A stretch of DNA of 64,000 nucleotides. It comes from Tubiluchus corallicola (lineage: Eukaryota > Animalia > Priapulida). A program made the translations under genes and the position numbers. Below are positions 1 through 64,000 of the stretch, piece by piece. Where the stretch lies: the NCBI GenBank assembly GCA_030141605.1, contig JAQGDQ010000284.1:124001-188000 (forward strand). Direction: 5' to 3'. Below the pieces are notes generated by a model. The model was not told the DNA's origin. It saw nothing but the letters and a program-made list of their open reading frames with translations, and searched no databases. Numbering within the stretch: the first letter of the stretch is position 1; the number at the start of each line of letters is the position of its first letter.

Positions 1-1010
1 GGACTCCCATTTCTTCTGCTGATTACTCAATATATATCCTCATGATCGATATGTCAAAGGCCTTTGATTGCATTCGGAGAAAAACTCTGCTTTGCTGTCT
101 GGAAGAAATCCTTGAACCTGATGAAATATAAATCATAAGTATAATGTTAGAAAATCTATTAATTCAAGTCAGGTGTGAAGGGAAATTGAGTCAGCCATTT
201 TCTACAAACAAAGTAGTACCTCAGGGTGGCTATCTAAGCCCTGTACTTTTCACTTTATATCTTGCCATAGCTCTCACTGAGGACAAAGTTATACCATTGA
301 AAGACCTAGAAGATCACAACAACACAATTCTTGATCCTAAATTAATACCAAATGAAGTAAGACAAGAACACAGTTACAGCTCTCTACAATGTAAGTCAAC
401 TACAAAACTACGATATCAATGCAGCATGCTGATGATGTGGCATGGATTACAAGAAACAAAGAAAGAAGAAGTAGATGATATAAAAAACTCAATAGAGGAG
501 AAACTGAACAGAATGGATCTTGTTGTAAATCATGGCAAAGATGCAAGTATCTCGGTAGTCTGCTAGCGACAGAGGACGAAATATTCAGACGAAAGATAAT
601 GGCATTATCATCTTACTCAAAACTCACAAAAGTTTTTGAAAATAGGAAGATTTCTTTGGAAACAAAAATTAGAATATTCTCAGCCTTAGTCGAAACTGTT
701 TTCTGTATAACTCTGAGCTCTGGACATTAAAAGCAAATCATAAAGCTGAAATCGATGCGTTTTCAAAGGCGAAATTACAGAAACATTTTGGGTATTACAG
801 GCCATAGAAAATTTCAAACGAAGATCTATATGAAAAAATAAAAGAAGAACCTTGGACAAGAAAAATAAAAAGACGACGTTTAAGATGGATTGGGCATATG
901 CTTAGACTACCTGATGACGTTCCAGTGAAGATAGCTCTTCAACAAGCCATAGAACCATCTAAAAAACCTGCAGGAGGACAAATGTTACATACTTGGATTT
1001 TGCACAGAAA
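1..1010 (+). mobile_element. Degenerate non-LTR retrotransposon (LINE, RTE-like) reverse transcriptase fragment
   Basis: RT motifs in broken frames: DMSKAFD (~48-68), VPQGGYLSPVLFTLYL (ORF 144-566), QHADD (~422-436, YADD-like), YNSELWTL (~706) and RRRLRWIGHMLR (~871), the last two typical of the RTE ORF C-terminus; frameshifts present. Confidence 0.8.
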
Positions 1011-1679
1011 GATTTAAACACTTCAGCATTGATCCTTAGAAACAAATCCACTTGGGGCATTGCAGCGTGTATGTAAAATGTTAAAGTTTGACTGAGGAAA
1101 ATGATGTGGCTGTTTGCCGCATGTCTCAGATTTAGTTCAGTTTATTTTTGTCACTCGTATATTTCACTTCATCATTATTATCATTCATTAAACATTATAT
1201 ATACACAGTTATTTGTAAACATAAGTGTTTGTGGTGTGCTAGTGCATCACCTAAACCTAAAAACTGTAAAAATTAGCTAGCTTGCAGCTGTTCAAAGTAA
1301 AAGTTTTAAATGATCAAAATTTGAAAAAGCGAAATTGTGTTTTGCATATTTGATTATTTTTGCAAAATTTATTTTTAATAAGTTAACTAATTAATTAATT
1401 AAACGATTATTGCTGTGCAATGCCACTTTTTGTAGTTAGCGTTGAAATAGTTGTGCAAAACGTAAGACAAATTACAGAAGGATAGTACAGTTTTGAATGT
1501 AGGTATGGAGGCGTGGGGTTTGGGGTTTGCTGGTGAAGAGGGGTTTAGAAAAAATAAAAATCGTAAAAATGTAAAGAAGCCATAAAATGCAGTAAAATGC
1601 CTGTGTGGCCGAGCGTTCTGTCGTTTAGCTGTGTCAAGTTTACAGGCAAATTTAGTAAAATCTGATTTACACATGGTTT

Positions 1680-1970
<291 letters not shown>

Positions 1971-1994
1971 ACTAGCCAACCCTGCAAAAAGAAT

Positions 1995-2855
1995 TTTACA
2001 CACAACAACCCACAACAACCTACACCTCCACACCACACCATACCATACCACAGCACAACACAACACACCACGCCCACTACACCATCCGCCAACAGCACTG
2101 CAACATCACCAGCAACACACCAACTGCAATACACCACACCACACCATATCAAAATACCGCACCAGCCACACCATACCATACCACAGCACAACACAACACA
2201 CCACGCCCACTACACTAAACAAACACCACCCACACCATGCCCACTACACCATCCGCCAACAGCACTGCAACATCACCAGCAACACACCAACTGCAATACA
2301 CCACACCACACCATATCAAAATACCGCACCAGCCACACCATACCACAGCACAACACAACACACCACGCCCACTACACTAAACAAACACCACCCACACCAT
2401 GCCCACTACACCATCCACCAACAGCACTGCAACATCACCAGCAACACACCAACTGCAATACGCCACACCACACCGCACCCACCAGACTACACCCCACACA
2501 CTTTACCATCACACCACACCACTAACAGCTCTACACTCACTGGACACTCACTACACCTATCACATCACACCAACCACACTAAACAAGCACCACCTACACG
2601 ATCCACCCACAACACAGCAACACACCAACTGCAACACACTACACTGCACCCACCACACTACACCAACACCACCGACACCATACCACCACACCACACCCCA
2701 CACACTCTACCACCCCACCACACCACTCACAGCGCTACGCCCACTGCACACTCGCTACACCTACCACATCAAGTCCACAACATCACATGGTGATCATGAT
2801 GTTGATGTTGACGATGATGATGACGACAACGATGATGACACCTACAGCACCTAGA
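1995..2855. repeat. CA-rich low-complexity repeat with internal duplication; related copy at ~12600-13035
   Basis: (CACCA/CACAA)-type runs; both copies end in ...gatgacgacaac(g/a)atga(t/g)gacacctaca. Confidence 0.8.
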
Positions 2856-3789
2856 CCAACAGCACAGCATCACGGTGAAACCATTCAAAACATTTTGCAC
2901 AAAGTCGAAACTATGTGCTATAATAAATGTTCTTAGTCTGTCTACCTATGATCAATAATGCGTGGACATTCTACATAGTTTTGTTTGCTGCTTCTCAGAT
3001 GATGATAGGCTAACAGAACTTTCTTACATGTATAATCTATAACAATGTAGAATGACGGGTGATGACAATGCCTGGATCAGCCGCGAAATTTCTCAAACTC
3101 AACGACAATGGATGTTCCAAATAGCGTGCAGCACAGGGGGTAGAAAAAGAACGTCGAAATGCACCCCTCCTGTTTCACCCAGCATACATCTCTCCTAGTG
3201 AGCACTTTGAGCAGCACTTTGTAGACAATTTCGCCCTCTTTCTGTGAGTGTTTATTTTTTGTTAACCTCCCCCTACAGTTGCACAAATTGAGTTTTTCTA
3301 TTGGCTGTTTGAGCAGTACCATTACCAGCATTGCCCCGGCAGATTCACGTTCTCTAGAAAAAAAGAGGTATAAGGTTTGCAAATTTTTTCGAAAAACGGG
3401 CAAAAATGACTGTTTTTAGAGCTTTTCCGCCCCCCCCTGTTCCTCCGGGTGGGCCCAATTCGAAAAATAAGTCCCAGGTGCGAACCCTTCGGTGGTGCCT
3501 TGCGTTTGATAGGTCGTTGAAAATGGTGCCTTCGTCACAGCTGTAGTTTCGTCGGTTATATATCCATATGTATATATATAAATTTATATATAAATATATA
3601 TACTTCCGAAACTAATTATACAGACTCACACCTTTTTCTTTTGCTAATAGGCTTATTGGCAGTTGTTGACAGTAAACACAATTATAAAACTGGATTTTAA
3701 AATAGAATTTCTACAATCTCAAATTGCTGCTACAAATATTCATTACAATCACAATGTTTTGAAATAATAATTTACCAAGAAACACGTTT

Positions 3790-5403
3790 TTATAAGAGCC
3801 ACAGAAGTACGATAAATAAACGTCCCGCATTACTGATTGTTGTTGTACTTGAACTATGGGAAGAGACAGATAGTAAACGGCTTCGTCCACATTTAAAGTC
3901 CGAAACCTTGAGCTGATCATTAGATATTCGGGGTTTCCAGCAGTCTACAGATGATTTGCTCCACTTCGTTTTCTTCGTCCAAACTGTCCTGCAGTCACAA
4001 GTTAGTTGACTTTCTAATAACTTGAACTCCACCGTGCTAGGATTGACTCTTAGGTGCAGCTTAGGCATCGTCATGGTGCTTATTTTTGTCCCAGTAAAAC
4101 TGATGGAACGAATTGAAGGGTTATTCGAGAGATCCAAATTGGCTACACTCAATGCAACACAGTCGATAAAAGCAATTGTCTGCAAACTCTGAATCCTGTG
4201 AAACGTACTTTGATGGATGTATTGTAACAGTTTCATGGTTTCCATTCTAAAGTGTACAATCGAACCATGTATGTTATTTTGCCTGAGAAAAGCTATATTA
4301 CTATTCATTACTAACAATGTTTCGACTTGTTTTCCCTTCAGAAACTCCTTTGGCAATTCTTTAGCTCCGTAGAAAAGGATCTTCAGCGTGATGCTGGCAT
4401 CGAGAGGCAATGATTTTGAAATTTCAGTCAGTTGGGAGTAACTCAGATCCATTTGATTACCATCACACGTTATGGTATCCAACTTTACAGTACAACCTAA
4501 AATTTCGTAAATATCCAATACTGTAGTCTCGGTTGTTGTCTTAGTTGTTGTCTTGGTTGTCGAAGTTGTCTTGGTTGTTGTCTTCGTAGTCGAAACTCCT
4601 GTGGGCTTTAGGTTAGTCGAAGACTTTGTAGTGGACACACCAGAAGGACAAAAATCCTCCAAAGTATGCTTTTCTGTTGCTACAATATTTTGTTCTTTGG
4701 TGTTAGGTAAGTGTCTACATTGTATGTAAGCTGCAATTTTCTTCATCCAGGCTGTTCTACAGTCGCAGATTAAAGGATTTTTGTGGATAAACATTTTTAA
4801 ATTTTTGAATATAACGGCTTCATCTTGAAATTTTGGCATATCCATTGTAGTGATACCTGTATTGACTATTAACAATTCACGAAACATTGGACAATTATAC
4901 AAGTCCAGATCCAACTGCTTCAACTTTTTACAGTGCTGAATACTAATTCCGTTCAAGTTGTTCAAGTTTCTGAAAGCCTGGGGGTGAATGAATACCAATT
5001 CTTTAGCCGAAGATATTTTGAAAAATTGAACCCCAGTTGCTCTAATAAACTTTTTCTCAATTTTTAGCAGATTTTCAGCGTAAAATATCTCAAGTGTTTG
5101 AACTTCTGTGCCTAGTAGAAAGTCTGAAGGCAGAGCATCGTCAACGTAAAACCACACAGAAATAAGCTCTACCGTTTTTGTATCAGCGCCAGATATCATT
5201 GCTGTTTTCAGTTTTTCCATTGTAGCCTTGTTAGGTTTTTCTAGAACACCTCTGTAAGAAAAACCACAAAATATTTCAAATGTTGCGTTTTTTGTACAGG
5301 ATTGAATGAAATCGTCACCTTCCTTTTCTCTGCCAAAACTAGGTGTTGTTAACATCATGAATACAATGCCAAACTTTGCTGAGCAAAACACGTGCAACAT
5401 CAT
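3790..5403 (-). CDS. Secreted, probably GPI-anchored leucine-rich repeat protein, paralogue 1 (537 aa)
   Basis: Intact single ORF. Hydrophobic signal peptide; LRR-like strands (FIHPQAFRNLNNLNGISIQHC); LRRCT motifs NPLICDCRTAW and SQLTCDCRTVW; Thr-rich stalk TTKTTTKTTSTT; S/T spacer plus hydrophobic C-terminus with no cytoplasmic tail. Confidence 0.88.
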   Translation of the reverse strand: MMLHVFCSAKFGIVFMMLTTPSFGREKEGDDFIQSCTKNATFEIFCGFSYRGVLEKPNKATMEKLKTAMISGADTKTVELISVWFYVDDALPSDFLLGTEVQTLEIFYAENLLKIEKKFIRATGVQFFKISSAKELVFIHPQAFRNLNNLNGISIQHCKKLKQLDLDLYNCPMFRELLIVNTGITTMDMPKFQDEAVIFKNLKMFIHKNPLICDCRTAWMKKIAAYIQCRHLPNTKEQNIVATEKHTLEDFCPSGVSTTKSSTNLKPTGVSTTKTTTKTTSTTKTTTKTTTETTVLDIYEILGCTVKLDTITCDGNQMDLSYSQLTEISKSLPLDASITLKILFYGAKELPKEFLKGKQVETLLVMNSNIAFLRQNNIHGSIVHFRMETMKLLQYIHQSTFHRIQSLQTIAFIDCVALSVANLDLSNNPSIRSISFTGTKISTMTMPKLHLRVNPSTVEFKLLESQLTCDCRTVWTKKTKWSKSSVDCWKPRISNDQLKVSDFKCGRSRLLSVSSHSSSTTTISNAGRLFIVLLWLL

Positions 5404-5540
5404 TTTGCACCATTACATCTGCAAAGTTGCGCCAGATAATTCTCGAATTTTCCACAAAGCTTGAAGGCATCAGTGAGAAAGTGACAGGAATCTCTGATAC
5501 GTCACCAATGAAACAATTATTCATTCGTTGCTATGTTACA

Positions 5541-6340
5541 CATCATCATCATCATCTACGTGTTTCTAGATTAAATAGCATGGCGCCACGCATTCCACTC
5601 CACCACCATCGCCCGCTATGCACCATCCCTCAAATCTAAAGCTGAGCTAAATCTTTTTGCTTTATGTCTATATATTTAGTTGACCTCCTCTTGGCACTTT
5701 TGTTGTTTCAGGGATTTTATATGATGTTATAAGCAGAGGAGATTCTTGAGGTTGTTCTTAGTACATGCCATATCTAGTGCAATCTTCTTAATTGTATTTG
5801 TTTACTCCAAGAATTCTTCTTGACCACATAATACCGATCATCGTTGGACATTCAGTCGAGCCATTTAATTTTTAGTAATTTTCTGTAAGAACGTTTTTAA
5901 AAAGCGCCAATTTCCTTCTGCTGTTTAACATTTGTTGTCCGGAGTTTAGTATTGTACAAGAACACAAGTTCAACTAAACTTGAAAGAATCTGGAATTTGG
6001 TTTCAAGAGCAAGTTTCCTGTTTTCAAAAACCATTGTGAGACTGAATAAGCAGAAAATGCAAGATTTTTTTTCTTCGTATGGCAGCTTTAGTGTCAAATA
6101 AGGTACCAAGGTATTTAAATCTTTTCCACGAATCACACCCGCCTCTTTGAACATTTTATTGTTCTGCCTTTGTATTATTAATTATAGAATTATGTTTTTC
6201 TAAACGGCAGCTGATCCACGTTGCACGTTGCAGCTCCTCTATAATAGCTGCTATGTAAGAAATATCATCTGCATATTGCATGAAGGTTAAAAGATGAAGA
6301 CGCTTCGAATGTATCTCAATTGTGTTCAAATAGTGCACCT
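5541..6340 (-). mobile_element. Degenerate LINE (RTE-like) 3' fragment with (GAT)n tail, inserted just upstream of LRR paralogue 1
   Basis: MQYADDISY (ORF 6156-6338), FLYNTKLRT and LRRLH.IWHVLR-like remnants; (CAT)n on the + strand at 5541-5556. Confidence 0.7.
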
Positions 6341-6418
6341 GGTCTTGAGTTTTTTGGATTATTGATATGACAATCTAAAAACTGGAAAAAAGCTAAGCTT
6401 CAAAACTGCTTTGTGATA

Positions 6419-7355
6419 AACCATTCTCAGGCACCATACCAGCGGCTTAGCTCTCTAGTTGAAGATCAAATACAACCATTCTCAGGCACCATACCAACGG
6501 TTTGGCTCTCTAGTTGAAGATCAAATACAACCATTCTCAGGCACCATACCAGCGGTTTGGCTCTCTAGTTGAAGATCAAATACAACCATTCTCAGGCACC
6601 ATACCAACGGTTTGGCTCTCTAGTTGAAGATCAAATACAACCATTCTCAGGCACCATACCAACGGTTTGGCTCTCTAGTTGAAGATCAAATACAACCATT
6701 CTCAGGCACCATACCAACGGTTTGGCTCTCTAGTTGAAGATCAAATACAACCATTCTCAGGCACCATACCAACGGTTTGGCTCTCTAGTTGAAGATCAAA
6801 TACAACCATTCTCAGGCACCATACCAACGGTTTGGCTCTCTAGTTGAAGATCAAATACAACCATTCTCAGGCACCATACCAACGGTTTGGCTCTCTAGTT
6901 GAAGATCAAATACAACCATTCTCAGGCACCATACCAACGGTTTGGCTGTCTAGTTGAAGATCAAATACAACCATTCTCAGGCACCATACCAACGGTTTGG
7001 CTCTCTAGTTGAAGATCAAATACAACCATTCTCAGGCACCATACCAACGGTTTGGCTCTCTAGTTGAAGATCAAATACAACCATTCTCAGGCACCATACC
7101 AACGGTTTGGCTCTCTAGTTGAAGATCAAATACAACCATTCTCAGGCACCATACCAACGGTTTGGCTGTCTAGTTGAAGATCAAATACAACCATTCTCAG
7201 GCACCATACCAACGGTTTGGCTCTCTAGTTGAAGATCAAATACAACCATTCTCAGGCACCATACCAACGGTTTGGCTCTCTAGTTGAAGATCAAATACAA
7301 CCATTCTCAGGCACCATACCAACGGTTTGGCTCTCTAGTTGAAGATCAAATACAA
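6419..7355. repeat. Tandem minisatellite, 55-bp unit, ~17 near-identical copies
   Basis: Unit aaccattctcaggcaccataccaacggtttggctctctagttgaagatcaaatac; no unique spacers. Confidence 0.97.
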
Positions 7356-8699
7356 CGTACTTCATAAAGTTCCGGTTTTGCATAAAAACAGAAAGAAAAT
7401 TCTCTAACTAAGATTTTCTGACACGTTTAACTTTTTCTTGCTAGTTTATGTAAGAGAAAACGGGATGTGAAGGTGTCATGGATTGCAAGGAAAGTTTGGA
7501 ACTAAATTTCGTTTGATTTCACTTGAAGGAATTACAGAAATTACGCGGTATCCAAGAAAGCCGTAGTTAGAACGTTGGTCCATTTCGGAAGTTTCATGAG
7601 CAAAACTGAATAAAATGCTTTGGTGAAATGCAACTTTGATGCCCGATTTCATTAGGAAGGAAGCCATGAAATTTATTGAAATTTAATAATGACAATCTTA
7701 AAGGTATTTTCGTAATAGTGAAAGTAATAACACCACTGCTCTAACTTAGAATTCGTTCTTAAAGCAAATGTTTTCTATGTTTATTTATCTCACAAATGAT
7801 AAACAAAAGTCGCAAAAGTTGCACAAAAAGCACTTTTAACCATAATTATTAAAAATAACTAGCAAGACTTCTGAAAAACAATTGCAGTCAAAATTCAAAG
7901 GGTTACAAAAGTAGGTAGCGAGTTCAAATCCCAGCTGAGAAAGGGTTTTCACAATTTTATTTTCATATCTGTAATGAATGCAGGTAAAAATGGCAGAGGA
8001 AATAATGGCATAACTTAGTGAAATATGTGCTTAGGGTCAGGGCTACTGTAAGGGATAATTATTGTAGTCATTTTTACATCTGCTGAAGAAGTTATGCTTC
8101 AACGCTTATTTGTTTGTCTATCTGTTTGGTTGGTTGTTTTTAGTCTATTGCGCAAAAACTGTCAATAAGATTTCCAAGAAGCTTCCCGAAGAAAGGCGGG
8201 TATAAGATGCAAAATGAGAATCTTTTTGACGGTTCTTTTTTCTCAAAACTTGACCGAACACAAAAATCATTCGTGAAGCACTTTATGGAGGTCACAGAGG
8301 GAGTGTTTAGTACTTCCTTTTTGTTATACATTTATCGGTCCATTACAATCACTAAAATTAATGGTTGAAAAGGTAGATAAACACCATGTTGAACATTCGT
8401 GCATTATTGATTATAAATTTGTTTAATGAACAAATATATCGTGAAACTTTTGCTAGTCTATATAATACCAATACAGATACATTTTTGTATGTTTGCCTGT
8501 TTATCCTTGCATTAATTTATTTAATCAAAATAATCCCATGAAAAACTTTAGGATTGTTTGACTTTGGCAGAGCTCTGCTTCCCCTGTTGAGCGCATTCTA
8601 GTTTTATTATAGAAGTCAATTGCATCAAAATAATATAAGAGCCATTTTTTCTTACTGTTTCTTACTTTTACCATTCTTTACTTTAATGTTTTTTTTCAT

Positions 8700-8920
8700 T
8701 CTCATGTTTCATTTTTACCCACTGTTCCATTTGTGCCATTTTTACCCTCTTCCATTTGTGCCAGTTTTTTCCTGTGCCATTTTTACCATTCCATTTTTCC
8801 TGTGCCGTTTTTCTCTGCCATTTTTACCTGTGTCATTTTTCCTGTGCAGTTTTTTTCCTGTGCCATTTTACCATACCATTTTTCCTGTGTCATTTTGCCA
8901 TGCCATTTTTACCTGTGGCA
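8700..8920. repeat. Degenerate short-unit repeat (ccatttttt(a/c)cctgtg-like)
   Basis: Recurrent ~17-bp motif. Confidence 0.7.
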
Positions 8921-9003
8921 CTCTTACCAAGCACCATCAAGAATAACTAGGCTTATAACTACTTTGCAATAGTGCAGAGCTATTGAAATTGTCTTTTTTA
9001 TAC

Positions 9004-9073
9004 ATTATTATTATTACTATTATTGTTATTATTATTACTATTATTGTTGTCGTCGTCGTCGTCGTCGTCGTCG

Positions 9074-9104
<31 letters not shown>

Positions 9105-9105
9105 T
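9004..9105. repeat. Compound microsatellite (ATT)n(GTC)n(ATC)n
   Basis: Directly visible. Confidence 0.95.
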
Positions 9106-9139
9106 AAACAGTATCTAAGCTGCAGACGTTGTGCACAAA

Positions 9140-9330
9140 GCACGGTGGGCGAGTGACAAGGGTGCATGACTGCTGATCTAGAGATCCAGGGTTCAAAACC
9201 CATGATGCTCAATCCACTATGCCTGAGCGACAGGTAAGCAGCCTCGGATCAAGAAAGGCAGACAAGCTATCGGTTAGCCAACTGGTCTCCTTGTGTGTTC
9301 AAGGCTTTATTCAGACACCATAACCTCTGT
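9140..9330 (+). mobile_element. Probable tRNA-derived SINE remnant
   Basis: A-box-like ggtgggcgagtg and B-box-like ggttcaaaacc with tRNA-like spacing; no clean cloverleaf. Confidence 0.5.
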
Positions 9331-9699
9331 AATCTAGAATTAAGGTAATAAAGCTACAGGTAATAAAGTCACAGGAAAAAAGCACAGGTACTTGGTAAGT
9401 CTAAGAATTAAGCCAACAAAATATTTCATTGTAGGCAAATAGTAATTACAATACTGATGTGAAAGATTATCACAACTATTTCACAACTTTTTCAAATTAA
9501 ATAATTATCACCAAGTTTTTGAGTGAACTGCCAGATTGCATGATAACCTTTTCTGTGTTTTTCACACTACTTTGAGTTTTAATTTGGAGCAGCAAATGTC
9601 CAAGAACAGCTGTTTGATTAAATGACATCTTCGTTGCCACGGAATTCTAGATAAACTGTGATAATCAATCAAACGAATTATTAGATTTCAATTTCAGCA

Positions 9700-10075
9700 T
9701 GGCATCATAATATTTATTAGATACACTGGCCTCGCTGGTGATCACGACGCATGCTGTTTTCTAGCACAAAATGTTTATTTTACTGTGATCTTTCTTAATT
9801 CGAGTTCCGTATTCCATCTGTAATTTAACCACATCAAGTTCTTCTCCTGGCAAAGCAGAAAACTTTTTGCTCGTCTAAATTATTTCTCTAAGCTAGGAGT
9901 TGCGTTGTCGATTATGTCACCCAAAGAAAGTGCTTTTGACACTTATAATTATATCAGATTCTTTAACAGATAAACTTCAACCAAACGTTTAAGTACGGAG
10001 GTCGAGGTAGCCAACAAACATATTTCATCAGCATAGGCTAGATGGTCGTTAAGCATATTTTCAGCAAAACCAAAC
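9700..10075 (-). mobile_element. Highly decayed LINE RT fragment
   Basis: Minus strand reads NMLNDHLAYADEICLLA (~10010-10060), a YADD-motif remnant. Confidence 0.55.
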
Positions 10076-10504
10076 AGATTAGGCTTTTAAAGTGATGGCG
10101 TTCTTGTATTTACTTAACAACCGTAATTCCTGCAACTCTACAGGCAACTACAGCCAAAGCCGAAACTTGTGTTATCGGAGAGTAACTTGCAGCAAATCTT
10201 GCTCTCTAGTCTGAACACGCTTGTAAGTTACTTAGCGAGTTACTTGGCAATTAATTCATGAAATTAGGCAAGTGGGCTCTGCTGTAAAATGTTTGATGTT
10301 TGTTTCCCTCTGCTGATTGTTTTAGATTAAAAGATTTTTGAACCTGGGTAATAATTTCTTGTTTACTTTCGTTTTCTAGTGGTTGTTGTCAGTTGTAACC
10401 AGAAATGCCAGTAAATGCATAAAATTAGTTTCTAAAATATAATTTCTACAATCTCGAATTGCTGCTACAAATGTTCGTGATAATTATGCTCCAGCAACAT
10501 GTTT

Positions 10505-12160
10505 TTATATGAAGTGCAGGAGAATGAGAAATAAACTTCCCATGTTACTGATCGTTGTTGTACTAGTACTTTTGGCAGAGACATGTCGGGCACGCGTTCT
10601 GTCACAGTTGAAATCTGAAAGCTTTAGCTGTTCATTAGATATTTGAGGTTCCATGCAGTCAACCAATGATTTGCTCCAATTCACTTCCTTTGTCCAAACA
10701 ACTTTGCAGTCACAAGTTAGTCGACTTTCTAATAACTTGAACTCCACCGTGCTGGGATTAACACCTGGGTGCATCTCAGGCATCGTCATGGTGCTTATTT
10801 TTGTCCCAGTAAAACTGATAGAACGAATTGAAGGGTTATTGGAGAGATCCAAATTGGCTACAGTCAATGCAACACAGTCGATAAAAGCAATTGTCTGCAA
10901 ACTCTGAATCCTGTGAAACGTTTTGCTATGGATCAATTGTAACTGTTTCATGGTTTCCATTCGAAAGTTTACAATCGAACCATGTATGTCATTTTGCCCG
11001 AGAAAATTTATATTACTTTTCATTACCAACAATGTTTCGACTTGTTTTCCCTCCAGAAACTTCTGTGGCAATTGTGTAGCTTCGTAGAAAAGGATCTTCA
11101 GCGTGATGCTGGCATCGAGAGGCAATGATTTTGAAATTTCAGTCAGCTGGTAGTGACCCAGCTCCATTTGGTTGCCATCACATGTTATGGTATCCAACAT
11201 TACAGTACAACCTAAAATTTCGTAAATATCCAATACTGTAGTCTCAGTTGTTGTCTTGGTTGTTGAAGTTGTCTTGGTTGTTGTCTTGGTTGTTGAAGTT
11301 GTCTTGGTAGTCGAAACTTCTGTAGGCTTTAGGGTTGTCGACTGTTTTGTAGTGGAGACAGCAGATGGACAAAAATCCTCCAAAGTATGCTCTGTTGTTG
11401 CTACAATATTTTGTTCTTTGGCATTAGGTAAGTGTCTACATTGTATGCGACTCTGACCATTCTGTTCCTCAATTTTCTTCATCCAGGCTGTTCTACAGTC
11501 GCAGATTAAAGGATTGTTTTGGATAAACAATTTTAAATTTTTGAATATAACGGGTTCATCTTGAAATTTTGGCATATCCATTGTAGTGATACCTGTACCG
11601 AATATGCTCCATTGATGAAACTTTGGACAATTATACAAGTCCAGATCCAACTCCTTCAACTTTTCACAGTGCTGAATGCTGATTTCTTTCAAATTATTCA
11701 AGTTGCTGAAAGCATGGGGGTGAATGAATACCAATTCTTTAGCCATATAAATTTTAAAAAATTGAACCCTCTTGGCACTGATGAAGTTTTTCTCGATTTT
11801 GAGCAGACTGTAGGCGTACCGTATCTCAATATATGAAACTTCTGTGCCTCGTAGAAAGTCTGAAGGCAGAGCATTGTCTACGTAATGCAACACAGAAATA
11901 AGCTTTGCCGTTTTTGCAGGTGTATCAGCGTCAGCTGTTATTGCAGTTTTCAGTTCTTCCATGGTAGCCTTGTTAGGTTTTTCTAGAACACCTCTGTAGT
12001 AACCACCACAAATTATATCGAATGTAAACTTTGATCTCTTTATTGAACAGAATTGAATGAAATGGTCGCCTTCTCTGTCACCGCCCAAACTAGGTGTTAT
12101 TAACATCATGAATACAACGCCAAGCTTTGCTGTGTAAAACATGCGCAACATTTTTCCCAT
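10505..12160 (-). CDS. Secreted, probably GPI-anchored leucine-rich repeat protein, paralogue 2 (~551 aa)
   Basis: Intact single ORF collinear with 3790-5403; first ATG at 12160 (track start 12178 is GTG); same signal peptide, two LRR+LRRCT modules, Thr stalk and hydrophobic tail; 5' and 3' flanks also homologous to those of paralogue 1. Confidence 0.88.
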   Translation of the reverse strand: MGKMLRMFYTAKLGVVFMMLITPSLGGDREGDHFIQFCSIKRSKFTFDIICGGYYRGVLEKPNKATMEELKTAITADADTPAKTAKLISVLHYVDNALPSDFLRGTEVSYIEIRYAYSLLKIEKNFISAKRVQFFKIYMAKELVFIHPHAFSNLNNLKEISIQHCEKLKELDLDLYNCPKFHQWSIFGTGITTMDMPKFQDEPVIFKNLKLFIQNNPLICDCRTAWMKKIEEQNGQSRIQCRHLPNAKEQNIVATTEHTLEDFCPSAVSTTKQSTTLKPTEVSTTKTTSTTKTTTKTTSTTKTTTETTVLDIYEILGCTVMLDTITCDGNQMELGHYQLTEISKSLPLDASITLKILFYEATQLPQKFLEGKQVETLLVMKSNINFLGQNDIHGSIVNFRMETMKQLQLIHSKTFHRIQSLQTIAFIDCVALTVANLDLSNNPSIRSISFTGTKISTMTMPEMHPGVNPSTVEFKLLESRLTCDCKVVWTKEVNWSKSLVDCMEPQISNEQLKLSDFNCDRTRARHVSAKSTSTTTISNMGSLFLILLHFI

Positions 12161-12599
12161 TACAGGTTGCAAAGTCACATCGGATAGCTCTCGAATTTTA
12201 TGTTAGAACAAAACTTGTTCAAGGTGTGAATGCATCACAGAAACTGCCAGTATAAATAAGAATGCGACAGCAATATTTCTGTTACGTTTCCAAGGAAACA
12301 ATTATTCATTTGGTTGCCGAGTCGTCACATGGTAACTTGTAAATTTCCAGTCACTTAATCGAAATTTCACAAAACTAAGTGGAAAATTCCAGCAGCTAAA
12401 ACAAAATTTCGAGTCACTAGTTGGTTTTTTTATATACAAAGTGCAAATTTTGGAGGTTTTTCACCCCCTTTCTTCCCAGTGAGCCCGATTCGGAAAATTA
12501 ATTCCTTGTGGTAAGTTTGTGGGTCCAGACGTTTCGTTTGAAATATCTACATTAAACATATATATTTAATAGATAGAAATTGATGGATAGATAGCCAAA

Positions 12600-13035
12600 C
12601 TCACAAAAAACCACACCACACTGCACCACACCTCATCACACCACCACCCCACTCACAACACACCGTCACAGCTCATCAAACCAACCCACTGCTCCACTCA
12701 CAGTACCCTTCCCACACTACATCACACCACCCACAACACAACACACCATACCATACCCACCACATTATTCACACCACATCACCCACACCACACCATCAAT
12801 ACCGCACCACGCCACACTGCACATACCACACTAAACCACACACACCACTTCTCCAACACCTCCCACACCCTACCAAACCATCCACAACACAACACCCACA
12901 ATACACCACTAACAGCACACTCACCACACCCAACACACCTCACCCACTGCATCAAACTTGCCACATCTCACGCTGATCTTGATGTTGCTGACAATGATGG
13001 TGATGACGACAACAATGAGGACACCTACATCACTG
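12600..13035. repeat. CA-rich low-complexity repeat, related to 1995-2855
   Basis: Same composition and same 3' terminal sequence. Confidence 0.75.
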
Positions 13036-13059
13036 CAATCAGTAATATATTAGTCCGCT

Positions 13060-13510
13060 GTTGCATGCATTTCACCGTTTGCTAGTTAGACGGCAGTAGT
13101 GCCTGCATGTCGGAAACAAGTTGCACAAAAAACAGATGCTGTACCTCTCAGTTCAGATGTGCTAGTATGTGACGAACTGCACATGTTCGACAGCTTATGC
13201 TTGAGCACAACGGTAAATTTGAAATTTTAATTTTTATCTTAAAACTTGCCTAGTTTTAGTACAACACACTGAATATCTTACAATAACACTGTACTTCAAT
13301 TTTCGCTTTTGAAAACGCTCGTGGAATATTTTTGCTGTTGGAAATCATGTTAGTTTGTGATGTCATCAATAGATGGGCTCGCCCGCTGTTAATTAAGTTT
13401 CTAATCTATTATTTAATTATAAAAAACACCATTGCAGTATTAATTGTGTTAAAATGTATACTTTTTATAGAACTTGAAAATGGGATAGTATATGAAAAAT
13501 CATCCTGTCT
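13060..13510 (+). repeat. Interspersed repeat, second copy at ~25575-26355
   Basis: Shared blocks such as gttgcacaaaaaacag...tacctctcagttcag and ttttatcttaaaacttgcctagttttt. Confidence 0.8.
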
Positions 13511-13962
13511 TCCTTTAACAAACCTCAAATCATTTTTTTCTTAAATAACGGATATGAGGACTTTGGTTTTTATCTGGATAAGCCGTCTGTGTCTTTATTT
13601 TTAAAAATAAGTAATTAAAGTTTACAAACAGAATGATAAAGCTTTAATTCATTCCTGTTACGATTGTCAGATAAATTATACGTTTTTGCTTGAAAAAATA
13701 GTAACATCGCTGAAATATGAAAGCCTATTTTTTCTTTTGCATTTGAAAATGACACCCGTGCGACTTAGGTAAATGTTCCAGCTAGTTTTTCAATTGAATA
13801 GAAAATATTAATGTTTGATTGAGAAAATGTTGTTGCTGTTTGTCTTTATGTTTCAGTTTCATTTAATCTTCTAAAATTCCAAACATCCTTTACTGTCCTT
13901 AGTATTCATTAAACATTATATAGGTGCAGTTACTTGTGACTTAAGTGTTTGTGGTGTGGTAG

Positions 13963-14200
13963 TGTACTAACATTATACAATTTTACATAGACACTATACA
14001 GAGTGAATTCTACGATATTACATTTACGGATTCTGTAATTAGCTTTTCTAATTTGTGCGTATAACATTTCTTACAGTGATATTAAACAAGAAGTATTAAA
14101 GTGCGTGCTAAAATCAAGGTTATTAATGCAGCAAGTTTCCTGTGAAGTAATATAAAAATGCAGATAAATCGATATACCAAATTCCAATTCGGTGTTTAGA
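13963..14200 (-). mobile_element. LINE 3' UTR fragment, near-identical to 58092-58335
   Basis: ~230 bp almost identical to the 3' UTR of the LINE fragment at 58025-58615. Confidence 0.8.
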
Positions 14201-15444
14201 AAAGTGCCCATTATCGTCGCCATGACCATACAGAATATAAAGTTGGGCTATGCTTTTATAAAATCGTAAACCGACTTTACGTTTTTGTGTCTGATGGATA
14301 AGTTATTTCTTTTTTTTCTTATTCGATGCGATATTTCCCCAATTTGCGTTTGTTGGTAACATCTTCGCTTAGGCAAACGTGCTTGACACGCAGGGAAGAT
14401 GCCTGTCATTGCGCAAACTGTGGTTAGATTGTGACGTAAGCGATAGGTAAGAAAATGTGAATTTTGGACAGTAAATTTAAAATTAGATTGAATGTAATCA
14501 GTCATCCGGTTTTTCTTTAAGCGCACGTTTACATGTTTAATAATCTAGTAGAACACGACCGGCACGTGCCAAGTATTTCAGCTATTAAGAATGGAATCCG
14601 ACACCTCATCGCCTTTGGCTACAAAATCTCTCTTTCTCTCTCTCTACTCCTTCTAAAAGACCTCTTCACTGTTAACTGTCAGTGGAGAAGCTTATTGGGC
14701 ACTGCAGAAAACAGCAGCTGCGCGCCCCTTGTTGTCTTATTCGTTTTTTCCTTACTTTTGGTCATGAGCGCTCGCCCGGAGGTCTCTGGAACTTATTTTG
14801 ATTGATTGGTTCCCGTTTGTAAAGTGTCGTTTTTTCTTTCCATTGTTTAACACAGCTAGGCGCAGTGGCTCACTGGTCTAGGTAGAATATCAGTTGCTTG
14901 CGGCTCTCATATTGCTATAATAATCTATATCATAGATTTCCTTTTTCGTCAGCAATAGCCAATTGTAATAAACATCATCAAAAGGTAAAATCAGGGGCGT
15001 AGCCAATTTCGGAAGTTAGAGGGAGCAAGCACACAAAAATGGCGCCGCCACACATGACCAAACAATTTTTAGCGTGTTGATTATGCAATTTAATTTTGTG
15101 TTTAAACTGGAGATAATAGGCAGATGCAGTTTTAAAAGAAGTAAGTAATATTTATTTGCTATTTAAAATTAAAACGCATTAAAGAGTTTTCCTCCATGGA
15201 ATTTCTTACCAGAAAAAAGATCTATAATATTTAGTTTTTCCAAATAATTTTAACAACAGACTTGATATGAGGTCCTCGTGATGAAACGTAAAGGCACCTC
15301 AACTTCCCTTTGCAATACAGTGGAACCTCGACTTACGAAAACCCTATTATTCAAAAAATTCAGAGAGTCAGTTATTGATCACATTGATGGAGCTGCAGCG
15401 TCGACTGTGGCTGAGCAATCCGATCCTTGAATTGGATTGAACTG

Positions 15445-16020
15445 AAGAATGCAGGCAATCGTACAATGTACAAATTTGTGCGAGGCATACAGGAGACATA
15501 ATTATTGGAAGCTGAACGCTAAGTTATTGTTGTTGGCATCCTTCTGTCTCGGAAGACAATGGAATGTGCGTCAAGAGAGTCCGATCCTTGAACGTCTCCA
15601 GGGCGCACGCCTGGGCAAGGTGTATGGAGATCCTGAGTTGCCCAGATAACAGGAACCCCTCTCTTCTTCGCTGGTGTAGTCCAAAGGAAAGCGGAGCGAT
15701 ACGTTTGGCACCAGGTTGGCTGCAGGAGCTGCCGTAGTCAGTGAGCATGCTGCACTGGTCCGCCTTCGGGGCTCCACTCCTGATTGAGAAGGTACTCCTC
15801 TACAGATGGCCTTTGGGCCACTTGACCTCCTCCGCCCTCTAGCCGTTGGCTGCTTGTGCAGCTCCTCCGTCTAGTGTCGAGATACAGTGTGGGCATCCCG
15901 CAAGCCTACAGCACCTAGTATTCCTAGGCGGTCACCCATCCAAGTACTAACCACGCTCTGCGTTGCTTAACTTCGGTGATCAGACGAGAACCGGTGTTTT
16001 CAACGTGATATGGCCGTAGA
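15445..16020 (-). mobile_element. 5S rRNA-derived SINE (SINE3-type), copy 1
   Basis: Near full-length 5S head running without an oligo-T terminator into a ~450-bp body shared with 60607-61095. Confidence 0.85.
15902..16020 (-). rRNA. 5S rRNA-like sequence (head of SINE copy 1, probably not a bona fide 5S gene)
   Basis: Reverse complement tctacggccatatcacgttgaaaacaccggttctcgtctgatcaccgaagttaagcaacg...ttagtacttggatgggtgaccgcc...gctgtaggctt matches metazoan 5S, including boxes A and C. Confidence 0.8.
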
Positions 16021-17014
16021 TGTGATTCGAGATATGAAAACGAAAATCGAAAGTGCCGCCCGAAAGCGGTCCTCCCAGAATGCATTTCGTAGCGTCACGT
16101 GAACGCTTTGTTGTGCTCTTATCTCACGTGAACGCATTCAATAACCATGGGTCCAAAAAATATGAAAGAGACATGCGTTTAAGTGCTATCGCAGGGGAGT
16201 TTGAGCGAAACTTTTCGACGATCAGTCATTAACGAACATATTTCTATCGGGTGGGTACAATATTTACACTTTGCAAGACTGTTTGGGGGGTGGGGTGGGG
16301 GTGGAACGAATTACGCCATTGATAGGGTAATCTTGTCTCATAATACGAAAATTCTAAGATACGAAAGCCCCTCCGGAACGAATTAATTTCGTATCTCGAG
16401 GTATCACTGTATATAATTATCAGTAACCCTACTACTAGACAATCATATGACAAGAATATATTATAATAATTATATTAGATTTAGATTAGATTAATATTAG
16501 ATTAGTTTGTTTCAGCACAAAAGCCATACAGAAAACGTAAAAGATGGTAAAACAATTACATCACACTAATGTTGTACGGTATGTTGTCATGTTGTACGGT
16601 ATGTTGTCATGTTGTACGGTATGTTGTCATGTTGGTTGGTGCTATAAAGTAATGACTCCTTGATAAAAAGACGCCAGAGTCATTGCGTTTTCTTTACACT
16701 TCCCGTTTACCTGCTTTAAATTCTAGCTGAATACCATCTGTACTCGCCCGAGTTCATCTAGTCAGTGTTTTTTTCACATCTCTTGTCAAATTCGGCAGGT
16801 GTGGGCCATACTGTCTCCTCCCTCTAAGCAGAGGCAATATCCAGTAGTTGTTTTTGGTCAGTTTACGTTGAGCAAACAGTGTCGTGTGGCACCTGCTTTA
16901 GCCCGCCTTTCTACAAGATCAATATTTGCTAAATGTTGTGCATAAACTCAACATATTAAACGCGCCGAGGTTTTTTAACACCTGCAGGCGTTTCAGTTGA
17001 ATTTTAACCAGTAT

Positions 17015-17513
17015 CAGGGATGAGAATTTTGCGCGGAGTTCTGAGTTTTTGGAAGACCAGTAGTGCCATTTTTGTAAATCGCATAAATTCGTTGAGAAAG
17101 TTTTTACGGACCCAGTACATTATTTCACAAGCTGGCCGCTTTGTTTACATCACGTACATCAATGTAACCACGTGTATATCTCTATGTGTAAAAACATAGA
17201 ATCAATTGTGCGGAGTTATTTGAGTCAATTGCAGACAGTTTTTATATACTTTTGCATAGGAGTGGTCAGTACTTAGGCGTTTTTGAGACATTTTTATGTA
17301 TCATGTATCATTGATAGTTGGGTATTTTAAATTATGCATGAAACACGGTAATTGATATTTTAAGTCCTCTTAGAGGTTCTCTATAGTCACAAAATTACAA
17401 TTTCTTGCTGCCTCCAATGGGGCTTCAGCCCCCTGAACCCCATTGGGAGCCTAGGTGGCCCCAAAACCCCCGGTCTGTTTCAGAGTTTTTTACAATTTGT
17501 CATTCTCATCCCT
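17015..17513 (+). mobile_element. MITE (hAT-like CAGGG termini), copy 1
   Basis: TIRs cagggatgagaat / attctcatccct; ~500 bp; homologous to 35653-36153. Confidence 0.8.
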
Positions 17514-17724
17514 CTTGAGCAAGTGATTTTTTGTTCAGCATTTAAGTCCCTATCAGCATTTAAAACAAATTAAAATCACTAATATTAACCAGATATGAAA
17601 TACCATCACGTCAGTACGACAACATATACACTAATTCAGAATTTATATATCCACGGCCATATTAATTAAATCATAATTTTTTCATTTTTTTGTGCATTGT
17701 GTATCGCTAGGCCAGATCCTTTAT

Positions 17725-18290
17725 TAAAGGAAAGAACAAGTCACTCATCAGTATGCCGGGTTTATTTTACTGTTATCATTTAAACTTAGAAAAATATAAC
17801 AAAGAAGTTCGCAAAGAAACTGTCTATCAAGCTTAAAGTTAATTTTTTACTACCTCTGAATGGAAATATTTAAGCATGGTTGACGCTGCTATTCACTTGA
17901 AAATTATATCGTAACGGGGAGACTTCGTGACTTTTCGTAAGCGCATCGTGACTTTCCGTAAGCGCCCGCTGCTTAAACTAATTCAAATTTCTGCAGCTTA
18001 CCTAGTCTTCACGCAAAAATATTGCAAGACTACCTATCTAATGTTTTTGCAAAAACTTATTATACCATTGGTGAAGACTAGCAGTGCGCTACTTTTTGTT
18101 TAAGACGAATGACGTCATTGGAAGAAGAATAGGCATTAAAAATGGAAGCTCCCAAGTATGAAGTGATCGCGACTTTAAAGTGATTTTACTAATTACACGA
18201 GACGCTTATTGCAGTTTTCTTGCTACATTCTAACATTTTTCGCGTTGAAATAAGCCTAAGTTTCTAGAAGGCTTGACCTCCTTGAAAAAG
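17725..18290 (+). mobile_element. Interspersed non-coding repeat family A (arm of the foldback element)
   Basis: Homologous to 37618-38385, 58625-59310 (-), 59720-60225 and fragment 53490-53590 (-); shared gcgactttaaagtgattttactaattacacga. Confidence 0.8.
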
Positions 18291-18864
18291 TTGAACAATT
18301 TGAACCCCCTACTCCCTCGTTTAAGCAAACTCCTGGCAGCCTATAAAATGAACTAAAGCGGTTCTTACTTACCATTGAAAGGGTTAAGAGTTTCTCCCAG
18401 TTATTACGATCGTTGCTTCATTATTGCTGATTTTACTGCCTCCCAAAACGCTTGTCATTGTATGCAGGTGCGCGGGTGGAGGCTGGGATGCAGGAGGGGG
18501 GGGGGTGATTATGATTTATGGTGTAAAAGATTTGCTTTTCTTAAAAACATCTGCTCACGTGGCGTTATACTATCCATACTCAAGTGTTATGTTGCTTTTA
18601 TACAATAGAGCAGTACAGAAGTGTTGTAGTTGTTCGCTAGTCACTAAACACAATAGCCAAACAGTGGCTTTGTCATGCGAACCGTGCATTAATGCTTCTC
18701 TTTTGGCGGAAAAATAACCAGTTTTGCTCCATTTGGCCGATTTTTCTAGTATTTTGTCAAAATTGTTAGGGTATTTCTGCTCGGCTATTGTCGAGTGATA
18801 CGATTTCGTAGTCAAGTAGGCCGAGATCTCGAGTTGAACTCGATTCTTTTGTCCCCGTTTGACT

Positions 18865-19110
18865 TTAGTCCAATTTCTCCAGAATCCTAGGACCTCGCAG
18901 AGAAAGAGGGACCGCCTCTTTTTGATCAATTACAATGTAAACGCCGTTTTTCGTGATTTTGCTTGAAAACCCGTGCCACAAACCGCCCATTTAGTCCAAT
19001 TTCTACAGAATTTTAGGACTTTGCAGAGAAAGAGGGACCGCCTCTTTTCGATCAGTTACAATGTAAACGTCGTTTTTCTTGATTTTACATGAAACCCCCA
19101 TGCCACAAAC
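18865..19110. repeat. Tandem duplication, ~125-bp unit x2
   Basis: tttagtccaatttct...agagaaagagggaccgcctc...gccacaaac occurs twice. Confidence 0.85.
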
Positions 19111-19509
19111 AGCCCTTTTCAAATAAATCATAACAAGGGAGGTTTGGTTTAATTTTATGTTAATTCTTTAAATGTTGTGATCAGAAGATATATACATGAA
19201 GGTATTAATTAGAGAGTGCTAATAGAAGTAGCTCTGGGAAAAAATGGAATAGCATGCCTATACTACCCATATATTGTAACTTATTGCACCTTAGATTATT
19301 TGATAAGCTAATATTGTCACTGATTAAGTGATAATATTGACTATACATTAACATTATGATTGTTAAGGCATCACGAATCCACTTTTTGTGTAGTTTTTTG
19401 TGAATTGTAGCAAAACACGCTGTATCAAGAGGTGATCATTTGCTCATTTTCAGTCTGCTCCTGGTTTGATAACTCAGTTTTTCGTAAAAGGTGATTTGAG
19501 TGAGAGTGT

Positions 19510-20324
19510 CCGCTAGCACACCACAAATAGTTCGTTTTCTGTCCATATATACTTATATAGGTAACCGTTCACAATGTTTCGTGAATGAAGTTTCAGTATA
19601 ACCACTTAATGCTTTGGAATAATCAGTGTAAAATTGAAAGGACAGTTATGTTATCTTTAATTTACACATTGCATTATTAATTGTATCACAACGCTAATTT
19701 TTCATATAAAGTTATATTACTTACCACTGCGCTTACCTGTTTGAAGACTTACGTTTTTGAAAAAAAAAGTTAAAATGTTCACGCCACCTGGTGGAGCTGC
19801 ACTGCATCACCATCCCAATGTGCACCACTGATTCACCAAAACACATTATTGATCCTATTAGCAATAGTTAGTTAGAGCTTTAGTATCCTTGAAAGGGAAG
19901 AATGGGGAATTTTAAGTTTATCCATACGAAGCTAAATTACCTTTGAATTACGCTTTCTTGTCTGAAAGACTTTTTAACTGGTAGAGAAAATTCTTAATAA
20001 TTTAAATATTCGCGCCACGTGGTAAAATGTCACTGCATCGCCATCCCAGTATGCACCACTGACTCACAAAAAACACATAATTGATCTTAGTGACAAGAAA
20101 AAGTAATTTAAACTTTTGCTTAGATAGCAGAGAGTGTGCTACGAATGCTCTGATTGTTTTTCAAACTTTACACAATGTTATCTAAACTTGTTTCAAGCGA
20201 CTTACCATCAAAATGGTTGCGTTTAACGGTCATCGCGTTTGTTTAAATACAAGTTTTATAGAAGTTACTGCTAATGCAAGCCCTCCGTGCAATAAAACAG
20301 CATAAAAATGATATAAAAATTCAA

Positions 20325-20325
<1 letters not shown>
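19510..20325. mobile_element. Interspersed repeat family B, copy 1 (others 21470-22190; 47290-47525 plus 48545-48620)
   Basis: Shared tccatacgaagctaaattac...gctttcttgtctgaaagactt and gctacgaatgct...ttactgctaa blocks. Confidence 0.75.
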
Positions 20326-20701
<376 letters not shown>

Positions 20702-20799
20702 GTTTTCTTTTGTTTCAAAGCACCATGGCACCATTTTCTTAGAAAGTTTTTGTTAATTATGGTAAAACACGCAGCGATAAGAGGTGGTCATTAATTGGC

Positions 20800-21400
20800 C
20801 TTCATTGTTGTGTAATAAGACGAGTGTCTGTACACTAAGTCGGATCACTACCAAGTCTTTCTTGAAGATTACAAAGGACACAAATATGGGAAGTAAGACA
20901 TTGTGAAATCTCCCTCGGGAAAGCTTTATTTATAGGAAAAAGGATGGCTCGAAATTTTTAACAACCCAATGGGAAAGAAGATTTTATTATTATACCCAAA
21001 TAGCAAATTTACCACAAGATAGACCTACACCTATGTTAAGGCCACTGTGTCTACCACTAATGCATTACGATAGGCTTATTGAAACAACTGCATTAAACTT
21101 ACTTTTAAATAGAGGAACTAAATCATTTCGGTATAGAATAGGCGAACAAAATACAGATTGTTGTCATTGTAATAATGCAACTCCTCAAACACCAGAACAC
21201 ATTATATTTGACTGTGATTTGGTAGACCAACAATTTCGAATAAATATAAATAAATAAACATATATATAGAAATATAAGACAAGTTCTGCCCTTAGCCAAC
21301 CTAAGTGAGGTTTATCTAAATAGAGATAAAGATGTGTGCCAGGCATATGTAAATATTGTTAGAGATGTTGTGCGGAAAAAATTGTTATAAATTGATTCAA
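20800..21400 (+). mobile_element. LINE ORF2 C-terminal fragment (zinc knuckle)
   Basis: CCHCNNATPQTPEHIIFDC, the CCHC motif of non-LTR ORF2 ends (ORF 21033-21257). Confidence 0.65.
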
Positions 21401-21469
21401 ATTATATTCACACAAAAACATGTACATATATATATGTAAAAGTTAGAAAACGCGTGTCAGCTTTACGCG

Positions 21470-22190
21470 TTACCACACCACAAACGGTTAGTTTTTTGTG
21501 CGTATGTGCTTTTATAGCCAACCATTCGCATTGTCTTATGAAAGATGAATTAGAAAAATTTATGAGATTCTTGAATTAGTTTGAAACAAGGACAGTTCTT
21601 ACTATTGCATTATTAGCTAGAGAGTTTTAGCAATTTTAAACTTTATCAAAAGAAAACGGTCCATACGAAGCTAAATTACTTGGCAATACGCTTTCTTGTC
21701 TGAAAGACTTTTTTTAACTGGAAAAGAAAATTCTTAATAATTTAAAATGTTCGCGCCACGTGGGAAAATTTTACTGTATCGCCATCCCAGTGTGCACTAG
21801 TGATTAAAAAAAAACGACATTATTCATCTTACTGGCAAGAACAAGCAATTTTGAAGTTTTGCTTAGTTTGTGAAGCGCGAGCTACGAATGCTGTGAATAT
21901 TTTTTCGAACTTCACTCAATATTAAGGCCAGTGTGAACCTGACTTAATAAATTTTAATTTTCTAGTTAGATGGAGCCACCTTGGCTACAAAATTAAAATT
22001 TATTAAGTCAGGTTCACACTGGCCTCAATAAGCAATGTTATTTAAACACGTTCAAATCACTTACGGTCAGAATGGCCGTCGCCTAACGGTCATCGCGGGA
22101 GTTTAAATTTATACAGCGTTTTATACAGCGTTACTGCTAACGCAAGCTCTGCACGCAAGAAGACAGCATGTCAGTGCTACAAAATTTCAA
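21470..22190. mobile_element. Interspersed repeat family B, copy 2 (contains hairpin insertion)
   Basis: Collinear with 19510-20325. Confidence 0.75.
21925..22025. mobile_element. 101-bp hairpin mini-MITE
   Basis: 37-bp perfect inverted arms aggccagtgtgaacctgacttaataaattttaatttt; absent from the paralogous site near 20170. Confidence 0.8.
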
Positions 22191-22304
22191 GACTATTTTT
22201 TAAGGTTTATTTTTGAAGAGTGTTTTCTTGTGCTTTGACTGCTAGGAGGAGTGTAATTCTTAGATCAGGAAAAAATTGAGCTCCCAAGTCCAGGAACTGA
22301 ACCA

Positions 22305-22570
22305 ACATCCCTAGATCCGCCCTGCATAGCTGCAACCATAGATCCGCCCTGCATAGATACAACCCTAGATCCGCCCTGCACAACTACAACCCTAGATCCG
22401 CCCTGCATAGCTACAACCCTAGATCCGCCCTGCACAACTACAACCCTAGATCCGCCCTGCACAACTACAACCCTAGATCCGCCCTGCACAACTACAACCC
22501 TAGATCCGCCCTGCACAACTACAACCCTAGATCCGCCCTGCACAACTACAACCCTAGATCCGCCCTGCAG
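22305..22570. repeat. Tandem minisatellite, 27-bp unit, ~10 copies
   Basis: Unit accctagatccgccctgcacaactaca; adjacent minus-strand B-box-like ggttcagttcc. Confidence 0.95.
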
Positions 22571-23308
22571 AACTGCAAGTTTTGTGACATTTAAAGTCAT
22601 ATTAATTCTTGCCTTAGTTAAGACTAGTCATTTTGTTAAGTTAAGCAACGTTAAGTTAAGCTGCGACCGAAGTTAAGCAACACTGGGCCTGGTTAAGCAA
22701 CGTTGTAAGCATTCAAAACAGCATAGGCCATAGGAAAAGACCACTTCCCTCTTTCAGGAACGAATGTCTTTTAGTTCGTCGTTTTCAGCCTCATTTGGCA
22801 AGAAAACTTTCGAATTTTAAATCCATTTTTCTGGATCAGCATCCAGCGGAGCAAGCACTAAACCGCTCGCAGCGCCGTGCAGCGGAAGTCATTTATAAAA
22901 GCAAACTTCTTGGTTTTCTTACAGGTTAATTGCTTTTTACCACAGGTGTGTAAGAGCCATCTGTACGTGTGATAAAAAACACGTTTATTAAACCCTACAG
23001 TTGACAGGTTGGGCAAAGACGCAGGTAAAATTTCATATTCTTACCTGTACGTAACATTGTCCAGGTGCTAGAGCTCGTTATCTCACCTGTCGCGTGCCAC
23101 TCTTTCTTAGTTTGTTGGCCCGAGGCGGTGGTAACCGGAAACGGAAGAGTAAAAAAACTAGGCGCCTCGGCAAGCACGTGTTATTATTATTAAACTCGAG
23201 TCGTGGTTAGCCTTAGTTTCTCTTTATTTAGAGAAGGCAAGGATGTAACGAACGGTTTTGTTTGTTCAGTATACTTTAACGTGCCTTTTCAAAAATTGGG
23301 CAAATGAA

Positions 23309-24672
23309 TGAAGGTAGAAGTGAATGAATGAACGTTGTAACATGTGTCTACGCATGCGTTGTACAGCTCAGTCTGTCAGCTAGCCAATTAATCACTGAGT
23401 TAGTCGGTTAGTTAACTAGTGGGTAGAACTGGGTGGGTGGAGTGAAGGTAGAAGTGAATGAATAAACGTTGTAACATGTGTCTACGCATGCGTTGTACAG
23501 CTCAGTCTGTCAGGTAGCCAATTAATCACTGAGTTAGTCAGTTAGTTAACTAGTGGGTAGAACTGGGTGGGTGGAGTGAAGGTAGAAGTGAATGAATAAA
23601 CGTTGTAACATGTGTCTACGCATACGTTGTACAGTTCAGTTAGTCAGCTAGCCACTTAATCACTGAGTTAGTCAGTTAGTTAACTAGTGGGTAGAACTGG
23701 GTGGGTGGAATGAACGTAGAAGTGAATGAATAAACGTTGTAACATGTGTCTACGCATGCGTTGTACAGTTCAGTTAGTCAGCTAGCCACTTAATCACTGA
23801 GTTAGTCGGTTAGTTAACTAGTGGGTAGAAGTGCGTGGGTGGAATGAAGGTAGAAGTGAATGAATGAACGTTGTAACATGTGTCTACGCATGCGTTGTAT
23901 AGCTCAGTCAGTCAGCTAGCCAATTAATCACTGAGTTAGTCGGTTAGTTAACTAGTGGGTAGAAGTGGGTGGGTGGAATGAAGGTAGAAGTGAATGAATC
24001 AACGTTGTAACATGTGTCTACGCATGCGTTGTACAGCTCAGTCTGTCAGCTAGCCAATTAATCACTGAATTAGTCGGTTAGTTAACTAGTGGGTAGAAGT
24101 GGGTGGGTGGAATGAAGGAAGAAGTGAATGAATGAACGTTGTAACATGTGTCTACGCATGCGTTGTACAGCTCAGTCTGTCAGGTAGCCAATTAATCACT
24201 GAGTTAGTCGGTTAGTTAACTAGTGGGTAGAACTGGGTGGGTGGAATGAAGGAAGAAGTGAATGAATGAACGTTGTAACATGTGTCTACGCATGCGTTGT
24301 ACAGCTCAGTCTGTCAGCTAGCCAATTAATCACTGAGTTAGTCGGTTAGTTAACTAGTCAGTCAGTTCTTCAGCCCATGTGTCTATGCATGCGTTGTATA
24401 GCTCAGTCTGTCAGCTAGCCACTTAATCACTGAGTTAGTCGGTTAGTTAACTAGTCAGTCAGCCAGTCAGTCAGTTATTCAGCCCATGTCTCTACGCATG
24501 CGTTGTACAGTTCAGTCAGTCAGCTAGCCAATTAATCACTGAGTTAGTCGGTTAGTTAACTAGTCAAACAGTCAGTCAGTCAGTTCTTCAGCCCATGTGT
24601 CTATGCATGCGTTGTATAGCTCAGTCTGTCAGTCACTGAGCTAGTCAGTTAGTTAACCAGTCAGTCAGTTAT
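23309..24672. repeat. Tandem satellite: 8 copies of a 134-bp unit, then ~3 shorter variant units
   Basis: Unit starts at 23309, 23443, 23577...; core catgtgtctacgcatgcgttgtacagctcag...aattaatcactgagttagtc. Confidence 0.95.
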
Positions 24673-25574
24673 TCACCCAACCTTTGAGACAATGAGTCCA
24701 GTAATCGGCGAATCAGTCAGTGAGTTGGCCAGTCTGCTAAAGAAATATATGAGCGAACAAACAAACAAATTTAAAAATAAACAAACAAGAAGCAAACAAA
24801 TGTCTTTAGTTAACGGACGTGCCCTTATCTTCTCCACGTGTATTAATATTTTCCTCACGTTCACCTTTACATGTTGGGGAACAATAGTCGAGGGTGTACC
24901 AGGTATGATGGATCTACCTGCATTACTCCTGCCTCACCTGGACCACGCCCTTGTGCCAATCAGCAGGTATATGAATATTAGTATTAACGCATTGGGTTTA
25001 TTGTCGTCTCTAGTTCTCATACCTGAACTTTTCTTGTCATTCAAAGTGGCATTTTGTGAACCGAACAGAAGCGAAACTTGAAAATGATTAATGGTTTCCT
25101 TGGTAATTGTTGCTAGTGCGCCCCCTGCTGGCAAATATTATGGTGCAGTTTATGTACGAAGCGTTGGCCACTCGTTTTGGTCAGTTATTGAATAGCCAAC
25201 CGGAACTACGCTGCTTGTAGCATTGTAACGGCTGGAAGTTCTCTTCTCATAATGCAGGGAAATTCTAGAGACACTTCATTATGTTGTGTAAATAAACACA
25301 GTAACAGCAGCTACGCTTTCCAAATCATTTCACTTTTAAAAATTTCCTAGAGAAAGAAAAAATGCTCGTTTTTTGAGGATTGATCTTTGGTGGCACAGCA
25401 AGACCCTCAAAGCAAGACCTGGCCCAATCTGGTCTTCATGGTGTAGGTCAAAACAATCTACTCTTTAAAATATTGAAAGGAAACATACTATTTTTTTCAG
25501 AAACGACTTACGTGAAAGAATTATTACCACATAAACACAATTTTACGTTCGCGCTACTAGTTCTTCGCTGTTAC

Positions 25575-26355
25575 ATGCATTTCGCCTTTGGTAGTTAGTC
25601 GCCTGTTTTTCGGAAACGAATTGCACAAAAACAGGTGTTGTACCTCTCAGTTCAGTTATGTTAGTTTGTGACGAACTACGTACGTTCGGCAGCTCATGCG
25701 TGAGCACAGCGGAAAATATGAAATTTGAAATTTTATCTTAAAACTTGCCTAGTTTTTGTACGGCACACTGAACATCTTACAGTAGCACTGTACTTCAATT
25801 TTCGCTTTCGCAAAACCGTGCAGCACGCTCGTGGAATATTTTTGCTGTTGAAAATCATGTTAGTTTGTGACGTCGTCAATAGTTGAGCTCGCCTGCTGTT
25901 GATTAAGTTTGTCTTCTATAATTTAATTACGAGAAACGCTTACAGTATTGCTTGTGTTAAAATGTATACACCTGAAATGAGGCAGAATATGAAAGGCAGT
26001 TTTCCTCTTCTCAGGACATACTTAGATTTCTTTTGAGAATCTAGCACTTAAATGTAGGCTGGTGGCGGGACTAGTACCTATTCAATTATGTTATGTTTGG
26101 GTTTAATAAGAACTTGTCCTAACAGTTGTTTATAGTTTAGATGAATTAAATGCACAGTTTTTTAACTCATATAATATTAATCCCAAAGACGCTGTGATAC
26201 TGTGTTTGAAACAGACTTCTGAGTTAAATCTAATCTATTATTTATTATCTATTATTTATCAGAAACGCTTTGCAGTATTAGTAGTGTTAAAACGTATACT
26301 TTTTTATCGCACTTGAAAATGGGGGCGGGGGGGGATAGTATACGAAAAATCATTA
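25575..26355 (+). repeat. Interspersed repeat, copy of 13060-13510 (with insertion)
   Basis: Direct sequence similarity. Confidence 0.75.
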
Positions 26356-27289
26356 AAGCTTTAAAGTTTTAAAACTGAAATAAATATTTTTGAAAGCGTT
26401 TAGTGTGTCTGTAGTTTCATATCATATTCTATATTTTATCTCCTGCGTTCGTCTGCCGTTAGTTAACTTTCCAAAATAAATCAGGTAACTTGTACCTGAC
26501 ATTAGGTTATTCGATACACAAAAAATAAGTTTAAGCAAATCTTTTGAAAGTTTCTAAAGATGGCGCGTCTTCATGTAATTTTGTAGAGTATTCCAAAGAG
26601 TACATTTGCCGACAAATCGGCGCTGTACCGTGATAAGCATGATCGTGAATTGCATTATTCGTCTGTGACGTAGTCGTGACGTCACGTCAGCGCTTTAAGG
26701 ATGCCTACCATTGCATAAAATGTGGTTAGTTTGTGACGTAAGCGATATCAGTTCTCGATTGCCGTTAATTAACTTTCCAAGGTAATTATTCAAATTTTAG
26801 AAACAATTGCTAACCTTTATAGTGTATATTTCGAACAACAAATTAAAATGAGATTGAGTCTAATACGTCTTCTTTTAAGAAAATAAATACAAGTAACTTT
26901 AACAATTTTTAATATTCTACTAATCAATTAATTCAACATGCACAAGCTAAAATTAATTAGTTTGTGAATTTGAAATCTAACCACATGAATTCGTGACATT
27001 GTCATGCATGTGATTATCGTGATGTGCAGTAGATTTGTAATCGAGTAGTCTCTGGTTCAAAACAAGGTTATTACGGATTTTTTCACAGTTCCCCTTCCCT
27101 TTAGAAAACTAGAAAGTTCACAGGTTTATTCCATTGTTTATTCTTCATTTTGCAGTTTTGTTTGCAGTATAAGTAAATAAGACAAACTCATGTTTACTTG
27201 AAGAATAATTAAACCGTAGAGAGAAAAGCTTGTTGATTAATTATTGACGTTAATTAACGTTATCGTTTTTCGTGAAGTGACAGCCAACG

Positions 27290-27762
27290 TACCATCATCT
27301 TCATCTTCATCATCTTCACCATCATCAATATCATCATATCATCATTGTTATCATCATCATCGCCATCATTCATTATAGTCGTCGTCGTCGTCGTCGTCAT
27401 CATCATCATCATCATCATCATCGTAATGTTCATCATCATCATGCTTTACGGTCGTCGTCATCATCGTCGTCATTTTCATCATTTTCATCATCATCATCAA
27501 CAACAACAACAGCAACATCATTATCATCATTATATCATTATCTTCATATCACCGAATTCAATTCAATTCGTTGACATCGTCATCATGATCAACATCATCA
27601 TCATAATCTTCGTCCACATCCGTCAGTGTCATGAACAACAACAGCAACAACGTCGTCATCATCATCATCATAATCTTCATCAATATTATTAATAGTATTG
27701 TTATTCTTACTCTTATCCTTATCATTATTATCATCAGTATCATTATCATTATTATTTATCAT
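27290..27762. repeat. Degenerate (CAT/CGT/CAA)n microsatellite
   Basis: Directly visible. Confidence 0.9.
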
Positions 27763-28309
27763 TAGCCTAGTTAAATTACTTTTGTTGGAAAATGTTCAGT
27801 TTTGAACTAGTACTGTTCAACTGCTTAGCAACGTAAGTTTAATATTGTCTTTGGTATAATGGTAAATCAGTGAATGACTGAGTACTTGCCAAGGAGGGGC
27901 AGGTGTCCATGTTTGCACTGCTTTATCCGGTAATCTTGTAAGACTCTGCATTTGTATAATGGCTGATGCAAGTTTTCGGTTGGTCATACATGTGTTAAAC
28001 CATCTGCTTTTGCATAGCTTCTGTTTGTCCACAAACTGTTCTTAACAACTCATATTTAACTGTTCATTGAACATGCTGATTAGCTGTTCTCATTCACCGT
28101 TTATTTCTAATTTCATTTCGTTTTTCAATTACGTTTGTAGCAAAGTTAAAGAAGAACAGGACGATTTTTCATATCCTGCCCCATTTTGAAGTACGGAAAA
28201 TATATACATTTTAACACGTGTAATAATGCCACAATAAAATCCGACAATTAAATAATAAGAGAGCCCAGTTAGTGATGACGTCACAAACGAACACAATTTT
28301 AGTTTAGTT

Positions 28310-28765
28310 TAAACATAATTTATTTAGGATTGGATCAGACAGTTTGAACAACATGATTTAGGATCCTCACCACAACAGACTTTATACACTATTTACAAGA
28401 ACATTTACAGTAAGAGTAGACTATAACTACACAAGCTGACAAGTTTTACTACAAGAATACATTAGACATTAGTAGAATATGACGGTTAGAAAATATTAAT
28501 GTACGATTATTTAAGACTGATGCATTTCATATCAGATAGAAACTACTGGAAGCGTTTAGTACGTAATATAAAGTCATGTATGCATTGGAATATTTTACAG
28601 TTAGCAACATAGTTAAATTCATCTTTTCCGAATAATAACAACTTCAACAGATCATTAGTTCCTAAAGCAGCTATATTAAGGTTTTCGGGCAGAAGTATCT
28701 CATTTAGTTTATCAAACACAACAATCCTAGTTTGTTGATACAATGGGCAGTGCAACAAAAAGAAC
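28310..28765 (-). mobile_element. LINE 3' end fragment (CR1/L2-group-like)
   Basis: FLLHCPLYQQTR...LLLFG...N.KIF..IHDFILRTKRF, a typical invertebrate LINE ORF2 terminus, then 3' UTR with aataaa. Confidence 0.7.
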
Positions 28766-30522
28766 GCAAAATTTAAAAAGTTGATTGTTTACACGGAATT
28801 AATTTACATCTTTAACACTCTGATAGCAAGTTATGACCTAGTTGCTGCATTAATTATAAACACGGTGATGTAATAAAGCTATGATATTAGCTTCACGAAG
28901 TTTTTTGAGTTTTTTGAAACAGCACGCAGCTGTATAAGTGAGTGAGAAAATATTTATTAAAGTAATCGGTTTACGTTCATCATGCATCACTATTACAATC
29001 ATTTTCACCGTTCTATTTCACAAAAGAAATTCAGACGGTTTATTTCATTACACATGATATAAGATTACTTTACATTTCTGCAAACTATTACACCGTCATT
29101 GCTTATAGATGTCTTACATTTAAATAATTTTCACCGTTCTATGCACGACAGAAAATTCGACGTAAACCCAGCCATTACAAGTCACTACCTATTAAGGCCA
29201 AACGATTTTCGTAAAGTGTACACTTGTCAAAAATCTATACGGTTCATGTCATTATGCATGGTACAAGAATACTTTACATTTCAGTACAAGATTACACAGT
29301 CATTGCTTACAGATTTTTTCCCTTTTCAAGTTGTGGGCAAGGAAATAGGGGGGAGAGGTGGTACCGAATTAAAGTTTGCCCACAATTATTAAGTCTGTTA
29401 GCTTTTACAATCAAAGAACACAATCATTAACAAGTCACCAGGAATTATATTATAATAACTATACTAGCAGTTACAATCACAGAATCAAATAACATAATTA
29501 TTATCAATACTAAAATACCACTATACTAAAACACTGCGGAACATAGCCTGGCTAGCCCACAGCTCTAAATGTTCAAAGTAGACCTGTCTTACACAGCTTA
29601 AATACAGAAAACTAGAACACTATTAATGTAAAAGGTCATTCAGAAGCAAATACGTACAGTAAGATTAGAGGGAAATTTAAGCTATTTCAATGTTATAACA
29701 AGCTTAAAAAAGCAGGGATCGAGATGAAAAAAATTATGAAAGAGAGATGAGCAAGAAGACAAACAATGTCATATTTACAAGTCAAGTTAATCAAACGCGA
29801 AGTAATTATGAGACCGACTTCGCGACACAAGTAAAAGTTTTGTATAAAACGCGCAAAGCTTCCGGTTAAAACGTCAGTATTCATAATGGAAGCAGGTCTC
29901 AGTATCCACCAATTACATGAAATATTGCTTAATGTGACAGCATTCATGAAATAAAACCTTTCTTTGTGTGTTATAAAACGGGCAGTTAAGTATAAGTAGT
30001 GAAGTGAGATTAGTGCTTTGTGTATTAATATTATAGTTCGAGTTGTTAGTTCTCTCCCCCCCCCAACTTGCCTAAGCTATGAAAGTTGCTTAAAGTCGTT
30101 TTGTTATTAAACCTTAAATCCACTCCGAGTGCGTGATAATTTAATATAGTTTACACTGTTAGATTCCTCATTCATAGTGCTTCTACAATTGCAAATTTAT
30201 CAGTGCTCTTTGTTCAGCAGTTGAGTCTGAATTTTGTACCATGTATCCGGTCTTGCTGTTTTTTAACTTATGAAATGCAAATGCCGCGTTTATAGTCTTA
30301 CTTACGTTGCTCTCGAGTATTGTAAAGCTGTTCTAATGTTATTATGGGGGCACAAGATATCGAGCCATGCCCGTCACGTCTATTGTAGACATTGGGCAGG
30401 CAGAATTCTAAAATAAAAGAAATCTGCCTTCAGACAGGTAAACGCAGCAGAAACCAGCAAAAAAACTAGACACTGCTACGCCAGTGGCTTGTCAGCACCA
30501 CTTCCGTTAAAATATGCCGTTA

Positions 30523-30760
30523 TTATGGGCACAATGTATAGTAGAAATCAGCATATTCGGTTTCTGTTACATGGTAGTCTTTACATGACAAAGTTGAAAG
30601 ATTATTTAGACCAAGGTTAAACAAAAGTGGTCCAATTGGTGGACCTTGTGGTATCCCGCTTTTTAATTGAGAGCATTCTAAAATTGCATTGGGTTCTAAT
30701 TTTACTTTTTGTTTTCTGTTTTCCATGTAATTATTAATAAGGTTCTGTAATTAATTACTA
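30523..30760 (-). mobile_element. LINE RT fragment
   Basis: YMENRKQKV...SGIPQGPPIGPLLFN (GVPQGSxLGPLLF motif). Confidence 0.65.
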
Positions 30761-31319
30761 ATGTAATTAATAAGATTTTAATAATTTACATATTCAAGTT
30801 TTTCAAAATTTTGAGCAAAAGGTAAATTCAAAGCTGGCCAAGCGAAGATAAGTATTAACTGTACAGTTTTGTTCACGAAACGTTGCGTTTTATTGCCTTA
30901 TGAAGGCCTAAACTTGCCGAACTAACTATTTGTGGTGTGGTAGCACATGCGTTCTCTGTCAGGCTAAACTGCTAAGCATAACGTTAATCATAAGCAGTGT
31001 ATCATTAGACAAGTTTGATCAATTAGTAAATATTTTTCCAAGCGCAAATTAATTGTTACAAAGATTGTTGGGAAATCTGTCGATTGTTTTTTCTTCTTTA
31101 TTATCTTTTTTGACAGTTCTTTTGGGATACATCAACATATTTCTGTTTGGTTTCTCCGACATGGTAGATTCTCGATATAGCATTCAGTGTTTCGGTTTTA
31201 TTTTAATTTTGGTCGTCATTTATCGATCTTTTTGATTTCGTCTCTTTTCGCATTTTGCAAGTGCTTGTCACAACTGCTATTGTTTTACCTTTAAATTTAA
31301 TATAGTAACTTCTATTATA

Positions 31320-32255
31320 CACATTTGTAAGATTGGAAAGAAGTTACTGTCACTTTTGTGCAGTGGGAAAGTAGTTAACGCACTGTTTAAAGTGGGAAAG
31401 AAGTCACTGCATCTTTGATGTGTGGAAAAGAAATCACTGCATCTTTGTTAGGTGGGAAAGTAGTTACCACATCTTTGTAAGGCACAAAAGAAACTACCAT
31501 ATCTTTGTAAGGTTAGAAAGAAGTTACCACATATTTGTAAAGTGGGAAATGTATCACTGCATCTTTGTAAGGTGGAAAAGAAACTACTGCATCTTTGTTA
31601 GGTGGGAAGGAAATTACCACATCTTTGATGTGTGGAAAAGAAATTACTGCATCTTTCTAAGGCACAAAAGAAACTACCATATCTTTGTAAGGTTAGAAAG
31701 AAGTTACCACATCTTTGTAAAGTGGGAAATGTATCACTGCATCTTTGTAAGGTGGAAAAGAAACTACTGCATCTTTGTTTGGTGGAAAAGAAATTACCAC
31801 ATCTTTGTTAGGTGGGAAAGAAGTTACCACTTCTTCTTAACGTGGGAAAGTAGTTACCACTTCTTCTTAACGTGGGAAAGTAGTTACCACATCTTTGTAA
31901 GGCAGAAACGAAACTACCATATCTTTGTAAGGTTAGAAAGAAGTTACCACATCTTTGTAAGGTGGGAAATGTATCACTGCATCTTTGTAAGGTGTTAAAT
32001 GAATTACTGCTCCTTTTTAAGATGGAAAAGGAATTACTGCAACTTTTTTAATTTGGGAAAGGATTTATTCCATCATTGTAAGATGGTAAATGAATTACTG
32101 CTTCTTTGTAAGGTTGGGGAGAAGTTACCACTTCTTCGTAATGTGGAAAAAAATGATTTCATCTTTGTATGGTAGGACAAGAGTTACTTTATCTTTGTGA
32201 AGCGTGAAGAAAATTACCACATTTTTGTAAGATGGGAAAGAAGTTACCGCATTTG
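31320..32255. repeat. Tandem minisatellite, 30-bp unit, ~31 copies with higher-order structure
   Basis: Unit atctttgtaaggtgggaaagaagttaccac; blocks at 31501, 31681 and 31921 are near-identical. Confidence 0.95.
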
Positions 32256-32311
32256 CGTACTTTGGTACTGAATATTTTTGTTCTGCTTCTGACCGTTTGT
32301 CATTATTTCAG

Positions 32312-32439
32312 ATAAAGAAACTTTGGTCTCAGATGCCGGCAAACTGTTTGCTTTGGACCAACTGCTGAGGGACCTCAAGGAAGGAGGACACCGAGTCCTC
32401 ATCTACTCACAGATGACCAGAATGATTGACATCCTCGAG
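32312..32439 (+). CDS. INO80: INO80 exon (HELICc start: [43 protein letters not shown])
   Basis: AG/GT flanks; sequence matches the recalled metazoan INO80 ATPase C-lobe. Confidence 0.93.
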
Positions 32440-32445
32440 GTATGT

Positions 32446-32640
<195 letters not shown>

Positions 32641-33826
32641 CTCAAGTTCTACCATTTTCCGTTCCCAAGTGCAAATTCAACCCACCTCTTCCTCCCAAAC
32701 TTCAACTCATGTCTCGCTCTCTCCTCAGCCAACTTCTAGTCCAAATATAATTTTTTACCAGCTTTTATTTAATACAGGTTATAGGCCACCACCCCAAAAA
32801 AGATGGTGGCCACACTAAAAGGCAACAGCAGAAAGATGAATTATGGAAAAAATAAAATCAATTTTTTTAATGCTAGGAGACGTCTGTTAACTGTTTTTGA
32901 AACGTTGAAGGTCCAAGGTTCCTGAATTACCCTTTCTTTGGTAACCAAAGCCAAAAAGCGTGAGCAAAAAGAGAAACATATTTATATGAAAAAAAAACCG
33001 TACTTGTGTTTTAAATTGCTAAAAAAGTGAAGCAGTTTATTGAAATGCTAACATATATATTTTACAATGTTTATTTTGCAATAAACAACATTAATAACAG
33101 TGCAACAAACAAATAATGTTAATTAACATGAGCATAGATATTGTAAAAGAACTAATTCAAAATGATCTTATAGTAAATTGATTATAGATTGATTATAAAT
33201 ATTGGATATATATTTAGAATAAGTAAATCGTAATGCAAAATTGTCAGCTTTTTTAGTAAGAAATTTATTTAATGTACATAGTGTATAGACTTATTTAACA
33301 TTTTTGTACTTTTGTGCCTGCAAATAGAGCGCTTCTTGTATAATTTTCAATAAAGATTTTTAATAATTAATTAATAACATGAGCATAAACATTGATCATA
33401 ACTAATCTATTAGTGAGCCGTCTAAACGGGGGTAATGTTCTCTGTGCTCTAAGACACAGTATCTACACATTACTTATGAGCTAGTTTGGCAGAAGGCTTT
33501 TATAACATTCAATATTCATAGTATCTAAAAATAACTTAGGTACAAGTTTAAGATCGCGTATGCCATGCAAGGTCAAAACTACGTATGAATGCGGCTTCAA
33601 CAAGTGTTTGAAATCGCGACCGTTTTACACTTGCAACAGTCTGCGACATGCACAGATAAGCGGTCCGAGGAAAAAACTGGAGTTTGAAAGTTTGCTTGGA
33701 GGAAACTTTTAGCATTATTATTACTCCTGCCATACGTGTTGTTCGATAAACATCTGAAGTTTAACCATCTTACTATGTAAACTTATGAAGTACCATATCT
33801 GATGTAGTAACTTGCTGTTATTTTAG

Positions 33827-33921
33827 GAATATATGTGGCACCGGAAGCATAAGTACATCCGTCTAGACGGCTCTTCCAAGATATCAGACCGGAGAGACAT
33901 GGTGGCGGATTTCCAATCCAG
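33827..33921 (+). CDS. INO80: INO80 exon ([32 protein letters not shown])
   Basis: AG/GT flanks, phase-compatible with both neighbours; INO80-specific sequence. Confidence 0.94.
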
Positions 33922-34906
33922 GTTTGATTTCCTATTTAATTTACGAAATGTAGCTATTTTCTCAATTTCCCGGGCAGGAGAGAAATTAATATACACCCGG
34001 TTTAAGAGTGACTACTGTGGTTGCTTTGCGACCGAAGTTAAGCAATGCTGATTCCAGTCAGTGATAGGTAGCTGTGGCTTGTCCAGTACTTGCTACAGCC
34101 AGTTTCAGTCGCCAAACTAATTCGAACAGTTTAGTCTAATGACGAGTTATTCACAAGCGAGTAAGTCCCATCCAACAGTGGTGATGCAAAAGAAAAATGT
34201 CTGAAAATCAAAAAATTTTCTGAAAATGTCTGATTCTTCCTGAAATCCCATGCATCAAGAAACTGCTTCATTTCAAGAAATAAGGAACAAGAACAAGTTC
34301 ATTTCACAGTGAAACTGCATGGCTTCTTTCCACACATCCAGTTGGCTGCAGCTACTTTGTGAGTTTTAAACTGTATAACCATGTCAAAGTTAAGTTATAC
34401 TTGCCGTATTTCTCATATGCAAAATACAATTTATAATGCAAGTCAGTGTAATGTCCAATGTGTTTGTTAGTAAAGTTCTACTAACTGCTTCAAAAGATGA
34501 AAACATACATATATAAACGAAATATATGCGTGCGTTACTTTTCTTTTCATGAATATAGCCATTCATGTTGCATTAATAAAACACAAAATTATCAATCTGT
34601 TAAAAGAGAGATTAAATATTAGAATTTTATATTGAAAAATGTTAATTAAGAAAGAAGTAATTAAGTAGTTAAATTTAAGATCGCATTCCGCAAGGATTCA
34701 TCACGAAAATGGAACATGCAGTATTTCTATGCGGCAAAATTCCTCACGAGGAGGATGCATAGCTTCTTGCTGGCAGCAGGATCCCTCAAGAGGTATGCAT
34801 CCTCACTGTGAAATGAGCCTAAAATGTTTATAAAAAATTAGGTTGATTCGTCTACTCTAATACATTTTATGGCTTCAAAGTGCATCTGTTTTCTTCACTT
34901 TTTCAG

Positions 34907-34979
34907 GTCGGACATTTTTGTGTTTTTGTTGAGCACGAGAGCCGGTGGTCTTGGAATTAATCTCACGGCAGCGGATACG
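34907..34979 (+). CDS. INO80: INO80 exon ([24 protein letters not shown], helicase motif V)
   Basis: ttttcag acceptor, gtaagt donor; SNF2 motif. Confidence 0.94.
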
Positions 34980-35652
34980 GTAAGTACTCTACCCAGTGTA
35001 AACTAGGGAAGACCTTGGTTTCTGTGGACGCTGCAAAAAATGACATCCATACAGCACGTTTTAGGCAAAAATTAAAAATGTTGTAGCTTTTATTTGCTGT
35101 TTTTTGTTTTGACGGACTTTATTGTTTTTGGCGGGCTTTGTTGTACCTTAGGCCAACAATAAAGGAAGTTTTGTTTACATCTAATCGCCTCGGTTATATT
35201 TTATCGCACAACCGGCCGGGAATTTTATAAATTTTTTCAATGTTCATATACTTATCTGGTGTAATCGTGTAAAACCGTATTTTTTTTAATTTGAAACATA
35301 AAACGCTGTAATTATTATAAGTTGACTTTTTCCGCGAGTAGGCAGGTTTTGTTTTTCTTTGACTAAACTCTCGGCCAGGGTAGCCATTTTGTCAGACGCT
35401 GATTATCATATTGGAGGCTAAGAAGTATCGTATTTTCCACCAAATCAGTGTATTAGTGGCCAACTAGTGTTGTTCCTTATCCACAGTTATTAGAACATAC
35501 ATTCATACAGTACAAAAAGATATTATACGTAATCGATAATTGTACATTAATTTAGTAGCGCGAAACAAAAAACTAAAAAAAACCTAAAAATGTGCATTGA
35601 AAAAATTTAAAACATTACTGCTAGCCAGTGGGAAATAAACAAACTTTGATTT

Positions 35653-36153
35653 CAGGGATGAGAATTTTCCGCGGATACACGGAATTCCGAGTTTTTGGAA
35701 GACCAGTAGTAGTATTTTTGTAAATCGCGTAAATTCATTGAGAAAATTTTTACGGACCCAGTGCATTATTTCACAAGCTGACCGCTAGTCGGCAGGCCGT
35801 TACTTTGTTTACACCACGTACATCTGTGTAACCACGTGTTTATCTCTATGTATAAAAATATAGAATCAATTGTGCGGAGTTATTTGAGTCAATTGCAGAC
35901 AGTTTTTATATACTTTTGCAAAGAAGCGGCCAGTACTTAGGCATTTTTGAGACAATTAGGTATCATGTATCCTTGATAGTTGGGTATTTTAAATTATGCA
36001 TGAAACTAGGTAACTGATATTTTAAGTCTACTTAGAGGCTCTCTATGGTCACAAAATTGCAATTTGTTGCTGACTCCAAGGGGGCTTCGCCCCCCCCCGC
36101 TTGAATCCCCGGCCTGTTTCCGAGTTTTTTGCAATTTGTCATTCTCATCCCTG
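35653..36153 (+). mobile_element. MITE (hAT-like), copy 2
   Basis: TIRs cagggatgagaat / attctcatccctg; flanked on both sides by tgattt (probable target-site duplication). Confidence 0.85.
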
Positions 36154-37617
36154 TGATTTCAACTGATTTTAAACATTTCACGATTCAGCCTTGAACATTT
36201 GGAAAAAAAATGTCTCCCTCCCTACTGACTTTTTGTAAGTTGATGAGGTAAGACAGAAACAAAAATTTTTTGTGACCGCCCTTCGCTTTGCAATCTCAAC
36301 AAGGACTGATGGGCAGAGCGGAGACTTTGTCCTCAGTGTGAATGCATCGATACTATCGGTGTGAACGGGGCATCGCGTCTACGAAACGCGAAGTCGAAAT
36401 TCACCTTTAAATTTTACCCCATTCGCCGCCTGTCTTATCCGATCGAGTTCATTATGCGCATTTTAATGCTTTTTAACGAGTTGAAACAGGTTTTGCATCT
36501 TACCTGGCGTTCAATTCCAGCCCGCCAATTAAATCCCATAATTGAAGGAAAATTTTATGGACAGCCGGGATAATTACAGGAAAAAACAGCTGCCGGGCGC
36601 TATAGCTTAAGCGGTAATGTTTTATTAACCCTTTACCTACGCGAATTATAACAGGAAATTGTAATGAACCACTTTGCGTTTATGGCATTCATTCATCAAA
36701 GAATCGTCTGATGAATAGGTACTTAAGCTGTTGCTTATTGTGATGTGTTTAGGATATCAGAGTGGATGCTGTGCTTGGGCACAATAGTATGCATGTGTTT
36801 TGCATGAATAATATCTGTTCCCTGCAGGAGAAGGCTTTGTAGTTTGATTGGTTACCGTAAAACCTCCCTATGCCTTTTCAGATCTTTTAAGATGTTTAGG
36901 TGTAAGACCGAGACGATTTGGTGCCGTATGGCTGCCCACTTCAGATGCAGGAATTGCTAAATCTTGTTCGCCATCTGGTTTGGGATATTGTGCTTTCTCG
37001 AACGCGGGATGGAGTGGGTCTGCGGATGCTGGGCAAACGCGTATTTTTGCTCCTCAAACAATCATTTTTATTATTATTATTATTCGCTCTCGGTCCTCAT
37101 AACATTAATTTTAAATACGTAATGGTTTAATTATTATTTAAAGATAATCACGTGTGTCTCTTCTTTCCCATTATTGAACATTATTTTATTATAAACTAAC
37201 ACATTCGTATAATAATTCAATGTTCATTCGTCTTAAGCGCAAAATCTGATAATTTTTAATTACCTGGTACATGTGCATTAATTAATTAATTAATTATATT
37301 AGTAACAATTCTGAGAGGGTGGCTGACCTCGATAACTTATAGTTCTTTCGCCACCCTTTCACCACTGATCAATAATTACTTTTGCACTTTGTAATATTAG
37401 TGTATGTTGTATAGATTTATAAATCTCTTAGTTATGTATTTTGCTATTTAAAAATGATGATAAACTAATAAACTTACTTACTTACTTACTTACTTGTAGC
37501 AAGATGATCTGTAGCCGAAAATGAGTTGGGCTTGTATTATTACAATTGTACCCAAAAATAGCAAAAATCAGTAAAAATCTTTTTTCAAAAATTGAATGTT
37601 GATTTTTAGGGTTTTAA

Positions 37618-38385
37618 GGAAAGAACAATTCACTCAGAATGTTGGGTTTATTTTATTGTTATCACTTGAACTGTTTGTGGCGTGCTAAAGGAAAGAACAA
37701 GTCACTCAGTATGTTGGGTTTATTTTATTGTTATCACTTAAACTGTTTGTGGTGTGCTAGGAGAAAGAACAAGTCACTCAGAATATTGCGTTTATTTTAT
37801 TGTTATCACTTAAACTGTTTGTGGTGTGCTAAAGGAAAGAACAAGTCACTCAGAATGTTGTGTTTATTTTATTGTTATCACTTAAACTTAGAAAAATATA
37901 ACAAAGAAATATTCAAAGCATAAAGTTAAAATGCACTACCTCTGAATAGAAATTTTCAGGCGTGGTGGTTGCTGCCATTCACCTGAAAATTATGACGTAA
38001 CTAGGAGTCTTCGTAGTTTCCGGTAAACGCTTCGTGGCTTTCCGTAAGCGCGTGTTGCGTTAACTAATTCAAACTTCAACAGCTTACCTAATGTTCATGC
38101 AAAAATGCTTCAATATTATCTATCTAATTTTTTTATAAAAACTTGTTATACTTTTGTAAGTTTTGTAAAAACTTGTGGAAAAGATTGAAAGTGCACTGCT
38201 TTTCATCAAGATGAATGGCATCATTACATGGGCATTGAAAAGGGGAGCACTCAAGCAGGAAGTGATTGCGACTTTAAAGTGATTTTACTAATTACACGAG
38301 GCACTTATCACAGTTTTATTAGTAAATCTTTCTAACATTTTGTTGCAAACATAAGTCTAACCTCCCAGAAGGGTTGACCTTTCCT
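37618..38385 (+). mobile_element. Repeat family A copy with internal 72-bp tandem x~4
   Basis: ggaaagaacaagtcactcag...ttatcacttaaactgtttgtggtgtgcta repeated; downstream homology to 17725-18290. Confidence 0.85.
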
Positions 38386-38540
38386 TTAATATTACTGTTA
38401 CCTGTCCAATTCTCTTAACAGTACCTGCTTTAATTACTGCAAATTTTACTTAATCTGCTGATACACCTGTCAGGTGCATTCTTCTGTACAAATGATGCTA
38501 ATTATATTGATCTAGGTGACGTTAGTAACTGTTTTTTCAG

Positions 38541-38699
38541 GTGATATTTTACGACAGTGACTGGAACCCGACTGTCGACCAGCAGGCCATGGATCGAGCA
38601 CACAGACTGGGCCAAACTAAACAGGTTACTGTCTACAGGCTCGTCTGTAAAGGCACAATAGAAGAGAGAATACTGCAGAGAGCAAGAGAGAAATCCGAG
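38541..38699 (+). CDS. INO80: INO80 exon ([53 protein letters not shown], motif VI)
   Basis: AG/GT flanks, 159 nt, phase 0-0. Confidence 0.95.
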
Positions 38700-38728
38700 G
38701 TTAGTTCATTTTCTTAATTAATTAGTTA

Positions 38729-39258
38729 GATGATGATGATGATGATGACGACCATGACGACGATAATGATGACAGGTGATGATGATTGATGATGATGATG
38801 ATGCGGTGGTGATGCTGATGATGGTGATGACGACCATGATGACGATGATGATGATTGATGATGATGGTGATGATGATGATAGTGGTGATGATGATGACAA
38901 TGACGATGATGCTGCTGCTGATGATGATGGTGATTGATGATAAAGCTGGTGGTGATGATGATATGACCATGATGACGATGATGATGATTGATGATGATAA
39001 TGATGGTAATTATGATTGATGATGATGATGACATGGTGATGGTGATGATGGCAATGATAATAATGATGATGATGATAATGATGTGATGATGATGACAATG
39101 ACGATGATAATGATGATTGATGATGATGGTGATGACATGGTGATGGTGATGATGATGATGATGGCAATGATAATAATGATGATGATTATGATGATGTGAT
39201 GATGACAATAACGATGACGATGATAATGATGGACGACAATGATCTGATGATGATGATG
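38729..39258. repeat. Degenerate (GAT)n microsatellite
   Basis: Directly visible. Confidence 0.93.
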
Positions 39259-39438
39259 AAGCTTTACAATGCAGGTTTCGTGAGAGTGAAAAGGGTTAGG
39301 AACGTGTTTTTCTGGTTTTAGAGTGGTAGCGATATCTTTTTACAAAAGTGTCTTTTCAAAGTTGATATTATGTCAGATATTTCTGCCAAGATCAAGCATT
39401 CATGGAGTGTTCAATGACGTCCATGTGTTCTTACTTAG

Positions 39439-39541
39439 ATTCAGAGAATGGTCATAAGTGGTGGTCAGTTCAAGCCGAATACGCTCAAACCGACGGAAGT
39501 TGTGTCACTTCTTCTGGACGATGCTGAGATGGAGACCAAAC
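39439..39541 (+). CDS. INO80: INO80 exon (IQRMVISGGQFKPNTLKPTEVVSLLLDDAEMETK)
   Basis: ttacttag acceptor, gtgagt donor; INO80 post-helicase motif. Confidence 0.93.
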
Positions 39542-39801
39542 GTGAGTAACGTCACTCTGATTACTTTTGTCACAAAAAACTCGTTTGGGAAAGATTCAGG
39601 TTCATCACAACTTTAATTAATAAGCTTTATTTTCTTTCCAATAGAAGATTTATATTTCTTAAAATTGGTGACAAAAAAGCTGAGTATCAAGTTTGGGAAT
39701 TGAACCGGGGATTTCTGATTGCCGGTCATACATGAGATGCGTCAGTGCAAATCTGCATGGCTGCATTATTTAGTGAACATGTGATTATTTTTTGATGGCA
39801 G

Positions 39802-39956
39802 TGCAACAGAGGCAAGAAGAAAGAAAGCTTGCAGAAGATAAGAACAAAGAAAAAGACCGAAAGCGGAAGAGGGAGAAAGTAGTTCGGGGCGGGACTCCGT
39901 CACCTCGAATCGCACCTTCTCCTGGTGCGGCGGCCTCTCCGCAAGTACCTGCCAAG
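39802..39956 (+). CDS. INO80: INO80 exon (LQQRQEERKLAEDKNKEKDRKRKREK...VPAK)
   Basis: Phase-1 acceptor matches the previous donor; basic stretch as in INO80; aag|gtaaga donor. Confidence 0.85.
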
Positions 39957-39993
39957 GTAAGAGTTTCATTGATTTGCGTCATTCATGGAAATA

Positions 39994-40201
39994 AGCCTTT
40001 TCACAGTTCCAGCGATTGATGATAATTGTGAATAGGTCAAAGGTTAAGTGTACCAGACCACACATTTCTGTACACTTGACAATGTCTCACAGCCCATACT
40101 GTTGTAATAGTAACAGTTTTAACAGCTAGCTAGAACCTTACTTTGTTCATTACCTTGTTCCCCTAGTAAATCACTCTATGCACAGACTAATGCATAATTA
40201 A
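39994..40201 (+). mobile_element. Truncated MITE family C (left half)
   Basis: Begins with TIR agccttttcacagtt; homologous to 45086-45306. Confidence 0.8.
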
Positions 40202-41349
40202 CTCCATGTAAAACAAATATATGTCATTATAGGACACGCTCAAAAAAGAGCTCCGTGATTCTAGTGGAAATTCTCAACTATTTCTCTTCAAAAATGTAAA
40301 TCAGTGAAAAATCTGTGGGCCTGCACTCATGAATTCCTCCATGTTAACCAAGAAACTGTGTAATATTTAGTACGTTCGACACACTGTGTTGAACCTGGTT
40401 TCAATTTCTAGAACAGGTAAAACTGGATGATCTTGTCCTTTAACACGACGGTTCATGTCTAGATAGCCTGTTCAGTTGAGCGTATGACCAATCACTTACT
40501 TTCTTGTAAAGGAGATCTAGGACAGGTATGAGGTGGGACCCTTCCCAGAGCTAACTAGGTGCGTGCTCATATACCTACAGTCACTACTTGCTTTATTGTA
40601 GTAGATAAATTTGCTTAATGAGTAATTAACTAATGACTCATTCAATTAACATAAGTAATTAACTAAATTAAGCTATTAATGCAACCTAAGTATAGGATAT
40701 ACATGAAATCATACTAGAATACGAAGTCAACTATATTAAAAGGGGTTGCAATGCTGCTCCGTAGTTCTTATATTCCAGACTGAAGTTACAGCAACCTATA
40801 GACTGGGTATATTTTTCTTGTACATATATAATTATTGCTAGCTCTATAATAATTATATTTTCATTTTGAGTACAACTACATTATCAAGCCTTGAAAATAT
40901 GTAATGGCCACCAATAAATAAAAATATAAACAAAATGAACCTAAACGACTGTATCAAGAGTCCATGTTTAGAATTAAATATACAGCAACAATTTATCCAA
41001 GACGCCATGCTTCCCTATTTACATCTGATAACACTGCTCAGACAAACTCCTTATTTGCCAGGATAAGTTGTTTGTTTGTTTGTCATCAGTTTGCTGTGAT
41101 TAAGGTACAACAGTCAGTCTTAATATCAAGATGCACAAATTTTATTATCACAGCTTGTGGAATTATTATTTGCTAGAACGTTCTACTATCTGGTACAAGT
41201 TTACGTGCTTGAAAATAAAATAAAGCATAAGACCATTTTGTATGCTGTTTGTATGATATTTTTGATAGACAATATAAATTAGCCACTTCGGTTTTTCTGC
41301 TACCTGACTAAATGATTACAGTGAGAAGTGTTTTTGATTCATTGTTGAT

Positions 41350-43815
41350 ATGGAAAAAATCGAGGAACTTATTTACAGTGTGTCAGATGCCGATCAAATA
41401 TCGGAACTCGAGACGTTACTAACTGGTTACCAATTTGCTCATCTTGGTGCAGATAGAACACAATGGCTCAACAAGCTGCTACATGCTGCAACGCGCTTTA
41501 ACATGCGTGAGCTTGTTGATGAACTTCTCAACAGAGGAGCAGAAATAGAAAGTGTATCACATATCGCTAGAAAACATTCAGATCCAGATTATATTACTCG
41601 AGATTATGAAGGAGGAACCCCCCTTGAAGCTGCTTGTAGTTTGGGACATACTTCTCTTGTTGAGCGACTCATTGAACGGGGTGCTGAAATAAACTGTCTT
41701 TCTAGAAGGAATGAATGGTCGCCTTTAACATTAGCAGCTAGAAATGGACATACAGAAATTTGTGAAATGCTGTTGGTTCATGGAGCAGAAGTTGATGGCT
41801 TCCCAGAAACGTATAAAATACGACCTATACAGCATGCATCATGGGAAGGCCGCATTGAAGTAGTGAAGCTGTTAATTAAATACGGCTCCGAAATTGATGA
41901 ACATCCTTACGTTTCAGTTGATGGTCATCCGCCCCTCCATGCTGCAGCATTTCAAGGACAGTTTGGAGTCATTGTTTATCTGCTTCTCAAAGGTGCAAAT
42001 GTCTTCTACGCAGACATAAAAGGTGGTACCGCTCTGCATGCGGCAGCAATGCAAGGACATGTTCATTGTGCAGCACTTCTGATTTTTGCGGGCTCTGACA
42101 TTCTGGCAAAAAATAATGATGGTGAGACCCCACTTTCCATAGCATGTATGAAGGATAGACTGGATGTTCTTAAACTATTATATGAAAATATGCTAGAGAG
42201 GTATTCACACAAAGTAGTGAGGGAGATTATAAAAAAACTTTACACTGGAGGAACTTTAATTCATCTGGCTTGTCAAAATGCTCACTTGTCAGCTCAAAGT
42301 GTAGAAATTGTTAAATATCTCGTTGATGTAGGTGTTCATACCGAAATGTTAAATGACTCTCATGAAACGGCTTATGATATGTGCATTCGACGAGCTTACG
42401 AAAAGGCATTGAACAAAAATTACAAACAAATTGCAGGACTTTTTCTTTCTTATCGGTACTTTCAAATGTGGCAAAAAGTGTCTTCAAAGCTTTCTGTCAC
42501 AGAAGATGATGAAACTGTGTCAAAAAACATTTGTGGATTGTCTCTAAAGGACTTGGTTTACATGCCTGGATTAGGAGCAATTTCAAGTGTGAAAGAATTT
42601 TACGATATTAGAACCAGTATAACTCGATTGTTGCGTGCTGTTAGCAGAATTCTTTACAGAAATCATCACATAAGATTTACGCCCATACTTGTTGGCAGTT
42701 CAGCTTGTGGAGTAAAGATTGGCCAGCCAGATGAATTTGATTTTTTTGTTGTGGTACAACTGCACAGAGATTTCACAGCTGATTATTTTATCAAACATCA
42801 TTCATTGTCTGATGGAAAATTAAAGGAGACATTTTCCCAATACTTGTGCAGAGCCGTGGCAACAGCTTTGCAAGAAAAGAAATTTAAAGAAATAATTGTG
42901 CCAAACAGCTTTCCACATGTAGTGGAATGGAATAAAGTCTGTACATGTTTGAAATTATGTGTTCTGTTGCCAAACAAAAAAATAGCACAAGTGTCTGTAG
43001 ATGTGACACCATGTTTTGAAAAAGTGGGAGTACCAAAGAATGCTAATGATAAATGGCCAAAGTATGTCAACAGTTATCACTACGTGCTCAAACCAGTCGA
43101 ATCAAAAATAAAAGTTGAACCCACATTTGCTGTTGCTGAATGTGGATTTATAAAGAACTTAGACAACAACTGTAAGATAGTGTTTATCCTCATAAAGGTG
43201 CTAGTAAAGCCTGTCCTGTATTGTTGCAACAAAGAAATACATTTATATCCCAATCATCATGCTTCAACATTTCACACCATTTTGGTCAGTGCAGATGTCA
43301 ACTTGCCAGAATTATACAGAGCAATAAAGTATCAACCAGATAAAGTCATTGACTCTTACATGTTAAAAGTGGCCTTCTTGCACGAAGTGGTGACCACTAA
43401 AGATGACTGGGGCACAGAAAACTTGAAAGCTCATGCTGTCTCTATATTCCAGTACATTGGGCACTGTTGCCGAGACGGTGCAATGTTTCACCCACTGCTA
43501 AATGATGTCAATATCTTAGAAGATCTAAAACATAAAGAAATGAGTGGCATTCCATTATTAACATTGGCAGAAGATGCAGCACGTGCTATAGAAAAGAAAT
43601 TAACTGATGGCGCCATACCATCAAATAAAGGTCTAATGGAACCAGATTTTGAAAAGTACCGTGCTATGCTGAAAACACATGCACTAACTCAGGGGGAAGG
43701 AATATTGGTCAAGGCGGAAATTGTGAGAGTTGATTTCTATTTAAGATACGTTTGGGATTGGATAAAACTAAGTGATACGAAACAGCAAAGTAAGTACATC
43801 TTACAAATGCATTAG
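41350..43815 (+). CDS. Ankyrin-repeat plus Mab21/cGAS-like nucleotidyltransferase fusion protein (ANK-cGLR), 821 aa, nested in an INO80 intron
   Basis: ~8-9 ANK repeats (GTPLEAAC, SPLTLAA, PPLHAAA, TALHAAA, TPLSIAC); NTase motif LVGSSACGVKIGQPDEFDF, third acidic residue in VSVDVTP; Mab21 C-lobe motifs FAVAE, CKIVFILIK, SYMLKVAFLH..W, HCCRDG.MFHPL..VNIL. Confidence 0.9.
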   Translation: MEKIEELIYSVSDADQISELETLLTGYQFAHLGADRTQWLNKLLHAATRFNMRELVDELLNRGAEIESVSHIARKHSDPDYITRDYEGGTPLEAACSLGHTSLVERLIERGAEINCLSRRNEWSPLTLAARNGHTEICEMLLVHGAEVDGFPETYKIRPIQHASWEGRIEVVKLLIKYGSEIDEHPYVSVDGHPPLHAAAFQGQFGVIVYLLLKGANVFYADIKGGTALHAAAMQGHVHCAALLIFAGSDILAKNNDGETPLSIACMKDRLDVLKLLYENMLERYSHKVVREIIKKLYTGGTLIHLACQNAHLSAQSVEIVKYLVDVGVHTEMLNDSHETAYDMCIRRAYEKALNKNYKQIAGLFLSYRYFQMWQKVSSKLSVTEDDETVSKNICGLSLKDLVYMPGLGAISSVKEFYDIRTSITRLLRAVSRILYRNHHIRFTPILVGSSACGVKIGQPDEFDFFVVVQLHRDFTADYFIKHHSLSDGKLKETFSQYLCRAVATALQEKKFKEIIVPNSFPHVVEWNKVCTCLKLCVLLPNKKIAQVSVDVTPCFEKVGVPKNANDKWPKYVNSYHYVLKPVESKIKVEPTFAVAECGFIKNLDNNCKIVFILIKVLVKPVLYCCNKEIHLYPNHHASTFHTILVSADVNLPELYRAIKYQPDKVIDSYMLKVAFLHEVVTTKDDWGTENLKAHAVSIFQYIGHCCRDGAMFHPLLNDVNILEDLKHKEMSGIPLLTLAEDAARAIEKKLTDGAIPSNKGLMEPDFEKYRAMLKTHALTQGEGILVKAEIVRVDFYLRYVWDWIKLSDTKQQSKYILQMH

Positions 43816-44677
43816 TCATTTGGTTAAATCTAGTCATCAGAAATCCAATGTTGTAATAAGTATTGCACGAAATCCAAGCAAATATTTGTATTTGGGAACT
43901 CAATGTACAGTATCACTTGTACGAAATCGGCTTATGCAGAAAATTTCAACTGTCCCGGCATAACACTCTGATATACTTTGGCCTCAAGTATATTCTATTT
44001 TTAAGCAGAAATTCCTCTTGGAATTTGAGACGACCTTAATTTATCCTTGATTGAACAGTTGGTTTTTGCTGGAAATCTGTACAGCAGACTCTTGGGTTGT
44101 AGCAAGCAGGTGATCAATAAACTAACGTATACGATCACGCAAGTGTACACCAGACTAAGCTACTCAACGGGCTAAGTTGCAATGTCGGAAAAAGGAGTTT
44201 TTCTTAATTTTATCCAATTAAATCTTAAATGCTTAAGCAAATAGCATGATTGGATAACGGAGATTCTCGTGAATAGTACCTATTTTGTAATCATTTAGTT
44301 ATGTCTGTGTTCATACAGTAGCAGAAAAGTCATAGGTCTTATAAAATCTAATTTTAATGGTGCGGTCCTGAGGAAGTTAAACAGCACTTATTGCAATTGT
44401 TTCTTTGTGTAAATTCCGATGTTTTGTTGAAACTTGAAAACGTAAGCTGTTCCGAAGACCTTGCACAGAAACGAAACATTAATGTTATTGTATCGGGGAA
44501 GAAAATGAATCATGCAGTTTGTAATGACACACGCAGGAAAGCTCAATTACAAAGTTGTTAAATTTTCACCCATTTAAAGACGAACAACATGACAGCAAAT
44601 TTTAAATCGCTCTCCTCCATAAATAATTACGTGTTTTACAAATAGAAATTACGAACGAATGAATTTACTTTTGATAC

Positions 44678-44812
44678 CTGGTGTTTGGATAGCATATGAC
44701 GAGCAGAACGGAGATCTTTGCCCGCATCTTGTGCAACCAACGCCTTCTCCATGTCGTCAAGCGTCTTGTGTGCTTCGACAATCGTCAAGTTGAAGTTTTT
44801 CTGATGAGAGGC
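44678..44812 (-). other. Isolated spectrin-repeat exon (ASHQKNFNLTIVEAHKTLDDMEKALVAQDAGKDLRSARHMLSKHQ)
   Basis: 135 nt, phase 0-0, ttcttttctag acceptor and cag|gtatc donor; D.GKDL.S...L.KHQ is the spectrin helix A-B signature. Confidence 0.72.
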
Positions 44813-45085
44813 CTAGAAAAGAATGAATAAACTAATATATCATTTATTAACACATCTTGCTTTGTGAATGTCTAGTGAGATGGTTAAAATCACTCGAGGC
44901 AAAAAGCACTTTCATGAGTTAACTGAGACATAAGTTATACGACGATTAAAGATTTCTGTTATTGGAAATAAGCTTTGTAAATCCACAACCAGTTAACAAT
45001 AAGGTGAAATTAAGTTTCGGACTTTTTGGACCATTGCTTTGTGAAACGTTTCAGTTTCACTTAAACCATCAGTGTAATATTAATG

Positions 45086-45469
45086 AGCCTTTTCACAGTT
45101 CCAGCTATTGATGTTGATCGTGAAAAGGTCAAGGGTTAAGCGTAACAAACAACACATTTGTGTACACTTGACAACGCTTCTCAGCCCATTCTGTTGTAAT
45201 CGTCACAGTTTTTACAACTAGCTAGAACCTTGCCTAGTTCGTTTTTTCTTGTTCCACAGCAAAATCCTGGTAGTAAACCATTCTACACACACTAATGCAT
45301 AATTAAGTACGGTTGATGTACAGCTACTGTAGTTACTGAACTGGTGTGGCAGACAGCTTTACTTTACCCACATGTCACATGGCGGTTGTAGTTAAGACGC
45401 GTTGCTGCTGTACACTTGACCTTTGACCTACAGCAACTGTGCATGCGCACAACGAAACTGTGAAAAGCT
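45086..45469 (+). mobile_element. MITE family C, full copy
   Basis: TIRs agccttttcacagtt / aactgtgaaaagct; ~380 bp. Confidence 0.85.
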
Positions 45470-47879
45470 TTATTTGATCGTTGAAAATGTGATTTTTTTT
45501 GGTTTATATCTTATCAAAATTAATTTTTTGGCTGCTTTACCCATAAATTTAAACGGAGCTGCTTTTCTATGGAAATCGTTGTTATATCCGTGGATTTTTC
45601 ATTTTCCCACTGTTGTAGTCAAAGATGAAAATTACATATATTCTGCCCCTTGTCTTGATCACCGTGGATTGACCTGCTAACAAAACTAGAGGTGGTCGGG
45701 AAGATATCTAAAAACCTACTTCTTTTAGCTATAAGTAACGTTAGCTTTAGCAATATGGTAAACCTTGGATTATGAAATGTCTGGTTTGATGTACAGAATG
45801 TACACTTTTTATCGAATTTAAAAATGGAGTAGTATGTGAAAAACCGTCCTGTTTTCCTTTAATCATCTAACCACAGATATGTACAGTTCTCAGTGATGCA
45901 AAGTGCTAAAATCTTCTAGGTTAGGCACAAAAGAAACTGTTCTAGCAACAGCTGTGACAAGGTCATAACGTTCCGTAGGTAAGAGGATAGATTGCTTTCA
46001 TTTCCAATCTGTCTTTATTTGCACTTTCCAGCAAGCTAGGTCGTTCATATTTCATTCTCAAGTGTGGAAAAGGTCCTTGTAGTGGCCAGGCATTATCAGA
46101 TTTCTTTTCCAGACGACAAAAAATCTACAATGCATTGCTGTTTGTTGGTCGGAGACCTTCATACTGGGAATGAATTTAAATTTTCCCGAAATTCAGGCTT
46201 AAACATGAAATGAACTCAAATCACCATACGTGTAATGAACTTCAATTGGGAGAAACATGCTAGAATTTCAGGGAAAACAAAAGATGTTTCCAATTTTACG
46301 GAATAACTTTGATTATTAAAAAAATTTTTATTTTATTACGAAAACTCAATACAACAATACAACGTATCAAAACACGATATGATAACATGGTATGCATAGT
46401 TACATTAATTTCATAATAAAATCGACATGACATGATGTCTATATAAATTGTTGCTTGCATTATAGTCAGAAGCAATACTTGTGTGACTGTAATGTAATTA
46501 ATGGTGCTGATGTTGGGATGCAAAAAAGGGAAGGTAAAAAATAATGGAATGATAGTGGAGAATGCAGGAGACGGGAATTAGTACAAGACTGCCAAGACTA
46601 TTAAATCAAGCCTGTCTTTTTTATTCGTTCATTATATATTTATTTGTTATTTACTTGGTACTAATATATGCAAAATAGTAAACAAACATGATATCATCTA
46701 AAACATATTTATAGTGAAGACACTTAAAGACAGTTAAAAGGAAAAACAACGAAATTTTAAAGTATGTCCCAAAGACTTGTGTAATTGCAAAAAATGTTAA
46801 TAATTTAAAATATTTGTGTGTCGACTGGTCAAATCTCACCCTATCACTGTCCATTTGTGTCCAGCGAATAACTTATTGTTTATCTTACGGACACTATAAA
46901 GTAATTTTTCTTAATTGGGGTGCATTATGTTGTTCCGATTATTTTTCAAGCTTTGTGCAGTGTTTTTTGAAGAAGAAGAAAATGGATGCCCTGATGTCGG
47001 TTTCAGAAAAATCGCATTAAAAAATTACATTACTTTACAGCAATTTTATGCATATAGCCTACTCCCTTTGAAAGGATTTTTTGTTTGTTTTCATTTTAAA
47101 TCTCATCTGTTCCGATGACGCCATTACATGACGTCATATACGCACAATGTAAATCAGGGGAAGAAAAGGCAATGTTATACTATGTCCCAAAAAACGTTCC
47201 ATGTAAAGTTATATTACCCTTATATTTCACTTGCCTGATTGAAAAACTTCTGAAACTAAAAAAGAAAATTATTAATTATTTAAAATGTTTTCACCAATTG
47301 GTAAAATGTCGCTGACTCACCCTCCAGGGTGCGCCACTCACTAACCAAAACACGTATTTTTAATCTTATTGACAAGTTACAGCAATTTAAAATTTTACTT
47401 ACTTAGTTCAAGTGTGAGCTACGAATGCTGTGATTATTTTTCAAACTTTACGCAATGTTATAAAGGAAATGTCGTCAAAATGGCTGCGCCCTCCCGCGAG
47501 TTTTCGCGGGAGTTTAAATTTTTTTTTAATAATAATAGTAAGTTTATTTGGAAGTGTAAATACAAATACAATATCAAGAAACACTGGGAAAAATAGATAT
47601 TACTAATAATGATTATATGACAGCGTGCATATGATAAATGGCAAGAACCAGAAGTAAAACTTGTTAGGTGCTTGCAACATTCTAAACACGTTCAAATAAT
47701 GAGAAAAAAAAGAACAAAAAAAACCGAAAGTTTTTGGGCAATTAAAAAAAAGAGTTGTGCAAAGTAAGGATAGAAGTGATTGATAAAAGAATGTTCAAAA
47801 GGGTAGGAAGAGTGGCTTGTGGAGATTCGGGTCTCATGAGATGACGAAGCACTCTGGATTCTACTCAAAAAGAAGACAA

Positions 47880-48490
47880 AGTTGTGACTGTTGTGTCACA
47901 CAGGAACAGTAGGTGGTTATCAAGACTATGTGGTTATGCAAATCCCATTACAGCAAATCTTAAACATTACTTTACAAGGTTCAATGAATATCATGTCCCT
48001 TACTGTCCTACTAATAGTGCCAGGCACTTTATTAAATTCACAGCCCCCAATAACTGGAATAAAATAAGTGCCCAAGTAAAAATACACAAAACTATTTATA
48101 GTTTCAAAAAGTACTTAAAAAGGACCATTTTTGTTTCATACTTGTAATACAATTTAATGGTTCCATGTCTCATGCAGTTGCAATATATGGCCTCCAATCA
48201 ATTATAATGCTATTTTAATATATATCTATGTAAATTAAACATACACTGTGATCGTTTCTTCTCCTCTTCTTCTTCCCTAATCTAACCATTCTTTCATTCA
48301 CTCATTTGTGCCACCTTAACAAGCCAAGCTTTCAAGGTGTCATACAGCAACTATTTTATTTGGTTATTTTCACTTCATCATCGTTTTTTTACCTATACTG
48401 TTTCTTTTTTTTCACTAATATTGTATGTTGACATATTATTTATATATTGCTGGAGTGAAATAAATTGATTGATTGATTGATAAATTGATA
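47880..48490 (+). mobile_element. LINE 3' end (L2/Crack-like) with (TTGA)n tail
   Basis: RHFIKFTAPNNWNKI...IYSFKKYLK ORF2 terminus; 3' UTR homologous to 62460-62895; lies between two parts of a family B copy. Confidence 0.7.
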
Positions 48491-50039
48491 AACTAGTTTA
48501 TTTAAGAAGCAAACAGATATCGTTTAACTGACGTTTTAAAAGACTGACGTTTTATACTGCGTTACTGCTAACACAAGCTCTACACGCAATAAGACAGCAT
48601 GTAAGTGATGTAAAACTTCGAGCCCTGGGATCAGTACATTTAAAAAAATATAATTTGTCAAAAAACGGCGTCAAGTTCTTTCCTGAACGCGGACATGAAT
48701 CATGGCGCGGTTTTCCAGGGTATTTCGCTTAATTAGCTTTCATTAACGAAGACAAAGCCGGCAAAGCAAATTGCATAATTTATGTTGGCATTAATTAAAT
48801 CAGTTTTGCGTAAACAGTTTATAAAATTAATTTTGTTATAAATTTGCCCGGCGAAGGACAAAGGCGCTCATTTAAAGGTTGATAACCTCCAATGATAAAA
48901 AATTTCACTGTGGTTAAGTAGGCTAGGCCATAGATCAATCAAGAAGCTTTAATATTGTTTGGAAAGTATCAATTATAAACGTTCTGATTTTGACATTATT
49001 TTAGATTAGGAAAATATCTTATAATTAGTTCTGAAACTTTGTACCAATATTGCAGTGCCCTCTGGGAAACATTTGCTGAACTAATCAACATGACCACACA
49101 CATAAAATCGATAATGAAGCTGTGTTCTAATCATATTTCTGATCATTTTTGTTACTTTTTTCTTTCGAATTGATTTTTTCATTGTTTCTTCTCTTTCTTG
49201 TTTTCTTTTTAATTCATTTCGGTCTCTAATTAATCTGCAAATTTTGAAAAGACTCTGTAGCAACGCTGCAGCTGTTTTTTTATCCACTTTTTTTTCAAAA
49301 GAACCGCTGAACCATTGAGAATTCACTTTGGCACAAAAAGCTGCTCTATTTTGATTTCAATTGTGTAAATTTTGTCAAGTAATTTGAACTTGTTTATTCA
49401 GTTTTGTTTTGTCAATATTCCTCGCCTCGTTTCGTCCATTCGTCGCATCGCAGCCTGCCTTTTTATCTTTAATTAAAACTAGAAACAATGGCGGAGTATC
49501 CGAGCACGAAATTAGCGAAAGCCATTTTGTGTTGATCTATGGGTATCGAGAAGCGCCATCGGTGAAATTGTCATAACAGGCATTGTGTTTATCCACGAAA
49601 TTTCATAATTTATGCAAACTCGCATGCCGCACTTGAATCACCGTAATGAATGGTTTAATCAGCAAAACGTGGCAGCTTGCCGAAGCATGACAGATTGCAA
49701 CTTTTGCAGATAAATCGTTCGGGTGGCCTTTGAAATTATCAATGCCTTTATGACATGCTGAATTTGTGAAGTGGTTTTCTCAATTCTCTTTGTGGTGAAT
49801 ATATTACAAAAACATACAGTTTCATTTGTTTATTAGTTAAGCATTATTTGTTTTGGCTGCTAAAGAGATTGGTGACTTATGGCAGTGAGTAAAGTTATAA
49901 GGCTCTAGGTAACAAAATTTCTAAAAAGTATTTAAAAGCACACCTTGTTGGATAGCATTATCTAGAGTATGTTAGTACAATTTTACGATATCTTTTAAAA
50001 TCGAACTTTTAATCTTGTTAACACTATTTTACACTATTT

Positions 50040-50265
50040 ACTGCTGCTGCTGCTACTGCTACTGCTAGTGCTGCTGCTGCTACTGTTACTGCTAGTGCTG
50101 CTGCTCCTACTGCTGCTGTTGTTGCTACTGCTACTGCTGCTGTTGCTGTTGTTGCTACTGCTACTCCTGCTGCTGCTACTGCTACTGCTACTGCTGCTGC
50201 TGCTGCTGTTGTTGCTACTGCTGCTACTGCTGCTACTGTTACTGCTACTGCTGCTGCTACTGCTA

Positions 50266-50298
<33 letters not shown>

Positions 50299-50415
50299 CT
50301 GCTGCTACTGCTGCTGCTGTTGCTGCGACTGCTACTGCTGCTGCTGCTGCTACTACTAATTGTCCTGCTACTACTACTGCTGCTGCTGTTGTTGCTACTG
50401 CTGCTACTGTTACTG

Positions 50416-50477
<62 letters not shown>

Positions 50478-50605
50478 ACTGCTGCTGCTGCTACTACTGC
50501 TACTTCTGCTACTACTACCAATACTGCTACTATTATTATTATTATCTTTGTCATTATCATCATCATTATAATTATTATTATTATATTATTATTATTATTA
50601 TTATT

Positions 50606-50670
<65 letters not shown>
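50040..50670. repeat. Compound microsatellite (CTG/CTA)n-(ATT)n-(CAT)n
   Basis: Directly visible. Confidence 0.95.
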
Positions 50671-50721
50671 AGAACAGTTTTTTCTTTCAGAAATAGCAGG
50701 TTACACTGGTTTAAAATATCC

Positions 50722-50978
50722 TTCATACTTGAAGTAATGCCCATTAAAATTTGCGCCTACTCTTTGTAGCTTTGTGCCTAACAAAATATTTGATTACATT
50801 ATCTTATATCAAATTGGCAGCATGGGAAACCTTTTTTAATTCGGTTCATACTTAAAGTAATGCCCGTTAAAATTTAAGCCAACTCTTTGTAGCTTTGTGT
50901 CTAACAAAACATTTGATTACATTATTATTTTGATCTTATATCAAATTGGCAGCATGGGAAACCTTTTTTAATTCGGTT
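50722..50978. repeat. Tandem duplication, ~125-135 bp x2
   Basis: ttcatactt...aaattggcagcatgggaaaccttttttaattcggttc occurs twice. Confidence 0.85.
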
Positions 50979-51511
50979 CGCCACGCTTTGCTGATCCGTT
51001 GAGAAAATACCCGTTGCTTATTTATTTGCCGTTAATCCCATTTTTTAATCCGTTTCGTGATTAATTTTTTTCCAAACCGCAGTATGGATTTAGAGTGAGA
51101 CGGAGCGTTCAAAGCGTTTACTCGACTAGAATAATTACTTAAATTGGATTCGCTTTCCTCTGTAAGAAATCCCGCGACATACGACCCAATTGCTTTTGTG
51201 CTCACAAGACCGCGTTATTTAAAATGCTGCAACTTCTTCTCATCTTGAAATTATGCTAAATTGCATATTTAATCCGTCCAGCCAGCTGATTGTTAATGGT
51301 TTAACACGGATGCGAGTTGCCCTTCTGAGACGTGACACACATTTACGATCATTTTTAAGAAAAAACGGAGATTAGTAAACAATTTCTTCTGGATTTTGAG
51401 ATTTGTCATTGAACAGTATTCATTTTAAAATGCGTTCATTTTGCAATTTTGATGAAAAATGGTAATTAGGAGTAGTTTTTTTCTTTTCTTAACGTTACGG
51501 GATTTTAAGCT

Positions 51512-53003
51512 ATCTGTCATACAGCACAGTGAGAGTCATCCTTATAAAAGCTTATATGCTCCGAGTGAAGTGTTTGTGGCGTACTAACAAAAATTTTTTT
51601 TAGATTACATTTTGTTATTTTTCATTTCATTTTTGTTACATTTCTGTCATAAAGCACAGTGAGAGTCATCCTTATAAAAGCTTTTATGATCTGAATGAAG
51701 TGTTTGTGGCGTGCTACCAAAATTGTTTTAGATTTGATTTAGTTATTTATTCATTTCATTTTTTTACATTTCTGTCATAAAGCACAGTGAGAGTCATCCT
51801 TATAAAAGCTTTTATGATCTGAATGAAGTGTTTGTGGCGTGCTACCAAAATTGTTTTAGATTTGATTTAGTTATTTATTCATTTCATTTTTTTGTTACAT
51901 TTCTCTCATAAAGTACAGTGAGAGTCGTCCTTATAAAACTTTATATGCTCTGAGTGAAGTGTTTGTGGCGTGCTACCAAACTTTTTTGGGCTACTTTTAG
52001 TTATTTATTCATTTCATTTTTGTTACATTTCTGTCATAAAGTACAGTGAGAGTCGTCCTTATAAAACCTTATATGCTCTGAGTGAAGTGTTTGTGGCGTG
52101 CTGCCAAACTTTTTTGGGTTACTTTTAGTTATTTATTCATTTCATTTTTGTTACATTTCTGTCATAAAGCACAGTGAGAGTCGTCCTTATAAAACCTTAT
52201 ATGCCCTGAGTGAAGTGTTGTGGCGTGCTACCAAACTTTTTTGGGTTACTTTTAGTTATTTATTCATTTCATTTTTGTTACATTTCTGTCATAAAGCACA
52301 GTGAGAGTCGTCCTTATAAAACATTATATGCTCTGAGTGAAGTGCTTGTGGCGTGCTACCAAACTTTTTTGGGTTACTTTTAGTTATTTATTCATTTCAT
52401 TTTTGTTACATTTCTGTCATAAAGCACAGCGAGAGTCGTCCTTATAAAACCTTATATGCTCTGAATGAAGTGTTTGTGGCGTGCTACCAAACTTTTTTGG
52501 GTTACTTTTAGTTATTTATTCATTTCATTTTTGTTACATTTCTGTCATAAAGCACAGTGAGAGTCGTCCTTATAAAACCTTATATGCTCTGAGTGAAGTG
52601 TTGTGGCGTGCTACCAAACTTTTTTGGGTTACTTTTAGTTATTTATTCATTTCATTTTTGTTACATTTCTGTCATAAAGCACAGTGAGAGTCGTCCTTAT
52701 AAAACCTTATATGCTCTGAGTGAAGTGCTTGTGGCGTGCTACCAAACTTTTTTGGGTTACTTTTAGTTATTTATTCATTTCATTTTTGTTACATTTCTGT
52801 CATAAAGCACAGCGAGAGTCGTCCTTATAAAACCTTATATGCTCTGAGTGAAGTGTTTGTGGCGTGCTACCAAACTTTTTTGGGTTACTTTTAGTTATTT
52901 ATTCATTTCATTTTTGTTACATTTCTGTCATAAAGCACAGCGAGAGTCGTCCTTATAAAACCTTATATGCTCTGAATGAAGTGTTTGTGGCGTGCTAACA
53001 AAC
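51512..53003. repeat. Tandem satellite, ~128-bp unit, ~11.5 copies
   Basis: Unit tctgtcataaagcacagtgagagtcgtccttataaaacc...gtttgtggcgtgctaccaaac...; identical spurious ORFs 383 bp (3 units) apart. Confidence 0.95.
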
Positions 53004-54710
53004 TTGAAAGAACTTTGAATACCTGCAAACTTCAGTGTACAGCATCACTTGTGTGAAATCGGCTAATGCAGGAAATTTCAAATATCCAGGCACAACACTC
53101 TGATAAACTTTGTCTGCTCAAGTACATTCTATTTTTAAGAAGAAATTACTCTTAAAAGACGAAACAACCTTATAAATTTCTCCCTCCTTGGCTGATTTTT
53201 TGGATATTCCCAGAATAGTAGCAGAACACTGCACCTCTTTGGCTGCAGCAATCAGGCGATCAATAAATTAGTGTGTACGATCAAGCAAGTGTACACCAGA
53301 CTAGAGTTGGAGTGCCTGAAGAGGGCAGGTTTTTCTTAACTTTATCCAATTTAATCGCTTATAAATGTTCAAGCAAATAGCATGATTGGATAACCGAGAT
53401 CCTCCTGAATAGAACAGTATATAATTTGTAATCATTTAGTTATGTCTGTGCTCATACAGTAGCAGAAAAATCATACATCTTATAATATTTGGGAAAATGT
53501 TAGAAAGTTTTAAGAAATAAAATTTTGATGAGCATCTCGTGCAATTAGTAAAATCAATTTAAAGCCGTGATCAATTCACGCTTGGGCGCTCTAATTTTAA
53601 ACGAAAAATGGCGCCATCGGGTTTCCGTGCAATGTAAACATTTATCCGGCCAGGTGCTTCAGAATCTTTTAACTTATAGAGCGAACTCTATAAATTACCA
53701 CTTTAAATTTGATCATAACTGATCGAATGACTAAATTTTAGTTAAACACAGTTTAACACAACATTAAAATAACGGAACTTCTAAGTAAACTGTAAAAATT
53801 TCTCAACGCGTACCTTCATCTCAGCTTGCCCTCACAGGATTCACGCTGCCCAGCAGACACCAGCTTACGTCATTTTTTTCAAACATGCCGGCATCGACGT
53901 TCGTTTGGCGGGAGATAAGAAATATTTAAATTTATTTTCCATTTTTAAGCAAAGCATTCTATGCGCACATTTTGTATTGTGATTTCAATATTTTCAATAT
54001 TTAAAATGTAATAAATGTTGTTTGAGCGCAAGTTCTTCCTTTAAATAATATTGGTGTTATTTGCTTGAATTGCATGTATGACACGCTTTTATGAGGTTGC
54101 TTATAATGCTTTAAGATGTTGCTTTAAGAGCTCGTACGAACAGAAATAACTATTTGCAGTGTGTTAGCCTGTTTGGCGCATTCTCAGTCAAAGAAACTTA
54201 ACAGTAGTTCTATTCTTGTATAGTTGACTTAGAAAGTTCTTCCTCTTGGAGCAACGTGTTTTATCAAACGTACACTGGCAATACCCTACGTTAGGAGCCC
54301 TGGTGAGCTTGAATACCCACTTTACCAGTTCAAATAAGATTTTTTGTGTTTTTTGAAATTGTTCTAAAGTTAATTTCGTGGCAGCAGCGAGATGTCAAAT
54401 CAGAGTTTATGCAGTGCGTGAAATTTTCCTTGTTTATTGAATTTTGATGCGTTTACACTAGCAGTGTGAACTGACTTGCACAATCCTGTGTTTTTCTTGC
54501 AGTTTATAAAAATAAATTTAATTTTTCCAGGTTGAAAAAACTAGCAGTTCTGAATACCGATTATCATCATATTGATGTTGTTTACTTTTGTTTACCTTTT
54601 GTTTACTTTGTTTACTTCCTTACTTTTTAGCAGCACAAAGGTTGCTGCTAATCGGCAAGCTGATTACAGTTGAACTGTTAATTAATTTTTGGCATTTTTC
54701 ATTATTGCAG

Positions 54711-54827
54711 AAAGGGCGTGGCCGGCCGAGGAAGTATCCGCGCCCGGAAGAAGTCAACACAACCGTTGCGGCTCCGGCGGTGGAAACGGAGCAGGTTGCC
54801 AGTCACGAGTCTGTCTCTGCCAGCCCA
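54711..54827 (+). CDS. INO80: Probable INO80 C-terminal exon with AT-hook (KGRGRPRKYPRPEEV...SASP)
   Basis: ttattgcag acceptor, gtgagt donor; phase 0 matches the donor at 39956; GC-rich coding-like island; RGRP motifs are known in INO80 tails. Confidence 0.65.
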
Positions 54828-55047
54828 GTGAGTGCATAGTTTTAATACTTTTTAATAAATTTCATTAATTATTTGGTCAGTTTGTTTGTCAGTTGGTTGT
54901 AATTCCATTGGAAGAATCAGGCAGGTGAGTTTGGGTGGTAATAACTGGATGCCTCATTGACTGGTCTCCCATTCAGTTAACAAGCAGATTCAACATTGCT
55001 CCCATTACACTTTTTAGAAGTTGCGCCTTAATGAAATTGCTAATAAA

Positions 55048-55337
55048 GTGGATTTTAGTGGATGTGGATTACTAACTAAGCGGATGTTTACCCGATGTGG
55101 ATTGCTAGTGAAGAGGATTTTTAGTGGATGTGGATTGCTAATGAATTGGATATTTAGTGGATGTGGATTGCTAGTGAAGTGGATTTTTAGAGGATGTGGA
55201 TTGCTACAGAAGTGGATTTTTAGTGGATGTGCATTGCTAGTGAATTGGATTTTTAGTGGATGTGGATTGCTAGTGAAGTGGATTTTTAGTGGATGTAGAT
55301 TGCTAATGAAGGGGATTTTTACCGGATGTGGATTGAC
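55048..55337. repeat. Tandem minisatellite, 33-bp unit, ~9 copies
   Basis: Unit gtggatttttagtggatgtggattgctagtgaa. Confidence 0.93.
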
Positions 55338-57004
55338 CAGTATATTTTGCTTAACCTTGCAGTGCTAGAGGACACAAAAACACTTCTTTTCTCAAACACT
55401 TGTGGTCAGTTCTGACCCCAGGCACTCAAATATTTGCCATAAATAACTGGCCACTGAATGGTCACTTATGTTTCTCAAATCCTGGACTGGTCATGCATTT
55501 ACGTCCAAACACACTGTGGTCACTGTTGGCCTGTTGATGGCTATTAACTGAATTGGTCAGCGTATCGGCCGCGTGGACACAGCGCGGTACATCAAATGTT
55601 GCCGTCAAAAGCTAACCCATTGTCTGAATATACAGGTAGACCATTATCAGGTGTCTTTCTATAGCACAGGTAAACTCTGTAATTGGCTTTAAATTTGAGA
55701 GTGATTAAAGTTTATCTCTTGTTTGGCAATGAGTTAAAGTCAGGACTTTGCGGCTTTGCAAGGGCCGCTAGTAGTGGAGGTTTGGAGTAGTGTTGGGCAG
55801 GTATTGGGGGTGGAGGGTGGTAGGAGGCTACTGAATGTGTTTTAAAATGCTGATAAGTGATTCTGAATTTTCACAAGAACACAATAAATTCAAAAAAGTG
55901 TTGTAATATAATTCCTGTTGTAATATAATTTAAAATGTTCTGTTTTTTTAAACTTTGAGACTTCAGTGTATTTCCTCAAGTAAGGGACTCTTTTGGGGAA
56001 AAAATTGGTTTTTAGCATAAAATAATCAGGTGTAAATGGTCATTTTCGTGTTTGCGTATTTGAGCAATCTTGTGCCTGGTTAGTGAAAAGATGGGTGACT
56101 GCCACTGCTTCGTTTCATTAGTCAAACAGCCCCCGGCTATTTACATTACTGGGGGGTGTACAGTGCACGTCCTGATGTGTGGGATCTCTGTCGATTCTCT
56201 TCTTACAAAATTGTAGTTGATAGATTCTGGCCCCTCCACTGTTATCAACACAGTGTGTGTGAACGACCCTCAACTTGCATAGTTGCATTAATGGGCCAAG
56301 TCGCTAGCATTTTGCAAGAACGTCGTTACATGCGAAGATTTCTCCCATTGCGTTTGTGCAAGATTATTAGACTAAAATTGGCGTTGTCAGTTTAAGACAA
56401 CACGTTTTTATCTCATTTTAATACCATTATTGTCCAATCCAAGAAGGAGAGGAGAGGAGAACCGTTTTTAATTTTTTATATCACCTTGCTATAGTGGAAC
56501 TGACATGTGCTGCTGACAAGCCATTGCCATTGCAGTGTCTAGCTTTTTACTGGATTACTGCTGTGTTTACCTGTCTAGAGAGAGGAGTTCTCATTTTAGA
56601 ACCCTGCCTGCCCTATGTCTAGAGTAGACGTAACGGGTATATGATGATGATGGTGGTGATGATATTGCCGTGGTGTCGAACCTGCAACCTCTTAGGTGAA
56701 AGTAGACGTATTGCTTACCACCATGTACAAAATTATGCAGTGTAATTTAATACTGTCATATCAAGTTAACCATCTAATGTATGCAGATGATATTGCTAAA
56801 CGTATTATCTAGCAAGAATGTCTTGCTCTTCCCCCTCTCTCTGTTGAAATGTTATTAGTATTATTATTTTTTGTAATGTTGTTTTGTGTTGTGTTTACTT
56901 TGTGTGCTTTGTGTTGTTTATTTACTTGTATTTTTGTTGTATATATATATATATATATATATATATGAACGAAAGTTTGAAATAAAGAAGTGAATAAAAA
57001 ATAA

Positions 57005-57008
<4 letters not shown>

Positions 57009-57041
<33 letters not shown>

Positions 57042-57080
57042 TTCTCCCTCTCTCTCTCTCTTTCTCTCTCTCTCTGTCTT

Positions 57081-57128
<48 letters not shown>

Positions 57129-57218
57129 GCTCTCCTTCCCTCCCTCCCTCTCTCTCTCTCTTTCTCTCGCTCTCCTTCCCTCCCTCTCTCCCTTCCTCTT
57201 TCTCTCTCTTTCTCTCTC

Positions 57219-57266
<48 letters not shown>

Positions 57267-57395
57267 CCTTACTCTTTTTCTCTCCTCTCTTTTTTCTCTC
57301 TCTCTCTCATTCTGTCTTTCTCTTTCTTCCCATCTCTCTTTTTCTCTCTACTCTCTTTCTTTTTTCTCTCGTTTTCTCTCTCCCTTCTCTCTCCA
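57009..57395. repeat. (CT)n-rich polypyrimidine microsatellite
   Basis: Directly visible. Confidence 0.95.
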
Positions 57396-58024
57396 CCCCC
57401 AGGAGATGTGTGAACCAAGCCGTATAACCTACATTTTTTCTCCACACAGTAATTAATCATCGGCATATCAAGTCTATGATTTTGTTGTTTTAAGCCGATG
57501 GCTAATTTACATAGAATTCTGGTGGGATTAAAAATGCAGCTAAATAGATTGATTAGCTTCCAAACGGCAGCATGTCAGCTGGAATCTCAGCAGAGACGCG
57601 TGCATCTAATTTATAGATCACGTGATCTAGTCGACACGTGAATTCTGAGTTATTCAAGAATCAAGCGCGTCTAAGCATATGTGAGTGGCGATGATTATAA
57701 CAGTGGCGATGACGACGACGATGACGATGGTTGCCGATGGGGGCGGTGGTTATTTTAAGTGATATAATTTCACTCTTATTTTGCTAAACTCACACAAAAA
57801 GCTTGCAATGATTTCACCTAGTATGAAAAAACGTAACTTTTACGCGTCGTCATTATTTCATTGCTTAGGGAAGATATTCACGATAAGTTTCAAAACAATT
57901 TGACAGGTGTGATGGCACCTCAGTAATTTGGCGACAATAAAATAGACAGTTTTAGAGGTGAACTAGACTCCGTTTTGTTGGAATTTAAATTTACGGTTTA
58001 AAGAAAATGTCAAGCCTTCTAGGA

Positions 58025-58615
58025 ATGATGACGATGATGATGATGATGATGATAAGTCTTTATTAGCCTCTTTTTGCAGGCAAAAGTTTCTGTACTAACA
58101 TTATACAATTTTACATAGACACTATACAGAGTGAATTCTACGATATTACATTTACGGATTCTGTAATTAGCTTTTCTAATTTGTGCGTATAACATTTCTT
58201 ACAGTGAAATTAAACAAGAAGTATTAAAGTGCGTGCTAAAATCAAGGTTATTAATGCAGCAAGTTTCCTGTGAAGTAACATAAAAATGCAGATAAATTGA
58301 TATACCAAATTATTAAATTCCAATTCAATGTTTAAATCCACAAGAGTTACAATCAGTAATCTCAAGAACTACACAAATTTAATCCCTATTTTACTAGAAA
58401 TTAACAGCAGAATCTTAAAATAAAGGGCATTTACAAAGTAGGTTAGTGCCGATATTAAATTTTCATTTTTGGTCCAATACACAAGATTTAAACTCTCATT
58501 TCCCAGTTCGTTTAGTAGTAGATTTCGCCTATTTGTGTCGACTCGAGGACATCGGTATATCAACTGTTCTGGATTCTGGGCTTCCATGCCACATTCACAA
58601 AGCTCATTTCTAGGA
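58025..58615 (-). mobile_element. LINE 3' fragment with zinc knuckle, 3' UTR, aataaa and (CAT)n tail
   Basis: LCECGMEAQNPEQLIYRCP knuckle remnant; minus strand ends ggctaataaagacttatcatcatc. Confidence 0.7.
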
Positions 58616-58624
58616 AGCTAGGCA

Positions 58625-60225
58625 TATTTTACTATTTTGCGAAAAATGTTAGAAGGATTTAGTAATAAAACTGTAATGAGCGCTTCGTGTAATTAGTAAA
58701 ATCACTTTAAAGTCGCGATCAGTTCATGCTTGGACATTCCCATTTTCAATGTCATTCTTGTTCCAATGACGTCATTCATCTTGAAGAAAAGTAGCGCACT
58801 GTCAATCTTCTTTAAAGGTTTAATAAGTTTTTACAAAAAAATTAGATGGCTAATTTTGTAATATTTTTGCGTGAACAATAGGTAAGCTGCAGAAGTTTGA
58901 ATTAGTTTAAGCAGCGCGCACTTACGGAAAGCCACGACGCGCTTACGTAAAACCACGATGCGCTTACGTAAAGTCACGAAGTCTCCCAGTTACGTCATGA
59001 TCTTCAAGTGAATGGCAGCAACCACCACGCTTCAAAATTTCTATTCAGAGGTAGTTTATTTTACATTTAAGTTTTATAGGCAGTTCTTACAAATTTCTTT
59101 GTTATATTTTTCTAAGTTTACGTGATAACAGTAAAATAAACCCAACATACTGAGTGACTTGTTCATTCCTTTAGCACACCACAAACAGTTTAAGTGATAA
59201 GAGTAAAATAAACCCAACATACTGGGTGACTTGTTCTTTCCTTTAACACACCACAAACAGTTAAAGTGATAACAGTAAAATAAACACAACATACTGAGTG
59301 TCTTGCTCTTCCCTCTAATATATTTTCTGTTCTAATTTAAACAAGGAGTAAAATAATTTGATTAATTTTTATTTATTCCTGTGGTTAAGGCTGCTTGCTG
59401 ATTATTGTTGTTTATTGTGTGGCGTGTGAGGTAGCCACGATGGGCTTGGCAAACTATAAAAACTTTATTTAATAAGCAACACATTTATTAAACAACAAAC
59501 ACAACATGGTAAATATAAGAGGATAGTAATGCCAGCCACCCGTCTTCAAGTCAGTTCTTAATCTCTCCCGCTACTGGCATTACTATCCTCTTATATTTAC
59601 CGTTTTGGGTTTGTTGTTTAATAAATGTGTAGTTTATTAAATAAAATCTTGATAACATTAACCACAAAAATAAATAAACTTTAATCAAATTAGAACTTGT
59701 TTAAATTAGAACAGAAAATATATTAAAGGAAAGAGCGAGACACTCTGCATGTTTGGTTTATTTCACTGTTATCACTTAAACTTAGAAAATTATAACAAAT
59801 TTGCCAAGAACTGCGTATAAAGCATAAATTTAAAATAAACTATTTCTGAATAGAAATTTTGAAGCGTGGTGGTTGCCGCCATTCGCTTGAAAATTATGAC
59901 GTAATTGGGAGACTTCGTGGCTTTCCTGTAAGTGCTCTGCTTAAACTAATTCAAATTTCTGCAGTTTACCTAATGTTCAAGCAAAAATATCACAGAATTA
60001 GCTATCAAATTTTTTTGTAAAAACTTATTATACCTTTAGCGAACATTGACAGTGCGCTACTTTTCTTCAAGACGAATGACGTCATTGGAACAAGAATGAC
60101 ATTGAAAATGGGAATGTCCAAGCATGAACTGATCGCGACTTTAAAGTGATTTTACTAATTACACGAAGCGCTTATTACAGTTTTATTACTAAATCCTTCT
60201 AATATTTTTCGCAAAACATTGAAAT
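58625..60225. mobile_element. ~1.6-kb foldback element: two family A arms in inverted orientation around a nested hairpin
   Basis: 58625-59390 is the reverse complement of 59655-60225; 59461-59535 pairs with 59573-59650. Confidence 0.85.
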
Positions 60226-60606
60226 AGACTTTATTTCACATAATAAATAGACTTTAATCAAATTATTTTACTCGAGGCAGCAAGCAAATGCTATCAAAAC
60301 TACTAAAACAAACAAGTCCTTCAATCTCCCGCCAAAACCATGACAACAAGCGTTCAGTACAGGACGGTGTCACGACACCACGCTGAGAGAGGAAAATAGG
60401 CATAAACAACGAATTGAAAGAGAAAAATACCAGCATCATTAAAATACAAACAAATTGTACGTGATATCGGCTAAAATGCTGAAAAATTCTTTCACTAAGC
60501 CGTAATTACTAGAACGCGTTTTGCATAGTTGAAAACAGCCGTTGATAAGCTAATTTAGGGAAAATGTTGTCGTTCATACATGGAACAATTACGGCAACGG
60601 TTAATA

Positions 60607-61095
60607 AAGAATGCAGGCAATCGTACAATATACGAATTTATGCGAGGCAATACAGCAGAGATAATTATTGAAAGCTGAACGCTAAGTTATTGTTGTTGGC
60701 ATCCTCGGAAGACAATGGAATGTGCGCCTAGAGAGTCCGATCCTTGAACGTCTCCAGGGCGCACGCCTGGGCAAGGTGTATGGAGATCCTGAGCTGCCCA
60801 GACAACAGGAACCCCCTCTCTTCCTCCCTAGTGTAGTCCAAAGGAAAGCGGAGCGATACGTTTGGCACCAGGTTGGCCGCAGGAGTCAGTGAACATGCTG
60901 CACTGGTCCGCCCTCTAGCTGTTGGTTGCTTGTACAGCTCCTCCACCTAGTGTCGAGATGCAGTGTGGGCATCCCACAAGCCTACAGCACCTGGTATTCC
61001 TAGGCGGTCACCCATCCAAGCACTAACCAGGCTCTGCGTTGCTTAACTTCGGTGATCAGACGAGAACCGGTGTTTTCAACGTGATATGGCCGTAG
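60607..61095 (-). mobile_element. 5S rRNA-derived SINE (SINE3-type), copy 2
   Basis: 5S head plus the same body as 15445-16020, with internal deletions. Confidence 0.85.
60978..61095 (-). rRNA. 5S rRNA-like sequence (head of SINE copy 2)
   Basis: Matches metazoan 5S; no T-run terminator downstream. Confidence 0.8.
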
Positions 61096-61462
61096 TGAAT
61101 CAGATAAGTTAAGACAACTATGAAACGTTTTACAATTGCGCAGCAAAAAATCAATAAATAATTAATCTAAATCTGTAGTGATAAAGATCACATTTCCAAA
61201 AGATGCTTCTATGAACAGCTCACACATTAAGTCTTTTTCATTCGTAATTTAGTGAAAGATTGCCTTCATTGGTTCATATGTAATCTGTGACAATTTCTTA
61301 TACTTTTATTTCCTTCATACACTCTTATAACATTTCGTAAATGCAGGGCAGCCTGTTTATAAGTCCATTTCTTTCGGACTTCTTACACGTGGAATTCTTT
61401 TTATCAAAAATTGTTTCCCTGAATCCATGTCACTGATACCTTCTATCATTAGGAGATCACTA

Positions 61463-61851
61463 AGCGTTTTCACAGTTTCGTTGTGCGCACGCGCAGTCGC
61501 TGTAGGTCAAAGGTTAAGTGAACCACAGCAGCGCATCTTAACTACATCAGTCACGTAACGTGTTGGTAAAGCAAAGCCGTCTGCCACATCAGTTCAGAAA
61601 TTTCAGTTGTTTTACGTGGCCTTTACTTAACTATACGCACTCTTCTGCACGTAGAGTAATTTACTAGCAGGATCTTGCGTGAGAACAAGAAAAAATGAAC
61701 TAGGTAAAGTTCTAGCTAGCTGTTGAAGCTGTTGCTATTACAACAGCATGGGCTGCGAGACGTTGTCAAGTGTACACAGATGTGTTGTCTGGTGCACTTA
61801 ACCTTTGACCTTTTGACGATCATCAGCAATCGTTGGAACTGTGAAAAGTCT
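61463..61851 (-). mobile_element. MITE family C copy
   Basis: Reverse-complement homology to 45086-45469; TIR remnants ttttcacagtt / aactgtgaaaag. Confidence 0.8.
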
Positions 61852-62459
61852 TATTTTTCTGGACGTAGGATGCACGTCCATGTTTCCATTTTTCTATTAC
61901 AGCGCCTCACTCTGAAGGGGACAATCTTATTTGGGACGCTTTGTATGTAAAAAAGACAAGTGAGCAAAAATGCTGTCATGGTCTGGCCGTAGACGCAGGA
62001 ACATTGTTATGGTCACAAACAGACACTAGCGCACCCTGGTGTCAATTTATTTCCCAAATTAACATGAAAGGCGAGTCATAATGATAATTGCAATATTAAT
62101 CCGGTAAAGATAATCACGTCACAATGAATGAGAACAACTTTCTACACGGGGAGACAATATAAGAGAAATTAAGACACGCCCAGCCAATTAAGAAATGAAT
62201 AAAGGCAGCAAGGATACTGCACATATGCGTAGAGAGGACAGATTGACATCTTATACATGAATAGGCAAAGATTGTCTAAAATTTCAAAACCTATTCTAGA
62301 GGCAACGTAGAGAGAGAGACTGTTGTCTTCTCTTCTATGAATGCCATAATAATTTATGCACAGGTTAAGTGACGGATGCATTATGGGTACAAAAGTAATT
62401 TTTTCCTTTGTCTATCATGTACACGCAACACTAAACTAGGCTGAAATGTTCTCACTTCC

Positions 62460-62830
62460 TAATGTGTTACACTGTGGTCGTTTCTTCTCCCCTTTCCTTC
62501 TTCCTATCCCTAATCTTACTATTTTTTTCCATTCCATCATGTCTACTAACCTTAACCATTCTTTCATTCACTCATCCTCCCCTCCCCTTTCCTTCTTCCT
62601 ATCCCTAATCTTACTATTTTTTTCCATTCCATCATGTCTACTAACCTTAACCATTCTTTCATTCACTCATTTGTGCCACCCTAACAAGCCCAGCTTTCAA
62701 GGTGTCATACAGCAACTCTTTCATTTGGTTAATTTGACTTCATCAACATTTTTTTTACCTATACTGTTTCTTTTTGTTTCAATAATATTGTATGTTGATG
62801 TATTGTATATGTATTGCTGAAGTGAAATAA

Positions 62831-62885
<55 letters not shown>

Positions 62886-62895
62886 AATTGATTGA
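62460..62895 (+). mobile_element. LINE 3' UTR fragment with internal duplication and (TTGA)n tail
   Basis: Homologous to 48245-48490. Confidence 0.75.
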
Positions 62896-63068
62896 TGTGT
62901 TAATCTGGTGTGACCTTGACCTGTGAGTCTTGACCTCTGAAAATCGTCGAAAGATGACATTTTTTGCTAAAATTGTTTGGATATGACTGCTAGGGTAACC
63001 ATGACGTTTTATGTTTGATTTTGTCTTGGTACCATATCACCCAAAACAGTACATACTAAGGACACAAC

Positions 63069-63444
63069 AGCCTTTTCACAGTTTCGTTGTGCGCATGCGC
63101 AGTTGTTGAATATGAAAGGTTAATATTGCCACAGCAACGCGCCTGAACTGCAACCGTCGCGTGACATGTTGGTAAAGCAAAGTCGTCGCATCAGTTCAGT
63201 GACTTCTGTTGTTTTACGTGTTTAATTATTCATTAATCTGCGTGTAGAATGATTTGCTAGCACGATCTTGCTTGGGAACAAGAAAAAATCAGCTAGCTAA
63301 GGTTCTAACTAGCTGTTAAAACTACTATCGTTACATTAGTATGGGTTGTCAAGGTTGTCAAGTGTACACAAATGCGTTGTCTGGTGCGCTTAACCTTTTG
63401 ACCTTTTCACGATCATCATCAATCACTGGAACTGTGAAAAGGCT
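63069..63444 (-). mobile_element. MITE family C copy
   Basis: Perfect TIRs agccttttcacagtt / aactgtgaaaaggct. Confidence 0.85.
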
Positions 63445-64000
63445 CCGCCAATATTTGTTCATTTTTTTAATCATTGAAAACAAAATGTGTTCGTACTACA
63501 TTCGTACTACTAGTGTAATAATGATGAATGAAGTCCATCTGCACTCGTCCACTATGACTACCTCTCCATACATCAGTGGCTAATTCACAGCACTGCCCAC
63601 GCATTCATATGCAGAATCCCTACTGGGAAAAGTCAGACCAGGGCTGGCTAATTCCACTGATCATTATATTAACCCCTTCATTATCTGGACGCGTGCCCGG
63701 CGGGGCGGGGTGAAAGGGTTAGACGCATCTGTAGTACTAGGAGGAAGAAAAGAGCCCCGTTATTGTACTCTCATCGAGTTATTCCACATGCTGAGTTAGT
63801 ACAATAAAAGCCCCCTCTGGTGGAGGTTTGATTAATATGCTATGCTATTCGGCGCGGTATTAAAAGCTCAAAGGTGCTTAAGCCTCTATTATAAAGAAAT
63901 GGGAAAGCAGAAAGAAGATATCAACGACATATTTAAAAACAATTTTGCAGACACGGTGGCATCTCTGTACTTTGGTGACGATAAAATAGACGGTTTTAGA

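Follow-up and report, generated by a model that had tools for sequence, protein, structure and literature searches.

Introduction

The closest described relatives of the gene reported here are the animal cGAS-like receptors (cGLRs). In the catalogue of Li et al. (2023; 10.1101/2023.02.22.529553, PMC9980059), 87% of 3,020 cGLRs are single-domain proteins, and some carry ankyrin or TPR repeats. The activators named there for animal cGLRs are dsDNA and dsRNA: one or the other triggers nine of the 15 active enzymes, and six are active without a known ligand. Nucleic-acid sensing is tied in that work to an isoelectric point (pI) above 8.5, and ligands other than nucleic acids are proposed for acidic cGLRs.

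The same catalogue lists ankyrin-repeat cGLRs (ANK-cGLRs), in agreement with an earlier note on the present DNA, which had stated that invertebrates possess cGLRs with accessory repeats. Those of Stylophora, decapods, and rotifer- and bivalve-type accessions in Table S2 resemble our sequence (hereafter the query) in joining ankyrin repeats to a Mab-21 nucleotidyltransferase (NTase) domain. In Table S2, as far as it is covered here, an ankyrin row is found for none of the 15 active enzymes, so that the ANK-cGLR type comes without a positive control, nor for the oyster and coral proteins Cv-cGLR1 and Sp-cGLR1. A search for six ankyrin motifs in residues 1-400 of the screened cGLR constructs gave no match, which is a weak test, and the covered part of the biochemical screen table holds no Priapulus protein. 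On the mechanism of ANK-cGLRs, the literature within our scope, from which subscription papers mostly fall out, yields nothing beyond Li et al. (2023).

Here we describe an ANK-cGLR gene in a 64-kb stretch of DNA (the window). The architecture itself is not new, since Li et al. (2023) list ANK-cGLRs, two of them from the same clade as the query. The new details are a missing hairpin, a WNKVC motif in place of the GPA loop and a likely location in an intron of INO80.

Results

An intact reading frame with an ankyrin array

The reading frame at 41350-43815 (plus strand; Table 1) almost certainly encodes an ANK-cGLR. The earlier note had described it as uninterrupted, and its 821 codons indeed contain no stop or frameshift, an event with a chance of about 3e-26 at the local composition. 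An in-frame stop lies four codons upstream of the ATG, the start Met is common to the closest relative (P0002), and a candidate poly(A) signal is found at 44116. The active-site motifs also lie where they had been placed (GSS from 42694, PDEFD to 42741, VSVDVTP at 42991-43011), and the C-lobe motifs spoken of in general terms can be pinned to SYMLK at 43354-43368 and to a Pfam Mab-21_C match above cut-off. Taken as a whole, the assignment to an ANK-cGLR with intact catalytic motifs is backed by HMM, fold and conservation.

The proposed number of eight to nine N-terminal ankyrin repeats is a fair count: a small HMM made from the relatives picks out six repeats, and two to three degenerate ones are visible by eye (aa ~258-279, 299-327 and 337-349). 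Pfam Ank_2 matches the query at E 4.9e-59 in six stretches, and the N-terminal part of the array is acidic (pI 5.8-5.9).

Table 1. Features of the ANK-cGLR gene and of its surroundings in the window
Feature	Position	Strand	Remarks
ANK-cGLR reading frame, single exon, 821 aa	41350..43815	+	51% identity over 798 columns to P0002
Ankyrin array, aa ~41-349, 8-9 repeats	41470..42396	+	6 by HMM, others degenerate
Conserved junction helices after the last ankyrin repeat, aa 341-370	42370..42459	+	
cGAS/Mab-21 fold, aa 395-760 (NTase lobe and helix bundle)	42532..43629	+	AlphaFold2 model
Catalytic motif G449-S450, K456, E462, D464	42694..42741	+	
Short loop/helix, aa 472-489, replacing the beta-hairpin of other clade members and cGAS	42763..42816	+	
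WNKVC signature of the clade, aa 527-531, before the strand preceding the third-Asp strand	42928..42942	+	13/13 clade members
Third catalytic Asp, D551	43000..43002	+	in 15/15 alignment rows covering the column
Conserved C-lobe residues K581, E597, K616, S669-Y670, K673	43090..43368	+	
C-terminal extension beyond the cGAS fold, aa 761-821, predicted as two helices	43630..43812	+	
INO80-like gene	33827-54839	+	exon 38541-38699 matches INO80, E 3e-28
Likely INO80 exon upstream of the ANK-cGLR gene	39802..39956	+	ends in GT donor, phase 0
Candidate last INO80 exon	54711..54839	+	AG acceptor, in frame, AT-hook-like GRGRP motif, stop
Lone 45-codon alpha-spectrin-like exon	44678-44812	-	AG/GT borders; brain alpha-spectrin E 1.4e-6; Pfam Spectrin E 0.006
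Dispersed repeat family 1	39990-40216, 45082-45470, 61462-61856, 63072-63445		copies 76-81% alike
Dispersed repeat family 2	43900-44347, 53032-53488		copies 76-81% alike

Relatives and the WNKVC clade

Scanned in full with the enzyme domain, 1.84 billion representatives yielded 19 matches at E 1e-3 and 13 at 1e-10. Ten of these 13 are long ankyrin-repeat proteins, and the other three are short fragments from contigs 1-2.3 kb in length. Two further relatives came from a second search. When 19 domain rows were placed in a tree, the query grouped with 12 relatives on a single branch (support 100/99 against six outer rows); the tree has a midpoint root and only these six outer rows, with the fragments P0006, P0014, P0016 and P0020 and the truncated P0017 left out. 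We refer to this branch as the WNKVC clade, a grouping made in this analysis and without a published name. The named close relatives of the query (n = 6) are all from Priapulus caudatus, and the closest relative of all, P0002, is 51% identical and colinear along its whole length. Metagenome, viral and prokaryote collections, queried with exact-peptide seeds that are sensitive to close relatives only, returned no close relative. A viral or bacterial origin was considered and set aside, the named relatives being animals and the Atlas look-alikes belonging to eukaryotic Mab-21 clusters.

Ankyrin repeats are present in all 13 clade sequences and the junction is conserved (G363 in 9/9 further clade members; A349, N355 and L366 in 7/9 each), so the fusion of ankyrin array and cGLR is old and stable. 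D464, D551, S450 and K616 are kept in 13/13 clade members and E462 in 12/13; the catalytic Glu is lost in P0024, from Priapulus caudatus. More broadly, of the 56 columns that at least 10 of the 11 other members conserve, the query has the family residue at 46, a figure inflated because the relatives were found using the query itself; it has that residue at 12 of 62 variable columns, a pattern as would be expected for a constrained gene.

Two Priapulus clade members, XP_014668761.1 (P0010) and XP_014666123.1 (P0023), are listed in Table S1 of Li et al. (2023, PMC9980059), which counts two cGLRs for this species; three further Priapulus caudatus clade accessions are absent from those tables of the paper that were searched. 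Six clade members were found in this animal, P0009, P0012, P0013 and P0024 among them. P0010 and P0023 share with the query the ankyrin array, LVGS, WNKVC, the junction and the C-terminal extension, and P0010 is 28% identical to it over 702 columns (E 2e-56). Unlike these two, the query is without the W-x-x-S Trp, and its spine helix is basic. Outside the clade stand the Ruditapes and Mercenaria ANK-cGLRs XP_060574718.1 and XP_053383686.1 (P0018, P0021), which differ from the query in exceeding 2200 aa (about 2270 aa) and in lacking WNKVC; each carries a pair of cGLR domains, numerous ankyrin repeats and a MYND finger.

The enzyme domain

The earlier note proposed a comparison with the Pfam profiles Ank, Mab-21_C and Mab-21. 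Matches to the first two were found, Mab-21_C at 29.1 bits against a cut-off of 24.1, but the Mab-21 NTase profile stayed below the same cut-off of 24.1 (18.4 bits, E 0.0025). With phmmer, the enzyme domain alone gave 0 matches in the PDB at E 10. In contrast to the lone domain, a relative and the alignment profile do match cGAS and cGLRs there, the profile covering both lobes (Sp-cGLR1 at 4.4e-8, cGAS at ~5e-6).

A single-sequence model of the domain was unusable (pLDDT 37), and an alignment-based AlphaFold2 model was used instead (18 rows, the query and 17 relatives, with P0017 again excluded; pLDDT 89.3, pTM 0.89). The superposition on cGAS that the note had suggested was obtained: the model aligns with mouse cGAS 4o6a at Z 23.7 (rmsd 3.1, 294 residues aligned), up to about model residue 370. 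Among 48,161 representative chains the oyster Cv-cGLR1 (8gjw) ranks first at Z 22.7, as it does in Foldseek (E 2.8e-10), and the first four matches are three cGLRs and cGAS (Z 22.7, 20.4, 19.9 and 19.7). They are followed by MiD49, a bacterial CD-NTase, MB21D2, MAB21L1 and OAS1 (Z 19.2, 18.1, 17.8, 17.5 and 17.2), lower matches that differ among themselves by only ~1-2 Z. The two-lobed fold and the catalytic triad are thus common to the query, Cv-cGLR1, Sp-cGLR1 (8gjy), Tc-cGLR (7lt2) and mouse and human cGAS, with Z 19.7-23.7, rmsd 3.0-3.9, 286-299 residues aligned and 13-19% identity between the query model and these proteins. These cGLRs and cGAS are dsDNA- or dsRNA-activated; unlike the query, they keep the hairpin and lack the C-terminal extension of ~60 residues.

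The cGLR active-site motif is present in the query as G449-S450, 11 residues, E462-F-D464-F, 84 residues and V550-D551-V. The residue before GS is V448, whereas the motif as written wants Q or T. This position does not discriminate, since T precedes GS in only one of the 15 active cGLRs, Q in none and V in one, and since two LVGS clade members stand in the curated list. By the three criteria of the catalogue the query therefore belongs to the cGLR family, bar this one non-discriminating letter. Two computationally designed cGAS chains, 7lz3 and 7kxs, also show VGS, to which we attach no weight. The loss of catalytic acidic residues of the Mab21L/MiD49 type is not seen, all three being present. 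In the C-lobe, the conserved residues were matched to the nucleotide-pocket residues of cGAS by eye, against the human sequence.

Hairpin, acceptor side and charge

The query and P0002 are without the beta-hairpin that cGAS uses as DNA site B. The span from D464 to F495 measures 31 residues in the query and 32 in P0002, against 40-57 in the 11 other clade members (42-45 in P0010 and P0023) and 53 in human and mouse cGAS by hand count. In the model, aa 472-489 form no strands (pLDDT 52-57). In human cGAS, R236 and R255 bind the nucleosome via the site-B region (PMC10572901); by hand count on the sequence, both are located in the hairpin stretch.

The acceptor side is altered as well. Most active cGLRs have, by eye, a GPA or SPA loop where WNKVC stands, and 12 of the 13 clade members, again by eye, lack the Arg found in the W-R-L-S strand of cGAS. 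In addition, the query has V589 at the conserved Trp of the W-x-x-S strand, which is W in 10 of 11 others. The commonest product of the cGLR family is 2'3'-cGAMP, but the acceptor-side residues of the query differ from those of cGAS, and given WNKVC at the GPA/SPA position and the missing Arg this product cannot be assumed.

With six K/R and two D/E, the spine helix of the query is the most basic of the 11 compared; the other ten are net acidic in nine cases and neutral in one. The pI of the query domain is 8.44-8.77 depending on the boundaries chosen and so straddles the threshold of 8.5 for nucleic-acid sensors, while that of the full-length protein is 6.86. Across the clade the domain pI ranges from 5.7 to 8.7, and P0002 has an acidic spine and a value of 6.4.

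Genomic setting

Four plus-strand exons (38541-38699, 39439-39541, 39802-39956 and 54711-54839) are bordered by AG and GT and can be joined into a single frame whose sole stop comes at the end. Since one of them matches INO80, the ANK-cGLR gene likely sits within the last INO80 intron, which would be 14.7 kb long, and in the same orientation. The candidate last exon gave no Pfam match, and its assignment comes from frame, splice sites and the AT-hook-like motif. Further likely INO80 exons lie near 32.3 kb and 33.8 kb. That the ANK-cGLR frame might be an INO80 fusion exon was rejected, if weakly, as no strong in-frame acceptor was found near the ATG. A tblastn search of the 64-kb window with cGLR proteins found no second cGLR copy.

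The alpha-spectrin-like exon was the sole Pfam match among 113 minus-strand reading frames between 33.3 and 63.5 kb, picked by composition from 487 in the window. It may be a stray that arrived together with the cGLR, in which case the alpha-spectrin gene would be the likely source, or else belong to an overlapping gene whose introns are very long; its position amid dispersed-repeat copies hints at a segment copied from elsewhere. Repeat family 1 and part of family 2 are matched by many contigs of one listed run, which match the dispersed repeats only (4/30 bins) and neither an INO80 exon nor the ANK-cGLR gene, and which are uninformative on expression.

Elsewhere in the window, 3790-5412 and 10505-12202 (minus strand) are tandem single-exon genes, 73% identical; in both, the N-terminus and the C-terminal tail are hydrophobic, and a Thr-rich stretch separates two LRR-like blocks. 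Their Pfam LRR matches are weak, and they likely encode surface-anchored LRR proteins. Full-length 5S rRNA matches (104-106 bits) at 15903-16021 and 60979-61097 (minus strand) have several hundred bases of common flank, 90-95% alike, and represent either dispersed 5S units or a 5S-derived repeat. A decayed reverse-transcriptase piece at 132-1014 (plus strand; RVT_1, E 5.7e-5) is likely a LINE remnant.

Discussion

Our results suggest that the query is an ANK-cGLR gene which, as far as its sequence can tell, is very probably in use. That it works like cGAS we can only infer; catalytic activity is nonetheless probable. The reading we favour, to which we assign a probability of roughly 0.4, is that the protein is an active cyclic-dinucleotide synthase, which would stay off for as long as neither a protein partner nor a pathogen protein binds the ankyrin array. 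It is favoured by a fold nearest to the cGLRs and cGAS and by the retention of the triad and the C-lobe lysines. In line with this notion, Priapulus caudatus, with its six clade members, has five STING genes (Table S5 of Li et al., 2023, PMC9980059), although the Priapulus members are only 25-28% identical to the query, so that this number says little about the organism in hand.

From what is known of the family, two-metal nucleotidyl transfer would yield a cyclic dinucleotide that would signal to STING. The ankyrin array, fixed to the enzyme by the conserved junction, may gate this activity on binding a protein, and the weakest step of the scheme is the proposal that the array, rather than a nucleic-acid groove, would be the input. 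At the family level, the acidic spine helices and the range of domain pI would favour an input other than nucleic acid; in the query and P0002, the absence of the site-B hairpin points the same way. Provided that the enzyme is active, the odds lean slightly toward ankyrin gating by a non-nucleic-acid ligand. To see in the array a sensor or autoinhibitor with a ligand other than DNA, as the earlier note had done, is in this regard reasonable, but the basic spine helix of the query argues the opposite way.

This helix, together with a domain pI of 8.4-8.8, leaves room for nucleic-acid sensing by the query, and an ordinary cGLR would bind dsRNA or dsDNA there while the ankyrin array only scaffolds or localises, in keeping with the 9/15 active cGLRs that answer these ligands (Li et al., 2023, PMC9980059). 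We regard this as rather unlikely, as P0002, the nearest relative of the query at 51% identity, combines an acidic spine with a domain pI of 6.4, the site-B hairpin is gone and the full-length pI is 6.9. A loss of function is a different matter. With the hairpin and the W-x-x-S Trp lost and the Mab-21 NTase score under its cut-off, the enzyme could be a weakened one, or a nucleotide-binding adaptor like MAB21L1 (Z 17.5) or MiD49 (Z 19.2) that has kept the fold and lost the cyclase, the ankyrin array doing the work; the missing catalytic Glu of P0024 would fit such a course. Pseudo-enzymes usually lose catalytic acidic residues, however, and here D464, D551, S450 and K616 persist in every clade member and the Glu in all but one despite 25-30% overall identity, which makes an adaptor improbable.

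An active nucleotidyltransferase might also have another output, namely an OAS-like linear oligonucleotide or the transfer of a nucleotide onto a protein recruited by the ankyrin array. WNKVC in place of the usual loop, the missing W-R-L-S Arg and the shared fold of OAS1 and the CD-NTases (Z 17-18) speak for it, but the best structural matches are cyclic-dinucleotide synthases and two clade members figure in the curated cGLR list (Li et al., 2023, PMC9980059), so that we give this alternative only a small chance. Just as small is the chance that the gene is a silent duplicate of recent arrival, which reached the INO80 intron along with the spectrin-like exon and has yet to decay. That exon does lie alone, 860 bases downstream on the opposite strand; dispersed-repeat copies (39990-40201 and 45082-45306, 79% alike) flank it together with the gene, and GC3, at 0.31, is lower than in two short INO80 exons (0.54 and 0.62). 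The flanking repeat is no mark of a fresh insertion, though, since the window contains another two copies of it and the flanking pair have diverged by 21%. The 821 intact codons, the full-length colinear relative and the candidate poly(A) signal likewise speak against silence, and a moved copy may be expressed too.

The gated synthase thus remains our preferred reading. A bolder version of it, in which a hairpin-less cGLR with an acceptor pocket rebuilt around WNKVC would be triggered by protein and make a new animal second messenger, seems to us quite unlikely. As a bare sequence, the gene is one more member of the catalogued ANK-cGLR architecture. If the bolder version is true, it would be the first animal cGAS-like receptor triggered by protein. 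Being compact and free of introns, with a natural deletion of the site-B hairpin, the gene lends itself readily to the questions of whether cGLRs are gated by their accessory repeats and whether a ligand other than nucleic acid exists.
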